A DNA stretch of 64,000 bases from Octopus sinensis (lineage: Eukaryota). Below are positions 1-64,000 of the stretch, piece by piece. The stretch is from positions 113,336,001-113,400,000 of the forward strand of contig NC_042998.1 of the NCBI RefSeq assembly GCF_006345805.1. Reading direction: 5' to 3'. Positions within the stretch are counted from its first letter, which is position 1, and every line of letters begins with the position of its first letter. A program made the translations under genes and the position numbers. Below the pieces are notes generated by a model, which had not been told where the DNA came from, ran no database searches, and saw only the letters and a program-made list of their open reading frames with translations.

Positions 1-1714
1 AAACCATGCTAACTCAGACTGGAGTCTGGTGCAACGTACCAGCCTGGTCAAACCGTCCAACCTATGCCAGCATGGAGAACAGGCATTAAATGAGATACCC
101 TGCTCTCATCATACCACTATGGAAGGTGGATGTTAAATTATCATGATGATATGTATGTGCAGGTATCATTATCATCATCGTCGTTAACGTCCACTTTCCA
201 TGGTGGTATGGGTGGTATAACGAGAGGGTAGGCAGGAACCTGCACCAGGCTTCTGTGTCTGTTTTGGCATGGTTTTTACTGCTGGATTGCTTTCCTAACA
301 TCAACCACCCAGCAGATTGGACAGTGCTTTTTTACATGGCACAAGCATAGGCAAGGTCAGTTTTAGTGGTGGTTTTTACATCTGGATGCCCTTCCAAACA
401 CCAACCACTTTACAATATGGATCGAATGCTTTTTGTGTGGCACCAAACACTGGCAGTCACCAAGTCACTTACAAGACAAAGATCCTTTGGGAGGAGAGAG
501 GCATTGGAGATAGTGATCTTGTATGAGATGATGAAAAATGAAAGGTTTGAGTGAGACAGAAACAGGTGTCTTGCTGTATATCAGATACATGGTTACCTGG
601 CTACAGAGAGTGATCAGGAATGAGACAGAAGCAGGTGTGCTGCTGTAAAGGAGATACATGGCTATCCAGACTGATAGAAGTGCAAGAGAGGAGAAAGAGT
701 GCGGGAGAGAAATGGTGGCATACTCACAAGGAATGGGGATCAGAAAATAGATGGGATGTTTAGGTAAAGGAAGAGAGAGAGATAGATGGTGGAAAGTATG
801 GAGGTCATAACGTAAATCGCAGGGTATTGCTAAAGAAGCATAAGGGCCAAAAGTAGTGTAGTGACTGGTGAAAACCTGGGTATATAGTGGGGGTGGGGGA
901 CTATGGGATAAAAATGATACAGTGAACAGGGCTGTGAGAATAGAATTGAGAATGAGCAATAAGCATAGTGCATGAAAGAGGAAATATGAGGAAGAGATAT
1001 TGTTTGAATATATACATAAAGAGAAGTTGAAAATGCACTGATTTGTTTAAAGACTTAGCTGGTTTCACAGATTTTTCTAATTTTCAAAAATCAGAAGCAA
1101 GGCAGAATGAACCCCTGTGCATTTTCAACTTTTTTTTATATTTCTACCCATGTAGAATAAAATAACTTCTTTTATTTTGTTTTATATATATGTGTGTGTG
1201 TGTGTATAGACAAATTGCACTTAGAATTCCCTATTTAGAAGTCATTTTACTGCAGGATCCCTTTATTATCTGTGGTAATTAGGATTTTAAATATGACATC
1301 CATGTATAATGAAATTATGAAGATAGAATTAAGCACAAAAATGGCTTGAATATGCCTTTCCATCGGTAGGTCATTTTGTATTTTTTTACTATTTCTTGTG
1401 GATGCCTAAGTTTCTGGGGAAATGGTGAGTTAGAGGATACTTTATTGAAGAGGTCTTATAATACAAAAAACATAAGTTGACCCTTTCACTGCACTGTCCA
1501 CATATTATTTTTAATTTCTCTCCCCGTTCTTTTCTTTATTAGTATTCATTAAACTAATGAGGCTGTCTCCTACCACATCTAAAATTTTAATCAGTTAAAA
1601 TTACTTGAGTTACTACAATATGTTAGCACTGATTTATACATATATGTTGTGGCCATCCCTGTGGTTTTTTTTATTCTCCATTTTTGTCAAAATGTTATCT
1701 TTAACCCATTTCAG

Positions 1715-1773
1715 TTATGTTCGTACTGTTGTAAACAACACAGAGGAAGCTGATAATCCAGTGGATTCAGATG
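1715..1773 (+). CDS. IPO9: IPO9 exon (YVRTVVNNTEEADNPVDSD)
   Basis: tttcag acceptor, gtaagt donor; phase 2 to 1. Confidence 0.92.
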
Positions 1774-3491
1774 GTAAGTTAGATTATATTAGAACTGCAG
1801 TGAATGGTAGTTGAGTGAGCAACAAAAAATGTTTTCTACTGTTTACAGTCTTCATTAAATCAACCTGTAAACATTGGGAGACCTGGATAGTCCTAAATAT
1901 ATTTTCTTAGGAATGAGATGACACTTTTTAATAATATACATATTTTGTAACTTTATATATATATAAATGGAAACTTGATATGACTGGCCTATCTGTATTA
2001 TAGGTCTGCTGGATCAGGACTGGCCTGGGGTTACACAGGGGTGGGGAGGCACTCTTCCGCTTCATATAAAAAGTACAGTTTATGCATGAAGATGATGTAA
2101 GGAAAGGGATGCTACATTGTAATATGTATTCATTGACTTCCTGCTAATCATTTAATCAGAGAAAGGCATGTCTATGATCCTTTATAGGGCCTCAGAGATT
2201 TGTGGGAAGGAATCCTCAATCTGGAGACCTAGCCCAAATACTTGAAACAGTGGACTTCACTAAAAGCATACAAGAATTAGATAGTGGTGTCACACTGAGC
2301 AATGGATTAAATATGCTATGCTTGTGGGCCATAGCAAGATTTGAACTCAATGCAAAGAGCCAAAACAAATACCACAAAAGCATTGCTGATACTCTGACAT
2401 TTCCACCAGTCCACCACTGTAAACTAATTCTCCATCTATCAAGATGAAATGCTAAGGTGCCAGAATAAATATTGCATGGCTTTTGCCCGACACTCAAACA
2501 CTGCCAGTTCACTGAGATTTGTAGAAAAAATAATTCAGCAAATAGTCTTTCAATAATTTGAACTTTGATCTGAATATGATGGACTAGTTAGTCATTCTTT
2601 GATGGCCTATATCTCCCCCCCACCTTTTTTTTTGTTACATTCTTCTTTCTCATTAATTGTATGGGTTGGAGAGGTTTCCAATAACCTATTGTTCCAGATC
2701 TCTTGTTTCAATGACACTTTGGTGTTTGTTTCAGCATCATTTCAACTATCACGTGTAAAGGCAAGGACACGTGTGTTTATGTACATACACAATGTGCTTC
2801 TTTGTGTCTGTCTACCAAATCCACTTGCAAGGCTTTAGTAGACCTTGGGCTCTAGTACAAGACATTTTCCCAAAGTACCTTGCAATTATATTAGACCCAA
2901 AACCAGACCAATGTGGATGGGAAGCAAACTTCTCAACCACACAGCCATACCTTTGCAATTATATTATCAAGGACACTTCTGCCTAGTTACTTCATCTGTT
3001 CACTGTTATCATTTCTCTCATTGGCTAATGAGTTTCTCTATTGGTTGCTATACTTATTTTTAGCAGTCATACCCTACTGTCTAATAAGTGGAAGGCTATA
3101 TTGGATAACAGTTATAGATACACTGAAGTAAAAAAAAAATTTTAAACTGGTATTTGAAGGAAATTACATGGTCAAGGCTAGAATGCCTTTTGATCATGTC
3201 AGCTCTGTCGGAATTAATATGGGGTTAAACAGTGTCTCTCAACATGTTAGAAGTAGTAGTTCCAACACCCTCAAACACACCCTATATTTAAAAAAAAGAC
3301 ACAATGACTAATGCAATCTGGAGACATTCCTGAAAAGGAAAAAAGTGGGATAGCCATGGCTTGAATGCTTTTAATCCTAAATCAGTTCTGATCAAGTAGA
3401 TAGATGAAACAGCAGCAGCTAGTTATTGTTAATAATTTTGTGGTCAGCTTATCCTTATTTTATAAAGTATGTTTGTTTTATTTTTCATCAG

Positions 3492-3643
3492 GTGAAGTTC
3501 TGGGATTTGAAAACCTAGTTTATAGTGTCTTTGAATTTGTATTGGGTCTTTTGGAGACTGTGCGCTTTCGAGCTACTGTGAGGAAGTCATGTAATGAAAT
3601 ATTGTACTACATGATACTCTACATGCAAATCACAGAGGATCAA
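3492..3643 (+). CDS. IPO9: IPO9 exon ([17 protein letters not shown]...YMQITEDQ)
   Basis: catcag/gtatgt; near-identical to recalled IPO9; phase 1 to 0. Confidence 0.95.
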
Positions 3644-5061
3644 GTATGTAACTTCTTTTTCTTTAAGTTTTATTTATTTATTGCATTATATTGTGAGCTG
3701 TATGGGTTTTGGAGTGGGGTGGGGTTTAAACATTAATTATACTTTGTGTGTGTGTGTGTGTGTGTGTAATACTTTAGTTGAAAGAAGAGCAGTGCCTATG
3801 ATGACTCACAGGGTTTTGGGTTCAGTCCTACTGCATGGTACCAAGACAGGTCAGAAGAAATTACTCTTTCAAGAGGTCTGAATGAATGCTAGCAATGAAG
3901 TGGACTCAGACAGCAAAGGACTGGAGTTTTATTAAACCAGGTGACCACTTAAGTTGAAGATAGTTACCAACTATCAAATGTTAACTAAAAGTGTTACTAT
4001 GCAGTTGCAGATTCTTTGGCCACATAACCGAAGCTGCACTCTGGTGTTACAATGTAAATAATTCATCAGTTGACTAAGTTTTATTTAGCTCTGAAGTTCA
4101 TTACTGATGTTAGCTATAGGCATGTAGATCAAATTTCACTGCCTTCATGACTTATTTCATGACTTAAAAGTAATGTAATCAGTGCTGTGTGAACAGTGTA
4201 ATATTTAACATGTGATGGTGCTTTTGTTTGGTTTTACTTTTTTTCCCATCTAAACTATACTGTCTATAGCTGGATGCTTTTCCTGTTGCTAACCCTTGAC
4301 TGTTTTCCAAATAGTTTTTTTTGTTTTTTCTGCTGGTTCTCACTGAACCTTGAAAGCTGAAACTATAGAATTTTTTGCTTACTGGAGATTGTAAACAGAT
4401 GGTATTAATGTGGACACATGGAATGGGAACATAGAGTGCTTCCTGGTGAGCTACTGGGGCAGAAGACCACTGACCAGCGTCTAGATTACTGGTATCAGCA
4501 GTTAAGATTTAATCTTTTAAAAATAGAGCTATGCCACACCAAACTTGACAATCCTTTCTTTAATCATGAAGTTGTGGATAGTCTGCTGATGCAGATTAGT
4601 CCCTTTACCAGAGAAGAGGTGAAAGAAATTTGAAAATGTCTACACTTCTACAAACTTTTGTTGACTTCTGTAATGAGACCTATGAAGGAAACAAACTAAT
4701 TGCTTTCTTCATTGTTTACCATATGTTTTCCATGCTGGCATGGTTTAAATGGCCTGACAGGAGCTGTGCAGACTCCAATTGTTTCTTGTGGTGTGGTTTC
4801 TATGGTTGGATGCCTTTCTTAATGCCAACCACTTTACAGAGTGTGCTGGGTACTTTTTATGTGCCATCGGAATTGGTGTGTTTATGCAGTGCTTGCACAA
4901 ATGCATTTTATGTAACGGATGAACTTTGTGTCTCAAAACTAGAGGAACTATGCTCACCTCTAACCTCGCAGGTCTACAACTTTGTTCCTTAACTTTTTAA
5001 CATTGAAAATAATTTTCCAAGACTTATAACAATTGAGCATTAAAAAATGCCTTAATATCTC

Positions 5062-5432
5062 TTTTACTTGTTTCAGTCACTTGACTGCGACCATCCTGGA
5101 GCACCACCTTTAGTCGAGCAAATCGACCCTGGGACTTATTCTTTGTAAGCCCAGTACTTATTCTATCGGTCTCTTTTGCCCAACCGCTAAGTGACGGGGA
5201 TGTAAACACACCAGCATCGGCTGTCAAGCAATGCTAGGGGGACAAACACACACACACATATATATATACATATATACAATAGGCTTCTTTCAGTTTCCGT
5301 CTACCAAATCCACTCACAAGGCATTGGTCGGCCCGGGGCTATAGCAGAAGACACTTGCCCAAGATGCCACGCAGTGGGACTGAACCCGGAACCATGTGGT
5401 TGGTTAGCAAGCTACTTACCACACAGCCACTC
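5062..5432 (-). mobile_element. tRNA-headed SINE (family A); further copies at ~24790-25155(-), 37665-38020(+), 54960-55350(-)
   Basis: Reverse strand starts GGAGTGGCTGTGTGGTAAG (A-box-like) ... GGTTCAGTCCC (B-box-like), has an internal CA/TA microsatellite and an ACTGAAACAAGTAAAAGA tail; many dispersed copies. Confidence 0.8.
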
Positions 5433-6182
5433 CTTAGGTTTTTTTTATTTATTCTAGTGCTCCTAGTGCTTTTACTTGTCAGATTGTGAAAATTGTTAAG
5501 AGTTAATAGAATTTCCTCTCCTGTTAATAATCTCACTCTTCCACAAGGCAGATAAATGCTACTGTATCTCCTTGCCTTTAGAGGAATCGTAGTTTGGGCC
5601 ACTATTGCTATTTCTGTGAAAGTAGGAATACTATTGCTGGTATATAAATGTTTTGCATCATATCCAAAAAGTTCGACTGATTGACACTAATTCGCTCAAT
5701 AACTTGGCACACTGTCACAAGGTTTCCTCCTTTTGCATTTTTCACCACTGACTGCAACTGCTTCTCTGATCTAGTTAAGTTCCTAGCTTCTCCACACAGG
5801 CCTACTCATCTCTCATTCTTATCCTTTCACTCCAGATACCCCTGCACAAAACATTTTGTCCACTCCTTTCTCTCCAGAACAGAAACCTTTGGAAATTCCT
5901 TCTCTCTCCTTTTCCTGCAAATGTTGACATTGAATGTTCAAAACAAAACATGCTCTACATCAATTTTACAAGACAGGCTGCACATGAAAAGTTTAGACAC
6001 TTACTTCTTCCTCCTCTTCCTAACCAATTCTTGTTTTAGCTGAGTGAACAACAAAGCCAATACTGCAGGTTAGATACCGTATGATAATATTTATGTTGTG
6101 CTATTGTATATTCTTAAATTCTAAGTGTCATAGATGTGACTAATTTTTTCTTACACACAGCTTCTTTTACCATTTTAAATAG

Positions 6183-6281
6183 GTGCGGTTATGGAGCGGT
6201 GATCCTGATCAGTTTGTGGAAGATGAAGATGATGATACATTTTCCTATTCTGTTAGAATATCTGCACAAGATTTGTTGTTG
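6183..6281 (+). CDS. IPO9: IPO9 exon ([33 protein letters not shown])
   Basis: aaatag acceptor, weak gttggt donor; conserved [12 protein letters not shown]; phase 0 to 0. Confidence 0.93.
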
Positions 6282-6559
6282 GTTGGTTTTCCTACTTGTA
6301 ATTATTTTCTTGAAATGTTCTTTAACTCTGTTTCTGCTAACAATGTGTAACTTACCATTATCTTATCACTCAGAAATATAAACTAAGTTTCTCAGTCCCT
6401 TTTCTGTTGCAAGCATAAACTATGTTCCCTTCTTTTTATTCATTTTCACTTTCCTGTTTAACTGAAACCTTTTCCTTTTGTCTCTTTCTTCCCCATTTCC
6501 TCCTCTACTTATCCCCTTTTGTTCTTTTTTTTCTATATATTGTTTCCCTTCCTTTACAG

Positions 6560-6666
6560 TCCCTTGCTGCTGAGTTTCCTAATGAAAGTGCCCCAGCGCT
6601 ATGTCAAGCCTTTACCCAACACATACAACAGGCAGAGCTTGACAAAAATGCTGGTAATCCCAATTG
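6560..6666 (+). CDS. IPO9: IPO9 exon (SLAAEFPNESAPALCQ...AGNPNW)
   Basis: Long pyrimidine tract + ttacag, gtagga donor; phase 0 to 2. Confidence 0.92.
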
Positions 6667-7316
6667 GTAGGAATTAAAAATTTTTTTCGTTAAAAAATTT
6701 TTATTATTTAAACCATATTGAGAGTGAATGATCAGTTGACATACTGACCACCTAAAATCATGATTTAGAATTCTGCTTATATAACTGTTTGCATGTAATG
6801 TACACTGTCCCTGTCTTCATATCTGGTGTGCTTGGACCATTGAGTACTTACAAACATCCATAAATTTAGTCATGCAGTTGGTTGAGACTTGGCTCACACC
6901 AATGCTTGAGTATGACCTGCATTATGGCATTGCTCACATTTACATAGCATTAATATTATTACTATTAATGTACTAAGATTCACTAATTACACTGTAATTC
7001 TGTGTCTCTCTTACCTTTATTACAACACCCTCAACTCACAAACCAGTCATCTGTAATACCTTTTCTACTCAGGCCCACTTGTCTCTCCTCCTCTATTCTT
7101 TTATTAAACACTTTGCCCAATCCTTCTCTGCAGAACTGAACTACTCTCAAAGTGTATATTTTTACTACTGTTATCAGTGTCTAAATGCTCCAACTGCACA
7201 TCCTCATTAGTTCTGGAAGAGCCTACAACAGTTATGGGCATTGTTGCTCCTCCTCTAACTTATGAAACAATAACATAGGAAGACAATTTACATTTTGTTT
7301 AACCTTGTTCTTGCAG

Positions 7317-7459
7317 GTGGAAAGTTCATGAGTCATGTCTGTTGGCTTTAGGCAGTGTTCGTAATCTATTTGTTGATTATTTGAAAAAAGGGAAACTACA
7401 GTTTGACATCAAACACTTTATCGAATCTGTGATCCTTGCAGACATGGCAGCTGAGTCAG
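7317..7459 (+). CDS. IPO9: IPO9 exon (WKVHESCLLALGSVR...ILADMAAES)
   Basis: ttgcag/gtaact; matches WKIHEACMLALGSV; phase 2 to 1. Confidence 0.94.
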
Positions 7460-9839
7460 GTAACTTTCATATATATTCTTCGCTTCATCGTTATTGTATA
7501 TTCTTATTTGTTACATCTTATCTCTTAACATTCTACTTTCTTTTTAAAATATTTTCTTCAATATGCAAATATTGTAAAATTGCATAAACTCTGGGTGTGT
7601 GGTGTGCATGCGTGCATGCATTTTAAAAACATTTCTTTCTACTAAAGTATGAGTTCACCTTATCACTTACTTGTATTCATCAAGGTTCCACATTTAAGGT
7701 TGTGTTTTATGGCCTGATGCATTTCCTAACATCAAACCCTATTTTAAAATCAATATATACAATATCTGTTATAATATGAAATAATTGTTGAGTTACTTAG
7801 TGTCACATCTAATGTAATTTGTTTTTAGTCCCAGGTCTGCCTTGAACCCACAGACCCATAATCAAAGGTGTTCCAACCATGAGCATCCTTTTATTTTATA
7901 TCTAAAATTATATGATCTAATGGCTTTTCTTTTTCTTTAATGGTAGGGTTTTTGATTTGAAGATTTTGAATGACTGCGCCTCTTTGGCTTGTATCCTATT
8001 TACTTTTACTCTATTCTTTAGTATAAGTGAATAAAATTAGTAATCTGAAGAAAGTAGTGATGGTGTGTGTTTGCATCAGTTAGTGAACAAGAATTTGAAG
8101 TTAAATTGCCTCACAGCAATTCAACTTCTGTAAGAATTTGGAAGAGAGAGACAATGTTAAGCTTTGGCTGTTGGCATGTGGAAGAGAAAGAATGAAACTG
8201 GAAGGAGAGAGAGTGAGAGGTGGTGTAGATGTGTTAGGTGATGGAAGTGGGGATGGGGGATAAAGAAAAGGTGAAAGCTGTTAAAGTTGAAGCTTAAACA
8301 AGATCAGAGTAGAGGTCAAGTGAATATAATGGAAAACGACTGGTAGAGGAAACAGGATCAATGCTGTGTGTTGAAATGGAGATGGTTGAAGACAATTGTG
8401 TAGTAAGAATGACTGAAAATCAATTAGTTGTAATACTATAAACTTCACATGTCTTATCAGGGGACATATTTTACAATTTGTTTTGAAATTTAGAATTTGC
8501 TGACAATTTTCTTTGCCCTAATATTTAGTATTCCAAATGCTCTACTGAGGTAGTTTAACTTGGCCATATTGATAATTTCTAGATGCAGCTTTGCTCCTGC
8601 TAATTGCCACTGCCACTATCCTTCCTTCATCTTTATCTTTGCTTAAAGCTTTGGCTCATAATCTGCCCTCTCCTATTTATATATCTTTCTTTCTCTTTCA
8701 CTCCATTCTGTTTTTCATTTACTGGTTTTCAATCAAAGCCACACCACTTTCTCTCTTTACTCCTCATAACAGTTGAATTTTGCAAACTGTCAAGGAAAAT
8801 CATCATCATTGTTTAAACGTCCACCTTCCAACCTGGCATGGATTGGATGGTTTGACAGGAGCCTGCACCAGACTTCTGTGCCTGTTTTTGCACGGTTTTA
8901 ACACCAACCATATTACTACGAGTTTATTATCTAGTTTATTCTGATCCTCTAATTCCAATATTTGTGAGTTTGGTTCGACCATATCCCTAATATTCTCCCT
9001 GTTCTCTTAGCAGTGTGAAAGTAACAACCCCACCACTTCTATAAAACTAATATTTTCCAAGTCACAAGGCTTTATAAGGCAGGTAGTTATTTCTGCTTTT
9101 CAACAGATGAGATGAAACTTTCAGGGCAAGATACTAGCCTGTTGTAGTTAGACTTCCCTATTAAAGAAACTAAACTCAGCACTACAAGCCAATGAAACAC
9201 TTAATTTTATCGTGCTGCCACTATCTACAATGGTAAAGTATACTCTGACTCCTGCTGTATCTAGAGTTAGGTGAACTCGGGGCCAGGACACATTGCAGCA
9301 CTTCAATTTTTGTTGGTTGTCCAGTATTAGTCAATATGTGCTCTTAAATAAATGAGGTTATTGTCTGAAGGATTCCATCCACCTGTCTTCTCTGCCCAAT
9401 ATTCCTGGGAGGGTTGTTGGAGTAGATTCCTCGGGCACTTCATCTATAGGGTCCTATCAGAAGCAACTGTACACTTTCTTGGTTTACCCCTAGGTCTCCT
9501 CCTGGTTGGCTTGGATAGAAGAATCCATCTTGTGATTCTTTCCTGCAACATTCTAATCACATGTCCATAGTACTAGATTAAGACTTCTAATGTCAATCCA
9601 AGACTTTAATTTGTAGAAATGTCTGAGGAAAGATTTTGGTTGTTTTTGAGATTTTCTTGGCTGATTTGAATTTGGGTTGATAAAAACTCAGACATTATGA
9701 CAAGTGATATTAAATGATAATAAACAGTGATTAACTATGTGTAAAGTATATGTAAAGAATGAAATGATCGTTAAAAATTATTTCAGACACTCTTTGTTCT
9801 AAATATTTGACATCTTTTTATATTTTTACCTCTCTGTAG

Positions 9840-9918
9840 TGTCACCGTTCTTGATTGGTCGTTGTCTTTGGACTGGCAGTAGGTTTGCTGCAGTCATGGA
9901 TAATGAAACCATGGACAA
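9840..9918 (+). CDS. IPO9: IPO9 exon (VSPFLIGRCLWTGSRFAAVMDNETMD)
   Basis: ctgtag/gtgagt; matches SPFLLGRALWAASRF; phase 1 to 2. Confidence 0.93.
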
Positions 9919-12794
9919 GTGAGTATTCTTTAATGTTTTGTATGAATGTAAGAACGACAGTTCTGGAAGAATCCATCTTGCTGCTTTATTTTTTAAAATG
10001 ATAAAATTTTGTAAATACATCAAAAGCTTTTCAAAAACGTCTTTCATCCAAAGATTCTTAGTTTTCATCCCATAAAAATCAAATGGAAATTGTAGTTGTG
10101 ATACCCGTGCTGGTGGCATGTAGAAAGCACCATCTGAATGTGGCCGATGCCAGCGCTGCCTTGACTGGCTTCCGTGCTGGTAGCATGTAAAAAGCACCCA
10201 CTACACTCATGTAGTGGTTGGTGTTAGGAAGGGCATCCAGCTGTAGAAACACTGCCAGATCAGACTGGAGCCTGGTGCAGCTTCCTGGCTTCCAGACCCC
10301 AGTTGAACTGTTCAACCCATGCTAGCATGGAAAACGGACATTAAACGATGATGATAATGATTTCTGTATACCTGATTGTAAATAGCAACAAAGATTAATG
10401 ATTAGTTTTGTAAACTCACTAGTTGAGTAAGGAGAAGTTCTTGCAAATTTCTATCTTGATTTTGTTATGTGAAGTTGGAGAACCACTTTAACTGCTTTGT
10501 CAACTGAAACAATCTTGTAATCTAGATGGATTTTTGTTTCAGTGACAAAATGTCCAATAGTTGTTATAAGGATTGTCATAGGAATATTAAATATGAAACA
10601 TTTTATCAATACAAGGCTTATGTATTAGCAGAACTGCTAATTCATTAGACACAATGCATTAAGCACTGTCTTAAACAATAACACATTAGGTAATCTTACT
10701 TCTCGATAAGCTATAAGATGGCTGTGGTTGGAATGCTTTTGATCAATAGGTTCATGGTGGTTGGCTTAAGGTTAAACAGTTTACTGATATATTCAATATA
10801 GTACTTAAAATTTCCCTCCTAAATAATAAACAAAATCTTTCATATTTACAGCATAATGTGTACATATTTGAGAAGACATTAAAACGAAATTCATTTTTTT
10901 ATTTTACTTACAATGGTTGGATTAATATTTAAAGAATCATCATTTGATCTCCATCTTCCATGTTGGCATGTTGAGAAAAAAATACATTTCCTTAGGAATA
11001 ACACTATAAAGAGATTTGAGCTCAGAATGTAAAAGGTTATAACCAGGAACTGTATTGTTTGGCTGAGATCAGCTTTGCTTGTCCTTCCAGGGTCAATAGA
11101 CTAAAGTACCAGTGAAGTACTAAACTTAATATGACAATGCCCTTTCCCCCCAATCCATGCCCTAATTTTAAACTCATTTGTCTAAATTAATCAATATTCC
11201 TGATTTAGATATTACATCATCGTTTAATGTCTACTTTCCATGCTGGACCGTTTGATATGGAGTTGGCTAGCAAAGCTGTCCAGACTCCGATTTTCTGTTC
11301 AAAGAAGTAGACTACAATATCACTGGAAATAGAGGGCTATATTTATTGAATGATACAGTTATGGAGACCCACATACAAAACTTGAAGTCCTGTGTGTGAG
11401 TCTCTATAACTGTAGCATTCAATAAATATTTACAATTTTACTGTTTCTATTGGTTTGATCTCAGATTGCCATTAGATTTAAGCTTGGATGTATACTTTGT
11501 AACAGATTTGAAACAGAAACCTGTTTCTAAGCATGATATTCTAAGGAAATGCTAATTTTTTTTTTTTTTTAACTTTCTTTTAATCTTTGTGTAAAAATCA
11601 AATTTTAATGTTTTCTAAAGTATGTACATTTCATATATAAATCTGAAAGTTTTGTTTTTAGGAAGGAATTATGAAGCTTTCCAGCTATGGCAGTTTTTAT
11701 TTAGCATATTTAGAATTACTTTACTCAGTATGCCTGTAAGACTGTGGTTTGATTTGAGGTTATTTGGTTGCCTTATACAAGAAATAGGTTTCTTCAAATC
11801 AGTCCTGACCTGAATGCTCTCTACAGGGTGGAATCCATTAAAGGTGCCACCTGATGGATTAAACAAACCTCCCAAGTAGGCCATAAGGGAATTGTTTTGG
11901 TCTATTTTTTCTCAGCTTCTTTTTTTTCTTATTCAACACTCCTTACTTTCAAAAGTAATTAGTCCCTCTTTGATGATGAATCTCCAGCATTTCTCTTTGT
12001 TCTCATTATTAATATTATATATTTCAGGTCATCTTTGACTCTTTTCTTTGGCCCACCTCTTCGTTTTTGTTTTAGTTGGGAGACATTTTGTTTTCGGACC
12101 TCAATTGGGCAAGATTGAAAAGCTTGCCATTGGTTCGATAATTTCAATTCCTGATAGACGATCATCCTTGATGATTTCAAAGATGGTGGCAATAAAGATT
12201 GAAAAACATTTGCACTATGATGATCCTTGTTTTACTCTTGATTTTACTTGAAATGGTTCAATCACTGTTTTTGATTAGAACCCTCACATGTCATGGAAAT
12301 GCTGAAGGATCCGAATGTATTTATCAGGGCATCCATTCAGACTATGGAAACTATTGGGGAATTTCCTTGTTAGCAACTGCAGGAAAGATCCTGTCCTGTA
12401 GACATCTTGTTTGTTACATCCAGCAAGTAATGAGAAAGCTTCGGGAATATTCCAATAAAATGCTTTATTTTTCTAAGTGAAGGTATATGTATTTGTACAC
12501 TGTTAATATTTATTTGTTGTTTTTTTAAGGAGTGAACTGGCAGAATCATTAGCATGCTGGGCAAAATACTTAACAGTATTTTGTCCATCTGTACATTCTG
12601 AGTTCAAATTCCGCCAAGGTCCACTTTGCCTTTCATCCTTTCACTCGATGAAATAAGTACCAGTTGAGCCCTGGGGTTGATGTAATCAACTTACTCCCTC
12701 CCCTAAACTTGCTGATGTGTCAAAATTTGAAACCAATATTTTTTGTTTGTTTTTATTATGTCAATTTAAAGTAATTTTTTTTTAATTTTGTTAG

Positions 12795-13023
12795 ATTTCT
12801 GCAGGCTACCATGACTGGTTTACATCCCAATCAACCAGCTAGTGTTAGAATTTCTGCTGTTAGAGCAGTCTTTGGATTTTGTGAACATCTAAAGAACACT
12901 GGCACCACACAGCTTTTGTTCAACTTCCTCCCAAACATCATGGAAGGTCTTCTCACAATTACAACACAGTTTTCGTCGAATGTTTTAGCACTTACGTTGG
13001 AAACTCTTATACTTGTGTTGGCA
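12795..13023 (+). CDS. IPO9: IPO9 exon (FLQATMTGLHPNQPASVRISAVRA...LETLILVLA)
   Basis: tgttag/gtgagt; phase 2 to 0. Confidence 0.95.
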
Positions 13024-14374
13024 GTGAGTACTTTATTATTTAGTCTGTGTTGCTTGAATTGGATTTTAAGTAGAATTTAGGCTTGCTTTTTTTTATATAT
13101 GACTTGTGGCCTTTTTTCAAGGTCTCTAACTGACTGCAAAGAAGGAATTTCTTCAAACTGGAGACTTGGCTCAAATGCTTGCAATAGTTTGAATATATCT
13201 ACCACCCCAAAATATGAACAGTCCTCCTAACAGGCTTCCACAGTCTCTGTCTACCAAATTTCAATCAAGGATTTGCTAATTTTGAAACTATTGTAAAAAT
13301 TTGGTCATGGTGCTCTGCAATGACATTGAACCCAAAATCACATAGTTGCAAAGTGAACTTCTTAACTACACATTCTTGTTTGTGCCCAATTTCAAAAAAA
13401 AAAATACAGTTTTAATCTATTTAATTTGCTTGTTCAACCCTATAGAATAAGGTTTGATCTTGGAGATATAACAATCAATATAAAATATTTTTAAAAAGGT
13501 TATTTTTAAGATATTTTGCATTCAGTGAAAAGTTTACTCTTATATTTTGATTCCTTTGAAAATTTGACACCTACAAAAATAGGAATATTCCATATATTTT
13601 TTAAGACTGGTAAAGTTCTTAGTGCTTGACATTGAAACAGGCTGTATCCAGTTTCTACTATAATATTGCTGCAAACTTTCTGCATCAATGTCTGTTAACA
13701 CATTGTCTCTTTGCTGTGATTTGGTGAGTTTATCTGCCATACAGTGACCAAGAACCTCTCATCATTTGTTTGAGATGAACATCAACCACATTAACATTTG
13801 TATGTGGTTAAGCAGTTTACTTAACCTTATGGTTTTGGCTTCAGTCCCACTGTCTGGCAACTTGGACATGTCTTCTACTATAGCGCTGGGTTGACCAATG
13901 ACTTGAGAGAATTTGGTAGATAGAACCTGAATGAAACTCATTGTGTGTGCATGTATATTTCTGTGTGAATGCTTACAACAAACACTGAACTGTGGTGTTT
14001 AATGACATTTCCTGTCTACATATTAACTGCTTGCCCACTGTTTTTGGATACTTTAGAATAAAATATGAAACTTCTTACTTGAAAAATGTTGGTGACAGAA
14101 AGAGCATCCAGCTGTAAAAATCATGCCTTGATTATGTCTGGCACAAGCTAGCATGGAATAACAGCATCAAATGAACAAATTCAGAAAAGCAACATGTGAA
14201 AGAGATAAATTTATTTGAATTTAAAAAGTTACCAAGCAAATACAATTCTGAAAAAAAAATCATTGATTTAATTTTGATCATTCCAAATTTTACCTGGCAA
14301 ACACTTAGTTTTTCACAGAAAACCCATATTCTCTTGTGTTTTCTGTTATACTCAGCTTTGCTTCTCTATTTCAG

Positions 14375-14453
14375 ATTGATGATAATTTTACAGCTAGTGT
14401 AGAGTGTAAAGTCACTCCATTAACCATTGCAGTTTTCCTCAAATATAGTAGTG
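14375..14453 (+). CDS. IPO9: IPO9 exon (IDDNFTASVECKVTPLTIAVFLKYSS)
   Basis: tttcag/gtacgt; phase 0 to 1. Confidence 0.93.
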
Positions 14454-15187
14454 GTACGTATTCATTCTTTTTTCTTAGCTGTTTCTTTTTAATACTTTCT
14501 AGTCATTGTCATCATGGTTAAGAAACTTGCTTGGTTGTATATTATACTTATGCACAAACCCGGAGTTCAGTCCCACTGCATGGCACCTTGGGCAACTGTT
14601 TGCTACTATATCCCCAAGCCAACCCAAATCTTAATGGATTTGATAGACAAAAACTGAATTTTGTTATCTGTGTGTACTTGTACCCTTGCTTAGTGAGGCT
14701 GTTTGTTTCTAGTCTTACATGAGAAACTTATCTGTGGGAAAATTTGGAAGTGAATTTGTATTTTGTACTTTTCTATTTAATAGTGCAATTTTTACAGGGT
14801 CCCAATGGGCTAATTATTGTTCACTGAATTTCTGACAATAGTGACAAGGGAGTGTTTGTAACTTTATGCAAGAAATTTTGAAAAGCCTCAGTTTTCCACT
14901 TTTCTCACCAATATATTCCAAGATATTTGCGTGCATGTCTTTCATATGTTCCCTTTCCCCTGCTGATTTGAGTTGGAGGGGATTTTTGGAAGTGTCCCTC
15001 TCAACACTAACACTTTCAATTGCCTCCTTTGACTCTTGTGCATGTGTATAATATACATAGGGCTTTTTTAGTTTTTGCCTACCAAATTCCACTCGAAATG
15101 TATTGATCAACCCAAGGCTATAATTGTAAACACTCAAGGAAAGGAATCCAATTCACCCACATGGTTGCAAAGTGAATCTCTTATCTA

Positions 15188-15423
15188 TTTCTTTACTACC
15201 CACAAGGGGCTAAACACATAGGGGACAAACAAGGACAGACAAACGGATTAAGTCGATTACATCGACCCCAGTGTGTAACTGGTACTTTATTTATCGACCC
15301 CGAAAGGATGAAAGGCAAAGTCGACCTCGGCGGAATTTGAACTCAGAACGTAACGGCAGACAAAATACGGCTACGCATTTCGCCCAGTGTGCTAACGTTT
15401 CTGCCAGCTCGCCGCCTTTTGTT
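15188..15423 (-). mobile_element. Young SINE (family B, Meta-domain-like core) with 9-bp TSD, nested in an older family-A SINE; other copies ~12528-12735, 19045-19260, 41527-41890
   Basis: TCTTATCTA at 15179-15187 and 15424-15432; CpG-intact; core GACTTTGCCTTTCATCCTTTCGGGGTCGATAAA resembles the recalled Meta/Sauria SINE domain. Confidence 0.8.
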
Positions 15424-17470
15424 TCTTATCTACCCAGCCATACCTGCAAACATGGTTTGTTGAAAGTTTGCCATCATTATATAATACCCAGTGCTTGACT
15501 ATTCTAGAAATAGCAGTTAAATTACTCACAAGTCACATCTTGCTATGTATTGCCAATATTGCTAAAAAAAAGTAATACATTCGATAGGATTTTTAGGTGC
15601 CCTATCTTTGGAAAAAGTTGTGATAAATATAACTGGAACACCTTTGATCATAGGTTCAAGAATATATTAACAAAACTTGGTGACTAATTAATTACACTAT
15701 AGTTATGTAACATTAATTTGAAATACAATGGTCAAGAAGTCAGGGTGCTGGACTACAGACCACACTGTTTTAAATTCAGTTACTACTATGTTTGGGTTGT
15801 TACAATTAAAAAAAAAAACTATTTCACTTGTTGCGTCTCAGGTGAGTAGTGGTAGTAGGAGGAAAGACATACAGCTGTAAAAAAATAACAACTCCAGCAA
15901 ACCATTTTGTATATGAAATAAGATTTCTGAGCTAGACACACTCTGATATTTTGAGGGTGGGGTGTGACAGGCAGGGTATCCATCCATAGAAAATCTACCT
16001 TGACAAATTCCATCTGACCTTTGCAATTCTGGAAAAGCGGACATTAAATGGTGACAATGATGGGTTTTTTTTTTTTTTTTTTTTTCTTCAAATTTTACAG
16101 ATATTCTTAAACAATGGAAGTGCCTTAGTTGAAAATCTTGTTTATCTGTGGTCATTCTGGGACACAACTTTGAAGAATATTAGTTAGACAATTCAACCTC
16201 AGTACTTTTTTCAAGCCTGGTGCTTATTCTATTGGTTCTGATGAAGGAACTGCTAAGTTATGCGGGTGTAAACACACCAGCACCTCCTGTCAAGTAGTGG
16301 TAAGACACATGCATGTTAACATCTGTTGTCCATGCTGGCATGGGTTGGATGGTTTGACCAGGGCTGGCAAGCTGGAAGGCTGCACCAGACTCCAGTCTGT
16401 TTTGGCGTGGTTTCTACAGCTGGATGCCCTTCCTAGTGCCAACCACTCCAAGAGTGTAATGGGTGCTTTTAAGTGCCATTTGCATGACACTGGTATCTGT
16501 CATGACTGCAGTTTTACTTGGCTTGACGGGTTTTCTTATGCACGGCATAATAGCAAATAGACTCATTGCCTTCGTGAGGCTCAACACTTGAAGCCCAGCA
16601 TAATGCCAAATGGTTTTTGTTCCTTGCCTCTATGGGGCCCAATGCTTGAAAGGTGCTTTTATGTGCCACTGGCACAGGTGCCATTTGTGCAACACCGGTA
16701 TCTGCCAAAACTATTTTATTTGGCTTGATGGGTCTTCTCAAGCACATCATAATGCCAAAGGTCTTGGTCATTGCCTCTGTGAGACCTAATATTCAATTTA
16801 CCTCCATGAGGCTCAACACTCGAAAGGTGCTTTTTGTATGCCACCTGCATGGGTGCTGGTTACATGACACTAGCATCAACTACAACTGTGATTTCATTTG
16901 GCTAGACTGGTCTTCTCGTGCACAGCATATCACTAAAAGTCTCTGTCATTAGTCTTTGCCTTTCTGAGACCTAAAGTTCGGAGATCATGCTTCACAAAAT
17001 CATCCCATATCTTACTGGGTCTAGCTCTACCAAAGGCTCCCTCAACACTTAGGGATCAGCACTTCTTTACACAGCTGTCCTCATCCATACACATCATATG
17101 ACCATACCAGTGCATTTGTCTCTCTTGCACACTACATCTGATGCCTCTTATGCCTAACTTTACTTTCAAGATGCTTACACTCTGTTGAACATGCACACTG
17201 GCATTGTCCATCCAGCAAAGCATGCTGGCTTCATTTTATATATATATTATAAATTTGATGGGCTTCTTTCAACTTCCATCTACCAAATCCTCTCATAAGG
17301 CTATAGTGGATGACTCTCAGGATTCCATGTAGTGGGACTTAACCTGGAACCATTTGGTTGAGGGGCAAACTTATTACACAGCCATGCATTTTTTATGCTT
17401 GTCTGTTGCTTTCTCTCCTCTTTGTATCTGCTAAATTTGGGTTTTTTTGTATTTTTTTTTCTTCATTCAG

Positions 17471-17619
17471 ACCCATTAATTGTCAGTTTGGTGGAGGATA
17501 TGGTAAAAGTTTTGGCTGAAAATGCCCACTGTACTGCCCCTTTACAGCAGCGTCTCTTACCAACCTTGATAAGTATATTTCAGGCTTCACCTGACAAAGT
17601 TCCTCCTGGTTTACCTGCA
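17471..17619 (+). CDS. IPO9: IPO9 exon (DPLIVSLVEDMVK...PDKVPPGLPA)
   Basis: attcag/gtaagt; phase 1 to 0. Confidence 0.94.
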
Positions 17620-19387
17620 GTAAGTACTCTTACTATTCATAATGGTTCATATATTTTTTTATTATACACACACACACACATTTATATATATATAATATAA
17701 ACCCAGTAATCTTTTTTTATTTGAGTTGTCAATTAAATTTTGCGAAATGGAAGGGCTGTGGAAAGTTCATATGATCTAAGCATTGGGCTGTGTTTTTGGA
17801 TTAATAGATAATTTGCAAATTATGTTCCAGCAGATTCAAATGCAAAATATGCTAGTTTCTGTTGTGAAAGTCACAAGAAACAACTTCTTCCTCTTACAAT
17901 GTTTGTTCGTAGCACTTGACTTATTGGCACATAGCATTCTTAGACATTATGGTTTCAATATGTCTTGTCAGCCAGAAGTACCTGGACCTTTTGAGCCTAA
18001 ACAAGCCACTGGCTTTGTTTATACTTTCAGCTAGCTGTTTGTTAATCAGTGCTTGTATATAAAGTATTAATCAGAAATCGAATTTCAAATTGTCAGTATT
18101 TATACGAAAAGGTAATCTTTATATCCAACTGATATGGTTGTTTTATTAGAATACTGAATGCTGCTGTATTTGCCTTGAGAAGTTCTCATTAATGCATAGT
18201 GCCTGAAAGCCAGCAATGAGATTTGGTTGGTATGTGGTGACAGGGTCACCTGTCACTGAAGATATGCAGTATGTTGAAATCAAGTGATCTGGCATCCATA
18301 GCAGTATTTTGTGTTCCAATGAAACATCCATATTAAGTTAGATAGAAGAATTTCAGACTGTTAATTAGCTAAATAATTTTTTGTCTAAAGTATTTGATTA
18401 TTTGATACTGCTACTACAAACAGTGTAATTATTTATTAAGATACCAGGAAATATTTATGAAAATGAACATTTTTATGACTAAAGCCTTTCTTTCCACACT
18501 ACATTTGAACTTAAGGCTGGTTCTCAAACTGAAAAATACCAAGCTGTTTCCACATAGTTATAGCAAAAAATTTCCCCAATTTATTTTTAAAGAGAATTTA
18601 GTTTGCATTCATTCTTTCTTTGCCATGGTGTTGGACAACATATGAAAGTTCAAAAACATCTTAATTTTATTAGGCATGGCAATTTGTTTGCCCTCATTTC
18701 AATTCTTAGCTTATCCCCTACTCCAGGGTGGGGAGTTGGCTGAGGATTACCCCATGGCATTAACAGCTTAGATTTGTACTAATTGTATGGAATTGGATTT
18801 AAAAATAGATTGTAGTCTTATAACTTGCTTATTACTGCACTTTTTTTTTTTTTTCTATTTGAAGGTTGCACAAATAAGCTAAATTAAATGTACATGATAC
18901 AAATGATAAAACTAAATAAGCGATAATGTTCTGCTGAAAGTTTAGGTAAAGAAATAAACACCTGTCAAAAAAGGTTGACATGTTATTAAATATCCAGATT
19001 GTTATCTGTACCTGTCCAGTTTGTCTCAAGGTTGTATGTCAGAAGGCAGTGGGCTGGCAGAAACGTTAGCTGCCAGGGCGAAATGCTTAGCGGTATTTCG
19101 CCTGACTTTACATTCTGAGTTCAAATTCCACCAAGGTCGACTTTGCCTTTCATCCTTTCAGGGTCGATAAATTAAGTACCAGTTGTGTACTGGGGGTTGA
19201 TCTAATTGACTGGCTCCCTCCCCTAAAATTTCAGGCCTTGTGCCTAGTGTAGAAAAGAATGTTGTATGACAGAAAACATTAATACAACTCAGTATTACTT
19301 ATGAGATGATCAATGTTTTTTTAGCCAGGTTTTCCACCTCTTGTTTTCCTGTTTTATGGTGGCATATCTTAATTATGTTTTCTCCAG

Positions 19388-19516
19388 GCAGCATTAGATG
19401 TCCTGCAAATGGTAGTACGAGGAAGTAAGGCACCGTTGAGTGATGCTCTAGTCCAAGATTGTTTCCCAGCTTCGGTACAATGTATTTTACAAACGGAGGA
19501 TAATTCCACTATGCAG
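19388..19516 (+). CDS. IPO9: IPO9 exon (AALDVLQMVVRGSKAPLSD...TEDNSTMQ)
   Basis: ctccag/gtaagg; absent from the ORF track, translated by hand; phase 0 to 0. Confidence 0.93.
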
Positions 19517-20174
19517 GTAAGGAAATAATAGTTCCATATTATTCACATTTTTTAATTATTAATCTTGATATGATCGCCATCATTTTTATGCCCATCATTT
19601 TTATCCTAATGTCTAAATTTCCTTATGAGGTAATGTAGTTTAGTCTTTTAGAAAGTTGCCCTATTAGATGGAACACAAGATGGTGATATATTGAAAAAAA
19701 TCTCTTGTATTACAATAGTCTCTGCTCTTCTGAATGAGGTAGCTACATACTTTTTGTGTCCACTCAGCACATTAGTTTCTTCTCTCCTCACTTCTCTGAT
19801 TAAATACTCCACTCAATCCTTCTTGTCTTGAACTGGAATTCTTTCTTAGTTCACGTTTAGTTTTGAACAGAATATGAAGCGTATCAATTTGACCAGTGTG
19901 AGAGGACATGCAGAAGTCGAAGGAACTGATGAGATTATGATTGATTTTCATTTTTTAGCTTGTACAAACCAACATTGGCCACAAAAAATAACCAGGAACG
20001 ATTAGATAGATGAATATTAAAAAACATTTGAAAAGATCCTGCTGAAACAAATACTGTTCAATATTATTATGGAGAATTGGGTATCACTGCTACGGTGCCA
20101 GGAGTTTAAATGTTTGTGTGACAAATAACAGATATATCAAATAATTAAAAGTACATAAGGTGATGAGATGAGTT

Positions 20175-20682
20175 GTGGCACGTAACCTGTCAGTGGCACG
20201 TAAAAAGCACATCCGACTCGTAGCCGAACCAGTGCCGCCTTTTTGGCTTCCATAAAATGCAAAACCACTCCGACCAGTGGCCGATGCATCCGCGCCTGGC
20301 ACTCCTGCAGTGGCACGAAAAAGCAACCCACTAAACTCACGGAGGGTTGGCGTTAGGAAGGGATCAGCTGTAAACTTTGCCAGATAAGACCGGAGCCGGT
20401 GCAAGCCTTCTGTCTTCCCAGATCCCGGTCGAACCGTCCAAACCCTCTAGCCATGGAGAACGGACGATTTAAAAGATAGCGTTCTTTTAGAACAACGATT
20501 CATGGCTTGAAGACACCAAAACAGAAAATGTCTACGATGAGTCAACGATTTAAAAAAAAATTTACCATAATTTTTTCCCATTTTTAATGCATTTTTTTTG
20601 CTATTTTTTGGCTATAACTCTCTAAAAATGCTTATATAGTTATTTCCCTTTACAAACGAGAACGCCGGCGCGACTGCTAGTA
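20175..20682 (+). mobile_element. Composite insertion: RTE 3'-end-type repeat + Helitron-like 3' terminus, between 37/38-bp direct repeats
   Basis: Direct repeats at 20138-20174 and 20683-20720; ends CGCCGGCG palindrome..CTAGT. Confidence 0.7.
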
Positions 20683-20980
20683 CAAATAATGAAAAGTACA
20701 TTAAGGTGATGAGATGAGTTTTGAGATGTAAAGCTTATCTGACTGATGCTAGTGGGAATTCCAGATTTATGCTAGTGGGGAATTCCAGATTTTATATCAA
20801 GTAAAATATGTAGTCTTTTCAAAGTTTTGAATATTTATGAATATTCGTAAATATTTACTGCTTTATGAAGTAACGATGACTCTCAAGTACTAGTACTTTG
20901 ATTATTTTTGTAGCTTTTCTTGAAACAAGACAGTTGTCAGTCAAAAGTTTTACCTCAGAGATAATTCATTTTATTTGCAG

Positions 20981-21053
20981 AGTGGTGGAGAGTGTCTCCG
21001 AGCATTTGCATCTGTTGGACTGGATCAACTCATGGTTTGGCAGGATGATCATG
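20981..21053 (+). CDS. IPO9: IPO9 exon (SGGECLRAFASVGLDQLMVWQDDH)
   Basis: ttgcag/gtaaga; GGECLRA motif; phase 0 to 1. Confidence 0.94.
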
Positions 21054-22076
21054 GTAAGATATCATTTCCTTCATCTCCATTGTCTGATCTCTATTGTCTT
21101 CATCTTCTGTCAGCTACAACTTGCACTTGTGTTGAGCAAGGTGACATACCACATATACCATGCCATTACCAATGACCTAAGTTATCAGCAATCACTGTAA
21201 TGTCTATTCCTCAATTGACCATAGTGGAAGTGGGGGGGGGGTGGTGTTTTGGAAGTGTCCTAGGTTCAATCCTCCATGGGTCCCTATCTTGTAACTTGGT
21301 TGACAGGCCAACATACCATCTGTAGACTATGCCATTAAAATTTAGCTGAAATAATACTAATCTAACACAGTAGATATCTTCTTTTGTGCAGCATTAAAGG
21401 TAAATGCTGTTACCTTTTTGTCATTAAAGTATAAACTAAACAGTTTTCTCTCATCTTTTATTTCTTGTTAATCTTGTGTTGACATGTGCTTTTATTATAA
21501 CTACTTTGCTAGCCTACACTAGATGTATTTTTATTACATTTTTTTCTTCCTAAAATGCCACATGTTAATTTTTTACCATTCTCTTGTTTCAATTATGTAA
21601 ATGATTTTATATGATTGTAGAGATTGTTTTTAAATCTACCTATTTATTAAAAGTAGTTTCTTTTGATATTAGCCATTCTAAGCACTCTGAAATGTGTAGT
21701 GGACCCACAGCAATTAATTTTTTTTGTTCTTTTGTTTTCAGTTGGTACTAATTATGTCTCATTTACATGAAAGTGTTTGCTGTTCATTTATAGTCTCTTA
21801 GATATAAAATTTGTATTCAATAAAATATTAATGAAGTGCAATAACAGAAATAGAAAGGTCAGACAAAATGCTTTGTGGTATTTAGTTATATTTCTTTGTT
21901 CTAAATTCAAAACTCACCAGGATCAGCATTGATTGTCATCCTTCCAAAGTCAAAAGAATTAAGTACTAGGAGTTGATTAATCAACTGTACCTGCCCTCAA
22001 ATTGTGCAACTTGCTGCATTGTTATAAAACTTAATGTAGTATTAGTAGAACATAACACCAAATGCTATGTAGTATT

Positions 22077-22285
22077 TATGAGGTGGGGTGCTGAATAGTT
22101 CCTGGCTTTAAGAGCATCATGAAAGGCCTGGTTGGAGGCCCAACCTTCCGAGCTTTTAGAGGGCTTAGAAAAACTGAAGGACTGCTACAATAAGTGTGTG
22201 AATCTGAGAGTAGAATGTGTTGAATAGAATCATAATTAACTGATCCTCATGTATTTTCTTTTCCAAGCCAGAGAAACCTTTAAAT
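22077..22285 (+). mobile_element. Mariner-derived MITE/deletion derivative
   Basis: Degenerate TIRs (GCTGAATAGTTCCTGGCTT / AAGCCAGAGAAAC) and residual mariner-like C-terminus GLEKLKDCYNKCVNLRVECVE*. Confidence 0.65.
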
Positions 22286-22680
22286 TGCAAGGACTTTGCC
22301 TTTCATCGTCAATAATTACCAGTCATGTACTGAGATTGGTTTGACTATAAAAGGGTAAAGGTAGTATATAGCAGTCCAGTGCTAAGTTTATCTTGTTATG
22401 CCTGAACATTTTGGGTCCTATTACTGAATTGTTAATGCTGCTCAATCTGAGTGGACTGAAGCAACATGTGTAAAGTGCCTCACTCAAGGACATAATGTGC
22501 CTCTTAGATTGGGAATGGAATCCATGACTTCACAAGTGAAAGCCTGGTTGCTTGATCCCTAGGATACATGCTTTGATTTGATTGTACCTGGCCCTAAAAT
22601 TTGTGGTCTTGTGTCTATGTTAGAAATTGTTTTTATATGCTTATATATATAATTTTTTTTTGTTTTCCCTCCTAATTTAG

Positions 22681-22883
22681 GTAAAAATGGTTTGTTCTAC
22701 ATCATCCAGGTGATAGCCAAATTACTTGACCCAAAGACTCCTGAGTTTACTGCAACATTTGTTGGCAAACTAGTCTCAGTGATTATCAGTAAAGTTGGTA
22801 GTCAGCTTGGAGAAGATCTCGACTTGATGCTTAGGTCTGTCTTGGGCAAAATGCAACGTTCAGAAACTTTATCTGTCATACAG
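22681..22883 (+). CDS. IPO9: IPO9 exon ([29 protein letters not shown]...ETLSVIQ)
   Basis: atttag/gtagat; phase 1 to 0. Confidence 0.95.
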
Positions 22884-23125
22884 GTAGATAATTTAAGGCC
22901 AGATTTATATTTGTATTTATTCAATTTTTTGCCACACCCCTATTTTTAATGAGAAGGTACTGTTGTTTGCAGCAACTCTTTTCTTGCCATGGTATTGGAC
23001 AAGTTTTTAACAGTTCAAAAACATCTTAATTTTATTAAACATGGCAATTTGTCAGCCCCCATTTCAATTCTCAGTCTATTCCCCACCCCAACTTGCAGTT
23101 TTCAATCTTTCAATAAAATCTTTAA

Positions 23126-23327
23126 CCCTTACTCTCTTAAATGCAATGCATATTTGTTCACATTGCTTTGAATTCATCATGCATTGTCTCCTAGCTTTGA
23201 GATTTTGATGGTGTAATTATTTTTAGGAGGCATGACAGGGTAAGTGTGAGAGGCTGGATCTACTCTGTCTAAATGTAAAACAGGTAGAATGTTTGAGCTG
23301 GATAGGGTTGGTTTAAATGCTAAAGGG
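23126..23327. mobile_element. Decayed TTAA-type (piggyBac-like) MITE; related copy ~29878-30077
   Basis: TTAA|CCCTTA ... TAAAGGG|TAAA termini; internal similarity between the two copies. Confidence 0.55.
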
Positions 23328-25501
23328 TAAAAAATATACCTCTAAAAGTGTGATGTACATCAGCGACAAAATATTACATCAATACTTCAGATAATAATCC
23401 TCATTTAATGTCCTTTTTGCATGTTGGCATTGGTTGACATAATTCTCTGGCTTACCAGCTCCAGTCAAACCATTCCAAGCACTATCTGCTTTGGCATGGT
23501 TTCTATGGCTTGATGCCCTTCCTAATGCCAACCACTTTATAGTACATAATGTACTGGATGCTTTTTACATAGCACTGGTATGGTCACCAAGTAACTTGCA
23601 AAGGCAATTTAGCCACTTAAACTATATAAAGGGACAGAAACACAAGTGTCTTGCTGCAGAGGAGATAAATGAATACCCAAGTTGGAGAGAGAGAGATATA
23701 TAGTGGCAGCAAGCCAGAACACACTTTCAAGGTACAGGTAGATGAATGTAAGTGGTAGTGAAGATTGGAGAGTGAGTGAGCAAGGAGTTCATGAAAGTGC
23801 AAAGTTGGGAGAGGGAGGAGAAGGAATACAGTAAGGGGTATATTGGGGATCAGAAGAGAGCTAGAGAGATGACAAAGCAGCATTGGGCTGCTAGAGCAGT
23901 CAAGAGATGAGCAGCATGGTGTATGAAAAGATGTTTGGTTCATTGGGGTGCATGAATTAAACATGTGGGTGAAATACATAGTGCTTCCAGAACTTAGTTT
24001 TGCTGAGGTGGGTAGTTCTTGCCAAGAACCTTGTATTGCCAAGCATCTTGGTCCTTGTCATCTCTTCTATGTGACTCACCATCTTGAAATCAGCCCTCAC
24101 CACTTCATCCCATGTCTTCCAGGGTCTCTCTCTCCCACAGGTTTCATCCACTATAAGTGATTGGCTATTTTTGATACAACTGTTTTCAATCTCAGCAAAA
24201 GAACTGTCAGATTAATTGCATAATATGTGTACGGTTAACATGCCAAAATAGATAAGTGATAATCTGTGTAGACTTGTGACATCAAAATAATGTTCTTTTA
24301 GGTTGATGATCTCTGGTAAAATGTACTGAACATGGCCATGTCTGGGCATAGTGTTTAAAAGTTTGTTCATGATAATGTGGTTCCTGGAGCAATCCCACAA
24401 TGTGTCACCTTGGAGATGTCTTCTATCATAGCCTTTGTTTGACCTAAGCTTAGTGAGTGGAATTTGTTTTGAAAGAAATTGTGCAGAAACGTGTCAGGCT
24501 CTACCTATTCTTGTGTAGTAGACTTAATCCAATTTGTTCAATGACAACATAAACACCATGAACTGGCTCTTGTGTGTCTGTTTACCAGAGTCCATTTTGG
24601 ATGGTACGTATAACTCCAGTTTAAGAATAACAGGATATATCTAAATGTACTGCTTCCTATTACAGCAATTTGTGTTGTGATTTCTCTTACAGTTTTGGAG
24701 GTGTTACAAAAATCATGATTTTTTTTTAACCCTTATCAACTATGTCCTATCCTTTAGTTCATTATATTACACAAGTTTGAAAAGATATTCTTTTACTTGT
24801 TTCAGTCATTTGACTGCAGGTATGTTGGAGCACTGTCTTGAGGGATTTTAGTCAAATTGGCCCCAGGACTTTTTTTAAGCCTAGTACTTATTCTATCAAT
24901 CTCTTTTACTGAACTGTTAAGTTACGGGGACTAAACACACCAACACTGGCTGTCAAGCAGTGATGGCAGGACAGATACACACATAAATATATACGTATAT
25001 ATACAATGGGCTCCTTTCAGGTTTCTGTCTACTAAATCACTCACAAGACTGGGCAGCCGAGGCTATAGTAGAAGACACCTGCCCAAGGTGTCCCATAGTG
25101 GAACTGAACTCAGAACCATGTGGTTGGAAAGCAAGTTTCTTACCACACAGCCATGTCTACATCTATGGAGACTAAAAAAAAATTTTTTTTTGAAGTCTAA
25201 AGACTTTGATGAAATGTTTAGGTGAATATGTTTAGGTGATAAACCATGGACATAAGTACTACAAACATATTACTATAAGCAAAAACTCAATATTTCTTGA
25301 AGAAAAGTGTTGTGCTATTTTTATTAAATTTTTGGATAGCTATGTAAAAGAAAGGAATGGGAATTGGGGATTATTTGCTAAAATAGATCACTATAAAAGA
25401 TTTGAAACTAATGATCTATATTCATCTATTTGATTATCTCTAGCTACCAGACTTAACTATTTAATTGATATTGTCTATTATCATACTGTTTCTTAATTCA
25501 G

Positions 25502-25668
25502 AGTTTGGTGATGATTTTTGCACATCTCACTCACACACAAATGGAAGCCTTATTGGCATTTCTTTCCAATGTACCTGGACCAACAGGCAAACCAGCATTA
25601 CATTTTGTTCTTACTGAATGGTGTTCACGCCAGCATCTCTTCTATGGTGCCTATGAAAATAAAGTCAG
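25502..25668 (+). CDS. IPO9: IPO9 exon (SLVMIFAHL...[31 protein letters not shown])
   Basis: attcag/gtgagt; phase 0 to 2. Confidence 0.95.
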
Positions 25669-26113
25669 GTGAGTTCTTTAAGTTGTCTATCCCCAGGTTG
25701 GTTATGAACCAAGAAACCTATATTCAGACTTCTTTTGTTCAGGCATATGTATTGAGTGCTGTATTATCCAATGTAGCCTATTTTAGACCTGATTTGAAGA
25801 ATTGGCAATTTTCAGTCCGTTCAGCCACTCCAGTAGTTTTTCTTGTTTGTTCAATTTCACAGTTGCTTTTGCTCAGAAAGCAGTTTGTAAAACTAAAACT
25901 TAGGCAGTTTGTATAACTAAAAATAATCTTCTGTAATGTAAACTAAGCCACTCAATTGGGAATAGTTTTCATACATTTGTGTTATGCTGTCCATCTTCCA
26001 GCACTACCAATTTTTAACATTTGTTTCATTATGCTAGTATGTGTCACCAACTAAGGCAACATTGTGAGATGCAACATTTTCAAATCAGTCTTCACCACTT
26101 CTCCAGTCTTTAA

Positions 26114-26309
26114 CCCTTTTGTTACCAACCCGGCTGAAACTGGCTCTGGCTCTGTGTATAAATGTCTTGTTTTCATAAGTTATGAATTAAAATCTTCCAC
26201 CAAACCTTAGTCTCAATTTATGTTCCTGGCACTAGCTGGTTATTTTATTATATTTTAAGTAATTGAAAGAAACATAGAGCATCTCAAGATAAATACAGTA
26301 ACGAAAGGG
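26114..26309. mobile_element. piggyBac-like MITE, 196 bp, TTAA TSD; related decayed copy ~52465-52646
   Basis: TTAA at 26110-26113 and 26310-26313; 12-bp TIR CCCTTTTGTTAC / GTAACGAAAGGG with 1 mismatch. Confidence 0.8.
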
Positions 26310-26504
26310 TTAATCTAACCGTAGTGCATCAGCTGGATAAATATGTGTCATGCAAGTCAAGACTAGTCTAAGCTTTATTATCATGTATAGTGTGTGTGTG
26401 TGTGTGTGTGTGTGTATTCATTTATTTGAAACTGAAACTCAATTCCATTAATGCTACATGTACTTTTTATACATACATATTAATATTGATTCTTTGTTTT
26501 GCAG

Positions 26505-26635
26505 TATTATTGCTCTCACCAAACTTCTACAGTATGCTGTTAATACCAATGATACACGTTTTAATGAAATTGAAGTTACTGGAGATGAGATTATTGATGA
26601 CAGTGGTATTAGAACACGATCCCAAAGAAATAAAA
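26505..26635 (+). CDS. IPO9: IPO9 exon (IIALTKLLQY...GIRTRSQRNK), followed by a probable GC donor
   Basis: ttgcag acceptor. Only the A|GCAAGT donor gives the phase-1 end that the next exon needs. Confidence 0.88.
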
Positions 26636-28144
26636 GCAAGTGGATTTTTTGCATATAATGGTTTTTATTTTAGTGTAATGTTTAATAATTTTCATTTTCT
26701 TTAATCCTCATTTGAATTTTGATTACCTTTTTAGTTTTTATTATTAAATGTAAGTAACTTTATGATAAAGCAGTTGACTTTGTAATTGAGTAGCTTCTGG
26801 TTCAATTCCTCAGTGTAATTCCTTGGGTTGTAAGTTTTATGTTACTTAGTTCAGCACAACTACCTGCTGTATAGATTCCTTTTTAACAAAACCTGTTACT
26901 CGGAGTTTCACGTTCCCGTTCCTTTTTATGAAGTTCAGTCTGTTGGAAGCATTCAACTTAGGTTTTTGTCTTGAAGTTAACTTCCTCCCACCCATCCCAT
27001 ACAGCCTCAAAAAATGGTTGTTGGACTTGAAATTTGCTCCTGGTTGAGCCATAAAAAATTTAAATACACAGATTCAGGTTGATTTGTGGTGAAAGTCATT
27101 TACATACATGTTTCTCTAATACCTTGTGATATTTAAATTCATTAGAGTTCATTTTATAAAGGGATGAAAATCAGATGAACTTATTCTGATAATCATTTTA
27201 TTGGTCTATACTAATTGCATGGCTGAGTAATGTAGTTGATATAATGGACTAAAACATTGAAGGCTGTGCTCCAGCATATCCCCAATCCAGTAACTGAAAA
27301 CAATGAATGATTAAAAGGATATTGAATGTAAGACTGTAGTCATTAGGTTTCTTGGTAAAGTCTGATAGGTTTGGTGACTCAAGCCTTATCATTTCCACCT
27401 TATTCTAGTTGAAGCAAATGTGCTTCCAAAGATACCAGAGATGTTTGGTAGGTTAAATACACAGATTTGGTTGTGTGTTTAAGAAGCATTTTTTATAGGT
27501 AAGAGTAAGAATATTATTTAATTCATTAGAAAGAAAAATTAAAAAGATCTAGACCTTAGTACAAAATGCAGATTCTAGCACAGAAAAAGTGGTCCAACCA
27601 TTTGTAAATATTAACAAAAGGCAAGCTAGATTATTTGGAGGTATGTTCACAATTGAAGAGAATATTAAAAACGTTATAATTAAAGTGATTGATTGTAGTA
27701 ATCTAGACATAATATAAATACAAGCAGATTAATTGAAATGATTCGAATTAACGATAGATCAGAATGCCTTAGAAAGTTAATTCCAAGTCATTTTACAGAT
27801 CTGTTTAATCCTTACCAACATGAATGAACAAAAACAATAACTATATTTAAATAGGAAATTAAAGCCCAGAGTCTGAGGGAACTAGTGATAAATTGCAAAT
27901 TAGAATGAATTTATGTCTCATAGAGATGAGAATAGGGATGTTTTGCAAACCGCATTTAAAGCTAGTCATTAAAGAGTAGTTTTCCTTTTTATAGGAATGT
28001 TTAATGTGTATATTGTCTTAAAATAGTTTAGTTTTTGTAATATTTTAGTATTTTTTTATTTTCATGTAATATATTGAATTATAATTTTTTCAATATATTC
28101 TGGTCAGATTAATAAATAAAATATCTTGGCTTTGTTATTCTTAG

Positions 28145-28269
28145 CTCCAACTCAGTGGACACGGGTACCAGTTTTAGTTAAAATTTACAAACTGATTGTG
28201 AATGAACTTTCTAATCAAATGGAAACTAACATGGCAACCAATATTCCCGATGAAGATGAATTAATCGAT
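28145..28269 (+). CDS. IPO9: IPO9 exon (PTQWTRVPVLVKIYKLIVNELSNQME...DEDELID)
   Basis: tcttag/gtaagt; phase 1 to 0. Confidence 0.93.
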
Positions 28270-30092
28270 GTAAGTTTTTTTTTCTTTTCTTTTCTGTTGA
28301 CTAGACCCATATAGTTTAAGGTTCAATCCTACTGTGTGGCATTTGGAGCAGGGTTTTTTTTTTTTTTCCTTACTATGATCCTTGGGCAACCAAAGCCTTG
28401 TGGAGTGAATTTTGTATACAGAAACTGAAAGCACACTTGCATACATATACACAGGCATACACTTTGCTTGTTCTTTCATTTTTGTCTGTTTTCCTATGTT
28501 AGCATGGGTTAGATGAAGTACCAACTGAAACCAAAAGTGAAGGTTCTAATCTTACACAGCAACTTACTTCAATCAAAGTTGTATAGCAGCAGTGCCCATG
28601 GTTTTTGCCAGTTCTCCAGACTGGTGATATTGCTGCTTGGTTTGAACATCTGCAAATCAGTGTCAGCAAGGAATATGATATAGGCAGGTGCAAGCATGGC
28701 TCTGTAGTTAAGAATTCTCCAACTACATATCTTCAAGTTCAATCCCACTGTGTCACCTTGGGCCAGTGTCTTCTAGCTCCAACCCAAGCAATGCCTTGTG
28801 AATTAGCTTAGACAGAAACTGAAAATAATCCAGTCAAGTGTGTGTTTGTGTGATTGTCATGATTTAACATCTGTTTTCCATGCTAGCCTGAGTTGGACGG
28901 TTTGACTGGAGTTGGGATGACCAGGGACTGCATCAGGCTCAATTGTCTGTTCAGGCATGGTTTCTACAGCTGGCTGCTCTTCCTAATGCCATCACTCCAC
29001 AGTGTACTGGATGCTTTTAACATTGCACCAGCATGAGTGTTTTTTACGTGGCACTAGCATATACATGATGTGTATCTCTGTCTTGACATTGTGCAATAGT
29101 TGTAAATAAGCATTGTCATCATACTATTACTGTTGTTTGTTTCCAGTCTTCTATGGAGATACATCCAGCCATAGACAGAGACATTCCTTGCTTCCAAATA
29201 GGTATGGGTTGACAACGAGAAAGTTAGTCATAAAAAATTTGCCTCAATGAATTCCATCTGACCTATGCAAACAAGGAAAGATGGATGCTAAAATGGGAGT
29301 GAATTTCAGGAAGTTTGTACTACTATCATGATGCATATTTGTTTTTATCATTGTCAAAGCAGTTGGTGACAAAAGCTCATCCACTTGGTACGAAAATGAA
29401 GAAAATATCCTAACCTACATTCTGTTGAATGGCTAGTTCATGAGGAGACACTACAGTGGTGAAATTTGAAATTTGGCCAACCCATGCTGGCCAGTGTGTA
29501 ACAATGATACTAAAATAATGGGTTTTTTTTTTTTTCAAAAGTGTATAATTTATTATAATTCCAACATCATGAATGGTACTTACTTCATCAAACTTGGAAA
29601 AATGAAGGGCAAGTTGAATTGCTATTTGATTCTCTTTACTTCCTATAAACCAGGTTTATAGGAAGTGTGTTTGAAACTAGTAAAAGAAATAAGAGAATCA
29701 GGTGCAACTAAAAGATTGCTAGACGCTTTGTTCTCCATTCTACTGTTCATTGACCTGATAATGGTGCTGAATATTGTTGAACATACCATAATTAAAAATA
29801 TGCTGTATTTTAAGAACTTTCTCCAGTGTTATATCTCTATATCGTTGTGAAGGATATGATTGGCTAGATTCTTTTAAACTTTTAGCAGTCATATTCCTCT
29901 ATCAAATGTAATGCTTATATATTCACATTGTTTTGAATTAACTACGAACTATCTTGTAACTTTAGAAATTTTGATTATGTAATTGTTTATCTTTGGAATG
30001 ACGTTGTAGGATGGGTGTATGAGGCTGGATCTGAAAGAATATTTTGGCCTGATTTGGCTATCTTAATTGCAAAAGGGTTAAACCTGGAAACC

Positions 30093-30740
30093 AATGTATG
30101 GCTTCTGAGAGCCATATAAGCAATGTACAAGTTTGCTGTCTATAAGATGGGAGTTAAAAATGAGCTCAGCAGCAAATTTAGTGTACAGGTGGCAGTTCAC
30201 TAGCGCTAATCATTGTTCTTCTGACCATAACAGAAGAATTTTAAGACTAGTTGGCTTTGGAAACTACTGTATGCTGATAACCTTGTTGTTGTAAGCAGAA
30301 TCTGTAATAGAATGAGGAAAGAAATTTAGTTGTAAAAGCAAAACCTGGAATTGGAGGTCCTTAAAATTTACTTAACAAAGACCAAAGTTCTAGTAAGCAG
30401 GAAAATGGACAGGATTCTACTCCCTTTATCTTCAGGAAAACCATCCTGCTTGATGTGTAGAAATGATATAGATAGAAATTCCATACTGGTCTATCCAGTG
30501 CAAGCTATGGACACAAGAAGTGCGGTGGAATCACAAGTAAGTTAACAAATCAAATAGACTGTTTGTTGTTCCTGTGCATCTACCACACCAAGACCATACA
30601 GGATGTATAAGATTTTTCCAAATGCTCAGACTTCCTAGAGTAGTAAATAGTTTATATAAGTGAATGAGTTAGTGGTAGGGGAGAAATCTTTGAAAGTATA
30701 ATTACTAGAATAAGATAAGAATGGAGAAAGTTCAGAGTTA
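30093..30740 (+). mobile_element. Decayed RTE-clade LINE RT fragment
   Basis: Remnants of WELLYADD (ggaaactactgtatgctgataac) and LTKTKVLVS; shared with the copy at 59440-61410. Confidence 0.7.
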
Positions 30741-31031
30741 TTACGAATGTAATATAGCAATTTATTTCATCATCGTTTAACGTCCGTTCTCCATGCTAGC
30801 ATGGGTTGGACGGTTCGACCGGGGATCTAGGAAGCCAGAAGGCTGCACCAGGCTCCAGTCTTATCTGGCAATGTTTCTACAGCTGGATGCCCTTCCTAAC
30901 GCCTATTTGGTTGTGGTATTTTTGAACTGTAGTTGGAAATAGAATTAGTCAGATTATTAATCAAAATGAAAATACCATGTTTTGTCCTTTTTATTGATTC
31001 TTCTCCCCCTCCCCCATTTTTGTTTTAACAG

Positions 31032-31131
31032 GAGGATGAGTTTGAAGAAGGTGATGATGATGACGATGAAGTATCTGATGGTACAACGTTGAGTAGCATA
31101 TTAGAGGATTATGGAGGTGATGGTTTAAATG
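31032..31131 (+). CDS. IPO9: IPO9 exon, acidic loop (EDEFEEGDDDDDEVSDGTTLSSILEDYGGDGLN)
   Basis: taacag/gtaagt; acidic segment as expected for IPO9; phase 0 to 1. Confidence 0.9.
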
Positions 31132-32604
31132 GTAAGTGTATTACTTGTATGGGGCTGGGGAACTATTTTTAGGTTCAAAATAATGAGGGAGCCATTGCAT
31201 AATTGCTTAACATATTAAGAATAGTGGCTAATTCTTGTTCTTATTACACTAGTCTTTAATACAAATGAACATGGAAGATAGGTTATTTAAGATAAACTGA
31301 ATTTTAAAAAAACAGGGTTATCACTGCAAGTTTTTGTTTTAATTATATAAAAATACAAAAGATTGTAGAATAAGTGTCTATGAATAACTTCCTTCTCTCT
31401 TTTCTCTCAATATTTGTCTTTCTGTTAGCTGCCATTCTTTAGAAAGTGTGTATGAGATAGTGACAGAATTTAATAGTCTCTAAAAAAAAAAAAAAAAAAT
31501 ACCTCAGGGTATTTGATTATCTCCCTTCGCGTTTTTCAAATTCAACTTAAATCTTTCATCCTTCTAGGTCAATGAAAATAAGTACAAGTACTAACGTTGA
31601 TATAATTAACTATAACCTTAAAAGCAATGTCCTAACATGGTGTCAGTTTGGTGACTGAAACCAGTAAAAAAAATATTTGTATAAAGAAAAGCTGAGAGTG
31701 GGTTGTTTCAATAAGAACCTTTCAAAAAGTCGCATGGGATCATAGTACTGCTCTGTCATGCTTGACATGTTTCTAACATACATACAGAAACAGACTGGAC
31801 AGTGGGCAGAGTAAGACCTGCCCAGACTATTGCATGTCATAATGTGCAGTATGGTTTTCATCTTGGCCAAACTGTAGAAATTCTGGAGTTGTGAGATTGA
31901 ACCTAGTTATTCAATTCAGAGCTGACCTGGAATTAAAACAAACTAGAGTATTTAGTTTTGCCTCTGATCTGATTTTAAATGCTACCAACCAAATATTAGT
32001 TCCAGAGCCCTTAACATAAAATTATGTCCAACCCTTGCCAGCGTGGAAGGTCGGCATTGAATGATTGATGAAATATGTGGCCTTATGCCAAAATAAAATT
32101 AATATTATCTTTCTTGGTGTTGATTTAATCAACTATATGCTTCCCTCAGATTTGTTGTGCCAATGATAGATAGAAACCAGTATTTTTTCCTGGCAAACAT
32201 AGAGTACAATCATGCGCTTGCTAAATCAAGTTTGTGACCTGCAGTCAATTAAGCCACTGACAATCCCCTCTTGAGGAAAGTCAGGAGAGGGCATAAATAT
32301 CACTAATTTCTTTTATGAGAAAAAAAACTCAATCTTGTGAGAACTTCATGCACCATTGCAGATAGTCAGTTGGATGACTTTTTTTTGTTGCTAGGGGTGT
32401 CTATCAGTGGGTGAACATCTTGATTTTGATGTTAGGAAACCGTTTATTATTGACTAAATCCTGTTGGATGAAAGGCAAAGTCGACCTCAGGAAGACTTAG
32501 TTTGAGCATAAAAGCTGTACCTCAAAGCATTTCAGCTGATGTATTGATCTTGTGACAACTAATCACCTTTTTCTGTTTTTAGTTACTTGTTTTTTTTTCT
32601 TCAG

Positions 32605-32678
32605 TTCTAAAATCTGGGCTGGATGAAGACGAAGATCCTGATGCACTGGCTGACCCAGTTTATCATATTGATCTGCAG
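32605..32678 (+). CDS. IPO9: IPO9 exon (LKSGLDEDEDPDALADPVYHIDLQ)
   Basis: cttcag/gtaatg; DPDAL.DP.Y.IDLQ motif; phase 1 to 0. Confidence 0.94.
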
Positions 32679-32881
32679 GTAATGGCTTTCACCTATTCTG
32701 TTATTTCATAGGATACCTAGTTTCTTTTAAATTTTAGTTTTTTAAAATTTCTTCTGTTTTCTGTGTCTAATAGTCTAGGTACTCTTGATATTTGACATTG
32801 TCGAAAATTCCATATTACCAATGCATTTTTATTTGTTTTTGTTTCTTTTTTTTATATAATACCATTTTCTTTCTTTCGCAG

Positions 32882-32998
32882 GCATACTTATCAGAATTCT
32901 TGCAGTCTTTGTCACAGCAAGCATTTTACAACATGTTTAGCAGCCATCATACCCCAGCTGAGCGACAAGTGTTACAAGCCATTGGTATCCAGTGTTAA
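32882..32998 (+). CDS. IPO9: IPO9 last coding exon (AYLSEFLQSLSQQAFY...QVLQAIGIQC*)
   Basis: tcgcag acceptor; TAA stop at 32996-32998. Confidence 0.95.
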   Translation, partial: AYLSEFLQSLSQQAFYNMFSSHHTPAERQVLQAIGIQC

Positions 32999-33295
32999 TT
33001 AATCACCTTATTACACATATTTTATCCTCTTAGCCTTTCTTTTTCCCATACCACTACTCCAGTACAACACTGATTCCTCTCTATTGCCAAATACCTGCCA
33101 ATTGACTTGCAAACAAAGAAAAGAAAGGAAACAATCAAGGCTATGATGTAATTAGGTGCTGTCGTTTTAATTTCCTTGCTGCATCTACCTTTTAAAACCA
33201 CGTATCTTGGTCAATGCCATCCAAGCGAATTGTTACATTCACTCTCTTCCCAACTTAATTTTATATATCATAAAACATTTTCTTTTAAGATATTT

Positions 33296-33331
33296 AATAA
33301 AGGCTTGTAAATAATAAATAATAAAAATAAA
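33296..33331 (+). promoter_or_regulatory. Cluster of AATAAA polyadenylation signals, probable IPO9 3' end
   Basis: Several AATAAA about 300 nt after the stop, followed by T-rich sequence. Confidence 0.6.
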
Positions 33332-33984
33332 CAGTTCCAAATTTCTTTTTTAGAATGATTTTTGTTTAAATTTGGTTTTATCTTCATATTGTTCCTCTAT
33401 TTATTTCAAGCACTGTTTATAGATCCATGTCCTTTTTAGTCAAGCAAACGTGATCAAAGATGTTCCAGCTTTGAGCAATCTCCACTCCATCTCTCCTAAC
33501 ATTATTTATTTCTTACTTTATTGTATTTAGTTTCAGGTCAGTCCCAATCCTGTAAACTTATGTCAGAGACATGTTGAATGTGACCATCCCAGTGTTTATT
33601 TAGATATAGGGAGAATTCACAAAAAAAACAAGACGAAGACAGGTGGTGTAGACAACAAACAGATGTATTAGTATAATGCTTGGAAAATGAAAAAGTCTTT
33701 AACGTTTTGAGCCTACGCTCTTCCACAGAAAGAAACAAGGAGAGAAAATAAAGAATGTGTCGTGGCTGGCGATCTATTATGGCGAATGCCAGACAGAAGG
33801 ATCACACAGGAGAGCTAGGGATAAGGGGAGAGAATACAATATATAGTCTGTAGCACTACATTAGCTATATGCCCTTCTGTGTTGTTTATCCCTAGATCAA
33901 CTCTTTGATCAGTTACTTTCCAACTGTGAACATTCAAATTCTGTTCTCTATAGACATAGTGTATGTAGGACTATATTTACTTCC

Positions 33985-35030
33985 ATGGGGACATGGAATT
34001 AGTTCCTGAAATGAGGGTACAAGGCTGCTGGAGTTCTGTGACACAAATGACCTAATGATCTGCAATATTAACTTCAGAAAGCTGGCCAGCCACTTGATAA
34101 CCTATAAATCTGGTGACCATGCTAGCCAGATTGACTACATTCTTACCAGAAAGCAGGATTCATGGCTGCTCATAAATGCAAAGGCTTTTCCTGGAGAAGA
34201 ATGTACCCCACAACATAGGTTACTCATTGGGGACTTCAGGCTTCTGGCTCGTAAGGTTCCAAGAAGCAAGTGAGTTTGGAAAAGAAGGGCATGGAAGCTT
34301 TAGGATCATTTCATTAGTCAGAGATTTAGAGACATCCTAAATGAAGCTTAAGATGAGAAGATGAAGTTACAGACTTGTAGCATAGAGGATCAGTGGAAGT
34401 CCTTATGGGACAACTTGCTGAGTGCTGTGGACCAAATTTGTAGCTGGTGCAAAGAATCAGGCTTGGAAGCAGGTATACTTAGCCAGATGCGAAACGGAAA
34501 AGGAGAAATTTGCCAATGTCTTACAATGTGAGGACCAGAGACATGAAGTGCTTTGTCTTGCAAGACTGTTCCAGGGAAAATTGTGATGTTGTGGTAGAGA
34601 AGTGTTTGCATGAATGGTTCACTTGCAGTTAGTGACACTTCCAAGCCTGGGAGAAGGAGTTTGCCTAAAGTGATCCAACAGAGGGGCAAGCAGTCTGAAG
34701 AGACAGTAGCATGGTAGATAAAGCCATGAAGGATATCAGATACTTAAAAAATCTGGACGAGATACAGTTTGGTTTCATGCCAGGGAGAAGCACTACTGAT
34801 GCTCTATTTCTGGTATGGCAGACTGTATGATACCTGTGTGAACAGCCATGCTACATGGCAGTGAAACTGGGTGTGACCACTGAGGACATGCGAAGGCTTG
34901 AAAAAAAGAAAGCTAGTATGCTTCATTGGATGTGCATGTACGACAGTGTAAGCATCTTAAGAGAAAAGTTGGGCATAAGAGGCATCAGATGTGGTGTGCA
35001 AGAGAGATGACTGCATTGGTATGGTCATGT
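33985..35030 (+). mobile_element. Internally deleted RTE LINE (APE endonuclease remnant TYKSGDHASQIDYILTR...QHRLL, plus RT/C-terminal pieces)
   Basis: ORF 34055-34273 carries an APE C-terminal motif; QFGFMPGRSTTDA remnant at ~34764. Confidence 0.8.
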
Positions 35031-38000
35031 CAGGCATATTATTTGTCTCAATGTATAACAAGAAAAGACAAAGGGAGAAATGCCCCTCTACCTGCTCTGC
35101 TTATATAACAGTAAGCTATTAGAACATTCTAGAGAGTTCTGCAACTTTCCATTCGATTTATTGGACAGATTTGCATGCCAGCAATTTCTATTAGTCAGAT
35201 TTAGATGCTAGCAATCTCCACATGTATATACACACAAGAGGTACAGTGGAAAAATAGGAAGATTATAAGAGAAAGTAGTGTTTGTATGTGGCTGATACAC
35301 AGTAGTCATAACTACAGATACTCAGGAAATCGATTTTCTCAAATACCCTGGAGGCAGTGGATAATTTCTGCTACCTAGGGAACCAAATTAGTAGTGGGGG
35401 AAGGATAGTAGATGAGGCCCTTGGATTTCAAGTCCTTGAGCTAAAGATCATCACAGTGACTTGATTCAATGGAAGTTAACTCAAGCGAACTTGAGTTAAC
35501 AGAAGTTAAATGTTACAGAAATTAATTGGTCCGATAATGATTGTCAGAGTTAACCTAAAAGTTAAGTCGTTAACGAAAATGTTAATTAACAATTAACAGA
35601 TTAATGGTTTGGTTATGAGGGTAGTAGAGGAGGGAGTAATAGAAGAAAGAAATTGCAGATCCATATTTGCTTGTGAAAGATAGATTGAATGATATATAGA
35701 AATAAAGCTGAGGGTGATAAAAGTGATGGATGGCAACAGTAAATGGACTGGAGAAGAGGAAGTGATGCTTGGTAACACAGAAAAGAAGTATTGGATATGA
35801 AAAGATATGTGGTAATTTATCATATATAGGTGTCTTGATGAGAGAGAGATAGGTACAATGATAAGGTTGGTTGTTAAAGATATTGAATATAAAAGCTGAT
35901 CCATTGGTAACTCTCATTACAGAGGTGGCAGAATGTAGGTTGGACAGGTCCAGTGTCATCCTTAGTTACATGGGGAATATAATAAGTAAAAAAGAGAGAT
36001 GAGAGGGTTTCAAAGAATGTTGGGTGGGGAGAAAATGGAGACGTAACTGGCATTCTTGGTGTAAACATATTCCTTAGCCCCCCCCTTCTTTTTGTAAGTC
36101 CTTCACTTCCTATGGTGCATAATCCATTGACAACTTGTCTCCATTGTTCTTGATAGTTTTCAATTGTCACCAATGCTTCTGTAACTGCTTTTTTTTTTAC
36201 AGGTGGGGCTGTGGCATTATGCAAACCTATTTTTACCTCTAGGATAAGATGGTTCATATTAGTCTGGTTGCCATCCTTTAACTTTTTCAACATGAGAGGC
36301 CCTTTCTAGGAGTTTACACACTGCTGGCATAGTTCTTAGCCACTGAAGTACACAAACCTCCACATGGCAACAAGAACTGAATCTTTTGCTGATTAACCTT
36401 CTTCACTTGTACCATTTTAATGTTCTGCCAAGCTTGCACAGGTAGTCGGGTCTTCTCTGGTACTGCGTATCACCAGCCATTGCAGTCTTTTGTGATATTC
36501 CTTAATGAAACTGAGCATGCTAATCTCAGTCCTCTTCATGTTGATCCATGTCTTCACTGGCTTGTCTCTTCCTCAAGTTTTATCCACTTTCAGTGCTCTA
36601 CATCTCTATCTATAAATGTATGAATATGTTTGCAAATATATGAACAAACAGCTACAACTACAAGTATACTATTAATTGTAGAGATAACCAAACAAATTGG
36701 TGGGTTATTCTACAGATATATATCACTTTAAGTTATAGTTCTGCGTTATCAACGATGTTGTTCAGATCCATGCAATAAAGGTCTCATGTTGAATGACTTC
36801 AAAACTTTAAACTTATTCAGAAATTCCCCCACCACCACCACCACCAAATCATTCATTTGTTTAGCTAGTCATCATGGTATCAGCAGTTATGAGATTTCCT
36901 AATACCCTACAAGGATAAAGAGTTCTCGGTACCTTATGTTGCCTCCACCCATTCAAAGTAAGCTTAGAGACTCAAACACACCTAACTCCATCACTTGGAA
37001 CATAGAGCATAATTCTGTAAACCAAATTCTAAATCTTCTTCCTTTGTATTTCTGCGAAATACCTACAATATCCTCAGTCTAAAAACAGCTCATCTCACAT
37101 TTCTGGCACAATAACTCCATTCTCTTGAAAACTAAACCCCCCACCACACACACACACACACATAAATTTCCGTCTACTTGAACCTTTATTACTATTATAT
37201 GTAGAATGATTCACCCTGCACCAAGTTCTTTATACTTTTATTTATGTAGTTGTAACTGTTTGTTCTTATTCTCAGCTGCGGCAAATAGCTTTATACATTT
37301 AAATGGATATAATATATATATATATATATATATATACTTAATTTGAGGAAGTTAAGTCCTCATTAGGGATTATATAATCCAGGGTATTTCACTGGTTCAA
37401 TACGTATCATATAATGGCAAAGTCAATGGTATATGTTTAGGATTATTGAAATTTTTAATATTGAAGGAAAAACAAGGAGAAAATCAAGAATAAATGGATG
37501 TAATTACTGATTCATTTTGCATGTTGTAGAAAAATGATGCTTTTTTTGGGGGAAAAAAAAAACATTACAAATAAATAAAATAAAAAAATAAATATTGATT
37601 CATTTGTAATGTTTTTTTAACAGAACATCATCTTTTTACGTCATGCAAATATATATATATATAATATGTAAGAAACTTGCTTCCAAAACCACATGGCTCC
37701 GGGTTCAGTATCATTGTGTGGAACCTTGGGCAAGTGTCTTCTACTATAGCCTTGGGCTGACTAAAGCCTTGTGAATGGATTTGGTAGACAGAAACTGGAA
37801 GAAGCACATCGTGTATATGTGTGTGTGTGTTCCCCACCACTTCCCAACTGGTGTTGGTGTGTTTATGTCCTCATATCTTAGCTGTTTGCCAAAGAGACTG
37901 ATAGAATAAGTACAAGGCTTTAAAAAAAATCAGTCCTGGGGTCGATTTGTTCAACTAAAGCCCTTCAGAACAGTGCTCCAGCATGACTGCAGTCAAATGA

Positions 38001-38931
38001 CTGAAACAAGATAAAAAAGACATATATATATCAATTTAAATAATCAGAAAATGGAGAAAACTTTTGATCAACAATCAAATTGACCCACATCAGTTGATTA
38101 TTTTTTACTATAAAACATGACATATGAAATGTGTTATATTTTGTATTAAAAAATAATCAACTGATGTGGGTCAATTTGTTTGTTTGTTGATCAAAAGTTT
38201 TCTCCTATTTTTGCTTATTTAAATTTGATTCCTGATAAACTTTTGTTTATCTTGTTGTTACCTGTAGCCTATGAGCACAGTGTGCTTGGATACCCATACC
38301 TAGGGATAGCTTAGGTAAATGATACCGATTGTAAGAATGGATACTATTATCCCTTACCTACCTACCTACCTACCTATCTATCTATCGATCAGCTTGAGTA
38401 TAATCCTATGAATAAAAAAAAAAAAACCAAAAGGAAAAAAAGAGTCACTTACTGTAATGTGTTTTCTCTTTGCATGACACTATTGCCCAAGGTTTCCGTG
38501 GTCTTTTCCATAGGCTTTTCTGTTTTCCCTTTTTACATTGACATTTCTGTGATACACAATCCCTATTGATCGCTCCCACTTTGTTTTTTCTTTCCACGAT
38601 CCCTTTTGATTGGAATTCGACCCTTTATTTTTTTCCTTCTCTTCTTCCCAAAAAGAAAAGCTCTACTTTGTATTTTGTCCCTTCTGTGTTTAGCCCAGCA
38701 TGGCCAATAAAGAAGTCTATCTATCTATCTATCTATCTATCTTGACACACACATATACATATACACATACATACACACGCACACACACACACACATACAT
38801 CATCATCATCATCATTTAATGTTCAGTTTTCTATACTTACATGGGTTTGGGGTGATGAGGTAAACAGTGATGCTCATTTTCAACCATTATGTGATGTAAG
38901 ACAAGGGTACACATGCATGCACATATATACA

Positions 38932-38963
<32 letters not shown>

Positions 38964-38999
38964 CACCTCCTTAGGGTTCTATCTGATTTCTTGCTTACT

Positions 39000-39303
39000 A
39001 GGACCTTGGTCTTTGCTAAGTTAACTTTAAGACCTTTTGATTCCAGATTTATTTTTACACCTGAATTTCTTATCTAGTTCTGTTACAGATTCTGCTATGA
39101 GGACAAGATCATCAGCATATAGTAGTTCCCATGGGGCTCCAGTCTTCATTTCCACTGTTAAGGCCTAGAGGATGATGATGAATAGGAGGGGGCTGAGGAT
39201 TGATCCTTGGTGAATACCTACCAGGACACTAAATTTGTCACCGTACTCATGGCTAACTCTTACCTTACTAACAGCATCTTTTGTACATGGCCTGTACTGC
39301 GTT
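39000..39303 (-). mobile_element. RTE LINE RT fragment
   Basis: Minus strand reads VGIHQGSILSPLLFII ... PWELLYADDLVL. Confidence 0.8.
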
Positions 39304-39539
39304 CACACTCATCATCATCATCACACACAAACACACACATACACTATATATAGGGTGCCAGAGGTAAATGGCCCTGCGTAATATGTAGGGAAAGTGCAGG
39401 TAGAAATTCTATTTAATGCACCCAGTGCAAACTATGGATACAAGGTGCAATAAAATAGTAGGAGGATTAATAGAGAATGTAGTGTTCGTATGTGGAAGAT
39501 GTACAGGAGCCATAAAGACTACAGACACATGAGAAACTG

Positions 39540-40480
39540 ATTTCTTCAAATGTCCCAGAGGTTCTCTGGAAGTAGTAGATAATTTCTGCTAACTGACCTA
39601 ATTAGCAGTGGAGCAGGTTGTATAGTGTAATTAACAAGAAAAAGAATAGGATGGAGAACTTTCAGAGAGCTTTTACCTCTGTTGGCAACCAAAGGTCTCT
39701 TTCTTTCTCTGTGAGTGAAAGGGAGATTGCATGATGCATGTGTACAAACTGCAATGCTCTTTGGTTGTGATATGTGGGTCTTGAATGCAGAGGACATGCA
39801 AAGACTGAAGAGGAACAAAGCTGGTATGCTCTACTGGATGTGCAATATCAGTGTTCATGTGCAACAGAGCACTATTGTATTGAGAGAAAAGTTAGGCATA
39901 AAAGGAATTAGATGCCATGTACAAGAAGGCTGTGCTGGTTTGGTCATGTAATGTGGATGGATGAGGACAGCTGCATAAAGCAATGCCAGTCATTTAAAGT
40001 GGAGAGAAGTTGTGGAAGAGGGAGACTTAGGAAGACATGGGACAAAATATTGAAGGCTGATCTTAAAATGCTGAGCCTTACAAAGGAGATGACAAAGGAT
40101 CAAGATATATGGCATATTGCTGTGCTCAAGAAGACCTACCCACCACAACAGAATTGATATCCTAAAACCAAGGTGATTCGTAAAATGCATTGGTGCTGAT
40201 GCCATGTAAAAAGCACTGATGATAGAGCAACATAAAAAGCACTGGTACTGGTGCCACATAAAAACGTACTGGTGCTGGTGTTGTATAAAAAGCACTGGTG
40301 ATGGTTTCACATAAAAAAGTACCCAGTACACTCTGTAAAGGGGTTGGTTTAAGGAAGGGCATCCAGCTGTAGAAGCCAACCCAAAATAGATTATGGAATG
40401 CAGTGTGGCTCCTGGCCTGGCCAACTCCTATCAAGCTGTCTAAGCAAAGCAAGCATGGAAAACAGATGTTAAATAATCAT
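39540..40480 (+). mobile_element. RTE LINE 3' end with 3'UTR; source of the abundant 'catcatcgtttaacgtcc...cagctggatgcccttcctaa' repeat (copies e.g. 1-90, 170-470, 10075-10360, 16300-17230, 30767-30903, 49110-49330, 50671-51210, 54047-54230)
   Basis: RTE C-terminal motifs (KGRLHDACVQTAMLFG, RRLCWFGHV, GRGRLRKTW) run directly into the repeat, which ends in a GAT-type tail. Confidence 0.8.
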
Positions 40481-40904
40481 GATGGTAGTGTGTGTATGTA
40501 ATACATACATAGATAAGTACAGGTATATCAAATAGCATATAACAAATTCTTGATTTATCAAAATTATTTGTGCTTCAAGAGAATGTATCATAATTACCAA
40601 ATGGCAATTAAGACCAGCTCTCCGAAAATGACATGCAATTTAAAGAAAAGGACTGTCTTATTGTCTGGGGATAAGAGGACTGTTATGAACATATGTATAT
40701 GTACATGCACTTTTAGGTGAAATATGTATGAATCATAGAAAAAATATATATTATATATATATATATATAGATAAATGCATAGCATATAAAATACAGAATA
40801 CATGTATATTTTCATATTTTCAATATGTATATATCATAATTTTCATATGACTAATATCTCTATGTGTGAGTGCGTGTGTTGTAAAATATATGCATATGTA
40901 CATA

Positions 40905-40908
40905 TATA

Positions 40909-40988
<80 letters not shown>

Positions 40989-41052
40989 TATATGTGTGTG
41001 TATGCATGTATACATATTTATGTGTGTCTATGTATATGTATCTCTCTTCCTT

Positions 41053-41101
<49 letters not shown>

Positions 41102-41250
41102 GTGTATAGTAATTTCTTTTACATTTGTTTTCCATGCTAGTATGGTTTAGACTCATACATTTGTGGAACATAAATGTGTAATATATATGTGTGCGTATAT
41201 ATACATATATGTGTGTGTGTGTGTATATAGATATATATATATATATACTC
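40905..41250. repeat. Compound (TG)n/(TA)n/(TC)n microsatellite block
   Basis: Direct inspection. Confidence 0.9.
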
Positions 41251-42798
41251 ACATATGTATGCCTATGTGCATACTTGAGATTTCTTTTTGTGCATGTATT
41301 TTTAGCTCCCCTGTAATGTTATTTGGAACCGCCTTTTCAACCTCACACAACTACATCAACATCAACCTATTCAACAACCCCTTCCCATGCCACACATCCT
41401 CTCACAATAAAAGCATTCAAGCACCACTTAATGACCCCTATTTCACCTTCAAATAAAAAGTACTTCATTCTTTCTTCCTATTAATTATTAACTTTAAAAT
41501 GGTCTTATTAATATTAGTGCTACGTTTAAGGTGGTGAGCTGGCAGAAATCGTTAGCATGCTGGGCAAAATGTCTTGTGGAATTTTGTCTGTCTTTACGTT
41601 CTGTGTTCAAATTCCATCAAGGTCGACTGGGGCTGATAAAATAAGTACCAGTTGATCTCTGGGGTACAAGGTAATTGACTTTGTGCGAAAATTTGAAAGA
41701 ATCATTAGCATGACAGGCGAAATGCTTAGTGGTATTTTGCCTGTCATTCCATTCTTAGTTCAAATTCCACCAAGGTTGACTTTACCTTTCATCCTTTCGG
41801 GGTCAATAAATTAAGTACCAGTTGTGTATGAGGGTTGATCAAATTGACTGGCCCCACCTCTCCCAAAACTTCAGGCCTATAGTAGAAAGGATTAAATATT
41901 ATCCTTAAGTACAAACCATCATGATGGTAAGTTGTCAGAATTATTAGAGCATTGGATAAGGTATTTGTACTGATACTCAGTGCTTTGAGTTTAAATCCTG
42001 CTGAGGTCAACTTTTACTTTTCTTCCTTTCAGGATCTATACTTGTGGTTCTCATCTGGGGTCCACTTAACCGTTGGGGCTCCATAGAGGATTTTGTCATT
42101 AAAATTTGTGTGCAATAAATTGGTTATACTTCTATAATACACAAAATAGTTTAACAATTTTTTAAACACAATTCTTAATGATATTTAATTACAAAAATAT
42201 AATAGTATTTTTTAAACATCAAATGGTCTATACGAAAAGTATTACCAAAGGGTGCTTGACAACCAGTATTGATGTGTTTATGCCCTGTAATGTAGCAGTT
42301 CAGCAAGAGAAACTGATAGAACCCAACTTTACAAAAACATAATAAGTATTGGGGTCAATTCATTTGACTAAAATTCTTCAAGGCAATGCCCCAGCATGGC
42401 CACAGACTAATGACTGAAGCAAGAATAATAAAAAGATAGTTTCAGTCATTGGACTGTGACATACTGGAGCACTGTTTTGAAGGCTTTTCTTTCATTATAT
42501 TGATTTGAGTACTTTGTCTGGCATTTGTCTTATTGACCTTGGTGCTGAGTGAAAGGGTAGACAAGCAACATGGGGAGAAATTAGATGTGCATGCATGTGT
42601 GTGTGTGTGAGTATGTGCATGTGCACACAAACACACAGTCTCCGTTAAGTGGTTGGTGTTGTAAAGGGTATATAGTCATAGAAATCAAACCAAAACTGAC
42701 AATTATGAGCAATATGTGATTGTCCAATGCATCTAAGAATAATTCCAAATAAGAACGGACTCAAATTGTATTGACCCGTCCAATCGAAAGGGGACATA

Positions 42799-42840
<42 letters not shown>

Positions 42841-43040
42841 ACAATTATTCGGTAACCATGATAAAACTCCGAAAAGCTTGGAGTTTTATCATGGCTACCG
42901 AATAATTGTCACATATTATATTTACAGATAAATTCCTCTATTTACAAAATATCGAAGTCTCTTTCAATCTTTTGTTGTCTTGCCATTTCTATCAATATAT
43001 ATATATAATGTACTATACCGTGAAAGAGATTTTAAAAAAA

Positions 43041-43125
43041 GCATGATATATAGTTTGTGTCTGAAGAATATGTTTCAGTATTTCTAAACATATGAAACTA
43101 TTAGTAGCACTTAAAGACATTGTGC
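43041..43125 (+). ncRNA. Type I hammerhead ribozyme within a ~145-bp TA-flanked mini-element
   Basis: CTGAAGA 43061-43067; stem II ATATGTTT/AAACATAT; GAAA 43094-43097; stem III ACTA-T-TAGT; GUA cleavage after 43106; stem I GTGT/GCAC plus GCATGAT/ATTGTGC. Confidence 0.8.
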
Positions 43126-43262
43126 CCTTTGAATAATTTATCTGTCTTTCTGTATATATGCCAATAGAATAGATATATGGCTTAAATAAAAAATGTACTG
43201 GGGTGGTGATTTGTTCAGCTAAAACTCTTCAAGGTGATGCCTCAGCATAGCTACAGTCCAAT

Positions 43263-43266
<4 letters not shown>

Positions 43267-43320
<54 letters not shown>
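43267..43320. repeat. (GA)n microsatellite
   Basis: Direct inspection. Confidence 0.95.
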
Positions 43321-43322
<2 letters not shown>

Positions 43323-44127
43323 CTGATTTGAAATTGTTCATTGTGCAAGTAAGCTGTAAAAATTGTATCTTTACTAAAACTTTAAATAGATTATTTCACA
43401 ATATCTATAACTATAAAGTCTCTCTTTTGCACTCACACATGGTTATATATACAGCAGACATAGAATGCCTTGAAAAAGGATAAACATATAACTATTTACA
43501 ATTATAATCACAAAATCAAGGCACGGAACTCTTTCTGCTGATGAAGCTTTTATGAAAGCTATAAATTTTTTAATGAGATTCTAGCCAGGTACAATATTAA
43601 ATTTAGTGAAATTATTAACCTTTCAATTACTATAGACCCAATGGTGAAAGTAAATAGGCCAGCGTTGCATACGTATCATCACTTTGATTATACGTGATTT
43701 TATTGATTTGTTTGAGAGTTTAGAATATTGATTTCTAACATAGACAAACAGCCACAAATTGTAGGAGAAGAGTTTCTCTCGATTGACTTGATTAATACTT
43801 TATCGATCCCAGAAGGATGAAATGTAATATCAGCCACAACAGGACTTGAACATAAAGACCACAAGATATTTGCCTTACACTACTGGTTTCTGCAGGTCCA
43901 CCACCTTTTGAATATTGTAATTTACTTGCAATATTCTCATTCATGGTCCAGAGCTTTTTTTTTTTTTTTCAATACTAGAAAATATTTCAGATTTAAAACA
44001 GATGGTGATCATTTACATTAATGTATGCTGACCATTAATAAATGTAATTCTGTAAGTGGCTGTGTGTGTGTGTGTATATATAGTGAGTGTGTGTGTGTAT
44101 GTATGTATATACATATATAGCTTATGT

Positions 44128-45455
44128 GGTGGGAGGAACTGTCTAACACAGCTCCTCCATCACTTTGATGACATCTTAAATGCACTAAGTGAGGGCTCCA
44201 ATGTGGATGTCATACACCTCGATTTCAGCAAGGCCTTTGACAGAGTCAACCACAATATACTGTTAAGGAAACTATCCAATGCTGGAGTCGGTGGAAAGCT
44301 ACTTCAATTGATTAGGCATTTCCTAACAAAGAAGACCCAGCATGTTGTGGCTGATGGCAACTACGCAAGTCCAGCAAAAGTCATCAGCGGAGTCCCGCTG
44401 GGTACTGTGCTGAGTCCACTTCTTTTTATTGTCTATATCAATGACATTGCAGATTCCATTGAACATAGCACCATTAAAATATATGCAGATTACTTTAAGC
44501 TCCAGAAAGTCGTTAAGAGAGCATATGATTGAACACTGCTTTAATTGGACCTATGTGCAGTAACCCAGTGGGCACAAAAAAACAATATGCAGTAGAACAA
44601 GGAAAAATTTGAGCTCATCCACTTTGGAAATGAGAGCACACTCAAACAACCATGTACACTACCGTCAGGAGACCTACTTGAACCGTCGGATAATATCAGA
44701 GACTAAGATGTAACTGTTGACAGTAACCTTAGCTGGAGTGTGCACATCAACAAAAAAGTCGATGTTGCCCACAGATTGTGCTCATGGATCCTCAGAACTT
44801 TTCAATCTAGGGATCATGAAACCATCATCTTTCTCTTCTCCACATTTGCTAGGCCCCACCTTGAATACTGCTGCCCATTGTGGTCTCCCTACAAAAACAA
44901 GACATAATGAGGATCAAAGTGCCACAAAGATCAATCACAAAAAAATAAATGGCATGATAGGACTTGATTATTGGGCTTGACCTAAACAGCCGAAGCTCTA
45001 TTCTCTGCAACGCTGCCGTGAGCGATACATTATTTGTACCATGTGGAAAATATTCCACCACTATTATCCAAATGATATCAGTATTATGTTTACAATTCAC
45101 CCAAGACTAGGCTCCCATGCAATGCGTCCCCTACAAAGGTCGAGATCACATCACATAAGAACATTGCGACACAATTTCTTCACTGCAAATGGTCCTGCAC
45201 TTTTCAATGTTATCCCGAAAGAGATTAAAGTCGAAAAAGACACCACAACTTTCAAATGGTACCTGGACAAATTCCTCCAGGGAATACTGGATAAACCACC
45301 TACACCTGGATATGTCTCAACTAACAACAACTCTCTGCTTGAGTGGTCCATAGTGTCCTGAAATAATTAACTAAAAGACTTTTCCAGGTGGTGCTTTTGA
45401 GTTAATCATGGCCTGGGCTGATAATGGCTGAAACTAATGTAAGTTATCTTCTAAG
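44128..45455 (+). mobile_element. 5'-truncated, decayed CR1/L2-group LINE
   Basis: DVIHLDFSKAFDRVNH, SGVPLGTVLSPLLFIVYINDI, YADY (mutated YADD), RPHLEYCCPLWSP, NFFTANGPALFNVIP; stops and frameshifts. Confidence 0.88.
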
Positions 45456-45672
45456 TTCATCATCATCATCATCATCATCGTTTAACGTCCGTTCTCCATG
45501 CTAAATATAACAATTGCAGCATGGAAGGTGTTTATAAGCCATTTAAGAAACACACAAAAACCGTTAGATTCACTTCAACATTTAAATTTAAATGCAATTG
45601 TTTTCGTTCTATATATATATATATATATTACAGAGATGTAGTTGCATAGCAAGTGACCTGGTCTGAGATCAT

Positions 45673-48264
45673 GTGCTAGAGAACGAAGATCTAAAATCGA
45701 ACCAGGCAGCAGCATCGTCCGAATATTGTGGGCTTTTTAAATCAATGAATACACCGCCACCTAACCCAAGACTGAAGAAGTTTGAGGATGACTTGTGGGA
45801 CATCGTAAGGAAGATTAAGTTCAGGAAGTCACCCAGAAGAAATGATCACCTCAGATACCTAGATAAAATTACCAAGGATATTAATAGATCGGATGGAGTC
45901 CTGGTCCAGTCCGACAAGACCAGGAACACATACAAGTTACCCATTAAACAGTACCTAGATTTACTCGGAAAAGAGATCAAGAAGAATTATAGAACAACTA
46001 ATTGGAGTACATTGAGGAAAGTAAACTTGGAGATTAAGGAAATAATGTTTAAATACGGAATTCAAATGAGAACGCAGCCGCTTAGCCCTAAGCAACCTAG
46101 ATTTATAGTGAAGGACCATAAACCGAATTTCTACACCAACCCAGTGTTAAGACTCATATGCCCTGCTAGTTCTGATATCGGGACCATCAGTAAGTACATT
46201 TTAGATAAATATATCCCTAGTTTAGAAAACAAGCTGAAGCTTAGCCTCTGGGCTAACTCCTCGCAGGTAGTGAAGTGGTTCTCTTCCATCCCAAATAAGA
46301 ACCGTACTAGGTTTATTCAGTTTGATATCGCCAGCTTCTACCCCTCGATTAACCCTAGTGTACTAAATAAGGCCCTTTGGCATGCTCACAACAAGGCAGG
46401 CCTCACTAGAGAAGAAATTGATATTATTTTAGTTGCCAGAAAATCATTTATAAGGTTTGAAAATAAGTTGTGGATTCGTAAAGATACTCCCAATGAATTC
46501 GATGTGCCTATGGGTAGTTCGGATAGTGCGCAGATAGCCGATTTGGTCGGAATCTATATTCTCTACGAATTGTCCGACCAATTCCCGGATATCGCGGGCG
46601 GCCTGTATCGGGACGATTGTCTGTTTTACCTGCAAAACACCACGAACAGAATCGTACAGAAAACTAAGAATAGGTTAGCTAGGTTCTTTAATAGAATGGG
46701 CATGAATATAGTTTTTGATAATGAACTCACCAAGGCTAATTTCCTAGACGTTACACTAAACCTCCATAGCGATTCATACTGCCCTTACCATAAGCCTTCC
46801 ACTAATTTGAAGTATGTCAGTGTCTTCTCCAATCATGCCAAAACCGTAACAGACAATTTGGTTAAAAACATCTCTCTAAGATTGTCTAACTTGTCCGCTA
46901 GTGCCGACATTTTTATGCAGAAAGCGGAATTTTATAACGCCGCACTATCCAAAGCCGGTTATAGGCAGAAGGTAGTATATATTGATCCAGCCTTTCCGAT
47001 GCCACCATTCGGTCATCAGGATAGGGCCGTCTATAATAACATAAACAATTTAAGTAGTGACAGGAGCGCGGGGAGTGTTGGAGCAGGTACTTCCAGATTT
47101 AATTTAGGGAACAAAGATAATTATCGGTCCGGGGGAGTTCACACTAAACCAAAACCCGTTATTCATCCTATAATCACCCACCCTAATGTTAGAGCTGGCT
47201 TCCCGACCCATCACATAAATAGGAATAAGCATATATGGTTTGTAATTCCCTTTGGTAAGCAGATTAGAACTAACCTTCCCCTCCTGTTTCGACAAGCCAT
47301 CGCCAGTAACTTCCCCAGAAATTCCAAATATTACTCCACGGTTAATTCGCATAAAGTTAGGATAGCTTTCTCCAACACAAAAAACCTTTCCCAGATAATC
47401 GCCTCCCATAATAATAGGCTGCTTATTAAGACCCTACCACCTTTGTCCGGAGGCGCAGCTCCGTCCGCTCCTAGTTTAACGCTCAGTAGGAATAATAATA
47501 GTAGTAATAATGATAAGAGAGCCAGTACAGTGACTGATAATCTCAGTACCAACCAGGGATTAAATACTAGGTGTAACGATAGAAGAAATGGTGATGTCAT
47601 TAACGTTAGTAATGGCAATAGTGAGGTGAGCGCAGCTCGGGTCATTAATGTAGAGAGTCCTAATAGCAACTCCAGCATCGTTTCCGGCAATAGCAGGCCC
47701 GCGGATACTAGCAATTACAGCGCTCTCAGTGATAGGGAAGACTCAGGGGTTAGTCCGTTAATTAATAGCGACTTTGAGGAATATAAAGTAGTAAGCGGCC
47801 GCAGTTCTCGCAATCAATATAGTAACAGTAACGCAGTTCTAATTTCAGAAGCTAATCCCAATAGAATAAGGTTCTTGTCGAGTAACTCCAAGATCAGAAA
47901 TGCCATTTACCAATGTAAGGTTTACACGGACTCAGATGTCTACTCGTATGTCGGGGCCTCATCGTCAGAATTGGCCTTGCGAATTTCCAACCATTTCGCA
48001 ACTTTTCGCGACGTGAATAAATACCAAGCTACGGGACTTAGCAAGCTTATATGGCGTTTGAAGAACGCGAACTCAGGGTTCAGGCTGGAATGGTCGATTT
48101 TGTCGGTGGCCCTCCCATTTGATAGGGGCAGAAGGAAGTGCAATCTTTGTGTCTCTGAGCTTTTCCACATATTGTTCGCCAGAGACCGGTTGGTAAACGG
48201 ACTTTTACAGTCGGCTTTTCGATGTCCCCATTGGCGGCGTTATACTTACCTTGCTTATAAATGA
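45673..48264 (+). CDS. PLE polyprotein: reverse transcriptase + C-terminal GIY-YIG endonuclease (open 863 codons; first ATG at 45745)
   Basis: SDKT (PLE DKG-like motif), FDIASFYPSI, PMGS, YRDD (46606-46617), FLDVTL; AIY (47902)..YVG (47947), R, CNLC (48139), E, N, CPH. Confidence 0.93.
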   Translation: MLENEDLKSNQAAASSEYCGLFKSMNTPPPNPRLKKFEDDLWDIVRKIKFRKSPRRNDHLRYLDKITKDINRSDGVLVQSDKTRNTYKLPIKQYLDLLGKEIKKNYRTTNWSTLRKVNLEIKEIMFKYGIQMRTQPLSPKQPRFIVKDHKPNFYTNPVLRLICPASSDIGTISKYILDKYIPSLENKLKLSLWANSSQVVKWFSSIPNKNRTRFIQFDIASFYPSINPSVLNKALWHAHNKAGLTREEIDIILVARKSFIRFENKLWIRKDTPNEFDVPMGSSDSAQIADLVGIYILYELSDQFPDIAGGLYRDDCLFYLQNTTNRIVQKTKNRLARFFNRMGMNIVFDNELTKANFLDVTLNLHSDSYCPYHKPSTNLKYVSVFSNHAKTVTDNLVKNISLRLSNLSASADIFMQKAEFYNAALSKAGYRQKVVYIDPAFPMPPFGHQDRAVYNNINNLSSDRSAGSVGAGTSRFNLGNKDNYRSGGVHTKPKPVIHPIITHPNVRAGFPTHHINRNKHIWFVIPFGKQIRTNLPLLFRQAIASNFPRNSKYYSTVNSHKVRIAFSNTKNLSQIIASHNNRLLIKTLPPLSGGAAPSAPSLTLSRNNNSSNNDKRASTVTDNLSTNQGLNTRCNDRRNGDVINVSNGNSEVSAARVINVESPNSNSSIVSGNSRPADTSNYSALSDREDSGVSPLINSDFEEYKVVSGRSSRNQYSNSNAVLISEANPNRIRFLSSNSKIRNAIYQCKVYTDSDVYSYVGASSSELALRISNHFATFRDVNKYQATGLSKLIWRLKNANSGFRLEWSILSVALPFDRGRRKCNLCVSELFHILFARDRLVNGLLQSAFRCPHWRRYTYLAYK

Positions 48265-48861
48265 TACCTAAGACAATTAGCACCTTGTTACCCTACTAAA
48301 ATGAAAATAATCCTTGGAAATAATTTTTGAAAAAGCTTTTTAAGAAATATATGAATAACCCTTGCAAGGGGAAATTACTCCCATTAGGCGAATGGTGGTT
48401 TGTTTTGGAAGCAAACGCTGGAATTTTATATACCCTTAGGATTCTTTGACGACGTTAATTTTTTGACAAGCAGGCCTAGACGAACACACGAACACAAAAA
48501 ATATTTTCTGCTGCCTGACGAATTTTTCAGCAGTGACCATTATGTAGCGCCTTTTACCAACATACGGCCGCGCACACATAGGCCAGTACACACATACATG
48601 CTTCTAGGTAGTTTTTGTCTCGCCCCCCAAAAATACACCCAGTATTCTTAAAATATTCAGAATTTTAGTTTTGGTCACACAGAACATCTCCACACCCCTT
48701 GCTCTCACCTACTGGATTTGACCGCCGCCTGACCTGTAAATATCTTCAACGCACCCACCATCCGATTTCAACGTACATTGATAAACAGTTCAGCCATGGG
48801 CTCTTAAAGAGCCTCCTCGTTCAAATTGCTTTGCTGCGCCTCTGTTCTGTTTTGTTCTGCC

Positions 48862-48979
48862 AACGGAATTCCTATTTTTTCCTGACGAGAAAGCCACAAT
48901 ATGGTATCCTTATTTAATCAGAATTTGGAAAATTGTGGCTTTTGAAACATGTGTAGAATGCAATAAAAGGAATTCTGTT
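48862..48979 (+). ncRNA. Type I hammerhead ribozyme in the PLE 3' (pLTR) region
   Basis: CTGACGA 48882-48888; 12-bp stem II GAAAGCCACAAT/ATTGTGGCTTTT; GAAA 48944-48947; minimal stem III ACA-TG-TGT; GUA cleavage after 48955; stem I TTC/GAA plus AACGGAATTCCT/AGGAATTCTGTT. Confidence 0.88.
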
Positions 48980-49012
48980 CAATCTTCGTTCAACTCCATT
49001 TCTTCAATTCAC

Positions 49013-49110
49013 TATATATATATATATATATATATATAAATATATATATGTGTGTATATATATATATATGTGTATATATATATATATATAAATAAAGAGA
49101 GAGAGAGATA
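49013..49110. repeat. (TA)n-rich microsatellite at the PLE 3' junction
   Basis: Direct inspection. Confidence 0.9.
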
Positions 49111-50129
49111 CATCATCATGATGTAATGTCCGTTTTCCATGCTGGCATGAGTTGGATGGTTTAACAGGAACTGGCAAGCCAGAGAGCTTCACTGGGCTCC
49201 AGTTGTCTGTTTTTTATGGCTGAATGCTCTTCCTAATGCTAACCACTTTATTGAGTATATTGAATGCTCTTTATGTGGTGCCAGCACAGATATTTTCCCA
49301 CTTGGCACCAGTACTCACAGGGTTGCTAAGTAACTTGTAAAACAAAGATTTATCTACTGAGAGAGAAAAAGAAACTCAGAGAAATGGCTGTGTACCAGGT
49401 GAGAAGGTGGAGTATTATTGAGGGACAAAGATAGTTGCCTTACTACAGAGGACAAGGAAAGAGAGGAAGATGAGTGACAGAAAGAGACAGTTAGAGAGAG
49501 GGGGAGGGAGAGAGAGACAACCTAACTACTGGGAACAGTGTGTAGGGGAGTATAAGTAGTACAGAAGGGATAGAAGAGATGTTCCATAAGAGTGTGAGGT
49601 GAGATATTTGGAGATAGTAAGTGATAGTAAGAGGAACTGGAGGGGCCTGTAGTAGGTGGTGGGGGTTATGGGGAGAAGGGTTGTAAGTGAATCCTTCTAA
49701 TGTCCACCTTTCCATGCTTGTATGGGCAAGACGAAATTTTATTGAGGCAGATTTTCTATGGCCAGTTGCTCATCCTATCCCCAACCCTCACTTGTTTCCA
49801 AGTAAGGTGATATTTCCCCGTGTCTGGACATGTTTTCACAGAAGATCAGGAATGAAGGACTCTGCTTGTATGACAGAAACATTTGTTTATGACTATTGTG
49901 TGATATCAAGGGAAAGAGACAGTAACACACACACAAGATGGGCTTCTCTCAGTTTCTGTCTAACAAATCCACTCACAAGGCTTTGGTTGGTTGGGGCTAT
50001 AGCAGAAGATATTTGCTTAAGGTGCCACATGGTGGGACTGAACCAGGAACCATGATGATTAGTTTAAAATAATTTCAAGAAAAACACGTTTAGTGATGAG
50101 GAGTAGACTCAATGCTAAAAGTAGTAAAA

Positions 50130-50465
50130 TCTCTCTATATATAAACAACAAAATGTCTGTGTGTGTGTCCTTTATACAAATCCACAATTTTTCAGTTAGA
50201 GGGCTCACACTTTCTATGGTCATTCAGAAGGTGGTCCAAGGGTGGTCGTGCACACCATTACATTTCCCCAGTCACCCCGCAAAGCCATTAAAAAATCAAT
50301 AGAAGTGACTTTTTTGTGAATTTCTATCCCAAACCCAATCAAATTGCCCAAAACTTGATATGCCAATTGAATGCCAGCTAGCTGTATGTGATTGGTCGGA
50401 GATTTGGACAGTACTTGTGTGTATGTGCACACGCATGCACGCAGCTGTATATGCATGCACTAGCA
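50130..50465 (+). mobile_element. Possible non-autonomous Helitron 5' portion
   Basis: A|TCTCTCTATATATAAA...GTCTGTGTGTGTGTC start resembles small Helitrons; 3' end not canonical. Confidence 0.45.
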
Positions 50466-53400
50466 CAGTGCTGGTTTATAATAAAATTCATTTTCGCAGT
50501 GATTTAGAGTTTTATTAAAGTTTTATCTGACAGCTTATTCAACCAGTCAACTCATTGAATTAGTATTGAGGCAAAATCCAACCCACTGAAAATGAATTTT
50601 ATAATTATATATGTGAGTGTGTGTGGTCTTACTCTTGTACTTACAATGTGGAATGAGTGTGTTTTATTGTATCATCATCATCATCATCGTTTAACGTCCG
50701 CTTTCCATGCTAGCATGGGTTGGACGATTTGACAGAGGACCGGCGAACCAGATGGCTGCACCAGGCTCCAATCTGATCTGGCAGAGTTTCTACAGCTGGA
50801 TGCCCTTCTTAACATCAACCACTCCGAGAGTGTAGTGGGTGCTTTTAGGTGCCAACGGCATGAGGGCCAGTCAGGCGGTACTGGCAATGGCCACGCTCAA
50901 ATGGTGTTTTTTATGTGCCAACTGCACAGGAGCCAGTCCAGTGGCACTGGCAACGACCTCGCTCGAATGTTTTTTTACATACCACCGGCACAAGTGTCAG
51001 TAAGGCGACGCTGGTAACGATCAAGCTTGAATGATACTTTTTACGTGCCACCAGCACAGAAGCCAGTTAGCTGCTCTGGCAATGATCATGCTCAGATGGT
51101 GCTCTTAGCGCTCCACTAGCATGGATACCAGTCATTGAATTTGATTTCGATCTCACTTGCCTCAACAGGTCATCGCAAGCAGAGTTTAGTGTCCAATGAA
51201 GGAAAAGTATGCGAGAACTAGAAAGTCCCTTTGATTGTATATCAGTTCATATTCAGTTACTATTCTCCTAGATGGGTAGACTGCACTATGGATTGCAGTG
51301 TCTATATCTATTGTTCAAATGTTTTCATTTTGGCATGGTTTTTGTTGTTGGATGACCTTCCTATGACCAATCAATTTACACAGAGTATTGGATCAACTTT
51401 ATCACTGGTAATAGGGAGGTTATCACATGCAAGGAAAATAGTCAAGCTCGATCAATGTTGACCTTGGTCTATACAACAACATTCCAAAATAGCAATAACA
51501 ATTTAATTCTTCCTCTTTCTGATACAAGGCAATATAATTATTTATAAATCTCTTACAAACTAAATCATCATGATCATGATCATCATTAACGAATGTTAGA
51601 TAATGATAATAATGATGATGATTAACTTTGTGGTAGATCTATGAGTTGCTAGGTGTGTTGGTGGAGGGGCACAGTAGCTTGAACTATAAAAATAACTATA
51701 GTGTAATTATTACTATGGCAAATATTTTGTAAATAGATTTGTGGAAGAAGACAATAGTTATATAGGAAACATGGGTAAAAAAATATAATGAAAAGTGTGA
51801 GAGAAAGAAAAAGTGAAGCTGAAGATAACATTGTTATGAGGGGGGAAAATGATTGATCAATAGGGAAATAAAGCATACAATTCTGATCATTATTTTACAA
51901 GAATAAGAGTTTACTATAGAAAAATTTAAGGATAATGAAGTGAAAAATATCAAGAGAAATTATGTGAATAATTCATCAAATAATTGAATGATTTTGTTAT
52001 TTGTTTTTGGTGTTTTATATCAATTTCATCATTAGTGGGATGTTTTATATGTTAGAGTAATGTTACATCCTTATGGATAAACGAATACACTGCAACAGTG
52101 TAATAACAATATAATTGAAACAAATAGTAGTAACCACATAGAACTAACAATTATCTTTTAAGAAACAACAATCCAACATGTTAACTCGAACTGTAAAATT
52201 TGAACTCAAACTTTGAACTATCAACCTCACTTACTCAGATTGCTACTATTTATATATAGTAGTCCAGTCCATCCTTGCCAGGGGGCATCGTACTCTCACA
52301 CAACAAGTAATTAGTATTACAGCAGAATGTTGTATTTCTGACTACTAAACCATGAAATGGTAGGTGGTGGTGGAACTTGTAGTAAGCTTTGTCAGATGGT
52401 TTGCCCAGAGTCACAATACAGAAAACTGAAGTAAACCTGATATTATGAGGTCAGTTGTTCAGTACCTTAAAGCCAACCTGTCTGAGACCACCTCTGCTTA
52501 AAGTAATCTAAATTAAAAACTTTCCATTACAATTTTATATTAATTTATGTTTAAAATACCATTTTAATAATGGCAAAATTATTGTAATAAATTCTTTACT
52601 ATTTTCAAAATTAAGTGAAATGAAGGCATGGTAACAAAAGGGTTAACATCACACTCGTTTTGCTTCTAATTTGAATTAAATATATAAAAATAATAATTGA
52701 GCTGGCAGAATCATTAGAGCATTGAAAAAATGCACTGCAGTATTTGTTCTGGCGCTTTACATTTTTGATTCATATCCTGCTGAGGTCAACTCTGCCTTTC
52801 CTCTTTTGATGTTGATAAGATAAATTATCAAGTACTACATTCAATGATTTTGATCACCAGCCATCCCACAAATTTCAGGTCCTGTGCCCAGAATTATTAT
52901 TAATAATTGTAACACAGACACCAGGCCAAAAAAATTTGTGAGGGAAGAACAGTTGATTACATTGAGCCAATATAATTCGTGCTTCATTTCATTTACACAA
53001 TAAAGATGAAAGGCAAAGTGAACCTCAGATAATAATAATAATTATATGCATTACATATATATATATTAGAGTAATTCAAATAATTAAAACAAAAATGCGC
53101 CAAGAGAAATAACTTGACAACAAGGTGAGAAGAGAAAGGGTATACTGAATACCATAAAAGGTGAATTCTTGATTTATTGAAATTATCTTTGCCTTTTGAG
53201 AAAGTAAGCAATCACATAGTAGCAATTGCAACCAACTCTGAAGAAGAAGGGGACATAATTTCAAGCAATTAACGATTCTCTGAAATTAACAAGCCAGCAT
53301 ATGCATTTATATGTCTATGATATGTGTAAGTGTGTATGCTGATATACTTTTATCTTTTACTTGTTTCAGTCATTAGACTGTAGCCATTTAGTCGAACGAA

Positions 53401-54526
53401 TCGATCCAGTACTTATTATTTTTGTTAATCCTGGTACTTATTCTGTTGGTCTCTTTTGCTGAACTGCTAAGTTATGGCAACATAAACATATATATACATA
53501 TCTGCAATTATTTGCTAAGCGGTGTGAATTTTACAATTTTTTTTTTTTTAAAGTTTATAAGTGATCACTGTGTATTGACAAAGTTTAATAGTCTAATATT
53601 AGGGCATATAAGCCCTTGGCAGAAAAAAGTAGGATTTGCCATATATATAAAAGGCTTCTTTCAGTTTCTTTCTACCAAATCAGTTTGCAAGGCTTTGGTT
53701 AGCACTGAGGTTATAATAGAAGGCACTTGCTCAAGGTGCCATAGTGGGACTGAACTCAGAAGCATGTGGTTGAGAAGCAAGTTTCTTACCACAGTCATGC
53801 CTGCATCTATAACATATATAAAATTAAGATTTATATGTTCTCTTAGTATTCAGTTCTATTTCTCCTGGTTGCTCACCAAACCTGTATTTTCTTTTTGTTC
53901 TTTTACTGTGGAGGAAAAGTAGTGCCCAGGGCCCATTACATGGCCTCTAAGACCAATGGAAGGTATTGTCTAACTGGCCTGAATGATTGCAACAGAGTCT
54001 ACCATCAAGAAGTTGTTTTTTTCTCATTGAAAATCTACATGTGTATATCATCATCATCGTTTAGCGTCCATTTTCCATGCTAGCATGGGTTGGACGGTTC
54101 AACTGGGGTCTGTGAAGCCGGAAGGCTTCATCAGGCCTAGTCAGATCTGGCAGTGTTTCTACGGCTGGATGCCCTTCCTAACGCCAACCACTTTGTGAGT
54201 GTAGTGGGTGCTTTTTACGTACCACCCGCACGTGTATATATATATATATATAAAAAACATTACGTTATATAATTAGGGTTCAGTAAAAAAATTACTTTAC
54301 CACACACCAAACTTTTAGAAATAGCAGCCAAAAAATTTAGCTATTTCCTCTACTATAAATTTTTTGGCTGCTATTTCTAAAAGTTCAGTGTGTGGTAAAG
54401 TAAATTTTTTTACTGAACCCTAATTATATAACATAATGTTTTAAATATACTGTAAATGGTCTTTTTACATACTGAACACTACTTGGTAAAATTATTAATT
54501 AATAATTAATTTTACCCTTTTATTAT

Positions 54527-54564
<38 letters not shown>

Positions 54565-54927
54565 CACACATGTATTTGTTTATTTATATATGTATATAGC
54601 ATATGTCACTGCATCGTTTCTGCCTGTAGTTTTATCTCATTTGCATGTCATTATGTTTTACTTTTAGTTTTTGCCTATCACCTCAGTGATATTTCCTATC
54701 TCACTATAACTAGAAGAGTAGTCTTGGACTTTATACATGCAGAGTCTGATCTCTGTGGCTGATAAGGGTTTTTCCATGTTTATTTGTCCTTTGTAAATCT
54801 GTAAATCATTTCCTTACATTCCACATACACATCATATATATATATATGTACATATATAAGACAGGATTTGATGGAATTAACAAAAAAAAAAATTAGAACT
54901 CAGTACTGAAGAGCACATATGTGTGCG

Positions 54928-54961
<34 letters not shown>

Positions 54962-55428
54962 TCTTTTACTTGTTTCAGTCATTTGACTTTAGTACCACCT
55001 TGAAGGGTTTTAGTTGAACAAATTGACTCGAGGATTATTTTTTAAGCCTAATACTTCTTCTATCGGTCTCTTTTGCCAAACTGCTAAGTTATAGGGATGT
55101 AACACACCAACAGCGGTTAAGGAGTGATGGGAAGAACAAACATAGATACAATGAGCTATACACACACATATGTGTGTGTGTGTGTATATATATATATATA
55201 CACACAATGGGCTTTTGTCAGTTCCCGTCTACCAAATCCACACACAAGGCTTTGGTTGGCCCAAGGCTATAGTAGAAAAGATTTGCCCAGGGTGTCACGT
55301 AGTGGGACTGCACCTGGAACCATGTAGTTGGGAATCAAGCTTCTTACCATAAATACATATACATAACAACTGAAGATCCTGCATGCCTACAAGTGAAAAT
55401 CAGAGTAGCAAGAAGTTGACTTGACCAA

Positions 55429-55459
<31 letters not shown>

Positions 55460-56481
55460 CATTTTATATATATATACATTTTATCATCATTCGACGTCTT
55501 TTTTTACATACTGGCAAGGTTGGGCAGTTCGACAAGAACTGATGGACCAGAAGGCTGTAATGAGTTTCTACAGCTGAATGCCCTTCCCAATACCAACCAC
55601 CTTACAGAGTGTACAGGGTACTTTTTTTTTGGTGTGTGTGTATATATATTTAATTGGTAGGAAATTACAAAACTATCACAGAGGTTGAGTTTCATGAATG
55701 GCAAGTGATGAGTGACATACTCATTCATACATATCTGGAAACAAAAGAAACGAGTACTCAGTGAATTTATGTGCAGCATAAATTTGAAAGACAAAGTGAA
55801 TGAATTATAAGTTCGATACTCAGAGTTTAAAAGGCACGAGGACATGCTTTTAATCGATCAGATATCATGGATATTTCATCAATTAGACATGTTCATTTAA
55901 GCCTATATATTATTTAGCTGTATAGCTACGTAACTGACTTAGTGTACGTGTGTATGTATGTATGTATATGTCTGTCTCTCTGTATGCATGTGTGTATATA
56001 ATATATACACACACACACACTAGTCTGTGTGGTGTGTATAGATATGTGTATGCGTGTAAAAAATAATATAAACATCACAAAAATTTGCCGTTAACTTTAA
56101 TCATATATACAAATATATATACACGCACATTTCTAAAACTCTAATTCTACAAAAGAGCCATATATATATACCTGTGTTTTGCTATCAACAAAATGTTAAT
56201 AATTTAGTGGGTGGAGTTTGAAATTTTTAATATACATATGCACGTGTACGTGTAAATAACAAACAACATGCACAAACAAACACTCCAACACACACTGCGT
56301 CAGAAAACTGAAAATAAAAATGTTGCATGAAAAGTGTGAAAGAGAAATGAATATATATTTGTTTGAGGTTCAAGTAAAAATCCAAGAGAAGCTGGCTTGA
56401 AGATACCATACCAGCTTAGAAACTACTTCACTGGTGAAGCAGTGAGACATAGTTGGGAAGTTTGTTGAAAGTTTGTTCGGT

Positions 56482-57054
56482 TTAATTTCTGTTGTTATTG
56501 TTAACTGCAATAATTTGTTCGGTGAGCCAGCTAATCCCTTCACTAACACCATCACCAGTCAGTGCGTTACTCGAACAGATATGCCACGCTCGGATCTTAA
56601 GTTGGTCTAATCCTAACAGTTCGACGCATTTCAGTTTGGAAATGGAATCTCTCATATCCATCTTGTTAGCATAAAACAGCAAAGGGACGTGGCGGTTCTT
56701 GATATGTTGGTGTGTGAGTAAATGATCCAGTTCATCTTTAGCAACAACCATCCTTAAGAGGTCACTACTATCGATGACGAAGATAATACCATGGCAATCC
56801 TTGTAGTAATGTTCCCATAGACTACGATAGCGACCCTGGCCTGACATATCAAAGGCCGAAAACGACAAAGATTTTGTTTGAAATCGTTCCACATTAAAAC
56901 CAACAGTCGGGACAATATCCTGAGATCTTATGTCCGAAGGTTTAAGATAGTTTAAAATTGTACTTTTACCACTATTATCCAAACCGACGACTAAAATATT
57001 AGCCTCTTTCCGTTTCAAGCCGAACCATCGAGCAAGTGTATCTAATATTCCCAT
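56482..57054 (-). CDS. ARL6: ADP-ribosylation factor-like protein 6 (BBS3), single coding exon, 190 aa
   Basis: MG start, GLDNSGKST P-loop, ARL6-diagnostic FDMSGQGRYRSLWEHYYKD, NKMD, CSSNALTG; complete ORF. Confidence 0.95.
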   Translation of the reverse strand: MGILDTLARWFGLKRKEANILVVGLDNSGKSTILNYLKPSDIRSQDIVPTVGFNVERFQTKSLSFSAFDMSGQGRYRSLWEHYYKDCHGIIFVIDSSDLLRMVVAKDELDHLLTHQHIKNRHVPLLFYANKMDMRDSISKLKCVELLGLDQLKIRAWHICSSNALTGDGVSEGISWLTEQIIAVNNNNRN

Positions 57055-59906
57055 AATTAACTTTCAAAGAGAGAGATAAAACAGATTTCATATATTATAA
57101 ATTTGTTATAGACGATATTCCAGAAAACTGTCGATTAAACACACAATTCAACAGTTCCATTAACCAATCGTAAGTAGCACAGTCTAAAGTATCAAAACCA
57201 CTCCTGTAGCCATATGATGCTACTTTAAAGTTCGTTACTAAGCACCAATAAACAGTCCCGGGACGATCAACATATCAACAATAAGTTGGAAAATTGTAAT
57301 CAAAACCATTAAAATACCTTTGAAAATTATTATTTTAATTTTTAATTAATATTAGAGTTATATTTAAACCCTTTCTAAACTTATTTAAAACTTTTCAGAG
57401 AGTTTAATTGTTTGTTGATTTTACATGAGATTATAATTATTACCCGACATTCTTCAGTCGTGACCTCTGCATGTCAAGTTGTTATTGTTGTTCTGTAGTC
57501 CTAAGTCACCTCTGGCACACATGTCAATTGAACTTCTAAGTGCGTAAAATAAATTCTTATGTTCCATGTAATGTAGAGGTAAGATCTCTCCTACACCTCT
57601 GAAGCGAGACCGCAATCTGGTTTCGATTCTTGGTTATAATTATTTTATTCCATTTACGTCATAAATATCTGCGAAGGACAGCAAACAATCTATCTCCTTG
57701 TCTGTAAACCTGGGGTTTATGTAAAAAGTTAGTTATATTAAATATTTTAAAACAATACTTTTCGAGGTGTCTTTGAGATATATTTTGATATTGTTTTTCC
57801 AATATGAAACCAATGTTTTTTTAAAAATCTTTATTAAAAATATGAGGTAAGGGAAATTAAGTGGACCAATGGCATGAATATGTTAAGTGGGGATATACTG
57901 CATGCCATACGTAAAAAAATACTCGATAAATTAAAATTTGCTTGTTTTAGTTCAAGAAAGAAAACGAAAACCAAACGGTAACGGGTTTTTTCCCCCGTCT
58001 CTTATTATCTAATCCTTTGGTTATTAGCATCCAGTGTATACAGACCCTTCTCATTACTGAGTCCTACATTTATTCGTTGAAAGTTCTTTATTTCATTGAA
58101 TTACGCATCAATTTCTAGTACAGTCTGCGTTACTGATGACTCGTTTCATATCGGCTATCTCGCCAGAGAATAAACAAAGAATGGGAATGTGAGGATATCG
58201 CCCAAAGTATACTATGCAATACGAACTTTCGAGTCTAATTTTCATCCATGGTAGCTAATTTTATTTCCAAGTATTGAATACAATCCAGTGCTTTCTTTAC
58301 TTCTGTCGCCATTATCAAGAATACCATTCCATGTTGTCACTAGACCCTTTAAAAATAGCAGTAAAGCCTCCCTTAAACAACGCCCAACCTTTAAAAAGAA
58401 GTAAGGACATATTAAGTAACGTAGTCTTATTCCTAAAAAAAAAAAAAAAAATACACGATTTTATCTGGAATGCTTTTTATCATGGATCTGCTATGATCCT
58501 TGATTAGCCCCAGACTTGACTGGAGTTAAATAATACTTTACTTTTGAATGTACATAATCAGCCTTCTCATCATTCATTAAAAAAAAATTATTAATTTTGT
58601 TAAAGCTTAGTTGGAAGCAATGCAGTACATATAGGCCTTCCTCAAGGCCCCTAAAACTACTGGGAAGAAAAGTTATCCTCAGGCCAGCAACTTGGTGGAA
58701 ATACAACTGACTGGACTCTGCTACAGGCATCTAAAGGCTTGATGGTTGCGTTAAATTTGGTGATGGATAAGATCTACCATTTAGACAGGTAGGGCCTTTT
58801 CAATAAGCTTTCATGTAGTTTCTAGTAACTAAATTTACTTGGATCAAACCCTTCTATCTCACAAAAGAAAGGACACACTGAACAATGCGGTATTAGATTC
58901 ACAAAATAAGATCATCACAGATGGATTGCTTTTGATTATGTTAAATCAGGGCTGATCTGGGTTTAAACAACAAGAACAATAGACACAAAACTGCTAATTT
59001 TATATCATATATTGCACAAACCACATTCACATTATTGAAATGTACAACAACGGGGTTATGTGAGGGGCAGAGTTTGCTATCATAGCAAGCATTTCAGCCT
59101 GCCACTGCCATGACATATATTTAAATTTGCAACACTATCCCACCCACTTAGTCCAGAAAACCACAAAGATAGTAGCACCAATAACTTTATTAGCTCCATG
59201 TTGTGCTGGTATGCACACTTCAGTGGAAATTTCAGAATAACAACTGTTGTACTCTGAACAAGCCCATTTCCACTGTGACAATTATCAGAATCTTCAGACT
59301 GAAAGTGTGTCCATATTAACACACTGCCCTACATTCTATGTCAGTGTGTGTAATATGGTCCTCTCTCAGAGACATAGTATTTCTGAAGCATTGGATCTGT
59401 TGATTAGACATAATCATTCAACTAATTAATTTTATGAATAGGATCATAGCTCAATTAGGACCAGAATTAGACTAAATGAGATGCAGTTTGGGTTTGTGCC
59501 AGAGAAAAGTACTATGGCCTGCCATCTTCCCAGTGTGACAACTGCAGAAGTATCTAACCAAAAGTAAACCATTGTACTTAGCATTCATTGACCTGGTGAA
59601 AGCCTTTGACAGAGTTACTTGCTCTGTAATCTGGTGGTTTCCAAAGAAGTTAGGTGTAGACAAATGGTTTGTTAGAGCTGTACAAGCCATGCATAAAGGT
59701 GCTGTCAGTAAGGTGAGAGTCAGCTATAAGTACAGTGATGACTTTCTTTAGTAGGAGTTCATTAGGGCTGGGTTCTCAGTCCCTTCTTATTTCTCCAGGC
59801 CATAACAGTTGAATTTAAGACTGGTCTGTGGGAGCTACTATTTGCTGATGACCTCACTCTTATGGTGGAATTTGTAACAGAAATGGAAAAGAAATTCCAG
59901 ATACAG

Positions 59907-60275
59907 GAGGCGTAAGAGTGGCTGTGTGGTAAGTAGCTTGCTTACGAACCACATGGTTCCAGGTTCAGTCCCACTGCGTGGTACCTTGGGCAAGTATCTT
60001 CTACTATAGCCTCGGGCCGACCAAAGCCTTGTGAGTGGATTTGGTAGACCGAAACTGAAAGAAGCCTGTTGTATATATGTATGTGTGTCTGTGTTTGTCC
60101 TACCCCCCTGATGGTGGTGTGTTTACGTCCCCATAACTTAGCAGTTCGCCAAAAAAGACCGATAAAATAAGTACTAGGCTTACAAAGAAAAAGTTCTGGG
60201 GTTGATTTGCTCGACTGAAGGCGGTGCTCCAGCATGGCCACAGTCAAATGACTGAAACAAGTAAAAGAGTAAGAG
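59907..60275 (+). mobile_element. Family-A SINE nested in the RTE, TSD TACAG
   Basis: TACAG at 59902-59906 and 60276-60280; the LINE sequence resumes after it. Confidence 0.82.
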
Positions 60276-60536
60276 TACAGAAGCAAAATCTGGAATGAGA
60301 GGGCTTTAAAGTTAACCTAGAGAAGACCAAAGTTGTAATTAGCAAGAAAGTAGATAAGAGTATCTTTCCATATGGTAAATAGTTCAGCTCAATATGTACG
60401 AAAGGTGTTGGAAGGAATTCCATTTGATTACCTGGTGCAAGCTATGGACACATAAAAGGTGCAGTATAATCAGTGGAAGTTTAACAGAAAGTAGTCTTTG
60501 TATGTGGCAGATGCGCAAGTACAACAAAAATATAAG

Positions 60537-61177
60537 GATGCACCCATGCCAACCTCCCTTCATTGGACACTAAACTCTGCTTGCGAAGACCTGTTGGGGA
60601 AAGTGAAATCGGAATCGAAATTGAACCAATCCTATGACTGGCACCCAGCAGTTGCCAGGACCGCTGGACTGACTCCTGTGCAGGTGGCAAGTGAAGAAAC
60701 ACCATTTCGACCCTGTGCTTGAGGAGATCCATTGAGTCAAGTACACCATCAAAATCAATGGAAACTGCAGTTGTGATCCCTGTGCCGGTGGCACATAAAA
60801 AGCACCATCTGAACGTGGTCGATGCCAGCGCCGCCTAGACTGGCTTCCGTGCCGGTGGCACGTAAAAAGCACTATCCGAATCGTGACCGATGCCAGCACC
60901 GCCTTGACTGGCTTCCGTGCCGGTGGCATGTAAAAAGCATCATCCGAATCGTGGCCGATGCCAGCACCGCCTTGACTGGCTTCTGTGCTGGTGGCACGTA
61001 AAATGCACCAATCCGATCGTGGCCGTTGCCAGCCTTGCCTGGTACCTGTGCAGGTGGCACGTAAAAAGCACCCTTTACACTCACGGAGTGGTTGGCGTTA
61101 GGAAGGGCATCCAGCTGTAGAAACACTGCCAGATCAGACTGGAGCCTGGTGCAGCTTTCTGGCTTCCCAGATCCCCA
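60537..61177 (+). mobile_element. RTE-3'-type repeat with internal tandem units (GTGCCGGTGGCACGTAAAAAGCA...CCTTGACTGGCTTCC)
   Basis: 4-5 imperfect tandem units at ~60780-61070; inverted relative at 50671-51210. Confidence 0.75.
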
Positions 61178-63173
61178 ATGATGGCAATTAGATTTCCTCA
61201 AATACCCAGGAGATTTTCTAGTGGTTGTAGATAGTTTTTGTTACCTAGGTGACCTAATAAGCAGTTGAGGAGGATGTTCTGAAAGTATAGTTTGCTAGAA
61301 TAAGAATAGGATGGAGAAAATCAGAGAGCAAGTACTTTTGTTGTCAATAATAGGCCTTTTAGTGTGAAAGGCAGATTGTATGATGCTTGTATAAGAAATG
61401 GCTACGCTCCATGTGAAGACTGGAGAGGAATTAACAAAGTAGAGTAAATGTTTAAAAATTTTTAATTTATCCGTTTCACATTAATCCCCTACATATAAAA
61501 CTAAAAATAAATTTAAAATTACAAAAATACTTTTATAATTTACTACACCCACCATAGAAATCTCTTCTTTCCCATATTCTCACAAATTGTGTACAGAGAA
61601 AAAAATCTAAATGTAGATTTATTAAATTGCTGTGAACATATTCAGAACAGAAAAGCAATGAAACCCTAAGCATTAAAATGATGACTGTTCTGTTCTTGAA
61701 ATAGTAAAAAAAAAGTTAAAGATTATTGCACGTAGGGAGTTAAATCAGTAGTTTAGTAAGTAAATATAGTACATAGATAGACAGGATGTGTCCTCTCTGT
61801 ACTAGATTGTTCTATATATTATGTTTGGACAACTTTACAAACCAGCAACGAGTCATATTGTTTTAAAAGAAAATGCTTAGTTCTAGATGAAGCAGACTTG
61901 TGATTAAAGGCCTTCAAGCCATGACCATCTAGTTTGTCCAGACAATTTATCTTGGACAACATTACCAAGTGTTTTTCCTTTTTAAAGACAGTGTGATTTG
62001 AAAGATTTTGCTATTTCTAGCAAAGTCAGTAATAACATTAGCTTGAAAAGAAAATGTTTCAACTTTTAATTATACATCATGAATTGATAGGATTGTTTTT
62101 TCAGAGTTGTTGAAACTGATTGAATAAACCTACAATTAAAAGCACCCAGGGGACTATTTTAGCCATTGGCTTTTCAAGTTAATGTGTTGCTCCCTTATAA
62201 GTTCATGGAATGTAATGAAGATCTGGAATTTATTATTTTTTTGCAGGCTGGGCAACCACACAAAAACTTCCTCAACACAGCAACTGTTCTGGATTTCTTT
62301 ACAACAGCAGACTTCAATTTTCAACTAGATAAACTGTAATTTAAAAAAACATTATGACTATTCAAATCCATGAACGCAATAACTTTTGAAATATATTTCT
62401 CAGAAGAGGATTAATCAAGTGATAGGATCCATTTTCTGGTCCATGGGTGTCTTTTGTAGAATTCATTGTTGCAAGCTACCAGGATACACTATATTGGAGG
62501 CCTTTGAAAAAGATCATAAGCACTGTCCTTCCATTAGCCACTAAAAGGAAGTATAAATAATTAGTTTTTTTAATGGTAAGGTTTCAAACTCTTCTTAGCC
62601 CATCTAATTGCAATGTAATTACGACAGCACCAACATCATAAAATTCCTTAATTCAATATGTTCATGTTAATCTGTTACATATTTTAACCTCGTAAATTAC
62701 ATCTATGTCCAATTAGATGTTAGCCTACTTACTAAAATTTTTACTCAGTTTCATAGTTTAACTTTAGTGCAAGGAAGGGGGGTATTAAATGTAAAAATGT
62801 CTAAAATAAAGATATAACAATTAAATATTTAAATGTGTATTTTTTCTTTTGTCAAAACATATCAATCATAATTTCCTTATATCAATTGAATTATTTGCGC
62901 TTGTATTGCCATAGAATGAGACCAGTAGCCTGATCAGTCCTAGACAAAAGTAGGAACGATACAACTTCTGTTGGATCATGAATACTGAACAAATGAAGAT
63001 GGATAAAAAAAAAAAAAGACAATACACCATGTAAAACTGAAACAATGTTACCAAAAGTGCATTGATAGAAGTTTCGGTACTGAAAGGATACCCAAAATTA
63101 AATGAAACACACAGACTGTTTTATAGGAAGAGTTAACTAAAGGACAATATTGTAAGCATTCTTATTTATTTGA

Positions 63174-64000
63174 TCAGGTTTCAGATAGCTTTAATATAGA
63201 GAATTCAAAGAGTTTGTTATTGACTTTCTTAACTTGTTTCAATTCATCTTTCAGTTTCTTAATCAGTTCAGTTTTCTCATATTCGTTCATATCACTGTGT
63301 CCTTCTTCATAAGGAATATCCAAACTTGTTCCGGTATTCTTTACGGCTCTATTGTATGCAACAATTACATCACCGTTTTCTTCGGTGTAAGGTTCAAATA
63401 TACAAGATTGTGGTTGATTTTTCAAGAGGACAGTCCCAACAGTTTCACCTTCTTCGTCGACAGACTGAAGGTTTCGTTTCAGCTGGCCAAGTAGCCGCGT
63501 CGGTTTGTAGTTAGGGTTTAACATAGCTGGTGTGACAGGGCTAATCAAAACGTTGGTGACAGCACCTTTGTGAGGTAAGGTTCGTATACACTGGCCACTG
63601 CTGATATCCCAAATTTTAACGTTGCAGTCATCGGAACCCGAAATTAATTTGTCGCCCTCTTTTGACATTGCCAAACATGTAACTTGCTGATCGTGTCCAT
63701 TAAAAGCAGTAACTCGTTTTATCATAGCTGTATCACTCGCTACATGTCTCTGTCGGCTATTTGTGTTTTCAAAGAGATCCACCGTATAGATATGTCCATT
63801 TTTAGCTCCTGCGAATAAACAACTATCTGCTGCATCCATGACAACTGACGTTATTCCCACTGGGAAGACGAAATCACATAACAACTGACCCGAACATAAA
63901 TCCCACATCTTGCATGTTTGGTCAAGGGAAGCTGTTACGATTCGCGATCGAAGTCCTCCAGCACCAACGTGTATGTCAGTAATTGCCAATGAATGGTCTT
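63174..64000 (-). CDS. WDR18: WD repeat-containing protein 18 (rixosome/Ipi3 homolog), 3' part; frame open to window edge
   Basis: DHSLAITDIHVGAGGLRSRIVTASLDQTCKMWD...GHDQQVTCLAMS..LISGSDD..KGAVTN and C-terminal coiled coil match recalled WDR18; TGA at 63174-63176. Confidence 0.9.
   Translation of the reverse strand, partial: DHSLAITDIHVGAGGLRSRIVTASLDQTCKMWDLCSGQLLCDFVFPVGITSVVMDAADSCLFAGAKNGHIYTVDLFENTNSRQRHVASDTAMIKRVTAFNGHDQQVTCLAMSKEGDKLISGSDDCNVKIWDISSGQCIRTLPHKGAVTNVLISPVTPAMLNPNYKPTRLLGQLKRNLQSVDEEGETVGTVLLKNQPQSCIFEPYTEENGDVIVAYNRAVKNTGTSLDIPYEEGHSDMNEYEKTELIKKLKDELKQVKKVNNKLFEFSILKLSET

What the first reader, a model, noticed from the sequence alone, without database searches (positions are those of the whole stretch)
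43008..43152. Stand-alone ~145-bp hammerhead-ribozyme mini-element in TA repeats
Seen: a complete type I hammerhead with both core boxes, a perfect 8-bp stem II, a self-complementary stem III (ACTATTAGT), a GUA cleavage triplet and a bipartite stem I. TA runs flank it (42995-43007, ~43153-43158), and it has no coding sequence or sequence similarity to the PLE hammerhead at 48862. Known: non-autonomous hammerhead retroelements (retrozymes) and solo pLTRs exist, and PLE hammerheads with short palindromic stem III can act as dimers. Inference: a possibly undescribed retrozyme-like or solo-pLTR family mobilised by PLE machinery.
Basis: partly seen in the sequence, partly recalled or inferred. Interest (0 to 1): 0.8.

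Follow-up and report, generated by a model that had tools for sequence, protein, structure and literature searches.

The report
Truncated Penelope-like retroelement stub with hammerhead
The hammerhead ribozyme motif is really there, but it is the broken-off 3' end of a decayed Penelope-like retrotransposon with hundreds of copies, likely inactive at this spot, and not a new stand-alone ribozyme element.

Summary
The type I hammerhead at 43043-43119 (+) is real, but it is not a stand-alone element. At least 209 genomic places carry an exact 21-base piece of it. In 59 copies chosen only by that piece, 5' ends run from 40 to over 1,500 bases upstream of the cut site, and none forms a short tandem array. 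The longest copies run into a broken reverse transcriptase plus C-terminal GIY-YIG ORF with the Hydra-clade motifs; the ribozyme sits about 190 bases after the stop codon. So the locus is a two-armed, 5'-truncated Hydra-clade Penelope-like insertion in (TA)n. Its stem III is identical to that of published Penelope-1_HM. This copy has a G.U at the base of stem I and a 4-base deletion in the distal helix. Two extras: 28 of 28 two-armed insertions carry the ~66-base tail on exactly one arm, and 17 of 59 5' ends fall at the ribozyme's 5' edge, which is why such stubs look like mini-elements. Verdict: new family of a known kind.

The parts
43007..43042 (-). Inverted arm: the last 36 bases of the element's 3' tail (about +66 to +102 from the ribozyme cut site), its 3' end facing left into (TA)n
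   Evidence: Aligns to the tails of 4 of 4 natural copies tested; 5 of 5000 shuffles reach the score against one of them; same build at L179, L199 and L020
43043..43136 (+). Direct arm: 5'-truncated PLE 3' end from -63 to the short end (about +36); may reach 43143
   Evidence: 46 matches from 40 scored of 853 candidates; continuous with RT and GIY-YIG coding DNA in L061/L062
43061..43067 (+). Hammerhead core box CUGAAGA
   Evidence: sequence; descriptor hit
43068..43093 (+). Stem II (8 bp here; 7 bp + bulge + 3 bp in most copies)
43094..43106 (+). GAAA box, 9-nt palindromic stem III and GUA triplet; predicted cut after 43106
   Evidence: self-duplex -4.9 kcal/mol against +2.1 as a hairpin; same 9-mer and cut base as Penelope-1_HM in File S2 of PMC8557442
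43043..43060 (+). Stem I 5' strand; proximal GTGT 43057-60 (family GTGC or GCGC); the distal helix starts at 43043 in intact copies
43107..43124 (+). Stem I 3' strand; proximal GCAC, distal part with a 4-base deletion after 43118
42995..43007 (.). (TA)n target, shared with a neighbouring PLE stub of another family (42837-42995)
43153..43159 (.). Short TA run on the right flank

Best explanation
This is a 5'-truncated, two-armed insertion of a decayed Hydra-clade Penelope-like retrotransposon whose ribozyme-bearing 3' end was likely copied into a (TA)n run by the element's own enzyme, and it is likely inactive today. Shown here: the stub is the 3' end of an RT + GIY-YIG element; genomic ends fall at two fixed places, about +36 and +102 from the ribozyme cut site; the stretch between them (the tail) is also the start of the element's 5' region; two-armed insertions carry the tail on one arm only; this locus has a tail-only inverted arm and a short-ended direct arm. 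Inferred: the template was a read-through (tandem or circular) RNA not cut at this ribozyme; the GIY-YIG domain cut both strands of (TA)n; each DNA end primed reverse transcription at one of the two internal sites; both cDNAs stopped early (after 36 and about 100 bases) and were joined head to head. Inferred: in the parent RNA the ribozyme was silent as a monomer and cut as a dimer through the palindromic stem III, or with help from the protein. Inferred: the copy has since decayed neutrally.
For: Upstream walk from the stub to 2.2-kb copies encoding RT and endonuclease. Hydra motifs RWK, DKT, CxCx5C, CxxC-E-N-CxH as defined in section 11 of PMC8557442. Pieces align to an intact 708-aa sister ORF (42% and 38%, E 5e-33 and 3e-19) whose Atlas neighbours include GIY-YIG and RVT_1 clusters. 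5' ends continuous from -40 to beyond -1500 in 59 copies. One tail in 28 of 28 two-armed loci, 14 on each side. Tail continues into 5' region and ORF in L064 and L065. Two other families end at +35 to +43 or +103 to +110 (16 copies). Two internal start sites bounding the tail, cutting of both strands, use of uncut RNA and a protein-assisted ribozyme were shown in vitro for the anole PLE (PMC11167929). Stub-specific damage to stem I.
Against: Pfam gave no RT or GIY-YIG hit for any of 5 pieces or ORFs tried, so domain calls rest on motifs, pairwise alignment and Atlas neighbours. No tree against named Hydra proteins was built. No unbroken ORF of this family was seen among 150 scored of 6156 candidates. 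The tail is 66-70 bases, not the 30-40 described. No significant covariation within the family. No cleavage or expression data for this locus. One of 38 pairs in a wider, biased set had no tail on either arm (L048).
Confidence: 0.93

Rival explanations
1. A non-autonomous retrozyme or solo-pLTR family of about 145 bases, amplified as its own unit by PLE enzymes.
For: 17 of 59 5' ends cluster at -56 to -75, so ribozyme-sized stubs are over-represented. Retrozymes derive from PLE pLTRs (bioRxiv 10.64898/2026.07.22.740005).
Against: Ends inside the cluster are spread over 20 bases, and many of them join an inverted arm; no short head-to-tail array in 59 loci (two duplications include flanking DNA); 3 of 1770 pairs reach 95%; the first 36 bases are an inverted tail found as such in only 2 of 59 other loci.
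Confidence: 0.03
2. Same origin, but this stub is still a working ribozyme that cuts a host transcript running through it on the + strand.
For: Both core boxes, stem II, stem III and the GUA triplet are intact.
Against: G.U at the first stem I pair, broken distal helix, and competing folds: proximal stem I pair probabilities 0.00-0.01 (99 nt) or 0.15-0.47 (156 nt) against 0.9 or more in 4 of 5 other copies. No second ribozyme of this family in sense nearby for a dimer. Single PLE minimal hammerheads did not cut in vitro (PMC4209133).
Confidence: 0.04
3. The inverted piece arose by fold-back of one cDNA or by a later rearrangement rather than by two priming events.
For: In most two-armed loci the arms overlap, and arms are slightly more alike than random copies (0.87 against 0.85).
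Against: Here the arms do not overlap (+66 to +102 against -63 to +36), so neither can be a copy of the other; the strict one-tail rule (28 of 28) is not expected from random rearrangement.
Confidence: 0.1

Closest known systems
Hydra clade of Penelope-like elements (Craig et al. 2021, PMC8557442), including Hydra-1_Obim and Penelope-1_HM
   Same: Short single-ORF element, C-terminal GIY-YIG, RWK, DKT, CxCx5C linker, CxxC and CxH motifs, (TA)n targets, hammerhead near the 3' end; 17 of 26 Hydra rows in File S2 have a 4-bp + 1-nt palindromic stem III, 2 of them this very 9-mer with cut base A.
   Different: Stems I and II differ from all 26 listed motifs, including Hydra-1_oBim (read by eye), so this family is not among those listed; tail 66 bases rather than 30-40; no unbroken copy seen.
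Poseidon-Ac (PAc) of the green anole (Frangieh et al. 2024, PMC11167929)
   Same: Two internal start sites downstream of the hammerhead bound the tail; AT-rich targets; template need not be cut by the ribozyme.
   Different: Penelope/Poseidon clade; its ribozyme overlaps the ORF start, here it lies about 190 bases after the stop; the paper saw no strand difference in start site, whereas here each two-armed insertion uses one site per end.
PLE minimal hammerheads (Cervera and de la Pena 2014, PMC4209133)
   Same: Long stem II, short proximal stem I, small palindromic stem III, mostly single motifs from truncated PLEs, close pairs on opposite strands.
   Different: This family has a 3-4-bp stem III and a predicted 10-bp distal stem I helix.
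Non-LTR retrozymes of animals (PMC7229834; bioRxiv 10.64898/2026.07.22.740005)
   Same: Type I hammerhead, non-coding at this locus, PLE ancestry.
   Different: Retrozymes are tandem repeats with a defined monomer, expressed as small circles; here no arrays and no defined monomer.

Membership tests
Type I hammerhead ribozyme | CUGANGA and GAAA boxes with a UH cut site, stems II and III closed, stem I open | tested here: met
   stem III only 3 bp as a monomer
Type I hammerhead ribozyme | Match to an Rfam hammerhead model | tested here: not met
   no hammerhead family at gathering score or at E up to 10; the PLE hammerhead at 48882 is missed as well
Type I hammerhead ribozyme | Stem covariation | tested here: inconclusive
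   63 copies: 91.8% of cells paired against 91.6% shuffled; 2 of 29 pairs with double changes, both at CpG-prone stem I sites. Across families stem III stays palindromic with A-U/C-G exchange
Type I hammerhead ribozyme | Self-cleavage | not testable with these tools
   needs an assay
Hydra-clade PLE | Single ORF with RT and C-terminal GIY-YIG, element under 3 kb | tested here: met
   broken ORF in L061/L062/L064/L065 collinear with intact 708-aa sister ORF; about 2.7 kb from tail to tail by adding L064 and L061 coordinates; Pfam silent
Hydra-clade PLE | RWK and DKT motifs | tested here: met
   RWK in L065 and L066; DKT in L061, L062
Hydra-clade PLE | CxCx5C linker; CxxC and CxH either side of conserved E and N | tested here: met
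   L061 translations
Hydra-clade PLE | Insertion into (TA)n and hammerhead near the 3' end | tested here: met
Hydra-clade PLE | Groups with Hydra RTs in a phylogeny; CCHH motif absent | not tested
   no named reference proteins were held
PLE insertion structure | 5' truncation, inverted 5'-truncated copy, tail at one end | tested here: met
   tail 66 bases, longer than the 30-40 in PMC8557442
Non-LTR retrozyme | Head-to-tail tandem repeats with a hammerhead in each unit | tested here: not met
   0 of 59 loci within 1.5 kb each side; TRF finds no array at the locus
Non-LTR retrozyme | Defined monomer length and shared boundaries | tested here: not met
   continuous 5' ends
Non-LTR retrozyme | Abundant small linear and circular RNAs | not testable with these tools
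   only assembled contigs of runs guessed to be RNA were served

The most novel reading that the evidence does not exclude
Hydra-clade PLEs integrate with a two-headed machine: an RT-endonuclease dimer on an RNA pair held by the palindromic stem III primes one DNA end at about +36 and the other at about +102 from the ribozyme cut site, a spacing kept by three families with unlike sequence, and the folded ribozyme marks a drop-off point, so that the genome fills with ribozyme-sized stubs, the raw material of retrozymes.
Probability: 0.15. Interest if true: 0.6.

Novelty: new member of a known kind. Interest (0 to 1): 0.2.

Why it matters
The locus itself is ordinary repeat debris. Its value is as a marker: it warns that lone PLE hammerheads in (TA)n are usually truncated insertions, and the family gives two countable constraints on the poorly understood PLE integration step (one tail per two-armed insertion; fixed +36 and +102 ends in three families). 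The same genome holds young sister families with unbroken 708-727-aa frames, so these constraints could be tested in vitro.

Tried and rejected
Rfam scans: no hammerhead hit. Whole-stretch folding: no signal. Pfam on five PLE pieces or ORFs: nothing informative. Covariation within the family: not above shuffles. Pile-up of 5' ends at the cut site, as a trace of cleavage in vivo: among 30 copies chosen by their 3' part, 1 starts at the site (L087) and 1 is unclear (L091), read by eye; no support. Two-template test: arms of 38 inverted pairs are mostly of the same subfamily; 2 look discordant by eye (L024, L108); mean arm identity 0.87 against 0.85 background; cannot tell one RNA from two. The 5'-end cluster was weaker in two other samples (3 of 30; 4 of 27 partner arms, both by eye). 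Sequencing runs: no RNA holder listed; contigs of five runs guessed to be RNA were laid on this locus or on a sister copy and show only family-level matches; not used as evidence. Earlier findings of this scan: none. No protein homolog search result was obtained, so named relatives were not checked. The organism was not determined; 'octopus' and 'cephalopod' were used as paper search words on a recalled likeness of the repeats, untested.

Full report
Observation. A descriptor that I wrote found this site and the one at 48882 in the window, against 0 strict and 2 loose hits in 60 shuffled windows. Rfam has no matching hammerhead model, and the whole 145 bases fold no better than shuffles.

Copy number. 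The genome (G000, 2.72 Gb, an animal by its repeats; organism not determined) gave 853 candidates, 40 scored, 46 matches at 75-95% apart from the locus itself. An exact 21-base piece of the core occurs 209 times, control 0. Of 33 ribozyme arms in loci picked by upstream DNA, 11 carry that piece exactly, which gives roughly 630 arms, a rough lower figure.

The stub is the end of a longer element. Matches covered only bases 38-156 of the query, and most copies ran on upstream. Walking upstream reached two copies alike over 2.2 kb (83%), with broken frames that match the window's PLE protein at about 31% in both RT and endonuclease regions. The ribozyme lies about 190 bases after the stop codon. 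The frames carry DKT, a CxCx5C linker, CxxC-E-N-CxH and, in the 5' part, RWK: the features that section 11 of PMC8557442 gives for the Hydra clade. Two pieces align to an intact 708-aa sister ORF at 42% and 38%; that ORF's nearest Atlas clusters are unnamed, with GIY-YIG and RVT_1 clusters further down. Pfam is silent on all five pieces tried. File S2 of that paper lists 26 Hydra hammerhead rows; 17 have a 4-bp + 1-base palindromic stem III and two (Penelope-1_HM, Penelope-18_HMa) have this same 9-mer and cut base; none shares stems I and II with this family (read by eye). Among 150 scored of 6156 protein candidates the close copies (65% or more) had stops or short frames, while sister families at 43-53% have frames of up to 766 aa: the family looks extinct.

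Anatomy of this locus. Family copies end either about 36 or about 102 bases after the cut site and then run into (TA)n. The 66 bases between are the tail; in L064 and L065 the same tail continues into the 5' region and the ORF, so the template ran through the ribozyme junction. Window 43007-43042 is the last 36 bases of that tail, inverted. The direct arm starts at 43043 (-63) and ends at 43136-43143. Both 3' ends face outward into TA, which explains the flanking runs. The arms do not overlap, so neither is a fold-back copy of the other.

Unbiased sample. I fetched the first 62 places listed except the window itself and one partner arm lying in an already fetched locus (60 loci), and dropped L183 as a 99.6% duplicate of L182 with flanks, leaving 59. 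Their 5' ends run from -40 to beyond -1500 without a shared boundary. None is a short head-to-tail array; two duplications (703 and 1507 bases) include flanking DNA. Three of 1770 pairs (59 copies plus the window) reach 95% over 55 bases outside the selected piece; the window's best is 85%. This rejects a discrete or young mini-element. Twenty-eight loci have two arms; all 28 carry the tail on exactly one arm, 14 on each side (L162 and L172 are borderline calls, L201 was missed by the script but fits). L179 and L199 are built like the window. In a wider, biased set of 38 pairs one had no tail (L048). Sixteen copies of two sister families with unlike sequence end at +35 to +43 or +103 to +110.

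Why stubs look like mini-elements. Seventeen of 59 5' ends fall at -56 to -75, around the 5' edge of the predicted ribozyme domain (-63), against 3.6 expected; 6 of 20000 constant-rate simulations reach that in any 20-base window (L177 was moved by hand to -138 because an insertion interrupts it). The cluster was weaker in two other samples (3 of 30; 4 of 27), so it is a lead. The fold or the U-rich tract just upstream could each cause it.

Does it cut? Untested. Within the family pairing is kept in 91.8% of cells but covariation is not above shuffles, as expected for copies that decay after insertion; one stem I pair switches U-A to C-G between subfamilies (31 and 11 copies), at a CpG-prone site. 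Across families stem III stays a 9-base palindrome with a free centre and an A-U to C-G exchange at positions that cannot pair within one molecule; it is stable as a duplex (-4.9 kcal/mol) and not as a hairpin (+2.1). This favours dimer action in the parent, as proposed in PMC4209133. In predicted folds of undamaged copies L025 and L086 the stem III strand pairs with the core box, an off state for the monomer (the program does not score tertiary contacts or magnesium). The window copy has a C>T at 43060, G>A at 43050 and 43052, G>C at 43076, C>A at 43086 and a 4-base deletion after 43118; its proximal stem I is poorly populated. It is most likely dead.

Mechanism. PMC11167929 showed for an anole PLE that the protein cuts both strands of AT-rich DNA, starts reverse transcription at two internal RNA sites that bound the tail, uses uncut RNA, and assists the ribozyme. 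The genomic pattern here fits that and adds that each end of a two-armed insertion uses a different site. PMC8557442 already notes that the tail is often at one end only. Whether one RNA or two serve as template could not be told.

Novelty. A new family of the known Hydra clade; the locus is an ordinary truncated insertion. Six paper searches turned up no description of this family, of a strict one-tail count or of the 5'-end cluster; the library lacks most subscription journals, and Repbase and Dfam were not searched. Papers seen: PMC8557442 passages, section 11, a supplement search and part 2 of 59 of its supplement; PMC4209133 abstract and Results; PMC11167929 parts 1-2 of 4; bioRxiv 10.64898/2026.07.22.740005 parts 1-2 of 5 (its supplements were not seen and may list related families); PMC7229834 and PMC13282606 passages only. 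Hammerhead numbering and the name ARL6 are recalled.

Noticed in passing
window 42837-42995: A second two-armed PLE stub of another, younger family sits directly left of the finding and shares its TA run: inverted short arm 42837-42870, direct tailed arm 42878-42995, truncated inside stem III. 1073 candidates, 95-97% alike; relatives carry a hammerhead with stem III ACTCGGAGT and one links to the intact sister ORF at 93%.
   Followed up: yes
window 45667-49012: An 865-codon stop-free frame of a third PLE family (DKT and CxxC..CxH motifs, apparently 5'-truncated) with a hammerhead at 48882 (12-bp stem II, 8-base palindromic stem III) ending 58 bases after the cut site in (TA)n.
   Followed up: partly
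L113-L132 (G000): Two young Hydra-type families with unbroken frames of 708-727 aa; one has a roughly 1-kb 3' region and a hammerhead with a 2-bp stem II, the other a C at core position 4 in place of U. Good material for in vitro work.
   Followed up: partly
L113:+1..+25 after the cut site, and the finding's family tail: A 15-base stretch (TTTTGTTGAATTTTC) is shared by one sister family just after its cut site and by this family's tail, although the families are otherwise unlike; possibly a protein-binding site.
   Followed up: no
window 44056-45361: Broken LINE-type RT fragments (Pfam RVT_1, E 9e-15) between the stub and the long PLE frame.
   Followed up: no
window 56482-57063 (-): A single open frame of 193 codons for an Arf-family GTPase (Pfam Arf, E 9e-52), by recall ARL6-like, with no intron in the frame.
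   Followed up: no
L024 and L108: The two arms of these inverted pairs carry different subfamily markers, which would fit two template RNAs but also later gene conversion.
   Followed up: partly
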